This document shows positions 1 through 64,000 of a stretch of 64,000 nucleotides of DNA, in pieces. Position 1 is the stretch's first letter; each line of letters opens with the position of its first letter. Where the stretch lies: NCBI GenBank assembly GCA_965207225.1, contig CBDBLV010000004.1, positions 384,001 to 448,000 of the forward strand, read 5' to 3'. Source of the DNA: Dehalococcoidia bacterium (lineage in GTDB: Bacteria; Chloroflexota; Dehalococcoidia; Plut-88900). The notes beneath the pieces are model-generated. The model was given only the letters and a program-made list of their open reading frames with translations, had not been told where the DNA came from and searched no databases. Made by a program: the position numbers and the translations under genes.

Positions 1-586
1 GTGAGAGTACGGGCTTCAGGCCGATGAGGGAAGCGCCCCAGGCGACGACTCTCGGGAACCGGCCGCTACGGCCCAGGTACTTGAAAGTATCGATAACCGC
101 CACCAGCCGCACCCGTGCTTTTACGGACTCGGCGATGCGGGTGACCTCTTCCAGGGAGGCGCCCTGAGCGGCGGCTCGGGCGGCAGCGAGGACTACGAAT
201 CCCTGGAGCATGGCCGCTCCCCCGGAGTCCATGACCTCCACCCGTGTAGGAGAAGAGTCTTCGGACACCATGTCCCTGGCAACGGTTGCAGCGCGGTGCA
301 TGCCGCTGAACCTGGCGGAAACGGTGATGCAAAGAACGGCATCGACGGTGCCGATGAGCTCCTTGAAAGCTTCAACATACACACCCGGTGAGGCAGGGGA
401 AGTGGTGGGGGGTCTTTCGGCGGACTGGAGGCGGCGGTAGAAGTCGGGCATGTCCATGTCGGGGTCGTCGGGGACTACGGTGTCGCCGAAGACGTAGGTC
501 AGGGGCACGACACGAATGTCAAGCTCCCGCGCAAGGTCGGCGGGAATGCAGGATGTGCTGTCGGTGACTATGGCTACTTTGCGCAT
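1..586 (-). CDS. DegV family fatty-acid-binding protein (runs off window start)
   Basis: Not in the ORF track. Manual translation from ATG at 586 gives MRKVAIVTDSTSCIPADLARELDIRVVPL...PTTSPASPG...FSG...VMDS...DTFKYLGRSGR...LKPVL, all DegV motifs. The frame stays open to base 1. Confidence 0.9.
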   Translation of the reverse strand, partial: MRKVAIVTDSTSCIPADLARELDIRVVPLTYVFGDTVVPDDPDMDMPDFYRRLQSAERPPTTSPASPGVYVEAFKELIGTVDAVLCITVSARFSGMHRAATVARDMVSEDSSPTRVEVMDSGGAAMLQGFVVLAAARAAAQGASLEEVTRIAESVKARVRLVAVIDTFKYLGRSGRFPRVVAWGASLIGLKPVLS

Positions 587-658
587 CTCTCGCTGCGTCC
601 GGAGGCGATCAAAGACTCCAGATGAGAGAGGATGATATCGGGTGAAGGGTGTCGGGCG

Positions 659-919
659 CTAGCCCAAGCTGCCGGCGCCGATGGATACGACCCAAAGAAT
701 TAGCACCGCCACCATGGGGCTAAAGTCGAGCGAACCGCCCCTGTAGACCAGCCGCCTGATAGGGGAGAGGATGGGTTCGGTTACCCTGTAGAGGACGTGC
801 ATCAGGGAGGCAACCCACTGCTTGTCCGTGCCCATGGGGAAGATCAGGCTCAGGATCATCCTGGCTATGATCATCCAGGACAGGACCTGGGCCAGCAATG
901 CGATTATGCCGAAGATCAT
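659..919 (-). CDS. yggT: YggT/YlmG family membrane protein
   Basis: 86 aa with LYRVTEPILSPIRR and DFSPMVA motifs; adjacent to proC. Confidence 0.9.
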   Translation of the reverse strand: MIFGIIALLAQVLSWMIIARMILSLIFPMGTDKQWVASLMHVLYRVTEPILSPIRRLVYRGGSLDFSPMVAVLILWVVSIGAGSLG

Positions 920-921
920 AT

Positions 922-1743
922 TCAGCCGACCCGCTGGGCCTTCTTGTAGGCCTCGACGATGGCGTTGATGAAAAGGCCTCGCAGGCCGCCCGACTCGAGG
1001 ACGAGGAGGGCCTCGGCGGTAGTGCCTCCAGGGGAGGTGACCATGTTCTTCAGTTCCGCCGGGTGTTTATCCGACTCTTTGTAAAGCTGGGCGGACCCCG
1101 CGACTGTCTCCACGGCGAGCTTTTCGGCGATGTCCCTGGAAAGGCCGACGTGTACGCCGGCGTCTATAAGGGACTCGATGACAAGAAAGGTGTAGGCGGG
1201 GCCGCCGCCGCTGAGGGCGGTGGCCATGTCGAGGTATTTTTCGTCTTCGACGTAGATCTCCTCGCCGAGGGCCTGGAGGATGCCGGCGGCGGCGGCACGG
1301 GCGTCGGGGCCTGCGCCAACGCCTGTGGTCCACATGGTTATTCCCTTCCCTATCTGGGCGGGGGTGTTAGGCATGGCGCGGACGAGTACGTCATGGCCGA
1401 GGCCGTTAGACAGAGTATCCAACTTCACTCCTGCGGCAATGGAAAGGACCATCTGGTCGCTTCCGACCCGGCCCTTCATCTGTTCGAGGACGTGGGGCAT
1501 GACCTGAGGTTTAACGGCCAGGACGACGGCTTCGGGGCCCTGGAGGGCGGCGAGGTTGTCGTCGGTGGTGGAGACGTTGTAAGTATCGGAGAGGGTGGAG
1601 CGTCGGGGTGCGATGGGTTCGCTGACTAGGATATCAGCAGGAGTGGCGACGCCCTGTTCGATAACGCCGCGCACAATGGCTTCCGCCATGACCCCGCCAC
1701 CGATGAATGAGAGTTTTATTTGGGGGCCTCCTCGCGCCGACAA
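922..1743 (-). CDS. proC: Pyrroline-5-carboxylate reductase (start may be ATA at 1719)
   Basis: FIGGGVMAEA, LAVKPQ, SIAAG, RAMPNT, ALSGGGPAY and VTSPGGTT motifs. Confidence 0.95.
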   Translation of the reverse strand: MSARGGPQIKLSFIGGGVMAEAIVRGVIEQGVATPADILVSEPIAPRRSTLSDTYNVSTTDDNLAALQGPEAVVLAVKPQVMPHVLEQMKGRVGSDQMVLSIAAGVKLDTLSNGLGHDVLVRAMPNTPAQIGKGITMWTTGVGAGPDARAAAAGILQALGEEIYVEDEKYLDMATALSGGGPAYTFLVIESLIDAGVHVGLSRDIAEKLAVETVAGSAQLYKESDKHPAELKNMVTSPGGTTAEALLVLESGGLRGLFINAIVEAYKKAQRVG

Positions 1744-1990
1744 GGCGAATGCAACGCTTGCCGGGACGGCAACTGTATACTAGATTATAGCACCCGCGCC
1801 TGTGGGACACGGGGAAAAGGACAAAAGAGTGGGCACCCTGGGGGGAGGTGGCGCCCAAGGGTGCCCGGAGGTGGTGTGCGCTGGGAGGAGCAGCGCACCG
1901 GGGTAACGGCAGTTGGGGGATAGCCCGATGGCTCGGGCCGTGTTCTGGGGGAGCACGCCCCCCGTCTGCCATTGCTTTGATATTAGGACG

Positions 1991-4393
1991 TTAGCCGCAT
2001 TTGTTGTACCCGCAGTCGTAGCAGGTCACGCATCCCTCCTGGTATACCAGGGTACCGTTGCACTCAGCGCACTTGCCTGAATAGGCGATTTTTCCATTTC
2101 CGTTGGTGTGGCCGTTTCCGTTCTTTTGAAGCTGGGGTAGAGGCACTTGCGCCCCGACAACGGACGGCGCCTCCGCACCGGGCCACTTTTCATGCTCCAT
2201 GAGATGCCGGGAGAGGACTAGGGCCACGGCGTCGGGGCCGGACTTGACGAGTTCACCCTCGTTCCAGGCGGGGCAGCAGGTTATGCCCCTCAACTGGTCG
2301 ATGACGTCCTGAGTCTCGATGCCCGAGCGCAGGGCCAGGGAGGCAAGTCTGGAAATGGCCTCCAACTGGGCAGAGTCGCAGCCTCCGGCCTTGCCGAGGT
2401 TGGAAAAGACCTCGAAGGGAGTCTTTTCTTCATCGAAGTTGACGGTGACGTACATGTTGCCGTGGCCTGTGTGGACCTTCTCGGTGATGCCCTGGACCTT
2501 GGAAGGCCTGCGCCTGGGGGTCGGGCCTGAGTGGGGAGCTTCGTCGCCTTCTCGGGCCTTCTGGGTCTGGCCGGTGTTCAACACCTGCTGACTCTTGCTG
2601 CCATCCCGGTAGATGGTCACGCCCTTGCAGCCTTCCCGGTAGGCCAGCATGTAGACCTGCCGGACATCTTCTATGGTGGCGTGGTTGGCGAAGTTGACGG
2701 TCTTGGAAACGGCGTTGTCGGTGTGCCTCTGGAAAGCGGCCTGCATCTTGACGTGCCACTGGGGGCTGATGTCGTGGGAGGTTACGAAGAGGTCCTGGAC
2801 CCACTGGGGGACCTCGTCGAGTCCCTGGGCTGTCCCAAGATCGGCCAGCTTCTCCATCAATTCCTGGCTGTAGAAGCCTTCGCGCCGGGCCACGGCTTCG
2901 AAGTAGGGGTTGACCTCGACCAGCCGGGCGTTGTCCATGACGTGCCTGACGTAGCTGAGGGCGAAGAGGGGCTCGATACCGCTGGAGCAGTTGGCGATGA
3001 TGCTGATGGTGCCCGTGGGGGCGATGGTGGTGCGGGTGGAGTTGCGCATGGGCCGGGGGCCAAGCTGTCCGCCTGGGCCGTAGACCGAGTCGTCCCAGTC
3101 CGGGAAGTTGCCCCGCTCGCCGGCGAGGGCCCCTGAGGCGTCGGTGGCCTTTTCGTCAATGAATCTCATGACCTTTTCGCCGAGGTCCAGAGCGGCCTGG
3201 GAGTTGTAGGGAATGCCCATGAGGATGAGCATGTCTGCCCATCCCATGACGCCCAGACCTATCCGCCGGATGCTGGTGGAGGTCTCGGCGATCTCGGGGA
3301 TGGGGTAGTTGTTCATGGTGACAACGTTGTCCAGGAAGCGGACGCAACTCTCGACCACTTCTCCCAACTCGTCCCAGTCAACGGCGGAGCTTTCGTCAGT
3401 TTCGAGAACAAACTTGGCGAGGTTTATGGAGCCCAAGTTGCAGGAGTCATAGGAGTAGAGGGGTTGCTCTCCGCAGGGGTTGGTGGCCTGGATCGGGCCT
3501 CGCTTGGGCACGGGGTTGGAGCGTTCGTCGTTCATCCGGTCGATGAAGATGATGCCCGGGTCTCCGGTCTTCCATGCGCTTTCGACCATCTCGTCGAATA
3601 GGGGCTTGGCCTCTATGGACTTCACTTTGACCTTGCTGTTGGGGTTGACGAGGTCGTGGGTACTGCCGTTTTCCACGGACTGCATGAACTTCTCGGTTAC
3701 GGCAACAGAGATGTTGAAGTTCTGGAGAGAGGCGTCGTCATCCTTGGAGTGTACGAACTTCAGGACGTCGGGGTGGCTGACGTCCAGGATGCCCATGTTG
3801 GCGCCGCGTCGGGTGCCGCCCTGCTTCACTACGTCGGTGGCGGTGTCGAAGATACGAATGAAGGAAACGGGGCCGCTGGCCACGCCGCCCGTGGACCCGA
3901 CCCTGTCGCTCTCGGGCCTGAGGTTTGAGAAGGCGAAGCCGGTGCCACCGCCGCTCTTGTGGATGACCGCGGTGTGCTTGGCAGCTTCGAAGATGCCGTC
4001 TATGGAGTCGGGGACAGCCAGTACGAAGCAAGCGGAAAGCTGCTGGAGTTCCCTACCGGCGTTCATTAACGTCGGTGAATTGGGCATGAACTCGTTGCGG
4101 GCCATGAGCTGGTAGAAACGCTCTGCCAGGAGCTCGACGTCCATGTCGGCGGCGCCGTATTCCTTTTCGCCCTCGGCAATGTTGCGTGCCACGCGTCGGT
4201 AGAGGTTTTCCGGGACCTCGGCGGGCTTGCCGTCGACATCCTTGACCAGGTACCTGCGTTCGAGTACGGCCATTCCGTTTTCCGATACCAGGGGTATCTG
4301 ATTGCCGAATTTTTCGGAGATTTCGCTGCTAAGGCCCTTGACCATCTGGGAGTGGACGGTTGACTGATTGGTGGTCTTCTTGCTCTGTACCAA
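1991..4393 (-). CDS. nrdJ: Class II (adenosylcobalamin-dependent) ribonucleotide reductase with C-terminal TSCPD domain and Zn ribbon
   Basis: PNSPTLMNAG, QLSAC, QGGTRRGANM, ATNPCGEQPL (catalytic NxCxE), CNLGS, TIAPTGTISI; C-terminal CAEC...CYDCGYNKCG. Confidence 0.93.
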   Translation of the reverse strand: MVQSKKTTNQSTVHSQMVKGLSSEISEKFGNQIPLVSENGMAVLERRYLVKDVDGKPAEVPENLYRRVARNIAEGEKEYGAADMDVELLAERFYQLMARNEFMPNSPTLMNAGRELQQLSACFVLAVPDSIDGIFEAAKHTAVIHKSGGGTGFAFSNLRPESDRVGSTGGVASGPVSFIRIFDTATDVVKQGGTRRGANMGILDVSHPDVLKFVHSKDDDASLQNFNISVAVTEKFMQSVENGSTHDLVNPNSKVKVKSIEAKPLFDEMVESAWKTGDPGIIFIDRMNDERSNPVPKRGPIQATNPCGEQPLYSYDSCNLGSINLAKFVLETDESSAVDWDELGEVVESCVRFLDNVVTMNNYPIPEIAETSTSIRRIGLGVMGWADMLILMGIPYNSQAALDLGEKVMRFIDEKATDASGALAGERGNFPDWDDSVYGPGGQLGPRPMRNSTRTTIAPTGTISIIANCSSGIEPLFALSYVRHVMDNARLVEVNPYFEAVARREGFYSQELMEKLADLGTAQGLDEVPQWVQDLFVTSHDISPQWHVKMQAAFQRHTDNAVSKTVNFANHATIEDVRQVYMLAYREGCKGVTIYRDGSKSQQVLNTGQTQKAREGDEAPHSGPTPRRRPSKVQGITEKVHTGHGNMYVTVNFDEEKTPFEVFSNLGKAGGCDSAQLEAISRLASLALRSGIETQDVIDQLRGITCCPAWNEGELVKSGPDAVALVLSRHLMEHEKWPGAEAPSVVGAQVPLPQLQKNGNGHTNGNGKIAYSGKCAECNGTLVYQEGCVTCYDCGYNKCG

Positions 4394-4487
4394 GGTTCGC
4401 TCGATTCTAGGTTTTGCAGATTGTGTCCGGGACTGATTAGAAATAATGCGGAACAGCTTGCCACGTATTCGCCGGCCCCCCGACCCT

Positions 4488-4682
4488 TCAGTCGGGGGCT
4501 GGATCAGGCCAGGGAATCTTGGTTACCAATCCCATCGATTCCAGCAGTTCGATATCGGCTTCCTCGGCCAGGCCTTTATCCATGGGGCGTTTCGGAAGGG
4601 AATCGTCCTTAGAGAGACGTTGGCCATTCCTGACGGTAACGACATAGTCATTTGCCGGAGTTTTGACCTTGTGCAGTTTCAT
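4488..4682 (-). CDS. Small hypothetical protein (64 aa) between nrdR and nrdJ
   Basis: Fills the gap between nrdR and nrdJ on the same strand, starting 11 bp after the nrdR stop; no recognisable family. Confidence 0.45.
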   Translation of the reverse strand: MKLHKVKTPANDYVVTVRNGQRLSKDDSLPKRPMDKGLAEEADIELLESMGLVTKIPWPDPAPD

Positions 4683-4693
4683 TTCAACTACGC

Positions 4694-5242
4694 CTAACGC
4701 CTTCCGGACTGCGTGCGCCCTTGGGCTGTTCGTGCGGTTTGTCGGGTGACTTCCAGGAACATCGGGAGCTGGGCTGATGGAGACTCTTCGCCGTCGGGGG
4801 AGCTGAGGAGGGAGTCAACCTCTTCTTTGAAGGTCTCCACGTCTTCGAAGTCGCGGTAGACGCTGGCGAAGCGGATGTAGGCCACGCGGTCCAGGTCCTT
4901 GAGTCGGGCCATGACCAACTCGCCAATGATGCCAGTCGGGACCTCGGCCCTGCCGAGCTTCTGGAGTTCTTCCTCGATCTCGTCGACCATTTTTTCAATG
5001 GCGCCGAGGGGCATGGGTCTCTTGGCGCAGGCCTTGTGGATGCCGGAGGCCAGCTTGGAGCGGTTGAAAAGCTCCCTACGCCCGTCTCCCTTGATGAGGG
5101 TCAGGACAGCACCTTGGATCCGCTCCAAGGTGGTGTAGCGCAGGTCACAACGGAGACACTGCCGCCGTCTCCGGACCGCACCTTCTACGGTCCTGGAATC
5201 GATGACCTTCGAATCTTCGAAGTCACAGAAGGGACAACGCAC
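4694..5242 (-). CDS. nrdR: Transcriptional repressor NrdR
   Basis: RCPFC...SKVIDSR...RRRRQCLRC Zn ribbon, ATP cone, DRVAYIRFASVYRDF. Start set at the GTG of VRCPFC. Confidence 0.96.
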   Translation of the reverse strand: MRCPFCDFEDSKVIDSRTVEGAVRRRRQCLRCDLRYTTLERIQGAVLTLIKGDGRRELFNRSKLASGIHKACAKRPMPLGAIEKMVDEIEEELQKLGRAEVPTGIIGELVMARLKDLDRVAYIRFASVYRDFEDVETFKEEVDSLLSSPDGEESPSAQLPMFLEVTRQTARTAQGRTQSGRR

Positions 5243-5287
5243 TGTTTGAGGCACCGCCGTTCAGCTATTTAGCCAAAGATTGACATA

Positions 5288-5334
5288 CCACAATATGTGG
5301 TGTCGGCGGTAAACGCTACTACTATATATGAGCG
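5288..5334. promoter_or_regulatory. Tandem NrdR boxes
   Basis: ccaCAATATGTGGtgt (core at 5291) and ctaCTATATATGAgcg (core at 5322) resemble acaCwAtATaTwGtgt. They are 31 bp apart and lie just upstream of nrdR-nrdJ. Confidence 0.8.
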
Positions 5335-5394
5335 TTGTCAAGCAATGGATCGCCCCAATTTTGGAGCAATTTTCGAACCAGTTCTAAATCCAGT

Positions 5395-6528
5395 TTAGCG
5401 GAAAGCACCCGTGGCCCGGGTCCCGAGCCCTTTGCGAAAGAGGCCACTAAAGCGGGAGCCATTGCTCACCCTGCGCGCTCCGTTGGGGAAACCGTTGGGC
5501 CGCTCACGGACCGGCTGCACCAATTCCTGGGGTTGGGCAGAAATTACCCTGCCTTTCGGGAGGTCTTCTACCGTGTGCTCCATCTCCAGGCCGGTTGCAA
5601 TGAGGGTCACGCGGACCTTGCCGTCGAAGGCTTTGTCTCGTACAACGCCGAAAATGACGAGAGCGTCGGGGTTGGAGGCGCTGGTAAGCATCTCGGCGGC
5701 CCGGTTGGTCTCTCCGATGGTGAGGTCGTCTCCGCCGGTGATGTTCAGCACGATGCCAGTGGCCCCCTTGAAGGAGGACTCCAGCAGGGGCGAGGAGAGA
5801 GCCCGGGTAGTGGCCTTGCTCATGCGGTCCTCGCCTTCTCCCATGCCGATGGCCATGAGGGCGCGGCCGCCATCCTTCATAACGTTACGCACATCGGCGA
5901 AGTCCACGTTGATCTCGCCAGGGACGTTGATTATGTCGGCGATGGCCTGAACGCCCTGAGCAAGGACGTCGTCTACCATGCCGAAGGCCTCGCCCATGGG
6001 AAGATCGTATTCACAGGCGTCGAGGAGGCGGTTGTTGTCTATGGCGATGAGGGTGTCGACCTGCTCCACGAGCATATCCAGGCCTTCTTCGGCGATGATC
6101 ATGCGGGAACGGCCTTCAAAGGAGAAGGGTTTCGTGACGACACCCACAGTGAGGGCTCCGGCCTCCCGGGCCAGCTGCGCCACAATAGGTGCGGCGCCGG
6201 TGCCGGTGCCCCCACCCATCCCCGCCGCTACGAAGATCATATCTGCGTCGCTGACCAGCTCCTGAAGCGCCTCCCGGCTCTCCTCTGCGGCCTTCCACCC
6301 CACGCTGGGGTCTCCGCCGCTACCGAGGCCGCTTGTAGTCGCCGGGCCGATGCAGATCCGGGTGGGGACATCCATGAGGTCCAGGGCCTGGGCATCGGTG
6401 TTGATGCAAGCCAGGTCCAGGTTCTTGGCCTTGGATACGGCCATCCGGGACACGGCATTGGACCCCCCACCCCCGACCCCAATTATCTTTACCCTGGCCA
6501 AGTTAACCTCTCTTGCCTTCCTAATCAT
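5395..6528 (-). CDS. ftsZ: Cell division protein FtsZ
   Basis: IGVGGGGSNAV, NTDAQAL, AGMGGGTGTGAAP, PFSFEG, INVDFADVR. Confidence 0.97.
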   Translation of the reverse strand: MIRKAREVNLARVKIIGVGGGGSNAVSRMAVSKAKNLDLACINTDAQALDLMDVPTRICIGPATTSGLGSGGDPSVGWKAAEESREALQELVSDADMIFVAAGMGGGTGTGAAPIVAQLAREAGALTVGVVTKPFSFEGRSRMIIAEEGLDMLVEQVDTLIAIDNNRLLDACEYDLPMGEAFGMVDDVLAQGVQAIADIINVPGEINVDFADVRNVMKDGGRALMAIGMGEGEDRMSKATTRALSSPLLESSFKGATGIVLNITGGDDLTIGETNRAAEMLTSASNPDALVIFGVVRDKAFDGKVRVTLIATGLEMEHTVEDLPKGRVISAQPQELVQPVRERPNGFPNGARRVSNGSRFSGLFRKGLGTRATGAFR

Positions 6529-6602
6529 TTTCCTCTCCCTTTCACGCCCTGCCAGAGGGCGCAGCTATGGGGCCGGCCAATTCCGCCAGCCGGTCCCGGC
6601 TT

Positions 6603-7532
6603 CTAGACCCGTTCCCCCACCCTGAGCCTCGCGCTTCGGGCCCGGGGGTTACCGTGTATCTCTTCGGAAGTGGGAGCTACGGCCTTGCGGGTGATCCGCT
6701 TCATCCGGCGCACCCGTCCGCAATTGCACTCCGGCTGTTCCGGAGGGCAGATGCAGCCGCCCGTCTCCCGACGCATGAATGTCTTGACCAATGCCGCTTC
6801 CAGGGAGTGGTAGGTGATGACTACCAGTCTCCCGCCCTCGGCCAGCAATCTGACCGCTCCTTCCAGACCCTTTTGAAGGTTTTCGAGTTCACGGTTGACG
6901 CGAATTCGAAGAGCCTGGAATGTACGGGTGGCGGGATGGATCCTTCGCCGCCCCCCACCCGACGCCTTTGAAATAATCGTTGCAAGGGCTCCCGTGGACC
7001 TGACCGGGCGCGCCCCCACTATCGCCGAGGCGATTCTCCGAGCCCGGGGCTCTTCGCCGAATTCTCGAATAGTCTGAGCGATGTCAGCTTCCGGCCAGGA
7101 ATTGACGATCTCCTCGGCGGTCAGGGTCTGGGTCGAGTCGAACCTCATGTCGAGGGGGCCGTCGGCCTGGAAGCTGAAGCCCCGGGCCGCATTGTCGATT
7201 TGGCGGGAGGAAAAACCCAGATCGAAAAGGACGCCATGGGCCTCCAAGATGCCAGCCTCAGCCGCCAGTGTTTCCATGTCGGCGTAGTTCCCGGCTCGGG
7301 CCTGGAAAGCAGGGCCGAAGGCAGACAGGCGTCTTGCGGCTATGGGAGGGACGGAAGGATCGGCGTCGATGCCCAGGACCCGGCCCCCGGGCAGGCAGCG
7401 CTCGAGGATCGCGGCGCAGTGGCCCCCTTCACCCATTGTCGCGTCTATGTATGCGCCGCCGGGCCTGACCATCAGACCTTCCAGCACCTCGGCTGTCATG
7501 ACGGGCTTGTGGCTGTAGTCGTTCATCGTCAT
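6603..7532 (-). CDS. rsmH: 16S rRNA (C1402-N4) methyltransferase RsmH
   Basis: HKPVM, DATMGEGGH, DLGFSS, DGPLDMRFD, HPATRTFQALRI, NPRARSARLR. ATG at 7532 overlaps the mraZ stop (ATGA). Confidence 0.96.
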   Translation of the reverse strand: MTMNDYSHKPVMTAEVLEGLMVRPGGAYIDATMGEGGHCAAILERCLPGGRVLGIDADPSVPPIAARRLSAFGPAFQARAGNYADMETLAAEAGILEAHGVLFDLGFSSRQIDNAARGFSFQADGPLDMRFDSTQTLTAEEIVNSWPEADIAQTIREFGEEPRARRIASAIVGARPVRSTGALATIISKASGGGRRRIHPATRTFQALRIRVNRELENLQKGLEGAVRLLAEGGRLVVITYHSLEAALVKTFMRRETGGCICPPEQPECNCGRVRRMKRITRKAVAPTSEEIHGNPRARSARLRVGERV

Positions 7533-7966
7533 CGGGCCAGGGTCCCGCCGGTGAGACCCTGGGCTATCTCCGAGGCCTGTTCTTCCATCAACTCTCGTTC
7601 CCGAACCCAAAGCTCCCTGCTCCAGATCTCCAGGTGCCGCCCTACCCCAGCCACTACCACTTCTTCATCAATCTGGGCGTAATCTCTGAGCGTGTTGGGG
7701 AGACCTATCCTTCCCAAGCGGTCCAGATTCAGGCGAAAGGCACTGGAAAAGACCAGCCTGTTTACCCGCCTGGCACCCTGGTCGGTACCCGGGAGGGAGG
7801 CATATTCCTCGGCGAGCCGGTCCCAGGTGGAGGCCGTGTACGCAACGATACAGTTATCGTAACCCCTGGTTACGACAATGCCGTCCTGGAAATCGCCTCG
7901 GGACTTGGGGGGGATGGCGACCCGCCCCTTCTGGTCCAGGCGATATTCGTATTCACCGAGAAACAT
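7529..7966 (-). CDS. mraZ: Division/cell wall cluster regulator MraZ
   Basis: MFLGEYEYRLDQKGRVAIP; second repeat LDRLGRIGLP; LEIW. Confidence 0.95.
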   Translation of the reverse strand: MFLGEYEYRLDQKGRVAIPPKSRGDFQDGIVVTRGYDNCIVAYTASTWDRLAEEYASLPGTDQGARRVNRLVFSSAFRLNLDRLGRIGLPNTLRDYAQIDEEVVVAGVGRHLEIWSRELWVRERELMEEQASEIAQGLTGGTLAR

Positions 7967-7973
7967 ATTATCG

Positions 7974-8008
7974 CCCACTTTTCCCCACTAGTTCCCACAT
8001 TTTATCAC
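7974..8008 (-). promoter_or_regulatory. MraZ-binding (dcw) boxes
   Basis: Minus strand reads GTGAtaaaat GTGGgaacta GTGGggaaaa GTGGg, four boxes with exact 10-bp period immediately upstream of mraZ. Confidence 0.8.
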
Positions 8009-8080
8009 TCACAACCTATCTGTCAACGTGTTTTGGGCGGATTTTCCACGTGATATGATGGCCGGAGAAGGCCGAGGCAG

Positions 8081-8566
8081 ATGTCACAGTTCAACGTGGG
8101 AATATTGACCAGCAGCGACCTCGGGGCGCGGGGTGAACGAGAAGACGCGAGCGGGCCCCTTATCAAAGAGATGGTGGGCGAACTGGGAATGAATGCCGCC
8201 AAATACGTGATGGTGCCTGATGATCAGCACCAGATTGCGGACACCCTGCGGGAGTGGGCAGACAGTGGAGAGGTGGACTTAATCCTGACCACGGGCGGGA
8301 CGGGGCTGGGGCCGAGGGACGTCACGCCAGAGGCGACCCTGGCAGTAGTCGAAAGGCAGGTCCCCGGAATACCGGAGGTTATGCGCGCCGCCAGCCTGGA
8401 GAAGACGCCAATGGGGATGATCAGCCGACAGGCGGCCGGGGCCAGGGGGTCGTGCCTGATAGTCAATCTGCCCGGCAGTCCCAAGGCCGTGCGCGAATGC
8501 CTAGAGGCGATATCGCCGGTGCTGGAGCACGCTCTGACGCTGCTCAAGGGCGATACGGCACACTAG
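8081..8566 (+). CDS. mog: MogA/MoaB molybdopterin adenylyltransferase
   Basis: [40 protein letters not shown]. Confidence 0.9.
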
Positions 8567-8582
8567 CCAGCCTGCCCGTTCC

Positions 8583-9314
8583 ATGAATTTTCACGTCTTT
8601 ACCCTGTTCCCAGCCATGTTCCAGGGCCCACTGAGCGAAAGCATCCTGAAGCGCGCCCAGGATAAGGGCCTGCTGAATGTGTCGCTGCACGACATCCGGG
8701 ACTACGCGGAGGACAAGCACCGGGTCGTTGATGACTACGCATACGGCGGGGGCCCGGGCATGGTGATGAAACCCGAGCCGGTCTTCAAGGCAGTCGAGAG
8801 CCAGCTTGAGCGGATTAAGCAGAACCAGTCGGAGCCTTCAGGAGTGCCTGTCATCTTGATGAGTCCGAGGGGCAGAGTGTTGACGCAGGACGTGGCCCGG
8901 GAGCTGGCCCGCCACCCGGACATGGTGTTGATTTGCGGGCACTACGAGGGCGTAGACCAGCGGATTATCGACCATTTGGCTACGGACGAGATAAGTATCG
9001 GGGACTACGTGCTGACCGGCGGCGAGCTGGCGGCGATGGTACTAATCGATTGCGTAGCGCGGCTCGGGGAAGGAGTGCTGGGTTCCGAGGAGTCCACTAC
9101 GCGGGAGTCCCATACCGACGGCTTGCTCCAATACCCACAATACACCCGACCCCCGGAGTTCAGGGGTTGGACGGTTCCAGAGGTGCTGCTGTCGGGACAC
9201 CACGCTCGTATTGAGGAGTGGCGTCGGGAGCAGTCATTGCTGGAGACGCGGCGTCGGAGGCCGGACATGCTGAAGCCTTCGGAAGGCACTTCCGATGAAA
9301 CAACAGACAACTGA
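8583..9314 (+). CDS. trmD: tRNA (guanine-N1)-methyltransferase
   Basis: [56 protein letters not shown]. Confidence 0.97.
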
Positions 9315-9418
9315 ATGGCAGGGGGAACAGTCCTCCTGCCAAGGCCTTGGCAGGGGTTCGACCTTTCCTTGACCCTCGAAAGGCGCGATAGTAGAATCCC
9401 TCTCACATTCCGCCCAAT

Positions 9419-9495
9419 GGTGAGCGTAGCCTAGCGGTTAAGGCGCCAGGTTGTGGCCCTGGAGATCGAGGGTTCGAATCCCTTCGCTCACCCCA
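9419..9495 (+). tRNA. tRNA-His (GUG)
   Basis: Encoded G-1, acceptor stem GTGAGCG/CGCTCAC, anticodon arm CCAGG-TTGTGGC-CCTGG, T loop GTTCGAATC, encoded CCA. Confidence 0.96.
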
Positions 9496-9526
9496 TGCAC
9501 CTAACAACTACATCCATCGCAGACCT

Positions 9527-9602
9527 GCGCCTGTAGCTCAGTGGAAAGAGCATCGGTCTTCGGAACCGAGGGTCGGGGGTTCGAATCCCTTCAGGCGCGC
9601 CA
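9527..9602 (+). tRNA. tRNA-Arg (UCG)
   Basis: Acceptor stem GCGCCTG/CAGGCGC, anticodon arm TCGGT-CTTCGGA-ACCGA, T loop GTTCGAATC, encoded CCA. Confidence 0.95.
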
Positions 9603-9641
9603 CTCCCGCACCCCACCACTCTCCGCTGCAGGAGGTCTCTT

Positions 9642-10478
9642 TTGAAATTTGGCGACCTGGACGTTCACATAATCAGCGACGGCACGATGAAGATGGACGC
9701 GGGCGTCCTGTTCGGTGTCGTCCCCAAGACCCTGTGGCAGCGCAAGGTCAAGACGGACCGCCGAAACAGACTCACCATGGGCCTGAACTGCATGTTGATC
9801 CAGGCCAACGGCCGCAACATCCTGGTGGACACGGGGGTGGGAAAGAAGGAGCCGGACCGGCTAAAAGACATCTTCGGGCTTTCGGCGGGGAAGCTGCTCA
9901 GGAGGCTGAAGGAGTACGGGGTCGGGCCACGGGACATTGACATGGTCATCCTGTCCCACCTTCACTTTGATCACGTGGGCGGGTGCACCCGGTTCAACTC
10001 CAAGGGTGAAGCGGTCCCGACCTTTCCCAAGGCCAAGTACCTGGTGCAGCGTCGGGACTGGGACGAGGCCACGCATCCCAACGAACGCACGAAAGCTGCC
10101 TACCACGTTGACGACTTCGAGCCGCTTCTATTCAACAAGCAGCTGGAGCTACTGGACGGCGATACCGAGATCGAGAAGGGTGTCGATGCGGTGCTGACAG
10201 GTGGTCATTCCGCCGGACACCAGATAGTCATGGCCGGTACCAATCAGAGGAAAGCCGTCATATTGGGAGACTTGATCGCCACCCACCACCACATCCCCTT
10301 GCCCTACATCGCGGCCTTCGACCTCTTTCCGCTGGAGAGCATGGAGCGCAAGCGAAAGCTGCTGGAAGACGCCGAGAAGTTCGGGTGGATGCTGGTGTTC
10401 TCCCACGACCCGGAGACCGTTGCCGGGCATGTGGAAAGCCGGGGAGGTCGGGTGCTTCTCAACCCCGCTAAGGTGTAG
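9642..10478 (+). CDS. MBL-fold metallo-hydrolase (YtnP-like)
   Basis: DAGVLFGVVPKTLW, LVDTG, SHLHFDHVGG, GHSAGH; TTG start after AGGAGG. Confidence 0.88.
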   Translation: MKFGDLDVHIISDGTMKMDAGVLFGVVPKTLWQRKVKTDRRNRLTMGLNCMLIQANGRNILVDTGVGKKEPDRLKDIFGLSAGKLLRRLKEYGVGPRDIDMVILSHLHFDHVGGCTRFNSKGEAVPTFPKAKYLVQRRDWDEATHPNERTKAAYHVDDFEPLLFNKQLELLDGDTEIEKGVDAVLTGGHSAGHQIVMAGTNQRKAVILGDLIATHHHIPLPYIAAFDLFPLESMERKRKLLEDAEKFGWMLVFSHDPETVAGHVESRGGRVLLNPAKV

Positions 10479-11850
10479 CTGCCAGCAGCCCTTTGCCAAT
10501 TTCACCCGTGGCGACGGCCCGGGTGATTTCATTTTCCACAATACCGTTATCTCGGGAGTAGGCGCGGATGTAGTTGCTGGACAAACCCGACCAGTACTCG
10601 ATGCCGTCCAGCGAAACCCGCTCTTCCCACAAAACGTCCAGAGGCCTACCGATAAACAACCGGCGGTAAGCCCTGGCTGATTCCTCGGCCAGAGCGAGCA
10701 TTTGGGACATCCTGCTGCGCTTTTCTTCGTCAGGGACGAGGCCTTTAAAGGCGTAGGCGCGGGTGCCGGGCCTGGGGGAGTAAGGAAAAACGTGGATAGC
10801 AGAGAAGGAGATCGCTTCGCAGAATTGGAATGACTCCTCGAAGTGTTCGGGCGTTTCGCCGGGAAACCCGACCATCACATCGGTTGTTATTGCAATATCC
10901 GGCACTACTTCCCGGTACCTGTGAACCGCCTCCCTGTATTTGTAAGTGCGATATCGACGCCCCATTCGCTCCAGGGTCGCATCGCTGCCGCTCTGCAGGG
11001 CAAGATGGACATGGGGGCAGACGCGAGGGTCTCGGAACACGTCTAGAAGCCGCGGGGTGATGTCCTGGGGTTGGAATGAGGAGACCCGAAGCCGTGGGAG
11101 GTCAGTTTCAGCCAGGATTCTTTCGATAAGGCCATGAAGCCGGCCGTCGTAGCCATCGGGATTTCGCCGGAACTCCGGGGTGGGGAGATATTGGCCGAAT
11201 GACCCGATCTGAGGGCCGGTGATGACGACCTCTTTGAAGCCCTCATCGACACGGGCATGGATGTCGGCGAGGACCTGTTCAATAGGGATATTGGACTCCC
11301 GCCCCCTGGTGGTCGGGATCACGCAGAAAGCACAGAACTGGTTGCAGCCGTCCTGTATCTTCACAAAGGCCCGGCTCCTCCCACCGCCCCTTAACTCCTC
11401 GGCTGGAGCAATGCTTCTTCCTTTTTCCCATCCTATAACCAGTTCCGAGGCAACATCGGCCAAGCGGGTCTTATCGGGATTAAGGACGAGGGCGTCGACG
11501 CTTTGGAGGGCTTGAACCTCATCCGGGGCCCGTGTGGCGTAGCAACCGGTGGCGATGACCTTGGCATTGGGGTTGCGGCGCTTCGCACCATTCAGCCACT
11601 GGCGGCCTTTGGCGTCGGCGACGTGGGTAACGCTGCAAGTGTTAAGGACGTACAGGTCAGCCTTCGCTGCCTGAGGGACGATCCGGAAGCCGGCGGCGGT
11701 CAGTTGTCGAGAGATGGCATCGGCCTCGGCCTGGTTGAGCTTGCAGCCGTGGGCGGCCACGGCAGCTCGGGGTCGGGCTGGCGACCCAGCTTCGCCGTTG
11801 GGGGTGGGAGTTGCCGCTACATCTGTTGGAAGTGGGGTGGGCATTCTCAT
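10468..11850 (-). CDS. mtaB: tRNA methylthiotransferase (MtaB-type radical SAM)
   Basis: GCKLNQAE, NTCSVT, TGCYA, VKIQDGCNQFCAFC, HLALQSGS, VGFPGET, HVFPYSPRPGT. Confidence 0.88.
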   Translation of the reverse strand: MRMPTPLPTDVAATPTPNGEAGSPARPRAAVAAHGCKLNQAEADAISRQLTAAGFRIVPQAAKADLYVLNTCSVTHVADAKGRQWLNGAKRRNPNAKVIATGCYATRAPDEVQALQSVDALVLNPDKTRLADVASELVIGWEKGRSIAPAEELRGGGRSRAFVKIQDGCNQFCAFCVIPTTRGRESNIPIEQVLADIHARVDEGFKEVVITGPQIGSFGQYLPTPEFRRNPDGYDGRLHGLIERILAETDLPRLRVSSFQPQDITPRLLDVFRDPRVCPHVHLALQSGSDATLERMGRRYRTYKYREAVHRYREVVPDIAITTDVMVGFPGETPEHFEESFQFCEAISFSAIHVFPYSPRPGTRAYAFKGLVPDEEKRSRMSQMLALAEESARAYRRLFIGRPLDVLWEERVSLDGIEYWSGLSSNYIRAYSRDNGIVENEITRAVATGEIGKGLLAATP

Positions 11851-12056
11851 CGTTGTGTCATCGAATTGCGGTTAGGGCACTACACGCCTAAATACATTAT
11901 CGGGTAAGGGTCTCGGGGATGCCAACAAGGGGATTGCCTCTCAGAATACAAACAGCCGTTGTGTTATACTTCACATTCGATATAAATATTGCAAGCCTTC
12001 GCGTCTGCACCCTAACCCTTAAGACCTGCAAGGGCCGCAACGGCCCGGGAGTTCCC

Positions 12057-13595
12057 ATGACTTTACAGGCCACCAGGGGCGCCGGATCCCAAACATACAA
12101 CCGACCCCGTAGAGTCCTTTTAGCAGAACCGCCCAACAAGCTCTTCGTCGGCTTCAACGCCACGGTGATCGTGGAGCCGCTGGGACTGGAATACCTGGCG
12201 GGCAACCTGCTCGACATAGTGGACGTTCGGATATTCGACATGCGTGTCGATACGACGCCCCTGGCCCAAGTCATCGAGGAGTTCAAGCCCGACGTGGTCG
12301 GGATTCGGGAGGGGTACACAGTTGACGTCTCCTCAGTGAAGGAGGTGGCGCGGGACATCAAGAGCATATCCCAGGATATTGTGGTGGTGGTCGGGGGTCA
12401 TCACGTTTCGCTTGCCCCCCAGGATGCCTTCAGCCCGGACATCGACGCTATAGTAATTGGTGATGGAGAAAACACTTTCCGTCGTCTCGTCCTCAGCCTT
12501 CAAAACGACAGGGGCCTGGACGATATACCGGAGGTCTTCTACCGGACCGCGAGCGGTGAATTTGACGGGTCGAACGTCAAGAAGGCGAAAAAGAGCTCCC
12601 TCAAAGAGTTCGACTCCCTGTCCATGAACGAGCGCCCCATGCCCGCCCGACACCTGGTAGACCAGTACCGCGATGATTATTTCTTCCTCTATCACACCCG
12701 TCCCTACTCCGTTGAAATGGCGCGAGGCTGCATCTACCGCTGCAACTTCTGCTCCGTCCACGAGTTCCACCGCGGTGAATATAAGGTCCAGGGCAATGAC
12801 CGTACCCTCCTGGAACTTTCCAAGCTCCCGCGCAACTCCTGGATCAACATTGTCGATGACCTAGCCATACAAGAGCTGCCCGGATCCCTGAGGATGGCCT
12901 ACCCCGCAGGCTTCGACCCCATGGACGACCTGGCCGACAAGGTAATCGACATGGACCTGGGGCAGCGTTACTGGATGCAGGTGCGGGCCGACAACGTGGT
13001 CCGCAACCCGAAGAAGTTCGAGAAGTGGGCCAAGGCAGGCCTCGACACCGTGCTCATCGGGCTGGAGTCCTTTGAGCAGAGCGACCTGAACTCGGTATCC
13101 AAGGGAACTCGGGTGGGGGACAACGAAAAGAGCATAGACATCCTGCACAGTTTCGGGGTGCGAATCTGGGGTGCAGTCATTGTATTCCAGAACTGGATGG
13201 ACAAGAATTTCGACAACCTGAAGAACGCGGTCTACCACAACAGGATAGAGTTCCCCAACTACACCATACTCACACCGCTTCCCGGCACCGGCCAGTGGAA
13301 GGACATGCACAGCAGCCTGATCACCAAGGACCCCCCATTCTTCGATTTCCTCCACAGCGTGCTCCCGACCAAGCTGAAGGGCGAAAGGTTCTACGAACAG
13401 TACGCCTCCCTATGGAGGGCGGTCGGGGACGGGGGGATGGACAGGATCCGGAGGATGCTGGGCGAGGTGTCTACCACACGGGAGAGCGTCATGAAGTTCC
13501 TGCGCCAGTACAAGACCCTCTCCGAGTTGGAGACGTACCGCCGGGGCATCGAGCTCCTGGAACGGGGAGCACCAACCAAGCAGTCCAGCCCCTGA
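12057..13595 (+). CDS. Cobalamin-binding radical SAM protein (HpnR-like)
   Basis: EPLGLEYLA, VVGGHH, IGDGE (B12 domain); RGCIYRCNFC; IGLES; LTPLPGT; FFDFLHSVLPTKL. Confidence 0.88.
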   Translation: MTLQATRGAGSQTYNRPRRVLLAEPPNKLFVGFNATVIVEPLGLEYLAGNLLDIVDVRIFDMRVDTTPLAQVIEEFKPDVVGIREGYTVDVSSVKEVARDIKSISQDIVVVVGGHHVSLAPQDAFSPDIDAIVIGDGENTFRRLVLSLQNDRGLDDIPEVFYRTASGEFDGSNVKKAKKSSLKEFDSLSMNERPMPARHLVDQYRDDYFFLYHTRPYSVEMARGCIYRCNFCSVHEFHRGEYKVQGNDRTLLELSKLPRNSWINIVDDLAIQELPGSLRMAYPAGFDPMDDLADKVIDMDLGQRYWMQVRADNVVRNPKKFEKWAKAGLDTVLIGLESFEQSDLNSVSKGTRVGDNEKSIDILHSFGVRIWGAVIVFQNWMDKNFDNLKNAVYHNRIEFPNYTILTPLPGTGQWKDMHSSLITKDPPFFDFLHSVLPTKLKGERFYEQYASLWRAVGDGGMDRIRRMLGEVSTTRESVMKFLRQYKTLSELETYRRGIELLERGAPTKQSSP

Positions 13596-13620
13596 TTCCG
13601 GTCCAACTCAGAACTCTCAT

Positions 13621-14865
13621 ATGGCAGAAAATCGCGTAGCTGTTACCGGCGTTGGCCTCGTTACTCCCCTGGGTTTGGATGTCGAGTCCACGTGGAGCGG
13701 GCTAATCGGCGGGAAATCAGGGGTGGACTACATCACTGCCTTTGACTCCTCCGACTACGAGACCCACATCGCCGCCGAAGTTTCGGACTTCAATCCCAAC
13801 GATCACCTGGACCGCAAGGCCGCCCGACGCATGGACCGTTTCGTCCAGTTCGCCGTCATTGCTGCCAGGGAAGCGGCCACACAGTCGGGGCTTGAGATCA
13901 CCGATGAGAACGCCGGTGACGTGGGGACGGTAATCGGGAGCGGGATCGGGGGGCTGATCACACTATCGGAGCAGTTCAACGTGCTCCGGGACAAGGGGCC
14001 TTCCCGGATAAGTCCGTTTTTGGTCCCGATGATGATCACGGATATGGCGTCGGGGCAGGTGTCCATCGATCTCGGGATCAAGGGGCCGAACTACTGCACA
14101 ACCTCGGCCTGTTCCAGCGGCAGCGACGCCATAGGCACGGCTTACCAGCTAATCCAAGCTGGCAAGGCCAAGGCGATGATCACCGGCGGCGCCGAGGCCA
14201 GCGTCACGCCCATCGCCATCGCCGGGTTCAACGCTGCCAAGGCCCTTTCCACGAGGAACGACGAACCTCAGAAGGCCTGCAGGCCCTTTGACGCGGGTCG
14301 GGACGGCTTCGTCATGGGCGAAGGGGCGGCCCTGATGATGCTGGAAGAGATGGACCACGCTCGGGAGAGGGGAGCTCCCATCCTGGCAGAGCTAATCGGG
14401 TACGGCAGCTCGGGGGACGCGTTTCACGTCACCGCCCCTGCTGAGGGTGGCGAGGGCAGCATCCGGGCCATGAAGATGGCGCTGGAAGACGCCCAGGTCC
14501 ATCCCGACGACATCGACTACATTAACGCCCACGGCACCTCAACACCCCTCAATGACAAGTTCGAGACACTGGCCATCAAGAAAGTCTTCCAGGAAGAGGC
14601 CTACCGCATCCCGATCTCCTCGACCAAGTCGATGACAGGTCACCTGATCGGGGCGGCGGCGGCGCTGGAGGCGGCGATCACCGTGCTGGCCATCGAGCGC
14701 GGCGAGATCCCCCCGACGATCAACCTGGAAGACCCCGACCCCGAATGCGACCTGGACTACACCCCTCACACCCCCCGCCGCGGCGAGGTAAAGGTGGCGA
14801 TGTCCAACTCCCTGGGGTTTGGTGGACACAACTCGGTTCTGATCTTCCGCCAACCTCCGGTCTGA
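13621..14865 (+). CDS. fabF: Beta-ketoacyl-ACP synthase II
   Basis: TSACSSG, INAHGTST, TKSMTGHLIGA, SNSLGFGGHN. Confidence 0.96.
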   Translation: MAENRVAVTGVGLVTPLGLDVESTWSGLIGGKSGVDYITAFDSSDYETHIAAEVSDFNPNDHLDRKAARRMDRFVQFAVIAAREAATQSGLEITDENAGDVGTVIGSGIGGLITLSEQFNVLRDKGPSRISPFLVPMMITDMASGQVSIDLGIKGPNYCTTSACSSGSDAIGTAYQLIQAGKAKAMITGGAEASVTPIAIAGFNAAKALSTRNDEPQKACRPFDAGRDGFVMGEGAALMMLEEMDHARERGAPILAELIGYGSSGDAFHVTAPAEGGEGSIRAMKMALEDAQVHPDDIDYINAHGTSTPLNDKFETLAIKKVFQEEAYRIPISSTKSMTGHLIGAAAALEAAITVLAIERGEIPPTINLEDPDPECDLDYTPHTPRRGEVKVAMSNSLGFGGHNSVLIFRQPPV

Positions 14866-15013
14866 CCTCGGAGTCGGGCCAGAATTGCCCAACTATTGGC
14901 CTTATCCGGTCGCGTTCAAAGCCGGGCACTGGTAAAGACTAGAGCCACCATGTACTATATTGGCGTAGGGCGATCAGCTCCTAGAATGTCATAGCCCAGC
15001 GAGGTGTCAGCAG

Positions 15014-15379
15014 TTGCAACCGGGTGAAGTAAGTTCCTCCGAACGTATGTGGGCTGCCATAGCCCACGCGAATATAGTGCTGAACGTAATAACCTTTTTC
15101 CCATATTTTGTAGCAGTCACTATGGGTATCTGGATATTCAAGAGAAGAAGCTCCAAATATGTAGGTTTTCAAGCATTACAGGCCTTTGTATTCCAGGCAG
15201 TTACCGGCTTTATAGCTTTCTTCATTGGGTCGGCGTTGGGTTTTGGGGTCGGCTTGCTCGTATTGGCAATCCCAATCCTTTATGGGATGTATGGTGCTTA
15301 CCGATGTAACCAAGGCCAGCAATTCAGATACGTATTCATAGGTGATTTACTGTCATCTATGACTTCCAAGGACAACTAG
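15014..15379 (+). CDS. Small membrane protein, DUF4870-like
   Basis: ERMWAAIAH...YVGFQALQAF...GAYRCNQGQQFRYVFIG; three hydrophobic segments; TTG start. Confidence 0.7.
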   Translation: MQPGEVSSSERMWAAIAHANIVLNVITFFPYFVAVTMGIWIFKRRSSKYVGFQALQAFVFQAVTGFIAFFIGSALGFGVGLLVLAIPILYGMYGAYRCNQGQQFRYVFIGDLLSSMTSKDN

Positions 15380-15564
15380 TCACCCACCCAGTTGGTTGCT
15401 ACAACCCCACACCGTTATTTGACAAGCGTATAATCGGGTCAGGTAGTTGAGGGGAGGGTCTTTACGGATGACCCGCGTGGCCACGGAGATAGCAGAGCCC
15501 CGACGCCTCAAGGCGCCATTTGCCTTACTCTGCTCTGCTTGGATTCTGGCAGGGGGTTGACCTG

Positions 15565-16254
15565 ATGCCTTACGAGCCGAAAATCGACTCGAAAGTCTGC
15601 CGCCATTGCACGGTGCTTGCACTCGTCACGGAGACCAGGTGCCAAAGCTGTGGAGGTCAGTCCTGGGGCCCGATTCCCGACTCGCTCCTGCACGTAGTCG
15701 ACCCGGAAGTTATCAGGAACGGCCACGGCACTTTACGGCTCGACGGGTATCGACCCATAAGCTGGCCCCCTCCCGACGCCGACGTACACGAACGTGATCT
15801 GCCCCCCCTTCCCAAAAAGGACCCTGACATCGCGGCAATGCTAGCATCGCTGTGCGCCCTGATCGGGATCTGGGGCGTGGGGCACATATACGTGGGCAAG
15901 GTGATAACCGGCCTGCTGCTGATGATAACGGGTGCGGCGGTCTGGGGTATCTTCGTCCTGCTGACCTTCATAGGCCAGGGCACGGTTTTCTATGCTCTAG
16001 GGGTTCCTGCGTGGGCGGCGCTCATCTATGTCGCATATCCCAAAGAGGCGTCGGACCCGCTGAGGGGTCGGGCGTTCATCCTGCCGGGGCTGGCCATCAC
16101 TCTAACAGTGGGGATGGTGTGGGCCAACGTGCTGTACACGTATGTATTCATCGCGGTCGGGATCGCCGCATGGATATACCTGACAACTCGGGCGTTCAAC
16201 CTGGCCAACGAATACAACGATGAACTGGACCGCAGCGGGTTGTCACTCTGGTAA
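15565..16254 (+). CDS. Membrane protein with N-terminal CxxC...CxxC and TM2/NINE-like segment
   Basis: CRHC...CQSC, then KDPDIAAMLAS...WGVGHIYVG and several TM helices. Confidence 0.7.
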   Translation: MPYEPKIDSKVCRHCTVLALVTETRCQSCGGQSWGPIPDSLLHVVDPEVIRNGHGTLRLDGYRPISWPPPDADVHERDLPPLPKKDPDIAAMLASLCALIGIWGVGHIYVGKVITGLLLMITGAAVWGIFVLLTFIGQGTVFYALGVPAWAALIYVAYPKEASDPLRGRAFILPGLAITLTVGMVWANVLYTYVFIAVGIAAWIYLTTRAFNLANEYNDELDRSGLSLW

Positions 16255-16273
16255 CCGCTGTGCTCCTCCCTGA

Positions 16274-17962
16274 ATGACGAAGTTCCGCTGGACAATTGCG
16301 CCCCCCGTGCCCCGGGACAGGATGGCGCGATATCGGGGCATTCCCCCATCTACAGCCCAGATTTCCTACAACCGCGGCCTGGCTGACCTTGCGCAGATCA
16401 AGGCCTTTCTGTCCATTGAAGAGCACCCCCTCCCCGACGCAGGACTCCTTCCGGACATCGGGCCGGCCATTGAGCGGATCGCCAAAGCAATCCATGACCG
16501 TGAGCTGATAGCCGTATACGGGGACTTCGATGCGGATGGGGTTACGGCGACGGCACTGCTGAACAATGGTCTTACCGGACTCGGGGCTAGGACTACGCCT
16601 TACATTCCCCATCGCACGGAGGAAGGGCACGGGCTTAGCGTCCAGGGGCTGGAGCAGTTCCGGGCCCTGGGGGTCGACCTCATTGTCACCGCAGACTGCG
16701 GCGTGAGCTCGCTGGAAGAGGTGAAGCTGGCGAACGAGATGGGCATGGACGTCGTCGTCACGGACCACCACACCCCACCTCCCAACCTACCCCCGGCCAT
16801 CGCGGTCATAGACGCCAAGCGGGAGGACTCGCAGTATCCGTTCCGGGAGCTGGCGGCGGTCGGGCTTGCATACAGGATTATTCAGACCCTGCGGCAACAC
16901 CTGGGCCACGACGAAGATGAGAGCCTGCTGGACCTGGTGGCGCTAGGTTCCGTGGCGGACATGGCGCCGCTGGTCGGCGACAATCGCAACCTGGTCAAGC
17001 GCGGCCTGGAAGTGCTGAACCGGGCAGAGCGCCCGGGCTTGAGAGAACTCATGGCCCGGGCGGGGGTAACCCCCGGGGCCCTGGACACCGAGTCGATATC
17101 CTTTTCCCTGGCGCCACGGATAAATGCGGCGGGTCGGGTGGATCACGCAATTACGAGCTACCGGTTATTGACGGCTACGTCGGGGGCGGAGGCGCAGCCC
17201 CTGGCGGAGGAGCTGAACAATCGAAACAGGCAGCGCCGAAGCCATACCGAGGAAGCATTCGGCAAGGTCCAGTCCCAGCTGGGCGACTCCGTAATGGATG
17301 ACTCCATAATCATCGCCGGGGGGCCTGGGTTAGAGCCGGGGGTGGTGGGGCTGGTGGCGGGGAAACTGGCCGAGGAGCACTACAAGCCGGCAGTCGTGCT
17401 ATCAACAGGGCCGGAGGTGTCTCGGGCCTCGTGCCGCTCGATCCCGGAGTTCGACATCACGGCGGCACTCCAGCAGTGCGCCGACCTATTTGTACGGCAC
17501 GGCGGTCACTCACAGGCGGCGGGTTTCGTGATAGCCAACGAGAATCTGGATGCGCTGAGGGCTCGGCTCAGGGAGGTTGCCTCGGAGAAGCTGGCCGGGC
17601 TGGAACTTCAGCCTTCAATCAAGATCGACGTGGCTATGCCTCTGGGTGACATCGAGGCCCGGTTGGTTAAGTTCCTGCAACTGCTGGAACCCGTGGGCCA
17701 GGGGAATCCAAGACCGGTGTTCCTGTCCAAAAGGCTTACGCCGTTCGGGGCACGGACGATGGGGGCCGACGAGGCCCATCTCAGGTTGTCGCTGCGGGAC
17801 GGGGGCGCCGTTTGGAATGCGGTGGCCTTCAGGATGGGGCACAGGATAGGGGAGTTGAGGGGGCCCATCGACGCGGTATACCACATCAAGACAGACTACT
17901 GGCAGGGCAGGGAGAGGCAGGAACTGGAGCTAATCGATTTCGCTGCTGCCAGTCGGGGCTAG
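16274..17962 (+). CDS. recJ: ssDNA-specific exonuclease RecJ
   Basis: YGDFDADG, TADCG, TDHH, LGSVAD, PRINAAGR, GGHSQAAG. Confidence 0.96.
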   Translation: MTKFRWTIAPPVPRDRMARYRGIPPSTAQISYNRGLADLAQIKAFLSIEEHPLPDAGLLPDIGPAIERIAKAIHDRELIAVYGDFDADGVTATALLNNGLTGLGARTTPYIPHRTEEGHGLSVQGLEQFRALGVDLIVTADCGVSSLEEVKLANEMGMDVVVTDHHTPPPNLPPAIAVIDAKREDSQYPFRELAAVGLAYRIIQTLRQHLGHDEDESLLDLVALGSVADMAPLVGDNRNLVKRGLEVLNRAERPGLRELMARAGVTPGALDTESISFSLAPRINAAGRVDHAITSYRLLTATSGAEAQPLAEELNNRNRQRRSHTEEAFGKVQSQLGDSVMDDSIIIAGGPGLEPGVVGLVAGKLAEEHYKPAVVLSTGPEVSRASCRSIPEFDITAALQQCADLFVRHGGHSQAAGFVIANENLDALRARLREVASEKLAGLELQPSIKIDVAMPLGDIEARLVKFLQLLEPVGQGNPRPVFLSKRLTPFGARTMGADEAHLRLSLRDGGAVWNAVAFRMGHRIGELRGPIDAVYHIKTDYWQGRERQELELIDFAAASRG

Positions 17963-18774
17963 GCAGCAGGCGCGGGGCTGACGGCCGGGGTGCGGCGGTC
18001 AAGCACTGAGCCACCCATGTAGCCGAGCCAGATCGGGACAAGGGGGAGGATGCAGGGGGACAGGAATGAGAGAATGCCGCCTGCGAAAGCGATGATTATC
18101 GACGCCCCGCCCATGCCAGTCACCTCGCTGCTTCCCGTGACCTCGGGGATGAAGGTGAAGTAAGAGTTCAACTGCTGCAGGGAGCCGGTGACTATCAAGG
18201 CCCCGATCAGGACCAGCAGGAGGCCGCTCATAAGCTCGATGAATTCGAGGTAGGGGTTTACCTTCTTCAGCCAGCGCCTGGCAACGCCGATGAATGCTCC
18301 GACCAGCAGGAACGGGACCCCGAGGCCAAGGGAGTAGGCGAACATCAAGACCGCCCCCTGCCCGACGGAGCCTTCGAGGGTCAGGGACAGGATGCCGGCC
18401 AGGATGGGCCCGACGCACGGCGTCCACCCGATGGCGAATGCCGCGCCGACCACACCCGACCTCAGCAGGTTTGGCTTGTCGCCGGCGTTGATGCCGATGC
18501 CTCTCTGGCGGTAGAGGATGTTGGTGATGGGGCCGAATCGTACAACGCCGCTCAGGTGGAAACCGAGGATTATGAGAACCGTACCTGCCCCGATCTCCAG
18601 CCAGTCGCGCCACGTTCCCGTTCCAAGAGACCCGATCAGTGCGCCGAGACCTGTGAAAACAAGGGAAAACCCCGTCACAAAAGCGACGGCATGAATAAAG
18701 GGGGCAGGCGAGAAGCCTATCCTGGCCAAGCCCCGGGGTTCGGGTTGCTGTGCTCCTGCTGCAGGCGTCGACAT
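17959..18774 (-). CDS. ccdA: Cytochrome c biogenesis protein CcdA (circularly permuted)
   Basis: GWTPCVGPIL and YSLGLGVPFLL are present. The normally N-terminal AFAGGILSFLSPCILPLVP helix is at the C-terminus. Confidence 0.88.
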   Translation of the reverse strand: MSTPAAGAQQPEPRGLARIGFSPAPFIHAVAFVTGFSLVFTGLGALIGSLGTGTWRDWLEIGAGTVLIILGFHLSGVVRFGPITNILYRQRGIGINAGDKPNLLRSGVVGAAFAIGWTPCVGPILAGILSLTLEGSVGQGAVLMFAYSLGLGVPFLLVGAFIGVARRWLKKVNPYLEFIELMSGLLLVLIGALIVTGSLQQLNSYFTFIPEVTGSSEVTGMGGASIIIAFAGGILSFLSPCILPLVPIWLGYMGGSVLDRRTPAVSPAPAA

Positions 18775-18893
18775 TAAGCTATCGATCCCTCTGTCAAACT
18801 AAACCTATATCTTTAGTATGGCAACAACGGACGGGCTCTGCAATGTGTCGTCGTTCTTCATAACGAACGAAATGCGGAAAGGTTGTCCCGGGT

Positions 18894-19730
18894 TCATGCC
18901 GTCTTAGGAGGTGGGCCCGGGGCGCGGGGAGCCTCCGGCGTCTGGCGCAACAGCAGATAGGCGCCGACGACCGCTACTGCAATCAGGGTCAAGAGGGCGA
19001 TAACGTGGGCCTGCTGCAGGGAGCCTATCCTCGCGGGGTCGTCACGGGTGAACTGGACGAGGAACCGGATGGCGGAGTATCCGGCCAGGTAGATAAGCAT
19101 GACCATTCCGTCGGGCCTGACGCGACCCAGGAGTTTCATGATTACGAAGAAGAGCAGGACGTCGGCGACCATTTCGTAGGCGACGGACGGGTGATAGCCA
19201 AGCTCTGCGCCTGACGCCGACTGAGGCACGGCCGGTCTGCCGGTGTTCAGCCCCGGCCAGCTCGGGTGGGTGTGGACCCAGCCCCAGGGAAGGCTGGTGG
19301 TGGTGCTGAAATGCTCACCGTTGATGACATCGCCAACGCGGCCTATGGTCTGGGCCACGAGCATCATAGGGGCGGTGATGTCGGCGAGCTTGCCGACGGA
19401 CTGCTTGTTGAGTATGGCCCAGGCAACACCCGTGACCGTCCCGCCGAGGAGCGCCCCCCAGAGCCCGACACCACCGTTCCAGATGAAGAAGATGTCGGCG
19501 GGGTTGTTTCGGTAGAAGTGCCAGGCGTCGAAGACGTGGACCAGCCGGGCCCCGACCACTCCGCCGGGCACGGCCCAGGCAGCGCAGGAATAGACTACCT
19601 GCTGGTCCATGCCCCGATATCGGGCCAATCTTGCAGTGCCGAAAACGGCAAATGCCACGCCGATGGCGGTGAATATGCCGTGCCAGGAGAGTCCCCCTAC
19701 CAGGTAGGGGTCCATGCTGATTTCAAGCAT
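18894..19730 (-). CDS. lgt: Prolipoprotein diacylglyceryl transferase
   Basis: GARLVHV, IWNGG.G.WG, AQTIGRVGDVINGE, LPWG, HPSVAYE, RFLVQFTR. Confidence 0.88.
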   Translation of the reverse strand: MLEISMDPYLVGGLSWHGIFTAIGVAFAVFGTARLARYRGMDQQVVYSCAAWAVPGGVVGARLVHVFDAWHFYRNNPADIFFIWNGGVGLWGALLGGTVTGVAWAILNKQSVGKLADITAPMMLVAQTIGRVGDVINGEHFSTTTSLPWGWVHTHPSWPGLNTGRPAVPQSASGAELGYHPSVAYEMVADVLLFFVIMKLLGRVRPDGMVMLIYLAGYSAIRFLVQFTRDDPARIGSLQQAHVIALLTLIAVAVVGAYLLLRQTPEAPRAPGPPPKTA

Positions 19731-19762
19731 TCATGTTTCCTATGCCCTGTGTTTCCACATCC

Positions 19763-19792
19763 AGTTTAGATGCACCGAAGAATCGGGGTCAA
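19763..19792 (-). promoter_or_regulatory. Putative sigma70 promoter of lgt
   Basis: TTGACC-18 bp-TAAACT about 30 bp upstream of lgt. Confidence 0.5.
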
Positions 19793-19831
19793 TCCGGTGT
19801 ACTCGTCCGGTGGACTGGGGGCGCAGCGGAG

Positions 19832-20586
19832 CTTTGTTCAGTTGTGGGGTGTTGGGTTTGTCTGTTGGGTTTTTGGGTCGGCGATGGAAGACGCCCTCTT
19901 GCCCTCAAACTGGCTTGCACTCTTCATTACGGGTGTTCCGGCTGTTGGGGGACCTTTAGAGCAGGCCCCGCCTGAGAGGGAGGGACTTGCAGCCGGCCGT
20001 GCCTTTTTGCTCGATTGTATTCACGGACCGGTCCGGGTCAGGACGTCCGCCAGAGACTCCTCTTTGGGCCGTATGCGCCAATGGGCACGACGGGGCCAGT
20101 GATCCAGCTGTGGCCCCACAGCCTATCTAATGATGTCCATGTTTGCCGGAGCTCTCAGGAGCGAAGTCTCCGGCGCCCCCGCGCACATTGCGCATCCTTA
20201 GCAAGAGCAGACCTATTTGGAGACGATTCTCCTCCGGGGGCAAAGGGTCCGCTGCATACCTCCTAATTAGTCACCCCCGCTGCTAAACTCCGTTGTCGGG
20301 AGAGGGGTGGGAGTAGAAAGCCAGGGCGTCTTTCCATCGCCTGGGGGACAGGGAAGGGACACGGAACCCAGTGGGATGAGGAGATGGCGTCCCCGACTTC
20401 TCGGGGATGACGTATTCGCTTGTGCCGCAACCTTCCTGCCTCGCAAGGGGGGCGATTGGCCGGTCGCCCCTACAAGAGAGGGGAGAGGTCTTGGGATGGG
20501 CTAGGGCGTTGAGTCCTCGGTGTCGGGTCTCGGGGGCTTCCCTGGGTTTTTGGGTTCCTCCTTAAGGTGGTGTCGGGTCTAGACTT
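19832..20586 (-). ncRNA. Candidate novel structured non-coding element, copy A
   Basis: Shares three sequence blocks with 59227-59703. Inverted arms at 20324-20341 and 19880-19896 enclose a hairpin-rich 427 nt. Has its own promoter and no conserved ORF. Confidence 0.65.
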
Positions 20587-20592
20587 AGAACA

Positions 20593-20621
20593 AATATAAA
20601 GCTCAAACGTTTGCATGTCAA
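20593..20621 (-). promoter_or_regulatory. Sigma70-type promoter driving element A
   Basis: TTGACA-17 bp-TATATT on the minus strand, pointing into the element. Confidence 0.75.
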
Positions 20622-20668
20622 GGGGTAGTGTCACGTTTTGGGGGGAATATCCCCCGGTCCCCCAAGGA

Positions 20669-20971
20669 AACCCTCACCCCCTTGATCCCCCTCTCCCTTA
20701 GGGCCTTTAAGGGAGAGGGGGAAAGAAGAACAGAGGCAGACGTGGGTGCGTTGCACCCACGTCTGCCTCTAGTTCAATACTGGGGACAATGGGGGGAAAC
20801 TTCTGGTCCAGGCGGAGGTGAAGGATGCAGGAAAGGGGAGGAGACGCCGCCCGACCCAACGGGGAGAACCCTCACCCTCTTGATCCCCCTCTCCCTTAGG
20901 TCATTAAGGGAGGGGGGAGGAAAAAACAGAGGGAAGCGCCTGCGCCATGGCGCAGGCGCTTCCCTCTAGTT
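20669..20971 (+). repeat. Two copies of a ~105-bp double-hairpin module (20669-20774, 20867-20971)
   Basis: AACCCTCACC..TTGATCCCCCTCTCCCTTAG..TAAGGGAG.GGGGA..AACAGAGG[palindrome]CCTCTAGTT, present twice. Confidence 0.8.
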
Positions 20972-20999
20972 TGGCACTGGGGGATGGATGGAACCCCAT

Positions 21000-21310
21000 C
21001 CCAGATTCCTCGCGGGGCTTCGGAATGACAGGGGAGAAGGGGGTGCGACTTTTGCAGGGCTGACGAGGCCGATTGGCAAGGGGTGGGCCGCCCCCCGCTC
21101 ATACTTCGAGGGCCTCAGCATGAGCGGCCCCACCGCCCCGGGCGACCCGCCGGTCGCCCCTACACGGGGAAAGAGGACCCTTCTACACCACCAAGCAGGA
21201 TGGATTCCGGCTCGGGGCCGGGATGACGGAAAAGGGGGCGGGGATAGATCACCCTACTTCTTGTGGACGGGCCAGGGATGGGAAGGGGAGGGGGGGTGGG
21301 GATGACGGGA
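21000..21310. repeat. Cluster of REP-like palindromic intergenic repeats
   Basis: AGATTCCTCG..CGGAATGACA, CTTCGAGGGCCTCAGCATGAGCGG, GGCGACC..GGTCGCCCCTAC, TGGATTCC..GG.ATGACGG; reverse-complement copies at 58.2-59.1 kb. Confidence 0.75.
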
Positions 21311-21345
21311 GAGGGACCGGAGCCCTTTTAGCGTCCTACAGAGCG

Positions 21346-21357
21346 TTATGTTAAACT
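21346..21357 (+). promoter_or_regulatory. XerD-arm (dif half-site) sequence overlapping an extended -10 of xerD
   Basis: TTATGTTAAAC matches the XerD arm of dif and overlaps TGtTAAACT, about 40 bp upstream of xerD. Confidence 0.5.
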
Positions 21358-21397
21358 TATTTCGAACTATTCCAAAATCTTGTAGGAGAGTGGAAGG

Positions 21398-22330
21398 ATG
21401 AGAGACGTAATTGACGAGTTTCTAAACCACCTCACCGTTGAGCGGGGCCTTTCGGCGAACACCCTTTTCGCCTACCGGAACGACCTGTACCAGTTCGTGG
21501 ACTTCCTGGAGACGGGCCTGGGGCGCAGGAGGCGTGTCCATTCGTGGCAGGACGTGGACCGGGACATGGTGGCCAAGTATGGACTAGACCTGCGAGACCG
21601 GACACTCAAAGACTCCAGCATCGCCCGGAAGATAGCGGCTATCAAGTCGTTCTTTGCCTTCCTGGTGGAAGAGGGGAGCATTGAGACAGCCCCGACCGAG
21701 AACATGGTCTCGCCGAAGGTCGGGCGTTCGCTACCGAAAGCGCTGTCGGTGGAGGAGATCAACCGGCTTCTGAGTGTGACCCGGGAGAGGAAGGGCCCCG
21801 ACGGTCGGCCCAGACCCGTCACCCCGGACAGCCTGCGCGACTGCGCGATGTTCGACCTGCTGTATGCCAGCGGCCTGCGGGTAACGGAGCTGGTATCGCT
21901 AAACGTTGGCGACGTTGACGTCAACAACAACCAGGTGCGCTGCCTGGGGAAGGGTTCCAAGGAGAGGATAGTCCCCATTCACCATGAAGCCACCAAGTCG
22001 TTGCGGGAATACATGGAGCGAGCCAGGCCGAGGCTCCGCAAGCGGTTTGCCGAGCAGGCCCTGTTCCTGAACCGCCGCGGGGACCGGCTGACGAGGCAGG
22101 GGTTCTGGCTCATCCTGAAGGGCTACGCCAGGGAGGCCGATATCAAGACCACCATAACTCCCCATGTGCTGCGCCACAGCTTCGCGACCCATATGCTGCG
22201 GGGCGGAGCACCGCTCAGGCACGTCCAGGAGATGCTGGGCCATGCCAACATATCCACGACACAGGTGTACACCCACCTGGCCAGCGACCAAGTCAGGGAC
22301 CAGTACGACATGGCCCACCCCCGGGCCTAA
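21398..22330 (+). CDS. xerD: Site-specific tyrosine recombinase XerD
   Basis: ERGLSANT..AYRNDL, LLYASGLRVTEL, GKGSKERIVP, LTRQGFW, TPHVLRHSFATH, VQEMLGHANISTTQVYTH, HPRA. Confidence 0.93.
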   Translation: MRDVIDEFLNHLTVERGLSANTLFAYRNDLYQFVDFLETGLGRRRRVHSWQDVDRDMVAKYGLDLRDRTLKDSSIARKIAAIKSFFAFLVEEGSIETAPTENMVSPKVGRSLPKALSVEEINRLLSVTRERKGPDGRPRPVTPDSLRDCAMFDLLYASGLRVTELVSLNVGDVDVNNNQVRCLGKGSKERIVPIHHEATKSLREYMERARPRLRKRFAEQALFLNRRGDRLTRQGFWLILKGYAREADIKTTITPHVLRHSFATHMLRGGAPLRHVQEMLGHANISTTQVYTHLASDQVRDQYDMAHPRA

Positions 22331-22398
22331 GCCGCGTCATTTGCGACCTTTTCCAGCCCCGACTATAATTTGGTCGGAGCATTTAGGCAGGCAAAAAC

Positions 22399-22761
22399 AT
22401 GGCAAAGAAGTCAAAAAAGCTGGCCGCCCAGCGGTCTGCGAGCACCAAGCGCAAGAAGGGCAAGGGGGGTCTATCCCAGCGGCAGATAGAGCTGTCGGGG
22501 GTGGTGGCCCCTGCCCCGACGCCCGAGCAGGCACCAGAAGCGGTCGAGTCTCAGGACTCCGCTACCGACCCAGCAGCTACTGAAGCCATTGCTGCGGAGG
22601 CTCCGCCCGTCGCACAACCACTACCGACGCAGCCCAAGGCAGCCGTCGCGGCGGAGGGGCCCTGGAGATACGGCTACGTTCTCGGGGACATGAAGCGGAT
22701 CGGGCTTATGACGTCGGTAGTGGCCGTGCTGCTGGTGGTGCTGACCTTTATCCTGCGGTAG
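22399..22761 (+). CDS. Hypothetical protein with basic N-terminus and C-terminal TM helix
   Basis: Lys/Arg-rich start, Ala/Pro linker, YGYVLGDMKRIG followed by a hydrophobic tail. Confidence 0.7.
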   Translation: MAKKSKKLAAQRSASTKRKKGKGGLSQRQIELSGVVAPAPTPEQAPEAVESQDSATDPAATEAIAAEAPPVAQPLPTQPKAAVAAEGPWRYGYVLGDMKRIGLMTSVVAVLLVVLTFILR

Positions 22762-22869
22762 AAGCCTGACGTTTCCTTATCCACGTCGCCCAGTATCATC
22801 CGCGTGCGGCCTCATACACTTGCAGGGCTTTGCGTAACCTGCTTGCTGGGGGAGCCCCTCCTCGGAATC

Positions 22870-23032
22870 CGCTCGACCCTTCGAGTGGCCTCAGGATGAG
22901 CGGATTCCGCCCCACCCCTAGCCAGGGGGACACCCCACCCATTCCGCTCTTGAGACCCTTCGACTCCGCTCAGGGCGAGCGGAATGCCCCACCCCCAGAG
23001 GATGGATTCCCGATCGGAGTCGGGAATGACGG
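22870..23032. repeat. REP-like palindromic repeat cluster
   Basis: CCCTTCGAGTGGCCTCAGGATGAGCGG, CCCTTCGACTCCGCTCAGGGCGAGCGG, and GATGGATTCCCGATCGGAGTCGGGAATGACGG (31/32 match to the reverse complement of 58217-58248). Confidence 0.75.
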
Positions 23033-23102
23033 TTATCCAAAGATTGCCTTTAGGGTGATTTCACGAAGGGGAGGCTTGGCTGCGTGATAAAATTGGCTAG
23101 TA

Positions 23103-24935
23103 ATGGCTAAGCCAACCATTGCCGACCAGGTAAGGGCCACCCCTACAAAACCGGGCGTCTACATCTTTCGTGATGCCTCGGGCAACGTGATTTACGTGGG
23201 TAAGGCTGCGGGGCTCAGGAGCCGGGTGCGATCCTACTTCGCTGACTCCTCGTCGCTTACGCTCAAGGGTCGCCACCTGGCCGCGCGCATTGCGCAGTAC
23301 GAGTACGTCGTCACAGACTCCGAGGGCGAGGCCCTCATACTCGAAAACACCCTTATCAAGCGGTACAAGCCGAAGTACAACGTCCGGCTGAAGGACGACA
23401 AGACCTACCCGTATATCAAGATAGACCTGGAGGAGGAGTTCCCCCGGGTCTACTTCACCCGGAGGCGGGATGACGAGCGCGGGGCGAGGTATTTCGGACC
23501 TTTTGCGTCGGCCAGTTCCGTTCGCCGAACACTGGACCTTATCAAGAAGCTGTTTCCATACAGGTCATGCACCAAGAACATCACGGGAACCGATGACCGG
23601 CCCTGCCTGGACTACTACATTCACCGGTGTGTCGGGCCGTGCATCGGGGCGGCGTCTCGGGAGGAGTACCACCAGGTCATCGACCAGGTAATCATGTTCC
23701 TGGAAGGGAAGCACGAGACCATAGTCAAGGACCTGAGCGCCCGCATGAACGAGGCCGCCGAAGACCTCCAGTTCGAAAGGGCCGCTGCACTCAGAGACCA
23801 GGTCCGGGCAATAGAGAGGGTGTCGCAGACTCAGAAGGTCCACTCCCTGCGGTTGAAGGACGAGGACTACATAGCGCTGTCCCGGGGACAGGACGAGGCC
23901 TGGGTGGAGATTTTCTTCGTGAGGGCGGGCAAGACGGTGGGTCGGGACCACTTCATCATGGAGGGGACACAGGACGAGGGCGACGCCCAGATCATGGCCG
24001 GTTTCATCAAGCAGTTCTACGATTCCGCCTCCTATGTGCCGCCCCTTCTCCTGGTCCAACATACGCCCGAGGACGCTGAGCTCATTACAAGCTGGCTGGA
24101 GAGCAAGCGCGACCGCAAGGTCCAGCTAAAGGTGCCACAGCGGGGGGACCGTCGGCAGCTCCTTGAGATGGTCGCGGCAAATGCCGAGCAGGGGCTGGCA
24201 CAGCGGCACGTCAAGTGGATGGCCGACTCCGACGCCATAAGCGGGGCGATGTCGGAGCTGCAAGAGCACCTGAACCTGCCCGAGCTTCCGCGGCGCATGG
24301 AGTGCTACGACATCTCCAACATACAAGGTTCGAACCCTGTCGGGTCCATGGTCGTATTTGAAGACGGCAAGCCGAAACCCACCCACTATCGCAAGTTCAA
24401 GATCAAGACGGTGGAGGGCATCGACGACTATTCGATGATGCAGGAGATGCTACGGCGACGCTTCCGCCGCTTGAAGAATGCCGCCAACTCCAAGACCGAG
24501 AGCTGGACCATCATCCCAGACCTGGTGCTTATCGATGGAGGCAAGGGGCATCTCGGGGCGATACACCAGCTTTTCCTAGAATTGGGAATTGCCCATATAC
24601 CCTTAGCCAGCATCGCCAAACGATACGAGGAAGTCTTCCGCCCTGACAGCAAGGAGCCCATCATCCTGCCCCGAAGCTCCCAGGCCCTTTACATGGTGCA
24701 GCGCATCCGCGACGAGGCGCATCGCTTCGCGATCACGTTCCATCGTCAGCTTCGCAAGAGGAGCGGGGTCAGGTCGGCGATGGACAACGTGCCGGGCATC
24801 GGGCCTAAGAGGAAGAAGGCGCTTATACGGCGTTTTGGGTCGGTCAATGCCATCCGGGAAGCGGAGACTGATGAAATCGCGGCGGTGGTCGGGATGACGC
24901 AGAAGCTTGCCGAGCTGGTCAAGGAGCACCTCTAG
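23103..24935 (+). CDS. uvrC: Excinuclease ABC subunit C
   Basis: PGVY..YVGKA, DDKTYPY, FERAAALRD, ECYDISN, DLVLIDGGKG, RIRDEAHRFA, HhH motif PGIGPKR. Confidence 0.97.
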   Translation: MAKPTIADQVRATPTKPGVYIFRDASGNVIYVGKAAGLRSRVRSYFADSSSLTLKGRHLAARIAQYEYVVTDSEGEALILENTLIKRYKPKYNVRLKDDKTYPYIKIDLEEEFPRVYFTRRRDDERGARYFGPFASASSVRRTLDLIKKLFPYRSCTKNITGTDDRPCLDYYIHRCVGPCIGAASREEYHQVIDQVIMFLEGKHETIVKDLSARMNEAAEDLQFERAAALRDQVRAIERVSQTQKVHSLRLKDEDYIALSRGQDEAWVEIFFVRAGKTVGRDHFIMEGTQDEGDAQIMAGFIKQFYDSASYVPPLLLVQHTPEDAELITSWLESKRDRKVQLKVPQRGDRRQLLEMVAANAEQGLAQRHVKWMADSDAISGAMSELQEHLNLPELPRRMECYDISNIQGSNPVGSMVVFEDGKPKPTHYRKFKIKTVEGIDDYSMMQEMLRRRFRRLKNAANSKTESWTIIPDLVLIDGGKGHLGAIHQLFLELGIAHIPLASIAKRYEEVFRPDSKEPIILPRSSQALYMVQRIRDEAHRFAITFHRQLRKRSGVRSAMDNVPGIGPKRKKALIRRFGSVNAIREAETDEIAAVVGMTQKLAELVKEHL

Positions 24936-24944
24936 CGCCGAGCC

Positions 24945-25835
24945 ATGGCCGACCCCAGACAAGACGCTCAAGATGCTCTTCAAGAGGGGGCACGTTTCCT
25001 TGACCAGGGGCTGATTGAAGAAGCCATCACGCTCTTCGACCGCGCCATCAAGCAGGACGGAACACTGGTGGATGCGTACCTACGCCGGTCCGAGGCGCAT
25101 AATTTCAAGGGGGAGTCGGGCAAGGCCGTGACCGACGCAACCAAAGCCCTGATGCTTGACCCTCACAATGCAGGGGCTTTCGTGGACCGGGCTTCCGCCT
25201 ACATCAACATGGGGAACTATGAACGGGCGCTGGCAGACGCCAACGAGGCAATCTCGCTGGCGCCGACTGCGGCCGCGCACGTGAATCGGGGGGCGGCGTA
25301 CCGCGGGTTGGGAAAGGTCATCATGGCGCTTGGGGATTTCAACAAGGCGGTAAGCCTCGAGCCTCGGTATCCGCTGGCATTCAGCCACAGGGCGAGCGCG
25401 TTCCTGGCCATAGGTGTCCACGATAGGGCTATTCAAGATGCTACTGCCGCAATCGATCTGGACCCCCGTCTTCTACAGCCATACATAGACAGGGGTGAGG
25501 CATATCGGCACAAGGGGGACCTGGACAAGGCCGTAAGGGACGCCACCACGGTGCTCGGGGTCCAGCCCAACCTCGTTATCGGGCTGGTCAACCGGGCCGC
25601 GGCATATCTTGACCAGGACAATGCCACCGACGCCCTGGCCGACTGCGAGTCCGTTCTCGCCCAGGAACCTGAGAATGTCCTTGCCATCAACAACCGGGCT
25701 ATAGCCCTGGCCAAGCTGGGACGTACTGATGAGGCTCTCGACTCCCTGGAACAGGCCGTGGTGCTGGCAAAGTCCGAGGAAGTGAGGATGCATTTGGCGA
25801 TGGTTATGGAACGCATTGAAGGGGCCCGGCAATAA
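24945..25835 (+). CDS. Tetratricopeptide repeat protein
   Basis: Consecutive ~34-aa repeats of the form NRG/A.AY...G....A..D...A..L.P. Confidence 0.88.
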   Translation: MADPRQDAQDALQEGARFLDQGLIEEAITLFDRAIKQDGTLVDAYLRRSEAHNFKGESGKAVTDATKALMLDPHNAGAFVDRASAYINMGNYERALADANEAISLAPTAAAHVNRGAAYRGLGKVIMALGDFNKAVSLEPRYPLAFSHRASAFLAIGVHDRAIQDATAAIDLDPRLLQPYIDRGEAYRHKGDLDKAVRDATTVLGVQPNLVIGLVNRAAAYLDQDNATDALADCESVLAQEPENVLAINNRAIALAKLGRTDEALDSLEQAVVLAKSEEVRMHLAMVMERIEGARQ

Positions 25836-25927
25836 CATCTGCCAGCCATATCGGCGATGCCGGAGAGAATTTCGCTCATTCACTTGTTGTAAAATTGACC
25901 GTAAGTCTGAGATAAACCTGCTGCGTC

Positions 25928-26602
25928 ATGCGATTTGCATTTTTCTCCATCTTTATTCTCGCAGTGTTGGCCTTCGTGGTGGGGTGTTCCTCGGGGGGCG
26001 GGGGTGAGCCAACGCTGGCGCCCGACGTCGAGGGCGCTGCTCCGACAGCACCACCAGAGAGCCCGACGCCTCCGCCCGTGGCGCTGGTCGAATGGGGGGA
26101 CGAGGACTGCATTTTCCGGCCGCCGGGGGAGCTGGGAGAGCTGACTCGGGTCACGAGGACGTATGTTGAAAACGATCCCAAGCTCAACATCGAGCGGATA
26201 TTCCTGAGGTTCCGGCAGTCGGAGACCGAGTCCACGATCCTCCGCTGCGACATGAACACCGCCGGGCTGTTCTCCACGTGGTGGGTACAGTCCTTCGCCA
26301 CGGAAGAAGAAGCCAAGAGCCTCTTCGAGTCTATGGTGCTGGTCACCGCTTCTGAGGTGGACGAACTGAACAGCAATCCCCTCTCGTGCGCCATTATCAG
26401 AGCAGGTCGGGAAGGGTCGGAGAGCTACCAGCTGGACTTCGCGGACAAAGGGCTATGCGAGACCGACGTATTCAACGGCCGGAGTGCCGTGGTGCAGTAT
26501 GGGACCACCGTCATAGGCATCGATTCCCAGTTCTACGAAGAGTTCTTCGAGCCGCTGCTTGCCCACGCCAAGGCCGTGGTAGACAAGAGGGCTTCTTCCT
26601 GA
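25928..26602 (+). CDS. Putative lipoprotein
   Basis: Signal peptide ending VVGC-SSGGG, followed by a Pro-rich linker. Confidence 0.7.
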   Translation: MRFAFFSIFILAVLAFVVGCSSGGGGEPTLAPDVEGAAPTAPPESPTPPPVALVEWGDEDCIFRPPGELGELTRVTRTYVENDPKLNIERIFLRFRQSETESTILRCDMNTAGLFSTWWVQSFATEEEAKSLFESMVLVTASEVDELNSNPLSCAIIRAGREGSESYQLDFADKGLCETDVFNGRSAVVQYGTTVIGIDSQFYEEFFEPLLAHAKAVVDKRASS

Positions 26603-26603
26603 T

Positions 26604-27437
26604 TTGCGTGTCTCGGGTCTCGTCCCGTCTCCTTCTTCGTTAACCGCCGCTCCCCCGCGGCCCGTCTCGGCTCTCCTAGCCCTTCTCGAAAATCGGTATG
26701 CCAGGGAAGGGACTTTGCTGGTCCTGGGATACGCGGCCTACATGCTGCTTCGGCAGGTGTTTCCCGAGGACTTGGAGACCGTGGGCCGGGCCAACGCTGC
26801 GAGAGTGATCGACGTTGAGAGGGCGCTGGGTATCTACTGGGAGCCGGCGATCCAGTCGGGACTCCTGGCCGAGGCACCGTGGGTGGTGACGTTTTTCAAC
26901 TGGGCGTATTCGCTCGGGTTTTTGCCTGTGCTCGTGCCCGGGGCCCTGATTCTGATGACGCTGCGCTACGACACATTCATCTACTTCCGTCGGGTCTTCC
27001 TGATCAGCTATGTAATGACGTGGGCGCTGTGGTTGACCGTTCCCGTGACCCCACCAAGGCTGATGCCGGAAGAAGGATTCATCGATGCGATAGAGGTCAT
27101 GGGGCCGGCCTTTTACAACAGCAAGCAGGCAATCGCGTTCTACAACCAGCACTCGGCGATGCCGAGCATGCACTTCGGGTGGACGCTGCTATTCTCGGTA
27201 ATGTTGTTAAAGACGGGGAGTCGGGCATTGAGGTTGTTCGGGGTCGTGTACCCGGTGGCAGCGTTCGGGGCGATCATTGTCACTGCGAACCATTATTTCC
27301 TGGATGCAGTGGCGGGTGGGGTGATAGTCGGGTCTGCATTTGCGATCTATCATTTGGCGCAAGGGTCAACAAAAGCGCGGCCCGCGTCACCTGAAAAGCC
27401 TGGTGCACTAGCCTTGGACAGTGATATCACCCGGTGA
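26604..27437 (+). CDS. PAP2 superfamily membrane protein (AUR1/PAP2_3-like)
   Basis: PVTPPRL, AMPSMHFGW, TANHYFLDAVAG; start uncertain. Confidence 0.82.
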   Translation: MRVSGLVPSPSSLTAAPPRPVSALLALLENRYAREGTLLVLGYAAYMLLRQVFPEDLETVGRANAARVIDVERALGIYWEPAIQSGLLAEAPWVVTFFNWAYSLGFLPVLVPGALILMTLRYDTFIYFRRVFLISYVMTWALWLTVPVTPPRLMPEEGFIDAIEVMGPAFYNSKQAIAFYNQHSAMPSMHFGWTLLFSVMLLKTGSRALRLFGVVYPVAAFGAIIVTANHYFLDAVAGGVIVGSAFAIYHLAQGSTKARPASPEKPGALALDSDITR

Positions 27438-27442
27438 TATCA
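27422..27442. promoter_or_regulatory. Putative HicB operator overlapping the hicA promoter
   Basis: TGATATCACC-C-GGTGATATCA perfect inverted repeat; TATCAT -10 lies 7 nt before the GTG start. Confidence 0.65.
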
Positions 27443-27449
27443 TATTTGA

Positions 27450-27713
27450 GTGAGGCGGAAACACCGTAGGACTCTAGCCGCCATATTCGAAAGCCCTACG
27501 AGGTCGGGTATCCGGTGGGCGGATATTGAGTCTTTGCTCCTGGCTTTGGGAGCTGAGATGGAGGAGCGGGCAGGATCCAGGGTTACATTCTACCTGGGCA
27601 ATGCGGTGGGACATTTCCACAGGCCTCACCCACACCCTGAAACTACAAAGAAATCAATTGAGTCAACGAGGAGGTTTCTCGAAAGGGTGGAGATCGAAGA
27701 TGCTGACTTATAA
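27450..27713 (+). CDS. hicA: Type II TA toxin HicA
   Basis: KHRRTLAAIF..P....I.W.DIE.LL..LGA...E..GSRV, FHRPHP. Confidence 0.9.
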   Translation: MRRKHRRTLAAIFESPTRSGIRWADIESLLLALGAEMEERAGSRVTFYLGNAVGHFHRPHPHPETTKKSIESTRRFLERVEIEDADL

Positions 27714-28026
27714 GGGATATAGAGCATCAGTAATTTACGACGATGAAGCAGATGTGCTCCATGGTGAGGTCTTGGGTCCCAGGTCTGTTATCACTTTTCA
27801 GGCGACCTCAATAGAACAGTTAAAGCGAGAGTTTGAATTTTCGGTTGAGGATTATCTGGCTTTCTGCGCTGAAAGAGGCTTAGAACCTGACAAGCCTTCA
27901 TCCGGCAAAATCTCCCTCCGAGTCACTCCCCAACTGCACAGCGCCGCAATATCCGCCGCCAGCCTTGAAGGCTTGAGCCTCAACGCATGGATTTCCAAGA
28001 CGATTGAAAAGGCTGCTATCGGTTAA
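27700..28026 (+). CDS. hicB: Type II TA antitoxin HicB
   Basis: MLTYKGY, SVEDYLAFC, P.KP.SGK..LRV.P.LH, SLNAWI; overlaps the end of hicA. Confidence 0.92.
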   Translation: MLTYKGYRASVIYDDEADVLHGEVLGPRSVITFQATSIEQLKREFEFSVEDYLAFCAERGLEPDKPSSGKISLRVTPQLHSAAISAASLEGLSLNAWISKTIEKAAIG

Positions 28027-28048
28027 GTCGAAATCCTTAGCAATAGCG

Positions 28049-28084
28049 TCGGGGGCTTGGCAATGCCAAGCCCCCGAGTCTTTT
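28049..28084. terminator. Intrinsic terminator-like hairpin between convergent genes
   Basis: TCGGGGGCTTGGC-AAT-GCCAAGCCCCCGA followed by GTCTTTT. Confidence 0.7.
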
Positions 28085-28097
28085 GGCCAAGTATTTG

Positions 28098-28910
28098 TCA
28101 GTGCTCCATTATCAGGCCGCCATCGATGTTTATGGACTGGCCGTGGATCCAGGATGCGGCCTTTGTGCACAGGTAGGCTATGAATTCACCCACCTCCTCG
28201 TCAGTGCCGTTCCTGCCGATGGGCGTAGTTCGGGCCATCAGTTCCCAGGCATCGGAGTAGACGAGGTCGTCCATCCTGTGGGTGTCAACGGCGCCGGGGC
28301 ATACGCAGTTCACGTTGACCCCGTAAGGGCCCAACTCCTCGGCCATCGTTTGGGTCATGGCAACCTGGGCGAAGCACCCGGCGCAGTAGGCCAGGGCGTC
28401 GGCGCTGCCCCGCTTTCCCGCCCCCGAGGACACATTGATTATCTTGCCACCCTCGCCCCGGGCCAGCATGACCTGAGCGGCGGCCTTGGAGCAGAGGTAG
28501 GTGCCCCATACCTTTATGTCTACCACTCTTTTGAATATGTCGTCGTCCAGCATAACGGTCGGTACCCGATCTGCGCCCCGGGCGTAGGCTGCGTTGTTTA
28601 CTACGATGTCGATCCGGCCGAACTCCCGTACCGTCTTCGCTGTCATGTCCGCCACCTGCTCAGGGCTGGACACGTCCAGTACCAGGGGAAGGGCCCTTCG
28701 TCCGAGGGCCCGGACCTGCTCGGCGGTGCTTTCAATGTCCTTCCAGCCTATGGCTTTCTCGTCATCGGGAAAGGAGTCGGGGTTCCGACCCGTGCCCGTG
28801 GGCACGATGTCGGCGCCCAGCTTCGCCAGGGCTACGCACGCCGCTCTCCCTATGCCCCGCAGCCTCCCGGCACCCGTCACAATCGCAACTTGGCCATCCA
28901 GTTCTCCCAT
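28098..28910 (-). CDS. SDR family oxidoreductase (tandem copy 2)
   Basis: TGAGRLRGIG, NNAA, NVSS, VNCVCPG, GQSINIDGG. Confidence 0.92.
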   Translation of the reverse strand: MGELDGQVAIVTGAGRLRGIGRAACVALAKLGADIVPTGTGRNPDSFPDDEKAIGWKDIESTAEQVRALGRRALPLVLDVSSPEQVADMTAKTVREFGRIDIVVNNAAYARGADRVPTVMLDDDIFKRVVDIKVWGTYLCSKAAAQVMLARGEGGKIINVSSGAGKRGSADALAYCAGCFAQVAMTQTMAEELGPYGVNVNCVCPGAVDTHRMDDLVYSDAWELMARTTPIGRNGTDEEVGEFIAYLCTKAASWIHGQSINIDGGLIMEH

Positions 28911-28935
28911 TTGTTTCTCCGCTTGCTTTCTATCC

Positions 28936-29748
28936 CTAGTGTTCCATGATCAGCCCACCGTCGATATTTATCGACTGGCCGTGAATCCAGGAAGCCGCAT
29001 TGGTGCAAAGGTAGGCGATGAACTCTCCCACCTCGTCGTCGGTGCCGTTCCGCCCGATGGGGGTCTCCATGGCCATCTCGTTCCAGGCGTCCGAATGTAC
29101 GAGGTCGTCCATGCGGTGGGTGTCCACGGCCCCCGGGCAAACGCAGTTGACATTCACGCCGTAGGGGCCGAGCTCGTGGGCCAAGGTCTGGGTCATGGCC
29201 ACCTGGGCAAAACACCCGGCGCAGTAGGCCAGAGTCTCAGCGTCTCCCCTCTTCCCCGCACCGGACGAGATGTTGATAATCTTTCCACCCTCGCCGCCTG
29301 CCAGCATCACCTGTGCCGCCGCCTTGGAACAGAGATAGGTGCCGAGAATCTTGATATCTACGACCTTCTTGAAAACGGCATCGTCGAGGACCACGGTCGG
29401 GACGCGGTCGGCGCCCCGGGCGTAGGCGGCGTTGTTAACCATGATGTCTATTCGTCCGAACTCCCGCACCGTTTTTGCCGCCATATCGGCTACGTGCTCA
29501 GCGTTGGTCACGTCGACAATCATGGGCAGGGCCCTGCGCCCGAGGGCCCGGACCTGCTCGGCGGTGCTTTCGATATCCTTCCAGCCGACGGCTTTCTCGT
29601 CGTCAGGGAAGGTGTCGGGGTTCCGGCCCGTGCCCGTGGGAACGATGTCGGCGCCCAGCTTAGCGAGGGCGACGCACGCTGCCCGACCAATACCCCTCAG
29701 CCTCCCTGCCCCGGTTACGATTGCAACCTTGCCATCCAGTTCACCCAT
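28936..29748 (-). CDS. SDR family oxidoreductase (tandem copy 1)
   Basis: About 88% identical to 28098-28910 (32 differences in 270 aa by manual count). Confidence 0.92.
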   Translation of the reverse strand: MGELDGKVAIVTGAGRLRGIGRAACVALAKLGADIVPTGTGRNPDTFPDDEKAVGWKDIESTAEQVRALGRRALPMIVDVTNAEHVADMAAKTVREFGRIDIMVNNAAYARGADRVPTVVLDDAVFKKVVDIKILGTYLCSKAAAQVMLAGGEGGKIINISSGAGKRGDAETLAYCAGCFAQVAMTQTLAHELGPYGVNVNCVCPGAVDTHRMDDLVHSDAWNEMAMETPIGRNGTDDEVGEFIAYLCTNAASWIHGQSINIDGGLIMEH

Positions 29749-29884
29749 AACCTGCTCCAAACTTTCGAGATTTATCTGCGGAAAAGCGGCGTCCCGGTCG
29801 TTTGGCAGTTTAGGGAGCAGCCCCTATTCCGTCAACGCCCGCGGCCCCTTGCACCCGACTCCCGAACGACCTACCCTACCGACT

Positions 29885-30754
29885 ATGTTGGGATTCAAGA
29901 CGGGCATGGTGACGGCTAATTCCCTCGACTTTGCCTACGTGGAGTCGGGTGAAGGACCCCTGGTGCTGTGCCTCCACGGATTCCCCGACAACGCTCTCAC
30001 CTATCGTTACCTGATGCCCAAGCTAGCTGAATCCGGGTTCCGGGCCGTGGCCGCCTATATGAGAGGCTATGCGCCTACATCCGTCCCTGCCGACGGTCGG
30101 TACCAATCCGCAACGCTGGGGCGGGACGCCCTAGACCTGATTGAGGCCCTGGGGTCGGACTCGGCCTTTGTGATTGGACACGACTGGGGAGCGCTGGCCG
30201 GATATTCCGCGGCAACCCTCGGGCCGGAGAGGGTGTTAAAGCTGGTCACCCTCGGGGCTGCGCACCCGGGCGCTTCCCTTGACCACGACTTCGATTACTT
30301 GCGGGGCACGTGGCATTCCTACTACTTCCAGCTGCCCGCGGCGGAGGCCACTTTGCCCCATAACGACTTCCAGTTCATAGCCGACTGGTGGAAAAATGCT
30401 TCGCCCAACTGGGATATACCGCCTGAACTACTGGAGTCGGTTAAGGAGACTTTCAGGCAGCCGGGAGTCGTGCAGGCTGCACTGGAATACTACCGGCACG
30501 CAGTTAACCCTGACCTACGGGGTCCTGCCCTGGAAGAAACGGAATCCAAGCTGGCAGCCGGGCCTATCAGCGTACCCACCCTCGCCCTCCACGGCACCCA
30601 CGACCGGCCCAAGCGCCTCGAGTCCTTCGAGCAGATGGACAGATTCTTCTCGGGGCCGTTGACCAAGGTAGTGCTGCCGGGCACGGGCCATTTCCTCCAC
30701 CTGGAAGAACCCGAGGGAACGTCCCGGCTAGTGTTGGACTTCCTGAGTTCCTAG
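29885..30754 (+). CDS. Alpha/beta hydrolase, epoxide hydrolase-like
   Basis: LHGFPD, RGY, GHDWGA nucleophile elbow, GHFLHLE. Confidence 0.88.
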   Translation: MLGFKTGMVTANSLDFAYVESGEGPLVLCLHGFPDNALTYRYLMPKLAESGFRAVAAYMRGYAPTSVPADGRYQSATLGRDALDLIEALGSDSAFVIGHDWGALAGYSAATLGPERVLKLVTLGAAHPGASLDHDFDYLRGTWHSYYFQLPAAEATLPHNDFQFIADWWKNASPNWDIPPELLESVKETFRQPGVVQAALEYYRHAVNPDLRGPALEETESKLAAGPISVPTLALHGTHDRPKRLESFEQMDRFFSGPLTKVVLPGTGHFLHLEEPEGTSRLVLDFLSS

Positions 30755-30766
30755 ATCTCTCGAGTC

Positions 30767-31618
30767 TCAGGCCCAGTCGGGGTCCAGGCCCGTCATCCGG
30801 CAGCTGATGTCCCAGAGGCGTCGGGCCGATTCCTCATCATAGGACTCCCGGGATGACGACACTGGCGCCTCCTTGACGAAGTACTTTCCGCTAACCCCTT
30901 CTACATCCTCTGAGGATGCCAGGTAAACCGAGGTCCGGGCCCCGGACTCCATGCTGACTGCCGCGATCCTGGTCACGGCCTTCAGCTTGCGGGGCAGTCC
31001 TCCGGCGTCGGCGAGCAGGTTTGTAGCCACGACTCCCGGGTGCAGGCAATTCACTGTGACTCCCGACCCTTCGAGTCTTCTCGCCAGCTCGTAGGTGAAC
31101 AGGATGTTGGCCAGTTTGGTCTTGCCGTAGACCCGGGTCCGCCCGTACTGCCTTTCAGACTGGAGGTCATCAAAGTCGATGGTAGCTCCCGCATGGACCT
31201 GGGAAGCAACATTCACGACTCGGGCGGGGGTGTTGGCCTTGAGCAGGTCCATCAGCAACCCGGTGAGGTGGAAGTAGGCCAGGTGATTAACGGCAAACTG
31301 CACCTCCAGCCCATCCTTGGTGATTTCCCGCCGGCGCGGGATCACGGCGGCGTTGTTCAAGAGAATGTTCAGATCACTGAATTCATGCTTTACGTCCCCC
31401 GCCAGTCTCTCGATCGCAGAAGGATCGGAGAGGTCAGCGATAAGGAGGTGCACGTTTTCGTTGCCGGTCTTTTGCTTGACTATCTGCAGGGCCTCCCGAC
31501 CTCGCCCCTGATCTCGGCTGACCATGAGGACTCGGGCCCCGAGCCTGGCAAGGCCAATGGAGGTAGCAAGCCCGATGCCCGCGTTGGCCCCCGTTATCAA
31601 CACAGTTTTGTCTTTCAT
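30767..31618 (-). CDS. SDR family oxidoreductase (retinol dehydrogenase-like)
   Basis: TGANAGIG, NNAA, FAVNHL, YGKTK, HPGVVAT, SGKYF. Confidence 0.92.
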   Translation of the reverse strand: MKDKTVLITGANAGIGLATSIGLARLGARVLMVSRDQGRGREALQIVKQKTGNENVHLLIADLSDPSAIERLAGDVKHEFSDLNILLNNAAVIPRRREITKDGLEVQFAVNHLAYFHLTGLLMDLLKANTPARVVNVASQVHAGATIDFDDLQSERQYGRTRVYGKTKLANILFTYELARRLEGSGVTVNCLHPGVVATNLLADAGGLPRKLKAVTRIAAVSMESGARTSVYLASSEDVEGVSGKYFVKEAPVSSSRESYDEESARRLWDISCRMTGLDPDWA

Positions 31619-31716
31619 ATTCTTGTTTTGTATTCCTTGGATTGGCTATTGCCGGGGGAGGATACCAGATAACCCACCACCGACACGCCTGTATAATCCT
31701 CTCTCGTGAGGGTAAT

Positions 31717-32595
31717 ATGAAGCTGCACCTGGTAGACGGGACCTACGAACTATTTCGGGGGCATTTTGCCTTGCCGCCCCTCTCATCGCCCGATGGTCGG
31801 CCCGTGGCTGCGGTCAGGGGGCTGATCCAGACCTTGTTGCTGCTTTTGCGCCAGCCCGACGTGACCCACGTAGCCTGCGCCTTTGATCACGTGGTCGAGT
31901 CTTTTCGAAATGACCTGTTCCCGGCATACAAAGACGGGCGGGGAATCCCGGAGGAGCTGGCTTCTCAATTCGGTCTCGCCGAAGAGGCCGTGAGAGCCTT
32001 GGGAATCGTTGCCTGGCCCATGATCGAGTTTGAGGCCGACGATGCCCTCGCCACTGCCGCCATACGCTGGCAAGCAGACCCCGAGGTAGAACAGGTCGTC
32101 ATCTGCTCGCCGGACAAGGATCTCTGCCAGCTGGTGTCGGGGGACAGGGTTGTGTGCCTGGACAGGAGAAGGGAAATAGTGCTGGACGAGCCAGCCGTGA
32201 TCGAGAAGTTCGGGGTGCGGCCCGAATCCATTCCCGACTACCTGGCGTTGGTCGGGGACAACGCCGACGGTATACCGGGGATTCCTCGGTGGGGGGCGGG
32301 GGGAACTGCGACGGTCCTGTCCCGATATGGGCGCATCGAAGATATACCCGCGGATGCGGAGCAATGGGACGTAAAGGTGCGCGGGGCCAAAGCCCTTGCC
32401 CAGAACCTGAACGATATGCGCTCCGACGCCCTTCTCTACAAGAAGCTTGCAACTCTCCGCACGGACGCCCCGATCTCGGAAAGCCTGGAAGACCTACTCT
32501 GGCGGGGCATCCCAACCTCCGACTTCCAGGACTTTTGCGCTGCGCAGGGTTTTACGCGGTTGGCAGAGTCGGGGCTTCCCACACTGTCTTGCTAG
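31717..32595 (+). CDS. Stand-alone 5'-3' exonuclease / flap endonuclease
   Basis: LVDG, SFRN..FPAYK, FEADDA, SPDKD, LALVGD.ADGIPGIP. Confidence 0.9.
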   Translation: MKLHLVDGTYELFRGHFALPPLSSPDGRPVAAVRGLIQTLLLLLRQPDVTHVACAFDHVVESFRNDLFPAYKDGRGIPEELASQFGLAEEAVRALGIVAWPMIEFEADDALATAAIRWQADPEVEQVVICSPDKDLCQLVSGDRVVCLDRRREIVLDEPAVIEKFGVRPESIPDYLALVGDNADGIPGIPRWGAGGTATVLSRYGRIEDIPADAEQWDVKVRGAKALAQNLNDMRSDALLYKKLATLRTDAPISESLEDLLWRGIPTSDFQDFCAAQGFTRLAESGLPTLSC

Positions 32596-32598
32596 GGA

Positions 32599-33159
32599 CT
32601 ATTCGTCCCTGTTAATCCACTTCCAGTCGCCGACACTTCCCCGCTGGTTCAGCCCTTTCTGCAATCCGCGAATATAAGAGATTTGGCCTACGTGCTGAGC
32701 GATCTCACAGATGAGATGGCTCCACACTCGGCCTAAGGTGTAGTCGCGTCGTCTCGGGTGGTCACTGGGCGGCACAAAGTCAAAGTCGCTTTCTGAAAGG
32801 GTCTTCAGGTACGCCAGGCTCTCGCCGCGCACTTGTTTTCTGTATTCCGCAATCTCGGTAAGCGGGGGACTGGGGTAAGCGTTGATCTCTTCCCGACCGT
32901 AGCCGAATCCGGTGTCGTCCACTGCGATGCCCCAGCGGTCGGACCATCCCTTCCGTTCGAAGACCTGGGCCTGACGGAGGGCATAGTCGCTTACAAAAAT
33001 GTCCTCCGCCCGACCAATGTGCCACATCAGGAAGGAAATCGAGTTGGCATCCTGATCGGGTCTCCAGTCCAAGTCCTCGGGGGACAGGCCTTCGAGCATG
33101 TGGGCCAGCTCGGCTTCAAGCTCCTGGAAGGCTTCTTCGACTATGCGGCTGATGTGCAT
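32599..33159 (-). CDS. DinB/YfiT family protein
   Basis: LDWRP...ANSISFLMWHIGRAED, QHVGQISYIRGL. Confidence 0.85.
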   Translation of the reverse strand: MHISRIVEEAFQELEAELAHMLEGLSPEDLDWRPDQDANSISFLMWHIGRAEDIFVSDYALRQAQVFERKGWSDRWGIAVDDTGFGYGREEINAYPSPPLTEIAEYRKQVRGESLAYLKTLSESDFDFVPPSDHPRRRDYTLGRVWSHLICEIAQHVGQISYIRGLQKGLNQRGSVGDWKWINRDE

Positions 33160-33208
33160 TCAGGTCCTCCTAATGAGAAGTAGAGATATGGCGAAACGGC
33201 TAATCTAG

Positions 33209-33655
33209 TCAGGCAAGCACGGAGTCTTGCCATTGTGTAACATTTGCTGGGTCCAAACGCTCTAATCCCGGCAACTTGTCGAAATCCGTGTCTGCCGAGA
33301 CTATGCGGTCTATACGGAGCCGTTTCATAACTGCTGCATGGACCAGGTCTCTAGAACTCGCTTCGGGGTGACAGTCCGCGAGGTCACATGCCAACTCGAC
33401 GTCTTCAAGAAAAACAGGCTCTACTCTATCGTGCATCGTCTCGGCAAAGGATTGAAAAATATCTCGGCCCAATACCCATCTACCGGAAGAGCGGTATCGA
33501 TGCAAAATTTCTTGCATCACTTCGCTATCGGTAAAGAATAACCTCGGATGTAGGGCAACTATCCTCAATATCTGCAAGCAGGGCGCCTTGTAAGGATGAT
33601 CTGCTCCGCCCGCATAGATCGGAATGTTTGTGTCAATAAAGGCCGCCGGGCTCAT
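33209..33655 (-). CDS. vapC: PIN-domain toxin VapC
   Basis: FIDTNI, EVMQEI, RDLVHAA, SADTDFD. Confidence 0.9.
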   Translation of the reverse strand: MSPAAFIDTNIPIYAGGADHPYKAPCLQILRIVALHPRLFFTDSEVMQEILHRYRSSGRWVLGRDIFQSFAETMHDRVEPVFLEDVELACDLADCHPEASSRDLVHAAVMKRLRIDRIVSADTDFDKLPGLERLDPANVTQWQDSVLA

Positions 33656-33881
33656 ACTTCGCCTCTAGTTCACGGGACAGCTGCTCGGGGTCGGGGACGT
33701 CCTCTACTTCCAGGCTCGCTATCCTTTCGACAGCGCGTAACCGACGTGCGAGCATTATTTCCTGATAAGCATCGTCTATTAGACGCCTGACAACTTCTGA
33801 AATCGGCTCGCCTTTTTCTTCCACCAATATCTCCAGCCTTCGGCGGTGCTCTGAATCGAGACGCACATCCAATCTGGCCAT
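33633..33881 (-). CDS. Putative antitoxin (ribbon-helix-helix, VapB-like)
   Basis: 82 aa, RLDVRLD..ISEVVRRLID; overlaps the vapC start. Confidence 0.75.
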   Translation of the reverse strand: MARLDVRLDSEHRRRLEILVEEKGEPISEVVRRLIDDAYQEIMLARRLRAVERIASLEVEDVPDPEQLSRELEAKYEPGGLY

Positions 33882-34022
33882 TTCACCCTCCGCATACGTA
33901 CTTACTTGTACGGAGCAAATTGTCCGTCATCTGACATGTCCTGTCAATGCTGATATTAAACAGTGCTTTCGAACTTCCTCCAAACGCTATACTACCCCCG
34001 ACACCTGCTAAAGGACATCTTG

Positions 34023-34874
34023 ATGCTGATCTCTGAACGAAGAATGCGCTTCCGCGAATACCTTTCCCGAGAGTCGTGCGTACGGCCCGCTTCCGTTTTT
34101 GATGCCATGTCGGCACGGCTTGCGGAGGCTGCGGGATTCGAGATAGGGATGCTGGCCGGGTCAATCGCCTCTGCGGTGGCTATCGGGGCGCCCGATTGGA
34201 CCCTGATTACGCTCACTGAATTCGCCGAGCAGGCCCGACGGATCACCCGCGCCTCCAATATCAGCCTGCTGGTCGACGCGGACCACGGCTACGGCAATGC
34301 CCTTAACGTGATGAGAACCGTGGAGGAAATGGAGAATTCGGGAGTCTCGGCGCTCACTATCGAGGATGCCGTTTTGCCTACACCCTTCGGCTCGGGACCC
34401 GGGCAAGGACTCATCTCCATAGAAGAGATTGTCGGAAAACTCAAGGCGGCCCTCCGGGCCCGGCAAGACCCGTCCCTCGTGATTGTAGGACGGAGTATCG
34501 CCGGCCCCGATGAGGTGGAAGACCGAGCCCGAGCTTTTGCACAATTGGGCGTCGATGCGCTTTTCTTCACCGGTGTGTCCACCATTGAACAGTTGAGAAG
34601 AATCCGGGAAGCCACCGGCCTTCCTCTTCTCACCGGGTCCCGGGCCCCGGAGCTGGACGATCTGGACCGCATGGCCTCGGTGGGGGTGCGAATTGCGCAG
34701 AAGGGACACCTGCCTATTCGCGCGGCGATGAAGGCGCTATTGGAAACCTACAAGGCTCAAAAGTCGGGGCTGGGGGCGGCGGAACTGAAGGACATGCTGG
34801 CTTCCGAGGAAACTATGGACGTTGCGCTGGGGCAAAGCGCTTACGACGGGTGGAAATCGGAGTTCCTGTGCTAA
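34023..34874 (+). CDS. Isocitrate lyase/PEP mutase family (oxaloacetate decarboxylase-like)
   Basis: VFDAMSAR, LAGSIAS..GAPD, VDADHGYGNALNVMRTV, TIED..LP..FG. Confidence 0.85.
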   Translation: MLISERRMRFREYLSRESCVRPASVFDAMSARLAEAAGFEIGMLAGSIASAVAIGAPDWTLITLTEFAEQARRITRASNISLLVDADHGYGNALNVMRTVEEMENSGVSALTIEDAVLPTPFGSGPGQGLISIEEIVGKLKAALRARQDPSLVIVGRSIAGPDEVEDRARAFAQLGVDALFFTGVSTIEQLRRIREATGLPLLTGSRAPELDDLDRMASVGVRIAQKGHLPIRAAMKALLETYKAQKSGLGAAELKDMLASEETMDVALGQSAYDGWKSEFLC

Positions 34875-34885
34875 CCGGTTCCCGA

Positions 34886-36535
34886 CTACCGGGTAATGTA
34901 TTCAGAAGCCCCCGCCCTCCGGTAGACTTCCCGTCCTCCGAGGAACACGTAGTCCACCTTAACGTCCAGAATCTCGTCACCCGTCATCTCGCTCGGGTCA
35001 CGGTTGAGGACCACGATGTCTGCGAGCTTGCCCCGCTCGAGGCTGCCCTTTACATCGTCTTCGCCCAGTGCGGCGGACGGGTAGATGGTGTGCATTTTCA
35101 AGGCTTCTTGCATCGAAATACGCTGCTCTGGGTCGATTACTTGACCCGTGAAAGTTTGACGTTTGACAGCGCACCAGATGCTGAAGAAGGGGTTGAAGTG
35201 ACGGGCCTCGGAGCCCGAGCCGTCTGAGCTGCACGGCAACTCCCATCCTTCATCAACCATAGTGCGGAAAGAGAACCGGCCCTTGCTGGCGTAATCACCC
35301 ATGTAGACGGGGAAATAGTCCCCGAAGGTGTAAAGAAAGACGGCCTGAGGCGCGGGCATCAAGCCAGCCCTGCGCCAAAGCTCTCGGGTCCCGGGATCTG
35401 ATACGAAGATGCCGGCGTGCTCCATCCGGTTCACCATCCGGCCCGTAGGCGGGTCACCGAGTTCAATGGCTATCTTGCACATCGACTCCTGGGCCCGTTC
35501 CCCATTGCAGTGGATGATCAGTTGCAACTCCGCCTCCCGCGTCCCGACCATCGCATTACGGATTTGCGTCCGGTTCAAGGCCAGCTTGCCTCGAGAGCCG
35601 TTTCGTCCTACGTATGGCAGCTTCACAGCGGCCAGCGCCGCCGAGTAACCACCGTCGGCGAACATTTTGACTCCCTGGATGCGCATGTGCTTGTCGTCCG
35701 AGGAGATGTTGAGGTGGTCCTGCCAGCGGCAGGCATCCTTGATTGACATCAGTCTCGGGACCCAGATGTAGGTCCTGAACCGGACGTTGATGTCTCCGCT
35801 GCCTATCAGGCGGTCGGCCAGCTCTATTCCCTCGGTGCTGTGAGAGATATCGCCTATCGTTGTAACACCGTTGGCGGTCAAGTGCTCGCTGGATATGGCT
35901 TTGAGGGCCCTCTCCTTGGTGGAGAGGTCGGGGCGGGGGATGGGGAGCAGGTGCTCCAGGTCCTTAATTATTCCGTTCGGCTCTCCGGACTCCTCCAACT
36001 CGACCGTGGCTCCCGCCGGGACCCGGAACCCGGGCCCAATGCCGACAAGTTCCAGGGCCCTGGAATTCAGAATCAGGTTGTGGCCCCCGGCCATCATGGC
36101 CACGGGGATATCTGTACTGACTTTGTCCAGGTCCCGACGGTTGGGCAGCCGCTTGTCCTTCAGCTTCTGGTCCTGGAAGAGGCTGCCGTGCCCGAACAGC
36201 CAGCCAGTCTCGTCCGCCATGTCCATGTTCTGGCGGAAGGCCTCTATAACGTCGTCTATCGTCTCCCGGGGCGGCGTGTGTACGTCTACCCGGTTATACA
36301 GAGCGAGGGAGGCCATCTCCGGGTGGACGTGGACGTCCACAAACCCCGGCATGATGGGCCGATCTCCGAAGTCATAAGTCGCAACGCCGTCCCCTAGCGC
36401 CCCCTCCACCCGACCCCGCGGCCCCATTTCCAGTATCGAGTCGCCCTTCACCGCTACGGAGTCGTCATCCCGGCCGGGGTCCCGGGCCATGCTGATTAGC
36501 TTTCTGGACGTGAATAGCGCCTTCTTTTCTTCCAT
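34886..36535 (-). CDS. Amidohydrolase (Amidohydro_3/YtcJ-like)
   Basis: PGFVDVHVH, KMFADG, HCNGE, RMEHA, GSLERGKLADIVVL. Confidence 0.88.
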   Translation of the reverse strand: MEEKKALFTSRKLISMARDPGRDDDSVAVKGDSILEMGPRGRVEGALGDGVATYDFGDRPIMPGFVDVHVHPEMASLALYNRVDVHTPPRETIDDVIEAFRQNMDMADETGWLFGHGSLFQDQKLKDKRLPNRRDLDKVSTDIPVAMMAGGHNLILNSRALELVGIGPGFRVPAGATVELEESGEPNGIIKDLEHLLPIPRPDLSTKERALKAISSEHLTANGVTTIGDISHSTEGIELADRLIGSGDINVRFRTYIWVPRLMSIKDACRWQDHLNISSDDKHMRIQGVKMFADGGYSAALAAVKLPYVGRNGSRGKLALNRTQIRNAMVGTREAELQLIIHCNGERAQESMCKIAIELGDPPTGRMVNRMEHAGIFVSDPGTRELWRRAGLMPAPQAVFLYTFGDYFPVYMGDYASKGRFSFRTMVDEGWELPCSSDGSGSEARHFNPFFSIWCAVKRQTFTGQVIDPEQRISMQEALKMHTIYPSAALGEDDVKGSLERGKLADIVVLNRDPSEMTGDEILDVKVDYVFLGGREVYRRAGASEYITR

Positions 36536-36539
36536 CTCC

Positions 36540-37646
36540 TTAGCCCTCAACCCCACGCGCTAAGCCTTTGCCGGCCATGACCGGCTCCCGGCTGTTCGCA
36601 GCAGATTCCTGAGCCCTGTAGGGCTTCATCACTTCCTCTGCGAAGAGTTTGAGAGAGCGTTTGGCATCCTCGTGGCCCGGGCCGAAGTGGGTGAAGAGCG
36701 AAAGGTGGTCGAGGCCGGCCCTATCGAATGCATAGACCTTTTCCAGCACCTCGTCGGGGGTGCCCATGAGCAGGTTGTCGTAGACCTCCTGCTGTGTGGG
36801 GTCGTCATCGTTGGACTCGGGGGCGACGTATGCCCGGGGGTTGGAGTTCTGTGTGTAGTCGTGGAGTCGAGTCCCGATGCGGTGGTTGATTATGACATCC
36901 CGCGTCTTTGCGAAGGCCTCTTCCCTGGTCTCCCCGACGTAGTACATCCTCGACATCCCTATTTTCTGCACGCCACGTGCATTCCCGGCATCTTCCCGAC
37001 CCTCGTGGAAGGCGTCGCACATGCGCTGGATGTGGCTCATCGGTCGGCGGAAGGGAGCATGGAATACGTGGTAGCCTTTGCGGGCGTAGTGACGAATCGT
37101 GGAATCGTGCATGCACCCGACCCACACCGGGGGATGGGGACTCTGGACGGGTCGGGGCCAGACGTAGGTGTTTTCAAAGGACCAGAACCGCCCGGAGTGC
37201 TCGATTCCCTTCTCCTCGCTGTGCCAGATCTTTTCCAGTATCTCCAGGGACTCGTCGAAGCGGGCCCGGCTGTCGCCGAACTCCTGCTCGAAGCGGTCGA
37301 ACTCGTACTTGTAGGCCCCTCGGGCGACTCCTAGCTCGAATTTGCCCTCGAGCATGTTGTCGGTGGCTGCTATGTCGCCAGCTATGGCGAGGGGGTGGTG
37401 GAAGGGCAGAAGGACAACGGCCGTCCCTACGGTCGCTTTCTTGACGTGCTGCCCGACCTGGGTGGCGACCAGCAGGGCGTTGGGGGCGGGGATGTAGTGG
37501 ATTAGGTGGTGCTCCGGCACCCAGATGTTATCGAAGCCCAGGTCGTCGGCGAGGACAGCCAGCTCCAGCATGTTCTTGTACATGTCCAGGCCGCGCTGTT
37601 CTTCGTAAATCTGCATGAAGGAAAGGAATAGGCCGAATGTCATCAT
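36540..37646 (-). CDS. LLM-class flavin-dependent oxidoreductase
   Basis: GFDNIWVPEHH, GTAVVLLPFHHPL, LGVARG, PRPVQSPHPPVW, GTPDEV. Confidence 0.9.
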   Translation of the reverse strand: MMTFGLFLSFMQIYEEQRGLDMYKNMLELAVLADDLGFDNIWVPEHHLIHYIPAPNALLVATQVGQHVKKATVGTAVVLLPFHHPLAIAGDIAATDNMLEGKFELGVARGAYKYEFDRFEQEFGDSRARFDESLEILEKIWHSEEKGIEHSGRFWSFENTYVWPRPVQSPHPPVWVGCMHDSTIRHYARKGYHVFHAPFRRPMSHIQRMCDAFHEGREDAGNARGVQKIGMSRMYYVGETREEAFAKTRDVIINHRIGTRLHDYTQNSNPRAYVAPESNDDDPTQQEVYDNLLMGTPDEVLEKVYAFDRAGLDHLSLFTHFGPGHEDAKRSLKLFAEEVMKPYRAQESAANSREPVMAGKGLARGVEG

Positions 37647-37746
37647 GGTCTATGCGTCCTTTGGGTTGCGCTCGAGTAGTGGGTACAGGGTCGGGGTCGG
37701 CTCACGATACCTTTGGCTCAACCAGCCTGTCAATTTCACCTATCCC

Positions 37747-38697
37747 CTATGCCAGACACCTAAGCGGCGACCCGCCGTTGTAGTCTTCCATCTCCCTGAC
37801 TATGGGAGGCATGTTCAACTTGGCGCCCCAATTCTCGCCCTTGATTTCCGAAAACGCCCGGTGGATGTTGCCGACAATCCGCTCCGCATCGTGCCACCCC
37901 GCAAATTCGCCCAGGTCCGCGCTCCTGGCGATTTCCAAGGGTTTCATTCCAGCATCGTATCCCTCCCGAGACACCTGTTGAATGAACTTGAGGTACGCCT
38001 CCGTCGGGTCGAACAGCTCAGGGCCGCAGACGGGCCCGTGGCCCGGGACTATGGTCTCGGCGCCCAGGGCTCTCAGCCGTTCAATGGCTACAAGGGAACC
38101 TGCTACCGACCCCATGACTACAAAGGGCGTGCCTTCGTTGAAGATCAGGTCGCCGGAGAATAGGAGCTTGTGGTCGGGGATCCAGACTACGGTGTCGTTG
38201 GTCGTGTGGGCGGGGCCCATGAAGATTAATTCCAGCCTCAGGTCCTCCACGTGCAGAGTCATCCTGTCCTGGTAGGTCATTGTAGGAGCGGCCAGTTCGA
38301 GGTTGCCCCAATCGACGTTAGGGAACAGCATCCCAATAGTGTTGTCGGGCCTGGGGAGGCCCGCTTCAAGCACCGCCTCCCGACAAAGCTCGTGGGCGAC
38401 GATGGTCGAGCCCCGGAACAGGTAGTTGCCGTGGGTGTGATCGCCGTGATGGTGGGTGTTGACCAGCGTGTGCAAGGGTAGCTTGGTAACACTGCGGATA
38501 GAATCCAGGAACGCCCGGGTCCTGCGCTCTGTGAAGCAGGTGTCTATGACCGTCGCACCCCGTCGTCCGACCACGAAACCGGCGTTGTTCAGGCCCCAGC
38601 TGCCGTCCGCCTGCAGATAGCAGAATACCCGGTCGGCGACTTCCTTCACCTCGGGGGGAGAGAGCTCGCTGCTGGTCGTGACCTGGTCGACACTCAT
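37747..38697 (-). CDS. MBL-fold metallo-hydrolase (cyclase-like)
   Basis: GSWGLNNAG, NTHHHGDHTHGN, PAHT, GDL, VPGHG. Confidence 0.87.
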   Translation of the reverse strand: MSVDQVTTSSELSPPEVKEVADRVFCYLQADGSWGLNNAGFVVGRRGATVIDTCFTERRTRAFLDSIRSVTKLPLHTLVNTHHHGDHTHGNYLFRGSTIVAHELCREAVLEAGLPRPDNTIGMLFPNVDWGNLELAAPTMTYQDRMTLHVEDLRLELIFMGPAHTTNDTVVWIPDHKLLFSGDLIFNEGTPFVVMGSVAGSLVAIERLRALGAETIVPGHGPVCGPELFDPTEAYLKFIQQVSREGYDAGMKPLEIARSADLGEFAGWHDAERIVGNIHRAFSEIKGENWGAKLNMPPIVREMEDYNGGSPLRCLA

Positions 38698-38828
38698 GGA
38701 GGCTACCTCTTTGGGCCAATGGGTGGAATAACGTCACTTGCCGACAATGGCCTGCATATTATATTGTCTGGCCGGAATTCCCAGTGTCCTTGCTGTTAGG
38801 ACTTCGCGCACGGGTACAAGAGAACAGA

Positions 38829-40040
38829 ATGAGACCTCTCGAAGGAATAAAGGCTATCGAGCTCGGGATCTGGTTTGCCGGGCCGGCCGCGGGAATGCTG
38901 CTGGCCGAGTGCGGCGCCGACGTCATCAAGATCGAGCCCCTCGGAGGCGGGGACCCGATACGTGGCCTGGACCTGGAGGAGCGCTGGGGGGCCGAGACCC
39001 CACCCTTCAACTACATGGCCGAAATGGTCAACCGGGGCAAGCGCAGCGCGGCCATAGATTTGCGCCTGGCCGAGGGTCGGGAACTGGTCTACAAACTCGC
39101 CAAGACCGCCGACATTTTCGTAACCAACGTCAGGCCCCAGGCCCTGGACCACCTGGAGATGACCCCCGAGACCATCACCGCTCTCAACCCGAGACTTGTG
39201 TACGGCCTCCTGACGGGTTTCGGGCCCAAGGGGCCGGACAAGAACAAGCCCGCCTTCGACGAGGTCGGGTTCTGGGCCCGAGGTGGGTTTCTGTCCTTCA
39301 TGGGCGAGCCCGTCGGACCCCCCACCCACCTCCACGGTGCCATGGGAGACCTGACCACTGCCGTTTGCATGACAAATGCCATAGCCCTCGCGCTGTTTAC
39401 CAGGGAGCGCACGGGCAAGGGCCAGGTGGTCGAGTCTTCTCTGCTGTCCAGCGGGATGTGGGTGGCTGGATACGACCTGCACCGGACGCTGTTTTCGGGG
39501 GATGACGTCCTCCGGGAGACCCGTACGTCGGCGCCGAGTCCCCTTTACAACACCTACCGGTGCGGAGATGGTCGATGGATCCAGTTCGCCATGCCCCAGG
39601 GCGACCGGTACTGGCGCCCGACCTGCCTGGCCCTGGAAGTCCCACATCTCGCGGATGACGTCCGCTTCAACAACCACGGAAAGATGATGAAGAACCATCT
39701 GGAGGCCATCAAGCTGCTGGATGAAGCCTTCGCCAAGCGATCCCTTTGCGAATGGGCCCCGAGATTCGACGAGTTTCAGTTGGTCTGGGCCCAGGACGCC
39801 CGACTCTCGGAGGTGGTGGCCGATCCGCAGGTGGAGGCAAACAAGTACCTTGTGGAAGTGGAACACGCGGGCCTCGGTACATACAAGGAGATAGGGCTGC
39901 CCTTCGCCTTGAGGGATACGCCAACGCATCCCTCGGGGCCCGCGCCCGAGTGGGGCCAGCACACCGAGGAGGTCCTTCGAGAACTCGATTATTCCTGGGA
40001 GCAGATCATCGAACTTAAAGACCGGTCCGTCATAGCCTGA
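38829..40040 (+). CDS. Family III CoA-transferase (CaiB/BaiF)
   Basis: PLEGIK..E...AGP, GADVIKIE, NRGKRS, GFGPKGP, GD (catalytic Asp), APEWGQHTEEVL. Confidence 0.92.
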   Translation: MRPLEGIKAIELGIWFAGPAAGMLLAECGADVIKIEPLGGGDPIRGLDLEERWGAETPPFNYMAEMVNRGKRSAAIDLRLAEGRELVYKLAKTADIFVTNVRPQALDHLEMTPETITALNPRLVYGLLTGFGPKGPDKNKPAFDEVGFWARGGFLSFMGEPVGPPTHLHGAMGDLTTAVCMTNAIALALFTRERTGKGQVVESSLLSSGMWVAGYDLHRTLFSGDDVLRETRTSAPSPLYNTYRCGDGRWIQFAMPQGDRYWRPTCLALEVPHLADDVRFNNHGKMMKNHLEAIKLLDEAFAKRSLCEWAPRFDEFQLVWAQDARLSEVVADPQVEANKYLVEVEHAGLGTYKEIGLPFALRDTPTHPSGPAPEWGQHTEEVLRELDYSWEQIIELKDRSVIA

Positions 40041-40057
40041 ATACGGGAGGAACAAAT

Positions 40058-40846
40058 ATGAGCTGGGAAACCCTGATATACGACCTGAAGGACGACGGCA
40101 TCCTATGGATCCGCTTCAACCGTCCGCGTTCTCTCAACGCCGTCAACCGGGTCTTTGCGAGAGAGCTGCGGGAGGCCGTGGAGAAGGCTGAAGCCGACCC
40201 CGAAGTCAAAGTAGTAATCCTCACTGGAGAGGGTCGGGCGTTTTGCGCGGGCGCCGACCTGAAGGAAGCGGCGGCGGGCATCCCGCCGGGACAGGAGAAG
40301 CGCAGCACCCACAACCTGCAAACCGTGGCCCAGGTCCTCCGGGATATGCGAAAGGTCGCCATCGCGGCGGTCAATGGTTACGCCCTCGGGGCGGGGTGTG
40401 AGATATCGTTGGACTGCGACCTTGTCGTTGCATCGGAAGAGGCGAAGTTCGGTTTCCCGGAGACGGGGGTCGGGGCGACGGTGACGGGGGCCGGGACTTA
40501 CCTGCTGCCACAGGGTATCGGGCTCGCCCGGGCCAAGGAACTGATTTTCCTCGGGGAGCACATCCCCGCCGCCGAGGCCAAGGAACTGGGCATGGTCAAC
40601 CGGGTCGTCCCCGCCGACAAGCTGGAAGAAGAGGCCACCGCAGTCGCTCACAAGGTCCTGGAAAAGTCGCCGATGGCCATAGCCCTGGCCAAGGCTGCGT
40701 TGAACGTCGGGGCGGAGGCAACTTTCGGGGCGGCCCTTACCTACGAGCGGGACTCCAGCATAGCCGCCTCGTCCACCGGCGACATGGTGAATGCAGGGCA
40801 GGCCTTTAAGGAGAAACGCCCGCCAAAGTTCGGGTCGGGGAGCTAG
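40058..40846 (+). CDS. Enoyl-CoA hydratase/isomerase family protein
   Basis: NRPRSLNA, AFCAGADL, AVNGYALGAGCE, FGFPE. Confidence 0.92.
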   Translation: MSWETLIYDLKDDGILWIRFNRPRSLNAVNRVFARELREAVEKAEADPEVKVVILTGEGRAFCAGADLKEAAAGIPPGQEKRSTHNLQTVAQVLRDMRKVAIAAVNGYALGAGCEISLDCDLVVASEEAKFGFPETGVGATVTGAGTYLLPQGIGLARAKELIFLGEHIPAAEAKELGMVNRVVPADKLEEEATAVAHKVLEKSPMAIALAKAALNVGAEATFGAALTYERDSSIAASSTGDMVNAGQAFKEKRPPKFGSGS

Positions 40847-40849
40847 GTC

Positions 40850-41644
40850 ATGGACGTGGAGCTTGAGGGCAAAGTTGCCGTGGTCACGGGCGGAAGTCTC
40901 GGGATCGGGAAGGCGATTGCCCGGGAGCTGGCCCTGGAGGGCGCCCGAGTCGTGATCTGCGCCCGCCGCCCCGAGCTATTGCAGGACGCCACCTCCGATA
41001 TCGAACGGGAGACCGGTAACAGGGTCCTTGCCGTCCCGACCGACACCACCCAACCTGACCAGGTAGCCAACCTATTCCAAGCTACTATGGCCGAGTTCGG
41101 CAGGGTAGACATCCTTGTAAACAACGCCGCCGTAGTGGGCGGGCTACTCCAAGGGCCACTGGAGGAGGCTACGGAAGAGCTGCTGACTGAGGACCTGGAC
41201 ACCAAGGTTGTAGGCTATTTCCGCACCGCTCAGGCCGCCGCTCCCCTGATGAAGGAGCAGGGGTGGGGTCGGATAATCAACATAGGCGGCATGTCGGGGC
41301 GGTACTCGGGGGTGATAAGCGGCGTCCGCAATGCTGCTGTTGCCCACCTGACTAAGACGCTGTCGGGCCAGCTAGGGCCGCACGGCATCACCGTCAACAC
41401 CATCCACCCGGGCACAGTCCGCACAGAACGCACCGACGAGATGTACGAAGAAGAGGCCACCGCTCAGGGCATGTCGAAGGAAGAGGTCGCACAGCGGGCT
41501 GCAGAAGTTCAGTCTATTGGCCGCATCGTCGAATCTGCCGAGATAGCTCACCTGGTCTGCTTCCTGGCCTCCCCAAAGGCCGCAGCCATCACCGGGGAGG
41601 TGATAGCCGTGGACGGGGGCCGGGGGTCGGCGGTGTTCTTCTAG
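40850..41644 (+). CDS. SDR family oxidoreductase (atypical active site)
   Basis: TGGSLGIG, NNAA, GRIINI, VNTIHPG, ITGEVIAVDGG; no YxxxK. Confidence 0.88.
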   Translation: MDVELEGKVAVVTGGSLGIGKAIARELALEGARVVICARRPELLQDATSDIERETGNRVLAVPTDTTQPDQVANLFQATMAEFGRVDILVNNAAVVGGLLQGPLEEATEELLTEDLDTKVVGYFRTAQAAAPLMKEQGWGRIINIGGMSGRYSGVISGVRNAAVAHLTKTLSGQLGPHGITVNTIHPGTVRTERTDEMYEEEATAQGMSKEEVAQRAAEVQSIGRIVESAEIAHLVCFLASPKAAAITGEVIAVDGGRGSAVFF

Positions 41645-41718
41645 GACGGATCGGGGCAATGGGTGCAGGGACACCGGTATAAACGACAGATCGGATTCCG
41701 ACAGCAAGGCATTCGTGC

Positions 41719-43407
41719 TCAGGAAGTGATCAGGCCCTCCTGCGGCTGCGCCCACGGCAGATTGAAGGCAAAGGACGCCAGCGGGGCCCGAGGTATAGGC
41801 ATCTCCCCGAACGGCACGTCTATGATCACGGGTGCATTGCGCTCAAGCGCCTGAGGCACCATCGACTCCAGCTCCAGCGGGTTCTCCGCCCGCATCCCGA
41901 TCACCCCGAACGACTCGGCGAATTTGACGAAGTCCGGATTGTGCAAATCCGTTTCGTACGCTCCATCAAATCCTTCCTCCAGGTCCCGGGCCACGTTGCC
42001 GTATGAATCGTTTCTGAATATCACGGTTACCAGGTTGATCCCGTACTTGACCGCCGTGGAAAGCTCGGACGCGTTGAACATGAACCCGCCATCCCCTGCC
42101 ACACACACTACTGCCCGGTCGGGCTTGGCCACCTTCACTCCCAAGGCCGTAGGGAATGCGTAGCCCAGGTTGAATGAATAGCCGGAATCTATATACGTCT
42201 TCGGCCGGGTCACCTGCCAGTGGGTGCGTGCATAGAAGCCAAACTGCGATACGTCCCAAACCGTGAAGGCATCCTCGGGAATTCCCTTCTGCAGCGCTTC
42301 CAGCACGGGGTACTGGGGCTCCTTCAGCCTGATATCGTAATAGGCTATGAGGTTGCGGGCCGCCTTGACCGCCTCTACGGGCGACGACCGATCTCCCGCG
42401 CCGACTTCCAACAGGTGAGGAAGCAAGGCCTCGATTGTCGCCCTGGCATCGCCGTGCAGAGGAATTGTGTTGGACTGGACCCTCGTCAACTCAGCGTCAT
42501 CTATGTTTATGTTAATTAACGTTGATGCCTCTCCCGCCGGGTTGCCCAGTGAAAAACGGGCCCCGATTCCTATCACCACATCTGCCGACTGCATCACTTC
42601 GAAGAGCTGGTTCATCTCCCGCCGCTCACCCGACGGACTGAAGCATGACCCGTATGACAGTGGATGGTTGTCCGGTATCGCTCCCTTGCCGCCGCTGGAA
42701 GTGACCACCGGAATACTTGTAGCTTCAGCCAGCCTTACGAGTGCCTCCTCCGCATCCGAACGTGCCACTCCTCCTCCGGCGAATATCAGGGGTCGGGAGG
42801 ACTTTGCAATGATTTCCGCAGCCTCTCTCAAGTCCCCGGAATGAGGCGTAATCCGAGAAATACGCGCCGGATTGCGAAGCGTTACTTCTTCCCGCTCGAC
42901 TCCCACATCGGGGGGCACCTCCATCAGAACGGGTCGTGGTCGGCCCGTACGCATTTGCCTGAATGCTTCGAATACGGCATCCGGCACCTCCCGGGGCCTG
43001 AGCACCTGCTGTTGCCATTTGGTAACCGAGCGCACCGTGCCCGGTTGGTCCGCAACTTCGTGGACGGCGCCCCGATTCTTGCCAATCGCCCCGCGTGGCA
43101 CTTGTCCGGCTATGAGGAGCACCGGAGAAGACCGCGAGAACGCATTTGTCAGGCCGGATGCCGCATTGTAGACGCCTGCACCGGGCACAACTAGGGCGAC
43201 TCCCGGTTTTCCTGATGCCCTTGCATAGCCGTCCGCCATATAGGTGGTGGCCTGTTCATGGCGTGTCGTGATCATTCGGATATCGGGTTCGTCCCGAAGC
43301 CCGGCCACGATCCCGTAGACCTGGATGCCCGGGATGCCAAAAACGACCTTGACTCCCTCCCTGACCAGGGACTTGGCGAGGGCCTCACCGCCGCTCATTA
43401 ACGCCAT
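41719..43407 (-). CDS. Thiamine diphosphate-dependent enzyme (acetolactate synthase-like family)
   Basis: VFGIPG, RHEQ..MADGYAR, GDGGF...N motif. Confidence 0.9.
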   Translation of the reverse strand: MALMSGGEALAKSLVREGVKVVFGIPGIQVYGIVAGLRDEPDIRMITTRHEQATTYMADGYARASGKPGVALVVPGAGVYNAASGLTNAFSRSSPVLLIAGQVPRGAIGKNRGAVHEVADQPGTVRSVTKWQQQVLRPREVPDAVFEAFRQMRTGRPRPVLMEVPPDVGVEREEVTLRNPARISRITPHSGDLREAAEIIAKSSRPLIFAGGGVARSDAEEALVRLAEATSIPVVTSSGGKGAIPDNHPLSYGSCFSPSGERREMNQLFEVMQSADVVIGIGARFSLGNPAGEASTLININIDDAELTRVQSNTIPLHGDARATIEALLPHLLEVGAGDRSSPVEAVKAARNLIAYYDIRLKEPQYPVLEALQKGIPEDAFTVWDVSQFGFYARTHWQVTRPKTYIDSGYSFNLGYAFPTALGVKVAKPDRAVVCVAGDGGFMFNASELSTAVKYGINLVTVIFRNDSYGNVARDLEEGFDGAYETDLHNPDFVKFAESFGVIGMRAENPLELESMVPQALERNAPVIIDVPFGEMPIPRAPLASFAFNLPWAQPQEGLITS

Positions 43408-43485
43408 GATTTATCTACTCCACTCCCTTGGCACGTTCCATGCGGAATGTCACAAATGTGAGACTGAACGAGGGGCAGGATAAGT

Positions 43486-43773
43486 CTAGAGTCCTTCAAC
43501 AACCACCATGTTGATGTTGGAAGACCTGGAGCGAATGTCATCGAGGGCAGTGTATTCGGGAGACCGCAGCCAGGAGTGGACTTGTTCCAGGTCGTCAAAT
43601 TGGAGTATAGCCATCCGCTTCGGTGTCCAGTCCCCCAGCACGACCTCGAACTTGCCGCCCCGGGCCACGAATTTGCCTCCGTGATTCTCGACGGTCTTCG
43701 TCACCTGTTCCATGAACTGCCCATAGAGGCTGGAATCCGTTATCTCGACATCCACTATTACGTATGCTGACAT
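43486..43773 (-). CDS. DUF1330 family protein
   Basis: AYVIV, HGGKFVARGG, SPEY, VVEG. Confidence 0.88.
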   Translation of the reverse strand: MSAYVIVDVEITDSSLYGQFMEQVTKTVENHGGKFVARGGKFEVVLGDWTPKRMAILQFDDLEQVHSWLRSPEYTALDDIRSRSSNINMVVVEGL

Positions 43774-44060
43774 GTTGCTCCTTTACCCCCGATGCAAAGT
43801 GGTCTGTGGCATTGCCCCGGACCCTCATTGTACCGACCAGACAGTCAATTCGCATGTCGTTTGCTGGATTTTCTACCTAGGCTTCCTTTACTGCTTGCGA
43901 GTAGGCTTCTTTCCTCCCCTCCCCCTGTCCCCAAGAAATGAAACGTCACATTTGGACAGTAAAATGATTGCCTTTATCCCGTGCTATTATTGCGGCCATG
44001 ACCAGCTAGTCGACATACCCATCATAATCCCCAACCCCGACCCGTTAGGAGGCAACCCCA

Positions 44061-44990
44061 ATGGCCCGACCCACCCAGATGAGCGTCCTAGTGCCGACCC
44101 ACTTCCTCGGTGACCTCCCGACACCCGCCGACTTCAAAGACTGGTTCCGCGCTGCAGAGGACCTGGGCTTTGCCTCCGTCTGGATCCTCGACCGCATCTA
44201 CAGCCCATCCAAGGTGCCCGACGCCATGACCATGCTCGCCTGGGCCAGCGCGGTTACTTCCAGAATAAGACTCGGCACCGCCGTCCTACTTCTTCCCCAT
44301 CGCCATCCCATCCTCCTTGCCAAAGAGGTCTCGACCATCGACTGGCTGAGCGGGGGTCGGCTGGATTTGGGGGTCGGTCTCGGGGGGCGGGAGATTGAGT
44401 TTCACTCCCTGGGCATGAAGCTGGAGGAAAGGGTAAAGCGGTTCCGGGAGAATCTCGCATCGATGCGCGCCATTTGGTCAGGGCCCGACGCCGCGTACGA
44501 GGGCCGGTTTGTGAATTTCGATAACGTAAACATTGAGCCTAGACCCCTCCAAAAAGGTGACCTCCCCATCTGGATCGGCGGAGAGGCAGACGGCGTCCTG
44601 AAGCGCACAGCCGCCCTGGCCGACGGCTGGATCGGAGGCGCCCGTAACTCGCCGGAGATTCTCGCCGAGAAGATTGGCAAGATAAAGGGATTTGCGAAGG
44701 AGAGAGGTCGGGACCCGGAATCGCTAGGCTACGCCAGCCTTGAATACATGACGATTGACGAGGACGTGGAGAAGGCTCGGGCGCGGAACCGGGGGCTGGC
44801 GACTTCGGTATACGGCCCCGCCTTTGACTCCGATACTTACACCACCTTTGGAGACCTGGACACCTGCGTGGCCCGGCTTCAGTCGGTGGTAGACGCCGGC
44901 TGCAACGAAGTTATTATCTCCCCGCCCGATTTGGACATCACGCATTTGACCCGGCTGGCGGAGGAAGTGGTTCCGGGCGTGAAGGTGTAG
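44061..44990 (+). CDS. LLM-class oxidoreductase (possibly F420-dependent)
   Basis: AEDLGFASVW.LD, RLGTAVL, LSGGRLDLGVG.G, PIWIGG, ADGW. Confidence 0.88.
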   Translation: MARPTQMSVLVPTHFLGDLPTPADFKDWFRAAEDLGFASVWILDRIYSPSKVPDAMTMLAWASAVTSRIRLGTAVLLLPHRHPILLAKEVSTIDWLSGGRLDLGVGLGGREIEFHSLGMKLEERVKRFRENLASMRAIWSGPDAAYEGRFVNFDNVNIEPRPLQKGDLPIWIGGEADGVLKRTAALADGWIGGARNSPEILAEKIGKIKGFAKERGRDPESLGYASLEYMTIDEDVEKARARNRGLATSVYGPAFDSDTYTTFGDLDTCVARLQSVVDAGCNEVIISPPDLDITHLTRLAEEVVPGVKV

Positions 44991-45022
44991 CCCTTCCAAA
45001 ATCTTGGCTAAATTGTCGCGTT

Positions 45023-45463
45023 TTGAAAGTATTCACCATAGGATTCACTAAGATATCGGCGGCGCGGTTTTTTGAGTTGTTGCGGGAGTCGGGGGCCGAG
45101 CGGGTGGTCGACATCCGTCTGAACAATGTCAATCAGTTGACAGGATTTACCAAGAAGAGTGACCTGCCATTCTTCCTCCGAGAAATCTGCGGCATGGACT
45201 ACGTCCACCTCCCCTCCCTCGCCCCGAGCAAGGAGGTCTTCGACGGGCTCAAGAAGAACCACAAAGACTGGGACCGCTACGAGCGGGAATTCCTGGCCCT
45301 GATGGGGGAACGCCGTATAGAGGAGACAACGCCCAGAGAGACCCTGGACAACGCCTGCCTCCTATGCACCGAGGACTCCCCCGACCACTGCCACCGACGC
45401 CTCGTCCTTGAATACCTCCAACGCCACTGGGGCGAGATAGAAGTCGTCCACCTCGTCCGCTAG
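45023..45463 (+). CDS. DUF488 family protein
   Basis: FTIGFT, DIRLNN..QL.GF, LAP, CLLCTE..PDHCHRRL. Confidence 0.87.
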   Translation: MKVFTIGFTKISAARFFELLRESGAERVVDIRLNNVNQLTGFTKKSDLPFFLREICGMDYVHLPSLAPSKEVFDGLKKNHKDWDRYEREFLALMGERRIEETTPRETLDNACLLCTEDSPDHCHRRLVLEYLQRHWGEIEVVHLVR

Positions 45464-45485
45464 TCCCTTCCCTCCAAGACGGTAT

Positions 45486-45522
45486 AAAGAAGCGGCCCCG
45501 ACTGAGTCGGGGCCGCTCTTTT
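45486..45522. terminator. Bidirectional intrinsic terminator
   Basis: AAAGA-AGCGGCCCCGAC-TGA-GTCGGGGCCGCT-CTTTT between convergent genes. Confidence 0.8.
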
Positions 45523-45543
45523 GTCAGTCTATTTCGCCGCGGT

Positions 45544-47193
45544 CTAGTGATCGTAGGGCTGGAAGTTCTGGGTCGTCGAGGCGGCCCAGCGGTCGGTGAT
45601 CACGTTGACGATAGCCGGCTTGCCGGAGTCGAAGGCCCGCTGCAGGGCCGGTTTCAACTCTTCCGGCTTCTCAACATACTCGCCGTGCGCCCCGAGGGCC
45701 TCGCCCAGCTTGTCGTACCGCTGCTCAAACCCGAGCTCGATGCCCGTCTTCAGCACATCGTCACCCTGTCTGCCGGAGGCCCATCCACCGTTCACGTTCA
45801 CAACGCAAACCAGCGGTATGTTGTGCCGGACTGCGGTGTCGATGTTGATCGCATTGATTCCGAAGGAGCCGTCGCCGTGGATGACTAGGGTCTTCTTGTC
45901 GGGCTTGGCCAGGGCTGAGGCAAGGCCAAACGGAAGCCCGACACCCATGCAACCCGAGGAGCCGGAGTTGATCCTGTGACCCGGGTAGTAGGTCTGTATC
46001 GACTGTCGGCCGAAATTCAAGGTCTCGTGGCCGTCCACGACCAACATCGCGTCCCTGGGCAGGAATTCCCTGATTTCCTTCATCATACGGAGCGGGTGCA
46101 TCGGGATCTGGTCGGAATTCAGGGTGGGCTGACTTCGCTCGTTATTGCTGGCCTCCTTGGCCCGCAACGAATCGATCCACGCACTCTTGCTCTTATTCTC
46201 GAAGTTCTGTTCCTTGGCCTCTTCCGTCAGCTGTCGCAGCACCATCTTGGCATCTCCGACTATACCGACGTCTGCGGCCTTGTTGTGCCCGATCTCTTCC
46301 CTGTCCGTATTCACCTGGATAGTCTTCAAGTCTGCCCTGAACCTGGGCGCTTGCAGGTATTGCCAGATCCAGTTGATGCGGGTGCCGACCACCAGCGCCA
46401 CGTCGGCCTCCCTGAATGCCATGGACCGGGCTGCGGGGAAGGACATTTCGTGGTCCTCCGGAATTACGCCCCGAGACTGGGGAGTCGTGTAGAACGGGAT
46501 ACCCGTTGCATCGACAAACTCCTGTATCTCTTCGTGGGCCCGAGACCACATAACGCCGGTACCCGACAGGACCAACGGTTTCTCTGCTTTCGCAAGCATT
46601 TCGATGGCTCGCTTGACCTCGTCCGGGTCGCCAAGGATCCGGGCGTCGGTGCGGGAGTTGACCGGGAATTGGACGTTCGCCTCGTCAACGCGCTCGTGGA
46701 GAACGTCGCCGGGAAGGTCGAGGTAGACAGGGCCCGGCCTGTTGCCCCAGGCTTTGCGGAAGGCCACGCTAACCAGCTCGGGCATTCTTTCTGCCCTGTT
46801 GACCTGTCCCGACCACTTCGTTATGGGTCGGAAAACGCTGACTTGGTCGATCTCCTGGAAGTCCTCCCAGCCGGTCAGGCTGGAGTTGCTGGACCCGCCC
46901 AGGGCTACTATCGGGCAAGCGTCTGTGAAAGCCGTTACCACCCCCGTTACAAGGTTGGTAGCGCCCGGCCCCGAGCACGCTGCACACACGCCGGTCTGTC
47001 CGGTTGCCCTGCTCCATGCGTGGGCCATCATCGCCGCGGCCTGCTCATGCCGCGTGTCGTAGAGCTTGATGCCCTCTTTCTCGGCGTCCAGATAGAAGTT
47101 GTCCATCGGCCCGCCCGAAAGGAAGAACAGATGGGTTACGCCTTCGTGCCTTAGTGACTTCGCAAGAAGTCTATTGCCTGTAATCTCGGCCAT
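45544..47193 (-). CDS. ThDP-dependent enzyme, 2-hydroxyacyl-CoA lyase/oxalyl-CoA decarboxylase-like
   Basis: RHEQAAAMMAHA, SGPG, FQEIDQ, PGPVYLDLP, GCMGVGLPF, GDGSFG. Confidence 0.88.
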   Translation of the reverse strand: MAEITGNRLLAKSLRHEGVTHLFFLSGGPMDNFYLDAEKEGIKLYDTRHEQAAAMMAHAWSRATGQTGVCAACSGPGATNLVTGVVTAFTDACPIVALGGSSNSSLTGWEDFQEIDQVSVFRPITKWSGQVNRAERMPELVSVAFRKAWGNRPGPVYLDLPGDVLHERVDEANVQFPVNSRTDARILGDPDEVKRAIEMLAKAEKPLVLSGTGVMWSRAHEEIQEFVDATGIPFYTTPQSRGVIPEDHEMSFPAARSMAFREADVALVVGTRINWIWQYLQAPRFRADLKTIQVNTDREEIGHNKAADVGIVGDAKMVLRQLTEEAKEQNFENKSKSAWIDSLRAKEASNNERSQPTLNSDQIPMHPLRMMKEIREFLPRDAMLVVDGHETLNFGRQSIQTYYPGHRINSGSSGCMGVGLPFGLASALAKPDKKTLVIHGDGSFGINAINIDTAVRHNIPLVCVVNVNGGWASGRQGDDVLKTGIELGFEQRYDKLGEALGAHGEYVEKPEELKPALQRAFDSGKPAIVNVITDRWAASTTQNFQPYDH

Positions 47194-47372
47194 GTTTTCC
47201 TCCCTGGATTATGCTTCCCGGTCACCGAGGCGTCGCCAGCTCCGATGCCCATGTATTCGAGGTGGAGAAGTCCGCGCGACAATATCTTCTGTTCGCTGTC
47301 GTTCGGAATCGTTCCTCCGCCACGGTGCGCTGATTATAGGCGCGACTATTATTAGCGTCAACGCGGGTCGGG

Positions 47373-48032
47373 CTAGAGCTCCATCTCCCTCAGGTCCGGC
47401 GACACCCGGAGCGGTGCATCCGTCACCGACTGTATATCCTCCACGCTCAGACTTGGCGCGTGTTCTACAAGCGTGAGCCCCTCCCCCCCGACCTCTATCA
47501 CCGCCATGTCAGTGATGATCATGTCCACGCACCCGACGGCCGTCAGCGGAGAAGTGCATTCCCTGACAATCTTTGGAGTGCCCTTCTTGTCGGTGTGCTC
47601 CATTGCCGCTATGACCCGTTTGGCCCCTGCCACGATATCCATCGCCCCGCCGATGCCGCCTATGAGCCGCCCGGGCCTCAGCCAGTTGGCCAGGTCGCCC
47701 TTCTCGGAGACCTGCATGGCCCCGAGCACCGTGATGTCCAGGTAACCGCCCCTCACGATAGTGAAGGCTTCTACCGTATCGAAGATGCTCATGCCGGGAA
47801 GGGCGGTCACGAAACCCCCGCCCGCGTTGGTCATGTGGATGTCTTCCTCGCCCTCGGGTGGGGAGCCCCCAAATCCGACCGCGCCGTTCTCCGTATGGAA
47901 CCATACGGTGCGGCCTTCAGGAATGTAGTTGGCGGCGAGGGTCGGGATCCCGATTCCCAGATTCACCACGTCTCCGTCCCGGAACTCCCTGGCAACTCTG
48001 AGGGCTATGGCTTCCCGGTCGAGCCTGAACAT
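47373..48032 (-). CDS. 3-oxoacid CoA-transferase subunit B (second pair)
   Basis: VNLGIGIPT, TENG, LGAMQV, GDLANW, GGAMD. Confidence 0.92.
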   Translation of the reverse strand: MFRLDREAIALRVAREFRDGDVVNLGIGIPTLAANYIPEGRTVWFHTENGAVGFGGSPPEGEEDIHMTNAGGGFVTALPGMSIFDTVEAFTIVRGGYLDITVLGAMQVSEKGDLANWLRPGRLIGGIGGAMDIVAGAKRVIAAMEHTDKKGTPKIVRECTSPLTAVGCVDMIITDMAVIEVGGEGLTLVEHAPSLSVEDIQSVTDAPLRVSPDLREMEL

Positions 48033-48036
48033 CCGA

Positions 48037-48789
48037 CTACTTACCCCTGAACTCTTTGGACCTGCAAACTATCCTGTTCACATATATGCCAGGAGTGATA
48101 ATTTTGTCCGGGTCCAGGTCCCCCATCTCCACGATTTCGTCTACTTCGGCAATCGTGACCCGGGCCGCCGTCGCCGAGGTCACGTTGAAGTGGCGCATGT
48201 TGCCCCGGTACACGAGATTCCCTGCTTTGTCGGCCTTGTGGGCCCGAATGAGAGAGAAATCACCCTTGATAGCGTGTTCAAGGATGTACTCCTTACCGTC
48301 TATAGTCCTCGTCTCCTTGCCCTCCGACACGACAGTCCCAACTCCTACCGGAGACCAGAACGCCGGGATCCCTGCCCCCCCGGCCCGTATCCGCTCGGCT
48401 AGGATGCCCTGGGGGTTCATCTCTATATCTATAGTTCCTGCCTTGAATCCTTCTTCCAGGGGGTTGGGTTGCGGCGCGCCGGGAGCTATGGGGTACGAGA
48501 CAATCGCTTTGGATACCTGCCCGTTCTCCACCAGGACTCCCGGGTCTATCCGGAGAGCATCTCGCTTGGCCCCGAATACCACCCCGATCCCCGCCGTGTT
48601 CCCGACTATCGTCAGGTCTCTGGCTCCGTGGTCCCTCAACGCCCGGAGCAGTAACATCGGCATCCCGCCCGGCCCGCCGAAGTGCCCGATGATGACGGTG
48701 GATCCATCCTGGATATCCGCGACGGCTTCTGCAAAGGTTACGAAGACCTTGTCTGATCGCGCCCGACCCCTGAGCTTGGCGAGCGTCAA
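48037..48789 (-). CDS. 3-oxoacid CoA-transferase subunit A (second pair)
   Basis: AVADIQDG, PQGILAERIRAGGAGIPAF, KAD..GNL.Y..FN, TPGIYV. Confidence 0.9.
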   Translation of the reverse strand: MTLAKLRGRARSDKVFVTFAEAVADIQDGSTVIIGHFGGPGGMPMLLLRALRDHGARDLTIVGNTAGIGVVFGAKRDALRIDPGVLVENGQVSKAIVSYPIAPGAPQPNPLEEGFKAGTIDIEMNPQGILAERIRAGGAGIPAFWSPVGVGTVVSEGKETRTIDGKEYILEHAIKGDFSLIRAHKADKAGNLVYRGNMRHFNVTSATAARVTIAEVDEIVEMGDLDPDKIITPGIYVNRIVCRSKEFRGK

Positions 48790-49448
48790 ATCTGGACCTC
48801 TTTCAGTTTCTCACTGACATTGAGTTGTGCTCCTGTCACCGACTGCACCTCCTCGGGGGTGTAGCCGGGTGCTGTTTCCAAAAGCAGGAATCCTTCGTCG
48901 GTGACCTGAATCACGGCCAGATCGGTGACTACGAGGTCGACGCACGCTTTGCCTGTAAGCAGGTAATCGCACTCTTTGACAAGCTTCGGCTCACCACTCC
49001 GAGTCGTGTGTTCCATGGCCACGATCACCTTCTTTGCACCCGTCACCAGTTCCATCGCCCCGCCCACATTGCCCGATCCTCGGCCCGGCAGTATCCAGTT
49101 CGCCAGATCACCCTTCTCAGATACCTGGAACCCACCTAACACCGTAATGTCTACGTGGCCTCCCCGGATCATGTTGAAGGCGTCGGCGGAATTGAAGAAG
49201 GAGATGCCGGGGGTGGAAGTGATGAACTGGGTGCCGGCGTTAATCAGGTTCGGGTCCTGCTGGTCGGGTTCTGCCAGGGGCCCGTAGCCCAGCACACCGT
49301 TCTCTGAATGAAGCCAGACTTTCCGCCCCTCGGGCAGGAAATTGGAGCAGAGGGTCGGGATGCCCGCGCCAAGGTTCACCACGTCCCCGTCGCGGAACTC
49401 TCGGGCCACGCGGAGAGCTATGGTGTTTCTGTCGAGCTTCTGCTTCAC
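48786..49448 (-). CDS. 3-oxoacid CoA-transferase subunit B (first pair)
   Basis: VNLGAGIPT, SENG, RGGHVD, GDLANW, GGAME. Confidence 0.92.
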   Translation of the reverse strand: MKQKLDRNTIALRVAREFRDGDVVNLGAGIPTLCSNFLPEGRKVWLHSENGVLGYGPLAEPDQQDPNLINAGTQFITSTPGISFFNSADAFNMIRGGHVDITVLGGFQVSEKGDLANWILPGRGSGNVGGAMELVTGAKKVIVAMEHTTRSGEPKLVKECDYLLTGKACVDLVVTDLAVIQVTDEGFLLLETAPGYTPEEVQSVTGAQLNVSEKLKEVQI

Positions 49449-49449
49449 T

Positions 49450-50181
49450 TCACCCGACCCTGATTTTCGATTCCGGGATGTGGACTATCCTCTGGACGTA
49501 AACTCCGGGTGTCACCACCTCCTCGGGGTCCAACTCCCCGATCTCCACCAACTCCTCCGTTTCTACGATGGTGATTCGAGCCGCAGCCGCCATTATCGGA
49601 TTAAAGTTGCGGGACGTGCCCTTATAGACCAGGTTGCCCAGCCTGTCCGCCTTGTAGGCGTGCACCAGTGCAAAATCTCCCCGAAGCGGCGGCTCTAGTA
49701 TGTATTCCTCTCCGTCGAATATCCTCTTCTCCTTCCCCTCTTCCATCAGCGTCCCAACCCCGACTTTCGTGTAAAAACCCCCAAGGCCCGCTGCCGCTAT
49801 CCTCATCCTCTCCGTCATGGTGCCCTGGGGCAGGGCCTCTATCTCCGCTTTTCCTTCGGCTAACAGCAGTTCGAAGGGCGAGGGGTTTGAGGGTCTCGGT
49901 GAGACCGGGAAGGAAGATATGCCCTTTTTGATCTGCCCGTTTTCCGCCAGCGCTGCCACATCGGCGATGCCGCTCGGCCGTCCCGAGCTGGCCGCCCCGC
50001 TGCCCAGCCCCATGCTGTTGCTTACAATGGTCAGGCCTCGCGCCCCGAGGTCTCGGAGGGCCAGAATCAGGTGCCCAGGATGACCCCCGATGCTACTGAA
50101 CCCGCCGATGAAGACGGTGGCGCCGTCCGGGATGTCGGCCACGGCGGATGCTGCGTCTGGATATACCTTGTCTGTGGGCAT
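49450..50181 (-). CDS. 3-oxoacid CoA-transferase subunit A (first pair)
   Basis: DIPDGA..IGGF, PQGTMTER, ADRLGNLVY..RNFNP, TPGVYV. Confidence 0.9.
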   Translation of the reverse strand: MPTDKVYPDAASAVADIPDGATVFIGGFSSIGGHPGHLILALRDLGARGLTIVSNSMGLGSGAASSGRPSGIADVAALAENGQIKKGISSFPVSPRPSNPSPFELLLAEGKAEIEALPQGTMTERMRIAAAGLGGFYTKVGVGTLMEEGKEKRIFDGEEYILEPPLRGDFALVHAYKADRLGNLVYKGTSRNFNPIMAAAARITIVETEELVEIGELDPEEVVTPGVYVQRIVHIPESKIRVG

Positions 50182-50315
50182 GTCGGCCTGCCGATACGGG
50201 ATTTTATCACGCCTACAATCCGAATCTCCCACGTTGACACAGACCCCCGCCCATCCCTACGATTAACCCCGACCAGACTTTCTTCAAACCCCCTCAAGCA
50301 ACAGGGAAAACATCC

Positions 50316-51452
50316 ATGACGACCAAGATAATCGACGCCGACAGCCACATCCTTGAACCCCCCGACCTCTGGCTCACCTACCTCGAACCCGAACTCAGAG
50401 ACCGAGCCATGTGTGTGAAGACCGATTCCCAGGGGCTGGAATACCTGGAAGTGGACGGCAAACCCGCCTCGGGGGTTAAGGGTGGGATGCTTGCCAACAT
50501 CGCCGGTGCAGGGCGCACCGACCTGGAGCATTTCCTGACTCCCGGCGCAGTGCCCTATGCGCAGGCCCGGGCGGAGGCGCCTCCGTCGGGAGACCCCGAT
50601 GCACGACTCAGGTGGCTCGACGACGAGGGCTCCGACAGCACCTTCCTCTACCCGTCCCTCGGGCTCGACTGGCCCCAGGACTGCCGGGACCCGATCATGG
50701 CCGCCGCCTACACCCGGGCCTACAACAACTGGCTCAATGACTTCTGCTCCACAGACCCCGAACGCCTGCTCCCCATAGCCCACATTTCATTGTTGGACGT
50801 GGAGGAAGGGGTAAAGGAGCTCGAAAGGGCCCACGGCCTGGGAATGAAAGGGGCCTATCCTCCGGTCGTGCCCTTCAACGGCATCCCATACGGAGAGCCC
50901 CACTACGACCGCTTCTGGGCCACCGCCGAGGACCTTGGTGTGCCCATCAGCCTTCACGTAACCGGCAACGTCCACGGTGTCGGGGGCGACCTTTATCCCA
51001 GGGCTTATACAGCCCCCTTCTGGTGGTTCCTTGTGACCGACATGGGCGACGTTCTCATCGCCTTCACCAGCCTCTTTCAGGGCGGGCTCTTCGAAAGGTT
51101 CCCCGCTTTGAAAATCGTCGTGGTGGAGACGGGGTCCGGGTGGCTGCCCTACTGGCTGGAAAGAATGGACGGCTTCTTCGACAAGATAGGCTTCACCACG
51201 CCTCTCAAGATGCGTCCCTCCGAATACTTCAAGCGACAGTGCTGGATCGTCGTAGACCCCGACGAAACAACCGCTCCTTACACCATCAACTTCGTCGGGG
51301 CCGACAGGTTCATGTGGGGCTCCGACTACCCCCACACCGAGGGTGAAGCCGGGGCCCTGGACGAGCTGAAGGAGAACCTGGAGTCCCTTCCCGAGGACGT
51401 CCAGGGGCGGGTGCTCGGGGGCAACGCCGCGGAGCTCTATGGGCTTAGTTAG
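50316..51452 (+). CDS. Amidohydrolase family protein (Amidohydro_2)
   Basis: IDADSHILEP, YNNWL, FERFP.LK..VE, WGSDYPH. Confidence 0.9.
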   Translation: MTTKIIDADSHILEPPDLWLTYLEPELRDRAMCVKTDSQGLEYLEVDGKPASGVKGGMLANIAGAGRTDLEHFLTPGAVPYAQARAEAPPSGDPDARLRWLDDEGSDSTFLYPSLGLDWPQDCRDPIMAAAYTRAYNNWLNDFCSTDPERLLPIAHISLLDVEEGVKELERAHGLGMKGAYPPVVPFNGIPYGEPHYDRFWATAEDLGVPISLHVTGNVHGVGGDLYPRAYTAPFWWFLVTDMGDVLIAFTSLFQGGLFERFPALKIVVVETGSGWLPYWLERMDGFFDKIGFTTPLKMRPSEYFKRQCWIVVDPDETTAPYTINFVGADRFMWGSDYPHTEGEAGALDELKENLESLPEDVQGRVLGGNAAELYGLS

Positions 51453-51470
51453 TCTGGACTCGGCCCACCC

Positions 51471-52433
51471 ATGAACATCCTTCTATGCAGCGATGGGTTT
51501 CCTTACGTCGTCAGCGCTCTGCGTAATTACCTGCAGAATGACACCATCATCCCTTCGGCCATCCCTGATCTACCCCAGCATCTGCCTTCATCCGACGTCA
51601 TCATCCCTGCCATGCACTTCATCAGCTCTGAGGTGATGGACGCTTCCGCGGCCCGGATGATTCACCAGTTCGGGGTCGGGCTGGAGGGTGTGGACATAGG
51701 CGCTGCCACGGAACGGGGCATCTACGTTGCCAACGTGCCTGGCTCCATCGCCATGAGCAACGCCATATCCGTCGCCGAGCACGCCATTTTCCTCATGCTA
51801 GCCCTCGCCCGAAACTACCCAAAGGCCCGAGAAAACCTGGCAAGAGGGGTGTGGGGCCAACCCCAGGGGCTCGGGATTAAAGGCAAGACCGTTTGTATAT
51901 TGGGCATGGGCAATATAGGAAAAGCCCTGGCCCGACGCCTCCGCCCCTTCGAGGTTACCCTGCTGGGCATCAAAAGAGACCCGGCCTCCGGCGTCGAGCC
52001 GGATTTGGGTCTCGAATTCCTCGGCAGTCCCGCAGACTTACCGGCCGTGCTGCCCCGTGCAGATTTCGTTGTCCTGGCCCTCCCCCTCACCCCCGAGACC
52101 CGCTCCATCATCGGCGCCCGGGAGCTTGCCGCCATGAAGAACAGTGCCTATCTGGTAAACGTCGGGCGAGGTGCGGTTATCGACCATGACGCCCTGGTCG
52201 AGGCCCTGGCCTCAGGCCAAATCGCAGGAGCAGGCTTGGACGTTTTCTGGGAAGAGCCCGTCGACCCCTCAGACCCGGTCTTCCAGTACAACGTCATCGC
52301 AACCCCCCACGTCGCCGGCGTCACAGACACTTCTTACGACGAAATTGCCAAGGGCCTCGCGGACAACGTGGAGCGGCTGCGCTCCGGTCAGCCTCCCATC
52401 AACTGCGTCAACCTCTCCCAGCTAACCCGCTAG
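51471..52433 (+). CDS. D-isomer-specific 2-hydroxyacid dehydrogenase
   Basis: SVAEH, GMGNIG, LVNVGRG, GLDVF.EEP, TPHVAG. Confidence 0.92.
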   Translation: MNILLCSDGFPYVVSALRNYLQNDTIIPSAIPDLPQHLPSSDVIIPAMHFISSEVMDASAARMIHQFGVGLEGVDIGAATERGIYVANVPGSIAMSNAISVAEHAIFLMLALARNYPKARENLARGVWGQPQGLGIKGKTVCILGMGNIGKALARRLRPFEVTLLGIKRDPASGVEPDLGLEFLGSPADLPAVLPRADFVVLALPLTPETRSIIGARELAAMKNSAYLVNVGRGAVIDHDALVEALASGQIAGAGLDVFWEEPVDPSDPVFQYNVIATPHVAGVTDTSYDEIAKGLADNVERLRSGQPPINCVNLSQLTR

Positions 52434-53092
52434 GGCACCAGGATTTCGTCCTTCCAGCCATCTGCGGTCCTGGTGTAGCGATGCCTGTCGTGGAGCCTCC
52501 CCTCCCCCGAGTGCCAGGTCTCGATCTGTTCGGGCACCACGTAGACACCTACTAGGGAGTCCGGCAGGGGTACGTCGTTCTCGTCCGGATACTTCTTTTC
52601 TAATTCTTCTATACCAGCAACAAGTCGATCCCGGGAAGGGACAACTGTGGTCTGTGGCTCGAATGTCGGGTAGTAATGCTCCAGCAGCTTGGACCCGTGG
52701 GTCTTGCGTTCCCAGTACCGACGCCTGTCCTCTTCATCCATCGGAGATAGCCGGCCCCTGATCCTGTACTGCCTCGACACCGTCGGCCAGTACATCAGCA
52801 GCTCAAACCCCCGCCCCGACTGCACCTCCGCCCACTTCACGCTGAGACCGTTGATCAGCACCCCGAAGCCCCGGTGGTCGATATCCCTCAGCGACAGCGC
52901 CCTAACGGTCCCGCCTCCTTCCTTAGTCACCGTAGCCAGAAAACAGACGTTGGCATTCAGGTCACCCTTTTCCCGGGCCTTCTCTCTCTCCGAAATTATC
53001 TCGTCTATCGGGTCCAAAGTTCTCTCCCTATTAAATCCATCAAATTCGGTCTGATTTGAAACTCTGTTGACTAAATTGGACTTCCCATCCAT
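52430..53092 (-). CDS. Pyridoxamine 5'-phosphate oxidase family protein (PdxH-like)
   Basis: LAT, YWP..RQYRI.G, P..IETW..RLHDR..Y, W...L.P; start uncertain. Confidence 0.78.
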   Translation of the reverse strand: MDGKSNLVNRVSNQTEFDGFNRERTLDPIDEIISEREKAREKGDLNANVCFLATVTKEGGGTVRALSLRDIDHRGFGVLINGLSVKWAEVQSGRGFELLMYWPTVSRQYRIRGRLSPMDEEDRRRYWERKTHGSKLLEHYYPTFEPQTTVVPSRDRLVAGIEELEKKYPDENDVPLPDSLVGVYVVPEQIETWHSGEGRLHDRHRYTRTADGWKDEILVP

Positions 53093-53148
53093 ATCGGTGT
53101 ATCATATGTTCAATATAAACAAATATATCACCCCTAGGACTCCCTGCC

Positions 53149-54396
53149 ATCACTACAACCCGCAATCGCCCCGGCCGTCCCCGACACCGTAAACCCCGCC
53201 CCCGCCCCGACTCCTCCTCATCGAACGGGCATACCGTTACTGCTCTTCCTGCAGCAAGGCCCCGCGTCGAAGGCCCCCCGGGACAATTTGGCAGTATAGC
53301 CGTCTCCGCACCCCTGGCCCGTGCCCTTGCCGACATGGGCTACGAGACCCCCACCCCCATCCAGGAGCAGACCGCGCCCATTCTCTTTGAAGGCAAAGAC
53401 CTGGTTGGGCAGGCGCAGACCGGCAGCGGCAAGACCACCGCCTTCGGACTGCCCATGATCGAGAGGGTAGACCCCGATCAGACCCATATCCAGGGCCTCG
53501 TCCTGGTCCCGACCCGTGAGCTGGCCCTCCAGGTCACGGGCGAACTCAACCGACTCTCCGCCTACGCAGGCATCTCCGTGGTCGCCATTTACGGCGGGGA
53601 GCCCATAGTCAGGCAATTCAAAGCCCTTGACAGGGGAGCCCACGTGATAGTCGGGACTCCGGGTCGGGTCATCGACCACCTCACCCGCGGGACCATCGAT
53701 TTGTCTCAGGTACGCTTTGCCGTCCTTGACGAGGCCGACGAAATGCTGGACATCGGCTTCGCCCAGGACATGATTAAAATCCTCCGCCGCACGCCAAGAA
53801 ACCGCCAGACCGCCCTCTTCTCCGCCACCGTTCCCACCTTCATCCGACGCCTCATCTACTACCACCTCAAAGACCCGGTCTGGGTCCGCATCGGCGAAGC
53901 CATTGAGACCGTCCCCGAGACCGAGCAGCTTTACTGCGAAGTCGCCGAGAGGGACAAGCTGGCCGGTCTCCTCGAAGTTCTCGGGGAGCCCGACACCCAG
54001 GACCACTCGATAATCTTCTGCCGGATGCAGACCCGAGTCGACCGCCTGGCAAGGGAACTCAGCCGGCACGGCTACGACTGCCGTGGCATACACGGCGGCA
54101 TGCGGCAGGGAGAGCGGGACTCGGTGATGCGGGGGTTCAGGCAGGGCAACCCCAAGATACTGGTCGCCACCAATGTCGCCGCCCGTGGCCTCGACGTACC
54201 GACCATCAAGTGCGTAGTCAACTTTGATATGCCCGACAACGTCGAAGACTACGTCCACCGCATTGGCCGCACGAGCAGGATGGGTCGGCCGGGCACCGCC
54301 ATCACCCTGGTCAGCGAATGGAACCTCGAAGCCTTCGACCTGATCAAGGAAAAGATGGGCGATCAGCTGAGTGCACTCAAGCTGAGTCTTTACTAG
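53149..54396 (+). CDS. DEAD-box RNA helicase (first ATG at 53335; probable upstream non-AUG start)
   Basis: PTPIQ, AQTGSGKT, PTRELA, GTPGR, DEAD, SAT, ARGLD, HRIGRTSR. The Q-motif Phe lies upstream of the ATG. Confidence 0.92.
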   Translation: MTTTRNRPGRPRHRKPRPRPDSSSSNGHTVTALPAARPRVEGPPGQFGSIAVSAPLARALADMGYETPTPIQEQTAPILFEGKDLVGQAQTGSGKTTAFGLPMIERVDPDQTHIQGLVLVPTRELALQVTGELNRLSAYAGISVVAIYGGEPIVRQFKALDRGAHVIVGTPGRVIDHLTRGTIDLSQVRFAVLDEADEMLDIGFAQDMIKILRRTPRNRQTALFSATVPTFIRRLIYYHLKDPVWVRIGEAIETVPETEQLYCEVAERDKLAGLLEVLGEPDTQDHSIIFCRMQTRVDRLARELSRHGYDCRGIHGGMRQGERDSVMRGFRQGNPKILVATNVAARGLDVPTIKCVVNFDMPDNVEDYVHRIGRTSRMGRPGTAITLVSEWNLEAFDLIKEKMGDQLSALKLSLY

Positions 54397-54417
54397 CCGC
54401 TGCCCGGCGCCCGACCC

Positions 54418-54789
54418 TCAATTCTCGACCTCCCCCTTCACCCGACTCGCGCTTACAATCGCCCCTGCCGTGGCAAGTATGGTGATATAGAAGACCCCAC
54501 CCACCGCCGCCCCGATCACCAGCGCCCCCGTCCCGCCCGATATCACACCTGTCGAGAAGGTCAGAGTTACCATTACCACCACCGCGACCAGTGCCAGCAG
54601 GAGCCAAAGCGCAAACCCGAAGGCCAATCCCGCCCCGAACGCTGACTCTGGTCTGCTCCTCCACCTGCCTATCGCAATAAACCCCCCGACAAACGGCCCG
54701 ATAGGCCCACTTATGAAGTGGACTACAGGAATGATCAGCAACAGTACCGTTACGCCGAGAGCCACGAAAACTGCGCTGACCAGTTGCAT
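54418..54789 (-). CDS. Small hypothetical membrane protein
   Basis: 123 aa, mostly hydrophobic, in a run of minus-strand genes. Confidence 0.7.
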   Translation of the reverse strand: MQLVSAVFVALGVTVLLLIIPVVHFISGPIGPFVGGFIAIGRWRSRPESAFGAGLAFGFALWLLLALVAVVVMVTLTFSTGVISGGTGALVIGAAVGGVFYITILATAGAIVSASRVKGEVEN

Positions 54790-54807
54790 CCTTTACCTGT
54801 TGCTCCC

Positions 54808-55794
54808 CTAGCCCCCAAGCCCCGTGGCCAGGGCCCCGACCGCAATCGAGTCCAGCCCCGCGTCTATGGTCTCCCAGTGCTCCCCTGCATCCGGGCTGAC
54901 GTAGAGCTTGCCGGAGTCCGTGCCTGCGTAGACCCGGTCTGCATCGTGAGGGTCCCAGGCATAGGCAATGACCATGTCGTCATCCTCCCCGATGTCCAAC
55001 TGCGCCCAGTTTTCACCGGCGTCCGTGGACATATAGGCGTGCGCCCCAGACCTTCGCCCCGGGTTGTCGGACACCGATGCGAACACCCTCCTGTAGTCCG
55101 AGGGAGCCACAGAGACCGGCACCGAGTAGCGTCTCGCCAGCCCGGCATTGATGTGAGTCCATGTGTCGCCGGCGTCATCGCTCCGATACGGGCCGTTGGC
55201 CGTTGCCGCGTAGACGGTCTCGGGACTGCTTTCACTTACGTGAATGGTGTGGATATCGGGGTCGGTGCCGGTTAGTTGCTCCCAGCTGGAACCTCCGTCC
55301 CGGCTCCTCACGATTCCGCCAACCTCAATGCCCGCATACATTAGGTCCCGGGCGCCTGGCCCGAACCTCAGCTCTCGCACATGCGACTTCCTGTTCCCGT
55401 GGAACTCCCACTGAGCAGACCCCGGCACGGCAGTGAAGGCTTTGCATTCCTCCCAGGTCTCCCCACCGTCCGTAGAGCGGTGAAGGGATGCAGGTTCCGC
55501 ACCGGCGTAGACCATGTCCCCGTCCCCAGAGTCAACGGCTACGCTATGAGCATAGGGTTCGGGGTAGGACTTCAGCCCGTGCCACGTGGCCCCACCGTCA
55601 TCGCTCCTCCATAGCCCCGACTCGTAGGCCGCCAGGTACACCCGGCCCGCCTTTGCTCCTGAGACGGCAATCCTCGCCGCGGCGTGCTCCAGCTTGAGTT
55701 CCCCGACCTGTTCCACCCCTCCTCCATTCCTGTCCACGTCGATCGTCCGTATCCCGTCAACGGTCCCTATGTAGAGTCTCGTCGAGTCTGTCAT
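54808..55794 (-). CDS. BNR/Asp-box repeat beta-propeller protein
   Basis: Six RSxDGGxTW-type Asp boxes. Confidence 0.88.
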   Translation of the reverse strand: MTDSTRLYIGTVDGIRTIDVDRNGGGVEQVGELKLEHAAARIAVSGAKAGRVYLAAYESGLWRSDDGGATWHGLKSYPEPYAHSVAVDSGDGDMVYAGAEPASLHRSTDGGETWEECKAFTAVPGSAQWEFHGNRKSHVRELRFGPGARDLMYAGIEVGGIVRSRDGGSSWEQLTGTDPDIHTIHVSESSPETVYAATANGPYRSDDAGDTWTHINAGLARRYSVPVSVAPSDYRRVFASVSDNPGRRSGAHAYMSTDAGENWAQLDIGEDDDMVIAYAWDPHDADRVYAGTDSGKLYVSPDAGEHWETIDAGLDSIAVGALATGLGG

Positions 55795-55815
55795 CTGCTC
55801 TCCTCCTCTATTCCG

Positions 55816-57108
55816 TCAGGCTGCTCTGGCGGGCGCATTGGCCTGGGGCATAGGTCGCGCCGCCTGCAGGGTCAAGATTCCCAGCCCGAATATCGCTATC
55901 ACCACTATGAAACCGATGTCGTAACTTCCCCAGAGGTCGAAAGAACCGCCCATCAGCAGCGGCCCGAGCAAGGATGAGGATACCGTAGCCAGCGTCACCA
56001 GGCCATATATCGTCCCGAAGTTTTTCAGCCCGACCGTGTCCTGTGTCAGTATCGGCATCGCCGTGCCCATCCCCCCGAAACCCACCCCCAGCACCGGCGC
56101 AAAGACGTACAGCGACGGCGACCCGGGCAGCATAATAAGTGCAACGAGGGCAACGCACTGTATGAACAGCGACAGCCCAAGCACCTTGCGAGAGGCAAAG
56201 CGCTCCGTAAGGAAGCCGAAAGAGACCTTCCCTCCCATCCCGAATATCGCCATGATGCTTAGGAACAGGGTTGCGCGTTCCTGGCTCAGCCCCTCGGCCT
56301 CAAGGTGGGGAATGATCTGGCTCAGCACCGAAGAGTAGGCGAAGTTGGCGGCGATTATCCCGAAAGTCATTGCGTAGAAGGTATGGCTTCGGAATGCCTC
56401 ACTGACCGTGGCTCCTCTGTCGATAGCCAGGACCGGGCCCCGTGCCTTGGATTCCCCTGGCGGCGAGTCATTCCCTCCCCGATTGTCCCGCACGAACATC
56501 ACGGCCAGCACCCCCACCAGCCCCGACAGCGCCCCCAGGGCTATGAACCCCGAACGCCACGTCGTCGCCATTATCAGGGCGCCCAGGGAGGGCGGCAGGA
56601 TTATCCCACCGAAGTTGGCGCCCATGGACGCGATACCCATCATCCGCCCCCGGGTCCTCGGGAACCAGTTCCCGACCAGTTTCGGGCCCGCCAGCATCGA
56701 CGCCCCGGGAAACGCTACGAAATGGACGAAGCTCAGCAGGTACCAGTGCCAGACGTTCTCCATCAACGGCCGCAGCCCGAATGTCAGGGCCAGGGTCAGG
56801 ATGCAGATGGTCATTACGGGTCGGGCCCCGTACCTGTCCAGCGCCCGACCTATGAACGGCGCCACCAGCGCCGAAACTGCGGAAAACGACAGGGAAGCCG
56901 TCACCTCCGTCCGGCTCCACCCGAATTCCTTTTCCAGAGGCTCGACGAAGACACCGAAGGCGTAGTGAGTGCCGCCAATGGCTGCGGCCATCCCCAGGAA
57001 CACCACCCCGATGACCACCCAACCCTGGTCGGGCCGGACAGACCTGAGCCCCGACAACAACCCTCCTTCGCCCAACGACTCCTGTGACAGGCTGCTCTTT
57101 GTGCTCAC
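55816..57108 (-). CDS. MFS transporter
   Basis: About 12 TM helices; EFGWSR, GRALDRYGAR, WFPRTRG. Confidence 0.92.
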   Translation of the reverse strand: MSTKSSLSQESLGEGGLLSGLRSVRPDQGWVVIGVVFLGMAAAIGGTHYAFGVFVEPLEKEFGWSRTEVTASLSFSAVSALVAPFIGRALDRYGARPVMTICILTLALTFGLRPLMENVWHWYLLSFVHFVAFPGASMLAGPKLVGNWFPRTRGRMMGIASMGANFGGIILPPSLGALIMATTWRSGFIALGALSGLVGVLAVMFVRDNRGGNDSPPGESKARGPVLAIDRGATVSEAFRSHTFYAMTFGIIAANFAYSSVLSQIIPHLEAEGLSQERATLFLSIMAIFGMGGKVSFGFLTERFASRKVLGLSLFIQCVALVALIMLPGSPSLYVFAPVLGVGFGGMGTAMPILTQDTVGLKNFGTIYGLVTLATVSSSLLGPLLMGGSFDLWGSYDIGFIVVIAIFGLGILTLQAARPMPQANAPARAA

Positions 57109-57157
57109 GTTGGGGTTGCTAGCGTTGAATTGGAGGGCCGTCGTCCGGTTCCCGACA

Positions 57158-58108
57158 TCAATTCTTCACCGGGACCCGAGGCAGACTCTCGTTAAGAAGT
57201 CGGATATGTTCGGGTCCGAGGCCGCAGCACCCCCCGATGAGCCGGGCCCCGGCCTCCACCCAGCCCCTCGCCGCCTCCAGGTAGTCATCCGGCGAGATTA
57301 TGGAGTCGAAGTTCCACTTGGGTCGGTCCCAGCTCCCGGAATGGGCATAGGCGCCAACGGACCCGTTCCACTTCTTTTTCATCACTTCCAGCGTGGGCCC
57401 TATGTGCTCAACCTCCGAGTGCATCACGATGGCCATGTCCCCGCCCAGCGCCATGACACTTTCCAGCATCTCCTCGAAGACTATTGCATCTCCTGTCGTA
57501 TATTCGCCCAGGGCCATGACGGGCTTGCCCGCCACCACCATACTGCTGAACCCCGACCATACGGGTATCCCGGTCTCCAAAGCCGCCTCGACTATCACGC
57601 TTGCCCGCTCCACGTCCCTGAGCATCTCCAGCAGGATCAGGTCCACCCCTTCCTCCGCCAATATCTGCGCCTGTTCCCGGTAGCTGTCCCTTAGCATGTC
57701 TAATGGTGGAGTCTCAAAGCCCGCAATCTCCGTATAGGCCCCGAAGGGTGATATCGACCCCGCCACCAGCACTGTCCTGCCTTCTGATGCCTCTTCAATG
57801 GCTTGCCTTGCCACCGACACGGCCATCGCATTTATCTCACGGGTAGCTTCCTCTTGCCCCGCGGTCTTCAGGCTGTGTCTTGCCGATGAGAAAGTGTTGG
57901 TCGTTATCACATCGGCCCCGGCGCGGATGTAGTCCTTGTGAACTTCCAGTAGGGTGTCGCTTCCGATCTTGCTCCCCAGCCCCGACCACACCAACTGGTC
58001 CATCACCACCCCACGCTTCTCGATCTCCGTGCTGATGGCGCCGTCCAGCAGTACCAGTTCACCCCCATCCATCCGCTCTTTCACAATGTCGTAAGCCGCA
58101 CTGGCCAT
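57158..58108 (-). CDS. Homocysteine S-methyltransferase family protein
   Basis: LLDGA, H.DYIRAGADVITTNTF, AGSISP, IGGCCGLGPEHI. Confidence 0.88.
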   Translation of the reverse strand: MASAAYDIVKERMDGGELVLLDGAISTEIEKRGVVMDQLVWSGLGSKIGSDTLLEVHKDYIRAGADVITTNTFSSARHSLKTAGQEEATREINAMAVSVARQAIEEASEGRTVLVAGSISPFGAYTEIAGFETPPLDMLRDSYREQAQILAEEGVDLILLEMLRDVERASVIVEAALETGIPVWSGFSSMVVAGKPVMALGEYTTGDAIVFEEMLESVMALGGDMAIVMHSEVEHIGPTLEVMKKKWNGSVGAYAHSGSWDRPKWNFDSIISPDDYLEAARGWVEAGARLIGGCCGLGPEHIRLLNESLPRVPVKN

Positions 58109-58199
58109 TTGGCAATTCCCTCTCCGCAGAAAGATCCCACCCACGTACCACCCCTCAGCCCCGACAGTATATCCCACCCCCTCTCCTCCCACTCCGTCC

Positions 58200-59150
58200 A
58201 TAGCCCCCCGACCACTCCGTCATTCCCGACCCCGATCGGGAATCCATCCCCGGCGGGGCGGGGCCGAGTCCCCCTCCCTCGTAGGGGCAATCCCTCGTGG
58301 TCGCCCTGGGGTGGGGCCGCTCACCCTGAGCGACGAGTCGAAGAGCCTGCCCCTGCGAAGGCAGGGGGTTGAGCGGGGGTGGCCCGCGCCCCGCCAATAC
58401 GCCACCTCAGTGTTCGACCAGTCCACGCTCCTCACTGTCATTCCGATGCCCCGCGAGGAATTTAAGGCGTCTTTCCCTAAATCCACCTTGCCCCCTGAAA
58501 CCCGCCCGCCCCCGACCCCGATCAGGAAACCATCCCTTGGGGCGGGGCCGCTCATGCTGAGGCCCTCTTAAGCATGCCCCGAGTCCCTCGAGGGGTATGA
58601 GCGGGGGGAGGTCCACGTCTTGCCAAACCGTCGCGTCACCCTACATCCCACCCCGCAAAGAATCTACCGCCCCCTCCCCAAACCCACCCTTTCCTTGCCA
58701 CTCTCACCTCTTACTGGCATCCCCCCTTGGTAAGGAATTATCAGAAATGCTGCCAAGCAGCATTTCTGATAATTCCATAAAACAGGGCGGGTGGGTGGGA
58801 ACCGATTAAATCCTGGGGTGTGGGGAGGTGTACCCTTTCTTCCTCCCCCCAGTATTGAACTAGGGGGAGAGAGTGACCCTTCCCAGGCGGAGGGGCCGCT
58901 CATGCTGAGGCCCTCTTAAGCATGCCCCGAGTCCCTCCAGGGGTATGAGCCGGGGGAGGCCCACGCCTTGCCACTCCGTCGCATCCCTCCATAACCAACC
59001 ACCACCTTCTCCCCTGTCACCCCGAGGCCTCGCACGGAACCTGGGGTGGGGGCCGTCCCCTTCCGTCATTCCTGCGGAGGCAGGAATCCATTCCTCCTAA
59101 ATAGTCGCTTGCATCCCAGCAATCCCCCTCCATTCCTGTCCCCCCAAAAC
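58200..59150. repeat. Large cluster of REP-like palindromic repeats, including an 82-bp direct repeat (58544-58625 / 58892-58973)
   Basis: Same modules as 20.6-21.3 kb and 22.9-23.0 kb in reverse complement. The 82-bp copies differ at 4 positions. Confidence 0.8.
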
Positions 59151-59165
59151 CACTCCAAATCACCC

Positions 59166-59193
59166 TTGACATCTATGACAATCGTGCTAAACT
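59166..59193 (+). promoter_or_regulatory. Sigma70-type promoter driving element B
   Basis: TTGACA-16 bp-TAAACT with a TGn extension. Confidence 0.7.
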
Positions 59194-59199
59194 GTTTCG

Positions 59200-59703
59200 C
59201 AGTTCGAACTAATAATCTCGTTATCCAAGGAGGAACCAAAAACCCCAGGGAAGCCCCCGAGACGTCCGGGACGCCATCTCCTCACCTTCACGGATCCCGT
59301 GCCCCTTCCCTATCCATCCAGGCGATGGAAGGTCCACAACACTCTTACGGTGCACTCTCTTTGAAAGAGCATGCCGTCTGTGCGGATACCGCAAGAACCG
59401 CATCTACGCCACCGGCATTGACCTTGCCGGCGCGTCTGAAGGCCGCAACAGGCCTTGTTGGGAATCCCGTCCATAAGTCGGATTCCTCTGGCGTCTACCA
59501 CGACGACTCTGGCGGGCTTTGCCCGCTCTTTCGGTGGTTCAACCTCTATGGTGGACTGCCTGACCCGTTCACATACCCATAGACCCACCGAATATCCGCA
59601 GGGCAGGCATACCCGCCCCCTGAAAACCGAGTCCCGGACCTTCCATCGCCGACCCCCTCAAAAACAGACAAAACGAAACCCGAGACCCCACAACTCAATA
59701 AAG
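59200..59703 (+). ncRNA. Candidate novel structured non-coding element, copy B
   Basis: Same three conserved blocks as copy A. Perfect 15-bp inverted arms at 59321-59335 and 59636-59650 enclose 300 nt of successive hairpins. Confidence 0.65.
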
Positions 59704-59711
59704 GCCCCTCG

Positions 59712-59740
59712 TTGACAACCGACCCTCCAAAAAGCATACT
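59712..59740 (+). promoter_or_regulatory. Putative sigma70 promoter of the LLM-comDE operon
   Basis: TTGACA-17 bp-CATACT, 36 bp before the ATG at 59777. Confidence 0.6.
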
Positions 59741-59776
59741 CGCCGATGCACCCGGCCCCAGGGAAAGGAGAGAGTC

Positions 59777-60955
59777 ATGACGCTGCCCGCCCGCATGAGA
59801 TTCGGCATTTTCATGGCCCCCTTCCACTGGGCCGCCGAGAACCCGACCCTCTCCCTTGAGCGCGACATGGAGCTCCTCGAATGGCTCGACCAGCTGGGCT
59901 ATGACGAAGCCTGGATCGGCGAGCACCACAGTGGAGGTTGGGAAACCATCGCCTCCCCGGAGGTATTCATAGCCGCAGCGGCGCAGCGCACCAAGCACAT
60001 CAAGCTCGGGACCGGTGTCCTCAGCCTGCCCTACCACCACCCGCTTATGGTCGCCAACCGGATGATCCTGCTCGACCACATGACCCGAGGCCGTGTGATG
60101 ATGGGTGTCGGGCCCGGGGCCCTGGTCGGCGACGCCTTCATGCTCGGCATCGATCCGCCCCTCCAGCGCCAGCGCATGGACGAGGCCCTCAACATCATCC
60201 TGCGCCTCTGGACCGAGACCGAACCCATCACCTACGAAGCCGACTGGTTCACCCTCAAAGAGGCCACCGTTCACCTCCGCCCCTACACCCTCCCCCACAT
60301 CCCCATCGCCGTTGCCGCTTCTTACTCCCCGGCGGGAATGGTGTGCGCTGGGAAATACGGGCTTTCCGTGTTGTCGCTCAACACCATATCCGTCCCGGGC
60401 GCTGCCGCCCCCGATCTGGCCAAGTTCTGGGACATCGCCGAGGAGACCGCCGACAAGTACGGACAGACCGTCAGCCGGGACGACTGGGGCATCGTCATCC
60501 ACGTCCACCTCGCCGAGAGCCGCAAGGAGGCCATAGAGCAGGCCCGAGAAGCCTCAGGGCGGTACCAGAAGGAGTATTTCGAGGACACCCTTGGCCTCCC
60601 CAGGGCCTACGATGGCCCACAGGACAAGATCATCGACCACATGGTAGCAACCAACAACTGGTGTGTCGGCACCCCCGACGACCTGGTCGACACCATCCTC
60701 CGCCTCGAAGAGGAGTCTGGCGGCTTCGGCCGGCTCCTGATCCAGGCCACCGAGTGGGGAACCCGGGAGCAGGTCCTCCACAGCTACGAGCTCCTCGCCC
60801 GCTACGTCATGCCCCGCTTCCAGGGCTCAGTGACCAGCCTCCACGAGTCCCGGGAGTGGTCCGTAAAGAAGCGTGAAGAGCTCGTCGCCATGAATACCAA
60901 GGCCATGGACAAGGCCAAGGCCGACTACGTCAAGAGCGTAGCCTCGGGCCCCTAG
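59777..60955 (+). CDS. LLM-class flavin-dependent monooxygenase (limonene monooxygenase-like subgroup)
   Basis: FGIFMAPFH, GYDEAWIGEHHSGGWE.IASPE, LPYHHP, LDHMTRGR..GVGPGAL. Confidence 0.9.
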   Translation: MTLPARMRFGIFMAPFHWAAENPTLSLERDMELLEWLDQLGYDEAWIGEHHSGGWETIASPEVFIAAAAQRTKHIKLGTGVLSLPYHHPLMVANRMILLDHMTRGRVMMGVGPGALVGDAFMLGIDPPLQRQRMDEALNIILRLWTETEPITYEADWFTLKEATVHLRPYTLPHIPIAVAASYSPAGMVCAGKYGLSVLSLNTISVPGAAAPDLAKFWDIAEETADKYGQTVSRDDWGIVIHVHLAESRKEAIEQAREASGRYQKEYFEDTLGLPRAYDGPQDKIIDHMVATNNWCVGTPDDLVDTILRLEEESGGFGRLLIQATEWGTREQVLHSYELLARYVMPRFQGSVTSLHESREWSVKKREELVAMNTKAMDKAKADYVKSVASGP

Positions 60956-60994
60956 CCCCGACCCAACACCCAAGATTTCGGAGAATATACAAAC

Positions 60995-61504
60995 ATGCCT
61001 AACTGGGCCGAGACCATACTTGAAGAGCTAAAGAAGAAAGAGATATCCCTCATAGCCTTCGTCCCCGACATCAGCATAGACAGGGTCACCTCCTTGCTGG
61101 AGAACGACCCCTATTTCCACGTTATAGCTGCGACCAGGGAGGAAGAGGCCATCGGCATAGCCTGCGGCGCCTTTGCCGCGGGCCGCAACGCCGCCGTTTT
61201 CATGCAGTCCAGCGGATTCGGCAACTCCATCAACGCCATCACCAGCCTGTGCACCACCTGCCGGTTCCCCGTACCTATCTTCATAAACCTGCGGGGCGAG
61301 GTCGGGGAGTTCAACATCGCGCAGGTCCCCATGGGCCGGGCCACGAGGCCCATCCTGGATGTCCTGAACATCCCCTTCTATACCCTGGACACCGACCATA
61401 ATCTCGACAAGACGGTCGGCGGGGCCCTTAAGCTGTGCTACAGCAGCCGGGAGCCCGTGGCCCTCTGCATGACCCCCCTGCTCCACGGAGGAAAACTTGC
61501 TTAG
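60995..61504 (+). CDS. comD: Sulfopyruvate/phosphonopyruvate decarboxylase-type alpha subunit
   Basis: FVPD, TREEEAIGIACGA, MQSSGFGNSINA, RGEVGEFNIAQVPMG. Confidence 0.7.
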   Translation: MPNWAETILEELKKKEISLIAFVPDISIDRVTSLLENDPYFHVIAATREEEAIGIACGAFAAGRNAAVFMQSSGFGNSINAITSLCTTCRFPVPIFINLRGEVGEFNIAQVPMGRATRPILDVLNIPFYTLDTDHNLDKTVGGALKLCYSSREPVALCMTPLLHGGKLA

Positions 61505-62093
61505 ACTCGACGCTACCAAGATGATCCTGTCCCACCTCAAGGACGAGGTTGTGATCTCGAACCTCGGCCCCACCACCGACGAACTGTGGATGGCCGGGCA
61601 TCGGGACCGCAACTTCTACACTTACGGCTCCATGGGCCTCTGTTCCTCCATGGCCCTCGGCATGGCCCTCTCCACCGACGAAAAGATAATCTCCTTGGAC
61701 GGGGACGGCTCCCTGCTGATGAACATGGGTGCTTTGGCCACGATAGCCCGTGAGAAGCCCAAAAACCTCATAGTCATCTGCTGGGACAACGAGGAGTGGG
61801 CCCAGACCGGTCACCAGAAGACCCACACCGCCTTTTCCACCGACCTCGAGAAGGTTGCGATAGGCTGTGGCATCGACAAGACCGCAACCGTCCGGGACAT
61901 CGAGTCCCTTGAAGGCGCCCTGCTTCGCGCCCTCTCCGAGGACGGGCCCTGGTACATCAACGCCAAGATCGAGGCCAGCGAAGAATACCCCGTGATGCCC
62001 ATAGAGCCGGAGGTCACCCTCTGGCGCTTCCGCCGCACCTTCACGGACATCCCCACCGGCCACCTCACCGCAATGCCCGAGGCCAGGCCCTAG
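61497..62093 (+). CDS. comE: Sulfopyruvate/phosphonopyruvate decarboxylase-type beta subunit
   Basis: NFY..GSMG, DGDGSLLMN, WDN...TG.Q; TTG start overlaps the alpha subunit. Confidence 0.7.
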   Translation: MLRLDATKMILSHLKDEVVISNLGPTTDELWMAGHRDRNFYTYGSMGLCSSMALGMALSTDEKIISLDGDGSLLMNMGALATIAREKPKNLIVICWDNEEWAQTGHQKTHTAFSTDLEKVAIGCGIDKTATVRDIESLEGALLRALSEDGPWYINAKIEASEEYPVMPIEPEVTLWRFRRTFTDIPTGHLTAMPEARP

Positions 62094-63292
62094 ACCCGTA
62101 CCACGTACAGGTCCCGCTCCTGCTCGGTCAGCACCTCGCAGCCGTCTTCGGTGATGGCGATTGTTTCGCTCATCCCCACCCCGAACCGCCCCGGGGCCCG
62201 GTACGTGATGGGCATGTGGAAGGTCATACCCGGCAGCAACTCCTGCTCGACTCCCTCGGCAAACCAGGTCAGGGCTTCCGACCAGGTCGGCGGGAAGCCG
62301 ATGCCCACGTTGTACCCGTAAGTCCCCCCGAAGTGGGTCATATCATCAACTCGGGCGTAGACCTTCTTCGCCGCCATCGCAACCTCGTGGCCCGTGCGGC
62401 CGGGCCTCGCCTCCTGGATGATGGTCGACACCGTGTCCTTGACGGCATCAGCGACACGGAGCACATCTTCGGAGGGCTCCCCAATAACTGCCGTGCGCAT
62501 CATCGGCGCCGTGTATCGCTGGTGTGCGCCGCCATACTCCAGGAACACGTTGTCTCCAAATTCCAGGGGTATACGTCGATAGGTCGTATGCCCATAGCTT
62601 GTTCTGATGCCCGACGACACGATAGGTTGCACGGACATGAACTCGCTTCCCGCTGCAATCATGGCGTCGTACCCGACCCTCGCCACGTCGTTGTCGAGAA
62701 TCCCCGGCCTGATAGCCTCCAACGAGGCGTTGATTGCAGCCCTGGTGTAGCCGGCCGCCTTTCGCAGGAAGTCCAGTTCCAGGGGTGATTTCACCAACCG
62801 CACCCGACCCACGAGGTCCGAGGCATCCGCCAATGAAGCCAGTGGCAGCGACGACTCCAACGATTGCAAAACCGGCGGCATGAGCCCGGGCCTCGAGGGC
62901 TCGATGCCCAGCCGCCCCGACTCCAGGCCCATCTCCCGGACCAGTTCTGCAAGTTGCTCTCCGGCGCTCTCCTGCCCCCGCCATTCCGCAATGACAAAGC
63001 TCTTCACCCACGAATTCACGACACCCGCGGGAATTTCCATGGAAGTCAACTGCAGTGCCGCGTCCCCATTCAACGGCAGGACCAGGCACGCATGGTTCCC
63101 GACCCCGAAAGTGTAGTACCCGCTCACGTAGTACAGGTTGCACGGGTAGGTCACCAGAAGGGCGTCGAGGCCTTCCGCCTCCATTTCCTTCCGCACTTTC
63201 CTGACCCGCTCGTGGTACTCCTCTTCGGGGAACGGGACCCCACTCCTATGAGAGGTTGCCATTAGTCCTGCCAGGTACTGGTCTGCGTCCAT
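62090..63292 (-). CDS. M24 (Xaa-Pro peptidase/creatinase) family protein, ectoine hydrolase-like
   Basis: FPEEEY.ERV, NLYYVSGY, R.VKSP.E, RY.APMMRT, GY.VGIGFPP.W, PGMTFH, SETI.ITEDGCE. Confidence 0.85.
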   Translation of the reverse strand: MDADQYLAGLMATSHRSGVPFPEEEYHERVRKVRKEMEAEGLDALLVTYPCNLYYVSGYYTFGVGNHACLVLPLNGDAALQLTSMEIPAGVVNSWVKSFVIAEWRGQESAGEQLAELVREMGLESGRLGIEPSRPGLMPPVLQSLESSLPLASLADASDLVGRVRLVKSPLELDFLRKAAGYTRAAINASLEAIRPGILDNDVARVGYDAMIAAGSEFMSVQPIVSSGIRTSYGHTTYRRIPLEFGDNVFLEYGGAHQRYTAPMMRTAVIGEPSEDVLRVADAVKDTVSTIIQEARPGRTGHEVAMAAKKVYARVDDMTHFGGTYGYNVGIGFPPTWSEALTWFAEGVEQELLPGMTFHMPITYRAPGRFGVGMSETIAITEDGCEVLTEQERDLYVVRV

Positions 63293-63348
63293 ATATCTCT
63301 CCTGTTTGGATATATCCTCCGTTCCCGCAACTATTCTACGCTGTCTCT

Positions 63349-63400
63349 ATGTCATCCCGAACGCCCTCCTCATGTCATCCTGAACGGCAGTGAGGGATCT
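63349..63400. repeat. Short REP-like repeat (TGTCATCC.GAAC...GAGGGATCT)
   Basis: ATGTCATCCCGAACG and ATGTCATCCTGAACG in tandem; related to the GTCATTCC module seen elsewhere in the window. Confidence 0.5.
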
Positions 63401-63522
63401 GGGGTTGGGTGGTGCAGGTCCTGTGTTGAACCTGCGGTCTCGGAATCGCATAGTAGCGTCCATGTAGTCGGCGGACCATCTTCGCTCAACACGACCCCCG
63501 GCTATCCCGCTATAATCACCCT

Positions 63523-64000
63523 ATGCCAGACTCAACCCACAGTATCTCCGATACAGCCTGGCAGGAGGACGACTCCCAGGTCTTCCTCCGCTACGGCCCC
63601 CTTTTCATCCCCCGGCGGGAGGAGCAGATCGAGACTGTCTGCCGGCTGGTCCCGGCAGAGCCGGAAGAGGAATTTAACGCAGTGGAACTCGGCGCGGGAG
63701 ACGGGGCCCTTGCCACTGCCATGCTTTCTTTCTTCCCCAACTGTAATTACCTGGCCCTGGACGGCTCCGATCTCATGCGAGAACGCCTGGAGGCTTTGCC
63801 CGAGTCCCGCGCAGGCCGCCTACGGGTCTCCGACTTTGACCTTGCCGATGCCCGGTGGCCCGCTCTTCTACCCTCCCCACTCCGCTGCATCCTCGCATCC
63901 CTCATCGTCCATCATCTGGACGGCGATCAAGCCAAGAGGGACCTCTTCTCAAAGGTCGCCTCCGGCCTGGAACCCGGCGGCGCGTTCATAATCGTAGACC
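63523..64000 (+). CDS. Class I SAM-dependent methyltransferase (partial, runs off window end)
   Basis: Manual translation MPDSTHS...IPRREEQ...VELGAGDG...LDGS..M...VHHL...LEPGG. TATAAT lies 6 nt before the ATG, so the mRNA is probably leaderless. Confidence 0.85.
   Translation, partial: MPDSTHSISDTAWQEDDSQVFLRYGPLFIPRREEQIETVCRLVPAEPEEEFNAVELGAGDGALATAMLSFFPNCNYLALDGSDLMRERLEALPESRAGRLRVSDFDLADARWPALLPSPLRCILASLIVHHLDGDQAKRDLFSKVASGLEPGGAFIIVD

Follow-up and report, generated by a model that had tools for sequence, protein, structure and literature searches.

BOX of Streptococcus pneumoniae, Correia of Neisseria, ERIC and REP/BIME are modular intergenic repeats which form folded RNA and may contain promoters. 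OLE, GOLLD, ROOL, HEARO and raiA are large orphan bacterial ncRNAs, all of them in Rfam, and to our knowledge no large bacterial ncRNA class has ~40 copies per genome. Correia, ERIC and REPIN sequences have been named as promoter-bearing mobile elements (PMC3575422). Putative mobile promoters were defined as stretches of 50 nt or more that are 80% or more identical and lie between -150 and -50 of unrelated genes, and most families of this kind are pairs (Matus-Garcia, Nijveen and van Passel 2012; PMC3575422). STAB-SD of Bacillus thuringiensis cry3A is an SD-like 5' sequence that stabilises the mRNA (PMC4113751).

In a 64,000-nt stretch of a Dehalococcoidia genome, here called the window, copy A (minus strand, 19832-20621) and copy B (plus strand, 59166-59703) share the same ordered blocks, as the initial annotation had pointed out. 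Both are members of a genus-wide family of ~40 modular non-coding transcription units per genome, and the host group is one uncultured Dehalococcoidia lineage of marine and sponge-associated bacteria. The element had been described as two-copy; a profile search of the whole genome instead returned 41 block-2 matches, 40 with block 3 within 1200 nt and the remaining one with a block 3 found by BLAST, giving 41 copies in the window's own genome. Dozens of copies were found in each of the other species of the genus (8/8). A covariance model of the structure (R1) had matches in 5/5 congeners and in 0/145 other genomes of the class, and three weak BLAST matches in other families contained no element block by profile search. 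The units are 0.35-0.8 kb long, and an estimate from these lengths places ~23 kb of the 4.03 Mb genome (~0.6%) within them. No description of this ~40-copy element family was found in the literature.

Like BOX, Correia, ERIC and REP, the units are dispersed, intergenic, numerous, modular and restricted to a narrow taxon; they lie near promoters of unrelated genes and would be strongly base-paired if transcribed. They differ in being five to ten times longer, in that each full unit has its own complete near-consensus 5' promoter, in their many long interchangeable interiors, each with a conserved fold, and in showing neither terminal inverted repeats (copy A) nor positional differences between two species. 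With OLE, GOLLD, ROOL, HEARO and raiA they share a length of 0.4-0.8 kb, elaborate folding, lack of coding capacity and narrow lineages; those RNAs, however, have one or few copies and one fold, whereas here ~40 copies present many folds on one frame. The predicted promoter-driven structured RNA, bounded by a long-range inverted repeat, resembles retron msr/msd (a1/a2), although no reverse transcriptase lies beside any copy, the copies number ~40 and the interiors are far longer than msd. In Rfam searches the whole window gave only two tRNAs, copies A and B gave chance-level matches at E up to 10, and 14 loci with other interior types gave none, in agreement with the earlier remark that no known family was recognised. 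OLE, GOLLD, ROOL, HEARO, raiA, group II intron and retron-type RNAs were rejected because no covariance model matched at its gathering score.

As with putative mobile promoters (PMC3575422), closely similar non-coding DNA without an Rfam match lies upstream of unrelated genes, but here the shared unit is a whole predicted promoter-plus-RNA gene of defined architecture in ~40 copies. Tails and post-tail sequences align between unrelated loci, an alignment which is not a measure of identity in the -150 to -50 window itself. As in STAB-SD, an SD-like sequence that does not start translation lies near the inferred 5' end and an RNase J gene is present (PMC4113751). Here, in contrast, it heads a predicted non-coding RNA and not an mRNA leader, the host belongs to the Chloroflexota and is not a Firmicute, and 30S binding and stabilisation are only putative.

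Each unit consists of a promoter, an SD-like box without a start codon, a 5' domain, a long-range helix around the interior, and a tail (Table 1). The sigma70-type promoter sequences first reported for copies A and B are present, and 3 (A) and 2 (B) promoter-like sites were found against ~0.2 expected from shuffles. Promoter P1 scores at least 9/12 in 38/40 copies and at least 10/12 in 28/40, and always lies 30-39 nt 5' of block 1. It occurs in three unrelated versions (17, 12 and 9 copies) which combine freely with the interior types; version b is upstream of 12/40 copies, and version c precedes block 1 by a constant distance in 9/40. Block 1 is the most conserved block of the unit. Its AAGGAGG lies 30-39 nt downstream of the -10 hexamer in 38/40 copies, near the putative transcription start, and no start codon (ATG, GTG or TTG) stands at the proper distance behind it. 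The 5' domain measures 85-258 nt in 38 copies (109 nt as a whole in copy B), with inserts nested inside one hairpin loop, and is closed by helix P1 (AGGGAAG/CUUCCCU), which is kept in 12/12 short forms. The tail is unstructured; the 40 tails have a mean C content of 41% and a mean G content of 11%, and a tail profile gave 39 matches inside elements and one outside. Within 200 nt after the tail an intrinsic terminator-like site is present in only 6/40 copies. In 9/40 copies a promoter-like site follows 40-45 nt after the tail, and as the surrounding sequence can be aligned between unrelated loci, this promoter-like P2 may be a module of the element. The view that the next gene's own promoter follows both copies therefore needs qualification: the promoter-like sites are there (19792-19763 and 59712-59740), but they may belong to the element.

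Table 1. Positions of the parts of copies A and B and of their downstream genes within the window.
Copy	Feature	Positions	Strand	Remarks
A	Promoter P1, version c, TTGACA-17-TATATT	20593..20621	-	11/12 matches
A	Block 1	20527..20563	-	SD-like AAGGAGG 20563-20557, A-rich run, AGGGAAG 20543-20537
A	AGGGAAG	20543-20537	-	5' strand of helix P1
A	Remaining 5' domain, nested hairpin inserts	20342..20526	-	Helix P1 3' strand CTTCCCT 20356-20350
A	Closing helix, 5' arm	20318..20341	-	In MFE fold
A	Interior, type 8 in this genome	19917..20317	-	Singleton here
A	Closing helix, 3' arm	19880..19916	-	In MFE fold
A	C/A-rich, G-poor tail	19832..19879	-	
A	Promoter-like P2 before lgt, TTGACC-18-TAAACT	19763..19792	-	
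A	lgt, downstream gene, outside element	18894..19730	-	Pfam LGT, E 1e-49
B	Promoter P1, version b, TTGACA-16-TG-TAAACT	59166..59193	+	10/12 with TG
B	Block 1	59227..59263	+	AAGGAGG 59227-59233; AGGGAAG 59247-59253
B	Short 5' domain, one small hairpin	59264..59320	+	CTTCCCT 59305-59311
B	Closing helix, 5' arm GGCGATGGAAGGTCC	59321..59335	+	
B	Interior, type 4	59336..59635	+	
B	Closing helix, 3' arm GGACCTTCCATCGCC	59636..59650	+	
B	C/A-rich tail	59651..59703	+	
B	Promoter-like P2 before luciferase-like oxidoreductase gene, TTGACA-17-CATACT	59712..59740	+	10/12
B	Luciferase-like oxidoreductase gene, downstream, outside element	59777..60952	+	Pfam Bac_luciferase, E 2.5e-48

The long-range stem proposed for copy A was recovered: the arm 20341-20324 is complementary to 19896-19880, pairing of 20323-20318 with 19916-19911 lengthens the stem, one A is bulged, and the closing helix is also part of the MFE fold of this copy. 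In copy B the arms form 15 perfect pairs (59321-59335 with 59636-59650), and almost every copy retains the 5'-arm core GGCGATGGA. The arms are complementary in other copies too, with covariation between interior types; extensions of the closing helix form stronger pairing with their own partner than with partners from other types (-14.5 vs -10.6 kcal/mol, p 3.7e-10). Within one type the covariation is thin. In the type-0 alignment (21 sequences) 99% of 1633 cells are paired and the 11 doubly changed cells were reached by 0/500 shuffles, but only 2/78 pairs are changed on both sides, a count reached by 54/500 shuffles. The fold of copy B (z -5.38) was equalled by 0/100 shuffles, and copy A taken alone (z -1.21, 20 shuffles) was no better than shuffles.

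Ten interior types were distinguished in this genome and 14 clusters over all loci gathered. The interiors of A and B bear no similarity to each other, as had been seen by eye, but they are not unique to these copies, and relatives of both types are found in congeners. The type of copy B has one paralogue in this genome at 95% and copies in the species G008 and G007. The type of copy A is single here and present in 7/8 other species, with copies 88-94% identical at other loci in G005, G007, G002 and G006 and weaker matches in further congeners.

The units sit at fixed loci upstream of unrelated housekeeping genes, and the 14 downstream genes checked fall into 14 unrelated Pfam families. By a crude longest-ORF rule the next gene is co-directional in 31/39 cases and convergent in 8/39. 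A riboswitch or gene-specific leader was rejected on account of these unrelated families and convergent genes. All copies checked in the sister species G008 (19/19) have a downstream flank in common with a copy here, and the upstream flank is broken in 7/19 of the pairs. The interior type is kept in 10/19 orthologous pairs and different in 9/19, and the most similar interior often belongs to a non-orthologous copy, with identity of up to 98%. At the lgt locus four different interiors are found in five species. Promoter-like P2 before lgt is kept in six species, including G007, where the body is absent and a tail remnant and P2 remain; this remnant makes the site look like a deletion. The proposed constant frame with an exchangeable interior is borne out, and the combination of fixed loci with differing interiors indicates that modules were exchanged by recombination. 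Most simply, the promoter version, the 5' inserts and the interior were swapped via the conserved blocks through homologous recombination or gene conversion.

How such units might work can be suggested from composition and from the presence of RNase J and Rho genes in the genome. The units would be stand-alone genes for an abundant, long-lived structured RNA, a proposal to which we give somewhat less than an even chance. A 30S subunit on the SD-like box might shield the 5' end from RNase J in a STAB-SD-like manner, and the closed compact body would confer nuclease resistance. Rho may load on the C-rich, G-poor tail, so that the transcript would end before the promoter of the neighbour. The interior would be the working part of the RNA, which would explain why each type keeps its sequence and fold across species. 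The identity as a modular unit family and this proposed working together form the best explanation, held with evenly balanced confidence.

Several observations are explained equally well, or better, by a role in cis: the co-directional next genes (31/39) and the downstream synteny (19/19), the broken upstream flanks (7/19) together with the irrelevance of interior type to locus, and the scarce intrinsic terminators. The unit would then be a cis-acting expression cassette in which transcription from P1 continues across a structured leader, resistant to nucleases, and on into the next gene, with the tail as a Rho-dependent attenuator and an outward-facing P2 as part of the unit in some copies. 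As a joint account this is unlikely. It would accommodate the retention of the unit where its interior was swapped (9/19 pairs), the terminator-like sites in only 6/40 copies, the P2-like sites of 9/40 copies with their alignable surroundings, and the species with only a tail remnant and P2 before lgt. The 8/39 convergent next genes speak against it, as do the 14 unrelated downstream families, which imply no shared regulon. Moreover, a spacer would not need interiors kept in sequence and fold across species, and the lgt promoter has its own spacing in all six species, one of which lacks the body.

A further reading is a combinatorial RNA gene system, in which a constant promoter-plus-scaffold frame, ~40 fixed docking sites and at least 14 interchangeable conserved folded domains are reshuffled. 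Recombination would then change which domain is expressed at which site as well as the dosage. The domains would be working parts, for instance protein- or nucleic-acid-binding modules that serve as scaffolds or as decoys where phages abound, in the sponge habitat. Taken as a whole this is doubtful; if true, it would correspond at the RNA level to cassette systems such as integrons or the silent and expressed pilin loci.

Whether the units are mobile bears on another alternative. The initial annotation had considered a non-autonomous mobile unit and a retron-like template, with co-occurring HUH or RT genes as a test. A currently mobile unit, a HUH-driven unit and a retron-like template are not supported, whereas the folded, non-coding modular family is. 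All 19 G008 copies lie at loci which are occupied here, and copy A has no terminal inverted repeats; its only inverted repeats of at least 12 nt are two hairpins upstream of the promoter (the closing helix escaped this search because of its bulge). On these grounds a MITE/TIR transposon was rejected. An IS200/IS605-type non-autonomous element was dismissed as well, with no match to PF01797 (Y1 HUH transposase) in the 92% complete genome. Four reverse-transcriptase genes are present in the genome, the nearest ~16 kb from any copy. At copy C1:38443 the N-terminus of the next frame resembles a transposase which we take to be of IS481 type; IS481-like spread was rejected in view of the missing terminal inverted repeats at copy A and the absence of positional differences in 19 loci.

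A selfish or neutral dispersed DNA repeat, either MITE-like or a BOX/Correia-like mosaic kept uniform by gene conversion, would explain the family in another way, with hairpins whose importance, if any, would lie in the DNA itself and with incidental promoters. The mosaic, module-by-module build and the confinement to one genus agree with this, and an IS21 insertion interrupts one copy with no evident effect. Most copies also have REP-like palindromes and hairpins within 600 nt on their upstream side, repeats over which metagenome contig depth is 1000-5000 and contigs from four runs break at the repeats. We nevertheless regard it as improbable. Besides the missing terminal inverted repeats at copy A and the 0 positional differences between two species over 19 loci, the 3 kb flanks contain no adjacent transposase family. 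The three unrelated promoter versions keep near-consensus hexamers at equal spacing, and the folding beyond composition is strand-specific.

This strand specificity also bears on the direction of the RNA. In 39/40 copies the opposite strand, which is G-rich, has the lower raw folding energy, and on that strand the block-1 region forms a terminator-like hairpin with a T-run in both copies (20529-20546 on the plus strand, 59263-59242 on the minus strand). The functional RNA might accordingly begin on the far side of the tail and terminate at the block-1 hairpin and T5. Relative to dinucleotide shuffles, however, the z-score is lower on the sense strand in 10/10 type representatives (mean -5.6 vs -2.3), which upholds the earlier choice of strand and the view of the units as non-coding and strongly folding. 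The conserved promoters point the other way, the block-1 hairpin is reduced to three pairs in forms with a short 5' domain, and such terminator-like sites are no commoner than in shuffles (2 vs 1.8; 1 vs 0.8). An RNA from the opposite strand is very unlikely. G-U asymmetry on pairs common to both strands amounts to 5 vs 3 cells.

No reading frame is conserved consistently within any interior type; from a shared ATG the frame runs from 6 to 88 aa within one type. Two open frames had no match in Pfam or PHROG, a tblastx search of the genome with 10 interior representatives gave, outside the copies, short weak matches only, and blastn of copy A and one type-2 copy against 50,697 phage records gave none. 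A phage or terminase origin was rejected on the two DNA queries and two frames, and a hok-like type I toxin mRNA on the lack of a conserved small hydrophobic frame within interior types. That some interiors encode small proteins, for instance the 85-aa frame of copy B from the ATG of GGCGATGGA, is hardly credible: in 3/4 copies at 95-100% identity the frame runs on for 83-85 aa, but it is 66 aa in the fourth and shifted to 31 aa in 4/4 copies of the 89% subtype (broken in 5/8 relatives altogether), its ATG lies inside the closing helix without a preceding Shine-Dalgarno sequence, the shared ATG gives just 6 aa in several type-0 copies, and Pfam and PHROG hold no match.

The RNA biology of Chloroflexota is almost unstudied. 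If the units are transcribed as predicted, ~0.6% of the genome would encode about 40 large structured RNAs, each under its own promoter, and would offer a range of naturally occurring RNA folds built on a common frame. They would also be a clear case of module exchange among dispersed non-coding genes at fixed loci, and might connect ribosome-binding 5' caps and Rho loading sites with how housekeeping genes are expressed. If the family is merely a repeat, it would still be a useful recombination marker in uncultured symbionts and a warning for intergenic annotation.

Copies A and B belong to an element family that recurs across the window's genome (4.03 Mb in five contigs, 92% complete, 8% contamination). 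The initial annotation had described a two-copy element, but iterated nhmmer profiles of the three blocks, used to count the copies, matched 42, 41, and 40 places in this genome. A BLAST search with copy A against the same genome gave 86 matching pieces. Block 3 lies within 1200 nt of block 2 in 40 block-2 matches, 39 of which also have block 1, and at the 41st match block 3 was seen by BLAST. The remainder of the original description fared better. When both regions were read and then aligned, copies A and B were found to have the proposed ordered architecture and unrelated interiors; the arms of copy A were complementary as claimed, and the scan scores bore out a sigma70-type promoter heading each copy (about 0.2 promoter-like sites of such quality expected in shuffles). 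The copy A query matched 8/8 other species of the genus and 0/3 other genera of the family; three weak BLAST matches elsewhere were not confirmed by the block profiles. Similarly, a covariance model of the short 5′ domain (alignment A3, model R1) matched 5/5 sampled congeners, each carrying at least about 20 copies by this model, and 0/145 other genomes of the class, spanning 110 genera. Sequencing runs containing the window's stretch include sponge and marine metagenomes (DNA). Separately, five further sites may be more distantly related to the family. Two of them, missed by the block profiles, combine the CCAGGCGATGGAAGG motif with a fitting 3′ arm some 450 nt further on; the other three, outside the counted copies, match interior types 0 and 9 weakly.

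Positions of the features discussed (window coordinates, or contigs C1-C5 of the window's genome, G000)
Feature	Position	Strand	Detail
Copy A promoter, TTGACA-17-TATATT	20621-20593	minus	promoter scan, 11/12
Copy B promoter, TTGACA-16-TAAACT, TG upstream	59166-59193	plus	promoter scan, 10/12
Copy A block 1 (AAGGAGG, A-run, AGGGAAG...)	20563-20527	minus
Copy B block 1 (AAGGAGG, A-run, AGGGAAG...)	59227-59263	plus
Copy A arms	20341-20318 with 19916-19880	minus	one bulged A
Copy B arms	59321-59335 with 59636-59650	plus	15 perfect pairs
CCGG-N9-CCGG hairpin	19790-19815
Terminator-like hairpin, copy A block 1	20529-20546	plus	7-9 bp, then T5
Terminator-like hairpin, copy B block 1	59263-59242	minus	7-9 bp, then T5
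Repeat upstream of copy A	20680-21100		G-rich motifs
Perfect 18-bp hairpin with T-run in this repeat	20732-20770
15-bp palindrome in this repeat	20686-20722
Two tandem tRNA genes	9420-9599		Rfam
IS21-type insertion	G000:C1:67043-69676		locus L019, 1630-3130
RT gene	G000:C2:158087-158773
RT gene	G000:C5:1548409-1549095
RT gene	G000:C5:1553608-1554405
RT gene	G000:C5:1671488-1672288
Possible distant relative	G000:C2:179534		CCAGGCGATGGAAGG motif
Possible distant relative	G000:C5:1190353		CCAGGCGATGGAAGG motif
Possible distant relative	G000:C5:1617378-1617583		interior match
Possible distant relative	G000:C4:456597-456876		interior match
Possible distant relative	G000:C1:234421-234646		interior match

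A promoter scoring at least 9/12 is found 30-39 nt upstream of block 1 in 38/40 copies. It exists in three versions that do not align with each other: a (TTGACA-17-TATCAT, 17 copies), b (TTGACT-16-TG-TAAACT, 12 copies), and c (TTGACA-17-TATATT, 9 copies). Of the two copies without it, one has a partial block 1 only. The other, upstream of a uvrA-like gene, is split within its 5′ domain by an IS21-type insertion (an IstB-like ATPase, E 7e-58, and an adjoining Mu-transposase C-terminal domain), with promoter and block 1 on one side and the remainder on the other; the orthologous copy in G008, the closest species compared, is intact. The 5′ domain spans 85-258 nt (38 copies). Its minimal form consists of AAGGAGG, an A-run, helix P1 (AGGGAAG/CTTCCCT), and one hairpin, in whose loop the extra hairpins of longer forms are nested. 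Directly 3′ of this domain the closing helix encloses the interior, followed by a tail averaging 41% C and 11% G, whose profile gave 39 matches within elements and one elsewhere. The 40 interiors of the window's genome fall into ten types (13, 10, 5, 2, 2, 2, 2, 2, 1, and 1 copies), and 78 distinct segments from the loci collected across the sampled congeners, one of them a reverse-strand artefact, form 14 clusters. Promoter versions and interior types are freely combined; among type 0 copies, seven have version a, two version b, and four version c.

Comparison of orthologous loci revealed that units hold fixed places and that modules move between them. For 19 copies from G008 (Lgt 98% identical), the downstream flank maps beside a copy in the window's genome in 19/19, and the upstream flank is non-syntenic in 7/19. 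The interior type is common to 10/19 pairs (80-92% identity) and the interiors are unrelated in the other nine (23-51%). Moreover, what a G008 interior matches best in the window's genome is often not its orthologue but another copy, up to 98% identical. The copy A interior, single in its own genome, recurs at other loci in 7/8 other species. At lgt, downstream of copy A, the unit is present in 5/6 species, with four different interiors and differing promoter versions. In the sixth, G007, this locus (L044) is without promoter, 5′ domain, and interior and retains a tail remnant, with the lgt promoter immediately following a terminator hairpin, as if the unit body had been deleted. Judging from the sequences, the simplest explanation for module swaps would be exchange through the conserved blocks, by homologous recombination or by gene conversion.

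The initial annotation recognized no known RNA family, and indeed Rfam gave nothing above chance level for copies A and B at E up to 10, and no match to 14 loci with other interior types; two tandem tRNA genes were the sole matches in the whole window. For type 0, RNAalifold on 21 sequences from several species (alignment A4) predicted 78 pairs, with 99% of 1633 cells paired and frequent replacement of G-C by G-U. Both sides are altered in two pairs (11 cells in total); 0/500 shuffles reach the cell count or covariation score and 54/500 reach the pair count. Covariation within the type thus lends some, if thin, support to the fold. When types are compared, the closing helix's inner extension varies as a unit (GGUCC/GGACC versus GACGCC.../...GGCGUC, and further variants), and its duplexes are more stable with their own partner than across types (-14.5 versus -10.6 kcal/mol, p 3.7e-10; 56 distinct own pairs versus 2840 cross pairs, copies not independent). 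Excess folding is strand-biased. In 39/40 copies the opposite, G-rich strand has the lower raw MFE; a G-U asymmetry count on pairs common to both strands gave 5 versus 3 cells, favouring neither strand. By contrast, z-scores against dinucleotide shuffles are lower on the sense strand in 10/10 type representatives (means -5.6 versus -2.3; 14 shuffles each). Copy B scores -5.38 on the sense strand (0/100 shuffles as good) versus -1.52, and copy A -1.21 versus +0.18 (20 shuffles). Together, z-scores and promoters favour the strand originally chosen.

The units could also be cis-acting promoter-leader cassettes serving the downstream gene, which is considered rather unlikely. With the longest ORF taken as a crude guide, 31/39 next genes run in the direction of the unit and 8/39 are convergent. 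Pfam assigned 14 downstream genes to unrelated families: peptidase S58, amidohydrolase 2, catalase-peroxidase, peptide deformylase, MmgE/PrpD, a Rieske protein, MoaA, FolD, AdoMet decarboxylase, NusA, LeuRS, RibF, Lgt, and a luciferase-like oxidoreductase. An intrinsic terminator-like site lies within 200 nt past the tail in only 6/40 copies. The initial annotation had assigned the promoter behind copies A and B to the next gene. A promoter-like site of at least 9/12 follows the tail in 12/40 copies, in nine of them at 40-45 nt. This region aligns across unrelated loci, and a short CCGG-N9-CCGG hairpin abuts the -35 hexamer in the window and at the same place in about nine other copies. Since the promoter-like site recurs at a fixed distance in alignable sequence, in this subset it may instead be a 3′ module of the unit. 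A separate, far commoner repeat family lies upstream of copy A; metagenome contig depth over it is 1000-5000 versus 13-60 on neighbouring genes, and similar pieces occur within 600 nt 5′ of most element copies and 3′ of some.

It is improbable that the family is a repeat without RNA function. BOX, Correia, and ERIC, intergenic repeats of modular build that take on an RNA fold and can contain promoters, are the nearest known kinds to the unit. The "putative mobile promoters" of PMC3575422, which names Correia and ERIC, are also close. Orphan large ncRNAs are alike in size and fold, although no covariance model matches the unit, and a literature search for the family found no published description. 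Suggestions of a mobile unit or of HUH or retron-like links were not supported: no terminal inverted repeats flank copy A, 3 kb flanks of the copies hold no recurrent transposase family, the window's genome (92% complete) has 0 Y1 HUH matches, and none of its four RT genes adjoins a copy. Two of these genes, scoring identically, lie within frames of 586 aa; the frames around the other two are 641 and 652 aa long. All four may represent copies of a group II intron or some other retroelement. Nor do the results support an IS481-like or a terminase-derived reading for this genome.

Opposite-strand RNA and small-protein readings jointly share the small remaining probability. Block 1 yields a terminator-like hairpin when the opposite strand is read; such hairpins are not enriched over shuffles, and this one is weaker in short 5′-domain forms. 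The units are non-coding. Frames read from the ATG within GGCGATGGA differ inside one interior type, with lengths of 6 to 88 aa, and the longest stop-to-stop frames switch strand and phase among copies of one type. The 85-aa frame of copy B has 83-85 aa in its two other closest relatives, 66 aa in a third, and only 31 aa in 4/4 copies of an 89% subtype. Two frames had no match in Pfam and PHROGs, and tblastx with one representative per interior type found no protein-level relative in the window's genome.

The odds are judged close to even that each unit specifies a stable, stand-alone RNA with the interior as its working part. Transcription would start from promoter P1, and the start-less Shine-Dalgarno box would play a STAB-SD-like role, a mechanism described in PMC4113751; Rho would load on the C-rich, G-poor tail. 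Genes for RNase J and Rho are both present in the window's genome.

Follow-up and report, generated by a model that had tools for sequence, protein, structure and literature searches.

Within the window, the whole 64-kb stretch of Dehalococcoidia DNA that was analysed, two elements of like build were compared, copy A on the minus strand and copy B on the plus strand. Copy B begins with a promoter-like site, TTGACA-16-TAAACT with a TG before the −10 (59166–59193, 10 of 12 consensus matches), followed by a 5' block that is kept across copies (59224–59320, with AAGGAGGAACC at 59227–59237). Two arms, GGCGATGGAAGGTCC (59321–59335) and GGACCTTCCATCGCC (59636–59650), enclose an interior (59336–59635), and the element closes with an A/C-rich tail (59651–59703), recognized from tail composition across copies, whose end is CACAACTCAATA (59689–59700). 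A second promoter-like site, TTGACA-17-CATACT by motif match, occupies the gap between element and gene (59712–59740). The downstream gene, a neighbour of copy B lying outside the element and in the same orientation, encodes a luciferase-like monooxygenase (59777–60955; PF00296, E = 2.5e-48).

Copy A has its promoter-like site, TTGACA-17-TATATT, at 20593–20621 (11 of 12 consensus matches) and a long form of the 5' block with extra hairpin modules (20342–20566, AAGGAGGAACC at 20563–20553). Its arms and interior extend over 19880–20341, the arms being GGCGATGGAA-A-GACGCCC (20341–20324) and GGGCGTCTTCCATCGCC (19896–19880), followed by an A/C-rich tail (19826–19879, CACAACTGAACA at 19846–19835), a second promoter-like site (19763–19792) and, on the same strand, the lgt gene (18894–19730; PF01790). 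Six spurious open reading frames over copies A and B matched no Pfam family.

The initial annotation had described copy B as a chain of hairpins closed by exact reverse-complement arms of 15 bp, and these observations held. The 15-nt arms were found again at these positions, 100% complementary at a separation of 300 nt, and the listed hairpins are present both in the sequence and in its minimum-energy fold. The covariation drawn from copy A was also recovered, as the outer 10 bp are common to both copies and the inner extensions differ, each still pairing; in copy A the common 10 bp are followed by one bulged A and then seven different paired bp.

A dispersed repeat family of one genus

The core motif GGCGATGGAAG, at one mismatch or fewer, occurs eight times in the window against 1.88 expected, a count reached by one of 100 shuffles. 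Searched with the 5' part of copy B, its own 4.03-Mb genome (G000) yielded 66 matches, and anchoring on the conserved blocks and arms located 41 loci there, 40 of them with arms. The inventory of this genome comprises the 40 elements, seven copies of a sister type (type-4), three truncated mini-genes and two full parent units.

Read 5' to 3', an element often starts with a terminator-like hairpin and further hairpin modules, then the promoter. About 35 nt later come AAGGAGGAACC-AAAAACCCAGGGAAGCC, optional hairpin modules and the series ..CGCCATCTCCTCA..ACGGGTCCCGTG..CCCTTCCCT..CCA, then the 5' arm, an interior of ~180–530 nt, the 3' arm and a tail ending in CACAACYGAAYA. Conserved sequence spans ~155–370 nt upstream of the 5' arm and ~50 nt past the 3' arm, and the units measure 0.5–0.9 kb. 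The tail motif CACAACYGAAYA was present, at one mismatch or fewer, in 73 of 104 copies, and up to this motif the tails consist of 44.5% A, 40.4% C, 10.0% G and 5.2% T. The build is modular, in that promoter and terminator modules, interior types and, optionally, hairpin modules are combined variously, and blocks that are 85–97% identical stand upstream of unrelated genes in the own genome.

The 40 interiors of the own genome fell into ten sequence types with 14, 10, 5, 2, 2, 2, 2, 1, 1 and 1 members; the type of copy B has one partner there, and copy A, of type cl5, is a singleton. Addition of 71 copies from other genomes gave 106 distinct sequences in 18 types, one of which was a false detection (L042), a real protein gene with chance arms that was left out of the class counts below. 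Two arm classes were distinguished, class I with GGTCC/GGACC (copy B) and class II with GACGCC/GGCGTC (copy A), together with a few chimeras whose extensions are unpaired. The closing stem is nearly invariant over 105 distinct copies. Identity within a type is 89–97%, and concerted evolution of the copies is evident. Copies A and B differ as members of different interior types and not as one drifting structure.

A DNA search detected the family in all eight other genomes of the same genus and in none of 32 genomes outside it (three other genera of the family and 29 other families). A covariance model of the 5' block matched six of 151 genomes of the class, namely the own genome and all five same-genus genomes sampled, and none of the 145 other Dehalococcoidia genomes. 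An exact pattern, run against one genome per species, returned 95 stretches, and all 80 loci listed belong to 'Dehalococcoidia bacterium' MAGs. The family is limited to one genus of uncultured Dehalococcoidia, with about 50 loci per genome.

Turnover within the genus was seen in two forms. Nineteen elements of other genomes precede 12 different genes whose G000 orthologs lack an upstream counterpart. Where the element is kept at orthologous genes of other species, its interior is of another type and so is its promoter: across species the GlnRS-type gene has cl2, cl8, cl1, cl1 and cl0, and the gene downstream of copy B carries cl3 in one case and cl1 in another. Terminal inverted repeats were not found at the element ends, the arms being internal, and no target-site duplication was seen at the one pair of filled and empty sites compared, the flanks of which are a mosaic of other repeats. 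At gathering scores Rfam 15 reported two tRNAs in the 64-kb window and nothing for the elements; with the limit relaxed to E = 0.1, over 13 loci, the matches on elements were weak and at chance level. A reverse-transcriptase domain, sought as a test for retrons, was present in none of 39 downstream genes. The literature search found no paper on such repeats or on the terminase-like gene described below in Dehalococcoidia.

Interiors and the terminase-like parent gene

Comparison of the interiors with the open reading frames of their own genome by blastx gave matches for many types, in sense frames only, to approximately residues 235–361 of a 462-residue product (G000:C1:233687-235075) and its paralog. 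This gene resembles those for terminase large subunits (TerL). The best element matched at 49% identity over 89 residues (E = 2e-20), and copy B at 41% over 66 residues (E = 2.5e-5) with two stops and gaps in the alignment. At the nucleotide level copy B and the TerL-like gene are 79% identical over 43 nt, and a five-way alignment from arm to arm has a mean column identity of 68%, with large deletions in copy B. Of the class I interiors, 61 of 62 had a better top score in sense than in antisense frames (Wilcoxon p = 4e-12). A TerL profile HMM, whose sensitivity was far below that of blastx with the close paralog, matched six elements in sense frames of six-frame translations and none in antisense. 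On the strength of the translated, nucleotide and multiple alignments and of the sense-frame excess, the interior of copy B is identified as a decayed fragment of a TerL-like gene, from the nuclease-domain segment, bearing stops, frameshifts and deletions. The most populous type, with 14 members, has interiors of 287–291 nt.

Class II gave a different result. Sense exceeded antisense in 20 of 43 interiors (p = 0.40), and in copy A no similarity to TerL was detectable, the best sense score (16.5 bits) lying below the antisense score (21.9). The exception is the chimeric type cl6, all four members of which matched in single-sequence nhmmer searches (E down to 2e-15); beyond cl6 these searches returned nothing in class II at E < 0.1. 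A single origin for all interiors is putative, because class II, cl6 excepted, shows no TerL similarity.

The parent gene itself matched no Pfam or NCBIfam family. Its product matched PHROG terminase large subunits (E = 1.5e-4 and 7.8e-4), and in a protein atlas it was placed at 0.99 to Chloroflexota clusters with Terminase_6C or Terminase_6N, and also to viral terminases. By sequence the protein is terminase-large-subunit-like. Of 151 genomes sampled from the class, 102 contain relatives, mostly as one match per genome, and genomes of the genus hold two to four full-length copies each plus partial ones. In G000 the gene is preceded by two small open reading frames and has ordinary neighbours such as PEPCK, UbiA and YidC, among which no phage protein family was matched. 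The two G000 units, of ~2.35 kb, are 84% identical from promoter to terminator and hairpin modules, and their flanks are unrelated.

Both arms could be aligned with codons of this gene, the 5' arm with those for (S)DDGRF and the 3' arm with those for G(T/P)SIV. In both paralogs S-D-D-G-R-F is written GAC GAT GGA AGG TTC C and G-T-S-I-V is written GGA ACC TCC ATC GTC; in the intact gene these codons are complementary except for one bulged A, and they enclose the same segment as in the elements. The intact segment folds with the closing stem (z −4.6). Paired runs of 11–15 bases were found at the two arm sites in five of six loci of the genus, and the best runs in 18 orthologs of other genera (51–56% identity) were 6–10 bases, no better than shuffles.

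Forms between gene and element were also present. At three mini-gene loci a longer part of the gene survives with its frame open (residues 194–374, 45–63% identity). One of these, just beyond the window, has a ribosome-binding site and an ATG behind a promoter, begins with a short arginine-rich stretch and contains the catalytic motifs; it is 63% identical over residues 195–374 and folds with the stem (z −4.4). The seven type-4 copies are shorter and share the start and arms of the mini-gene, and a relative in another genome has an open frame of 297 residues from which the catalytic motifs are lost. The 5' block of copy B aligned with the 5' ends of mini-gene and type-4 copies at 61% mean column identity, the ATG being lost, and it looks like what is left of the ribosome-binding site and opening codons of a mini-gene, a truncated TerL-like one. 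Compared by eye, the −10 region of the copy B promoter-like site is similar to those of the mini-gene and TerL-unit promoters, and the commonest element promoter (TTGACACA...CTATCAT) resembles the TerL-unit promoter.

Alignment shows that the two arms, the interior between them and the 5' block match parts of the TerL-like unit or of the truncated mini-gene. We consider it probable, if well short of certain, that copy B is non-coding and arose by deletion and decay from a TerL-like gene unit which is now a dispersed repeat in one genus. The elements in general are probably non-autonomous derivatives of the repeated TerL-like unit and are probably transcribed.

Placement, closing stem and fold

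The placement of the elements might be that of a domesticated cis-regulatory cassette, which would supply a strong promoter and a long structured leader to ~40 mostly housekeeping genes, with the 5' block, stem and A/C-rich tail as common control, for example through stem processing, control of termination on the tail or an rRNA-leader-like signal. The first downstream gene is co-oriented with the element at 37 of 39 copies in the own genome, one further copy lying at a contig end, and at 56 of 63 copies in other genomes. With both neighbours called (n = 38), 21 copies lie between divergent genes, 15 between tandem genes in the same direction, one between tandem genes in the opposite direction and one between convergent genes, such that a gene start is faced in 36 of 38 contexts, a point for the cassette. 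The downstream genes are mutually unrelated and many are core functions, which also favours this reading: they include uvrA, rpsO, rpoB, recA, gyrB, nusA, leuS, a GlnRS/GluRS-type gene, mnmA, ribF, folD, def, lgt (copy A), the luciferase-like monooxygenase gene (copy B) and several amidohydrolase genes, and a 5S rRNA gene follows one element. Moreover, the same housekeeping genes bear an element in several species. Recurrence at these genes and rarity between convergent genes suggest a cis function beyond that of gene debris.

Nearly every copy has a promoter motif close to the sigma-70 consensus and points at the 5' end of a gene, and this is counted for the reading as derivatives of the TerL-like unit too. 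A strict search pattern of this kind, TTGACA-N(15–19)-TAnnnT, picked out 28 of 40 copies, whose motifs fall into three main types. A strong terminator-like hairpin between element and gene is absent in 28 of 39 copies, which speaks for a cassette, and present in the other 11, which speaks against it. The second promoter-like site ahead of the gene at both copies A and B counts against it too, as do the free exchange of interior and promoter types at one gene between species, the G000 orthologs that manage without an element and the derivation of the sequence from gene debris. A further point for the cassette is the motif ACAACYGAATA, which occurs 23 times in the own genome, 17 of them downstream of elements; the leaders of the 16S and 23S genes carry the motif too, and that of 16S keeps it throughout the family. 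For the ACAACYGAATAG motif shared with rRNA leaders, a boxA-like signal is one possible reading and a chance remnant of the operon leader or of TerL codons another. Taken together, the arguments leave the regulatory cassette an unlikely account of the family. An origin of the elements from rRNA leaders was considered separately and rejected; the 16S and 23S genes have short leaders of their own and no element, and only a 5S gene follows one.

Transcription was looked for among metatranscriptome contigs. One contig of 181 nt covers 59473–59653 with five differences and one gap, at low depth and from a library that may contain DNA, and is a weak hint of transcription of copy B. The same library held nothing near-identical on the gene neighbouring copy B. 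This evidence comes from one run of which it is a small share, and contigs break at repeat borders, so transcript ends and levels are unreadable.

The arms bear on a second alternative, in which the elements would be inert leftovers of duplication and decay of the TerL-like unit, their arms matching by common descent and gene conversion. The stops, frameshifts and deletions are what such debris would carry, and the chimeric copies with unpaired arm extensions and the concerted evolution within types fit it equally. Against it, the arms of the elements are more complementary than those of the parent gene, and became so through paired changes: GAC..GTC has become GGC..GCC, GGTTCC/GGAACC has become GGTCC/GGACC, and the bulge is closed. 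These joint arm changes are the strongest argument for retention of the stem itself, and the closing stem appears maintained because it was perfected in copies that are otherwise decayed. Near-consensus promoter motifs at the majority of copies, a placement and orientation far from random and the persistence of the family in nine of nine genomes of the genus also speak against inert debris, and we judge it improbable.

The initial annotation had concluded that selection acts on structure rather than on primary sequence inside the arms. The fold comparison that it proposed came out in its favour, since the interiors of both copies, on both strands, folded better than dinucleotide shuffles, with z of −7.3 (plus strand) and −5.0 (minus strand) for copy B and of −3.2 (element strand) and −3.3 (opposite strand) for copy A. 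The part of the conclusion that stood is the long-range stem, which is real and apparently maintained; the part that was not supported is the explanation of the copy B interior, for which the annotation had itself named decay from an ordinary protein gene as the refuting outcome, and this is what the alignments show. Some hairpins of copy B are by-products of former codons, as with CCGGCA..TGCCGG, which derives from those for A-G-I-D-L-A-G. The mixture of G-U and A-C mismatches, taken earlier as a pointer to both strands, favours neither clearly: in pairs common to both strands the G-U/A-C counts were 26/31, 60/35, 31/16 and 3/3.

Within interior types the predicted helices are well kept, with compensatory pairs. 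In type cl2, 98.6% of cells are paired and ten two-sided pair changes were counted against 6.3 ± 1.3 in shuffles, none of 500 reaching that number, although the test is overstated by the presence of two subfamilies and related copies; the covariation score was 0.144 against 0.02–0.05 in slid controls. The pair excess in type cl2 leaves room for some selection on interior structure. From the 5' and 3' scaffolds joined together RNAalifold derived no clean model, and a proposed scaffold helix, CAGGGAAG/CTTCCCTG, is nearly invariant, with three shifted variants, which amounts to weak support.

A structured non-coding RNA family, selected for its fold and with the interior as the functional part, as in the earlier reading, would account for the fold scores on the element strands, the compensatory pairs within types and the conserved closing stem. 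It is difficult to reconcile with an interior that is a decayed gene fragment in copy B, with an intact gene segment that folds almost equally well, with the substitution of different interior types at one locus, with the failure of Rfam to name a family and with strand counts that are even; we regard it as very improbable. Least probable of all is a DNA-level signal, an inverted-repeat-bounded recognition site (pac-like or for cleavage) at ~50 chromosomal places for the TerL-like ATPase-nuclease and a small partner: the position of segment and inverted repeat inside the TerL-like gene, the nearly strand-symmetric pairing and the wide occurrence of that gene in the class, in G000 away from phage families, would suit it, but binding or cutting is purely putative, kept promoters and a strict gene-facing orientation would be superfluous for a DNA site, and other genera have the gene with neither inverted repeat nor elements.

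Proposed history and relation to known repeats

Under the preferred reading, that of non-coding derivatives of the TerL-like unit, the ancestor would have been a truncated mini-gene in which the first small open reading frame of the operon was fused to approximately residues 195–374 of TerL, and which later lost its start codon. Copies may then have spread and been homogenized through recombination between copies, possibly with help in trans from intact units. Transcription would continue towards the neighbouring gene, giving an upstream non-coding transcript or a long leader, and in that transcript the former gene segment would form a domain of its own, closed by the arms. What selection or the copying process keeps would be the inherited stem, the only part on which constraint can be demonstrated, and not the interior, for example as a processing or stabilizing stem.

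The 2.35-kb unit, with its promoter, two small open reading frames, TerL-like ATPase-nuclease and terminator modules, could even be a new kind of autonomous mobile element that is mobilized by its terminase-family protein, the ~50 stem-bearing fragments being its non-autonomous derivatives and the internal inverted repeat the recognized signal. This is a speculation to which we give a low probability. Should a terminase-like unit mobilize the copies, it would represent a new route to bacterial interspersed repeats and a new activity of the terminase family. Should the copies be transcribed into neighbouring genes, housekeeping expression would have been rewired across a whole genus.

The family illustrates that the ornate appearance of a non-coding RNA can hide gene debris, here an inner gene piece within an inverted repeat that has been copied about fifty times and stands, with its own promoter, before genes such as rpoB, recA, gyrB and nusA. 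It is a trap for RNA-motif discovery in these genomes and equally for gene calling, because long open frames cross the copies.

The elements resemble miniature inverted-repeat transposable elements (MITEs) in that many short, non-coding, intergenic copies arise by internal deletion of a longer coding unit of few copies and differ in presence and absence between genomes. They depart from MITEs in that the inverted repeat, taken over from the middle part of the parent gene, lies inside the element and not at its ends. A target duplication was not seen, the parent is terminase-like and not a known transposase, and any movement is putative. The hairpins of Correia elements are cleaved by RNase III. 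The likeness to these elements lies in a dispersed intergenic repeat with built-in promoters and with inverted repeats that give a long hairpin if transcribed beside genes. Correia elements are ~100–155 bp long, form the hairpin from terminal repeats and are not derived from a gene, whereas the present units measure several times that length and have an interior of 200–550 nt that stems from a gene. BIMEs, REPINs and BOX elements are mosaic intergenic repeats, and they share the modular build; the modules described here are far longer and several are traceable to one gene unit.

The putative mobile promoters of Nijveen, Matus-Garcia and van Passel (2012), mostly found as pairs in a 100-nt window, offer a further parallel (PMC3575422, where REPINs and the Correia (nemis) elements of Neisseria with their promoters are also named). 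In both cases promoter-bearing sequence of high similarity stands upstream of unrelated genes in one genome. Their definition, set at 80% identity or more across 50 nt or more ahead of non-homologous genes in one genome, fits the elements, whose blocks are 85–97% identical, when it is applied without the published window of −150 to −50. The present family differs from the putative mobile promoters in having ~40 members per genome, in being much longer and in having a traceable origin in a gene.

Palindromes and tandem repeats within the element

Short palindromes were found in the element leaders, directly 3' of the predicted transcription start, in copy B (window 59200-59215) and at other loci. 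The palindrome varied with promoter type, being GTTCGAAC in two types and TCTAGA in the third, and these sequences are possible operator sites. Interiors of the cl1 sequence type contain an 82 nt tandem repeat (2.4 copies, 80% matches; locus L153:784-976), and cl1 interiors therefore range in length from ~390 to 550 nt.

Repeats around the elements and the TerL-like gene

A terminator-like hairpin, TAGAGGC..GCCTCTG with a T run, is followed by CCCCCTCTCCCTT..GGGAGAGGGGG hairpins on the minus strand (window 20731-20771 and 20927-20968) and at locus L181:9110-9240; this combination is a repeat in its own right. The terminator-like repeat forms the 3' end of the TerL unit and also lies upstream of many element promoters. 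The TerL-like gene itself (L181:7072-9076) had relatives in 102 of the 151 Dehalococcoidia genomes sampled, mostly with one match each, and its neighbours in its own genome were rpmH, rnpA and yidC, not phage genes.

The 1.6-kb gap upstream of copy B (window 58110-59160) was a mosaic of other short repeats, such as the palindromes GTCATTCC..GGAATCC and units containing GCTCATGCTGAGGCC, which also occurred in many other intergenic regions of the same genome.

Open frames and adjoining genes

Long open frames (window 59046-59582, plus strand; 59546-60508, minus strand) run through the copy B element and antisense to the adjoining gene. No Pfam family was identified for any of these frames, and frames of this kind could be mistaken for genes. 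Elsewhere, an IS481-type transposase gene, with rve and HTH domains, followed one element (locus L128:1405-2532).

rRNA genes and a leader motif

The 16S, 23S and 5S rRNA genes (G000:C4:510741-512337 and G000:C5:49658-52796 in the genome under study, and locus L147:2414-2531, respectively) were not linked to one another, and an element was located ~470 nt upstream of the 5S gene. The 16S and 23S leaders carried TTAACAAC(T/C)GAATAG ~35-45 nt 5' of the mature ends (L168:1443-1455; minus strand of L169, ~4671-4683; L170-L173 for 16S leaders), and the 16S copy was conserved in three genera within the family. The tails of the elements finish with CACAACYGAATA. The leader motif and this tail end may reflect chance, or may represent a boxA-like signal.
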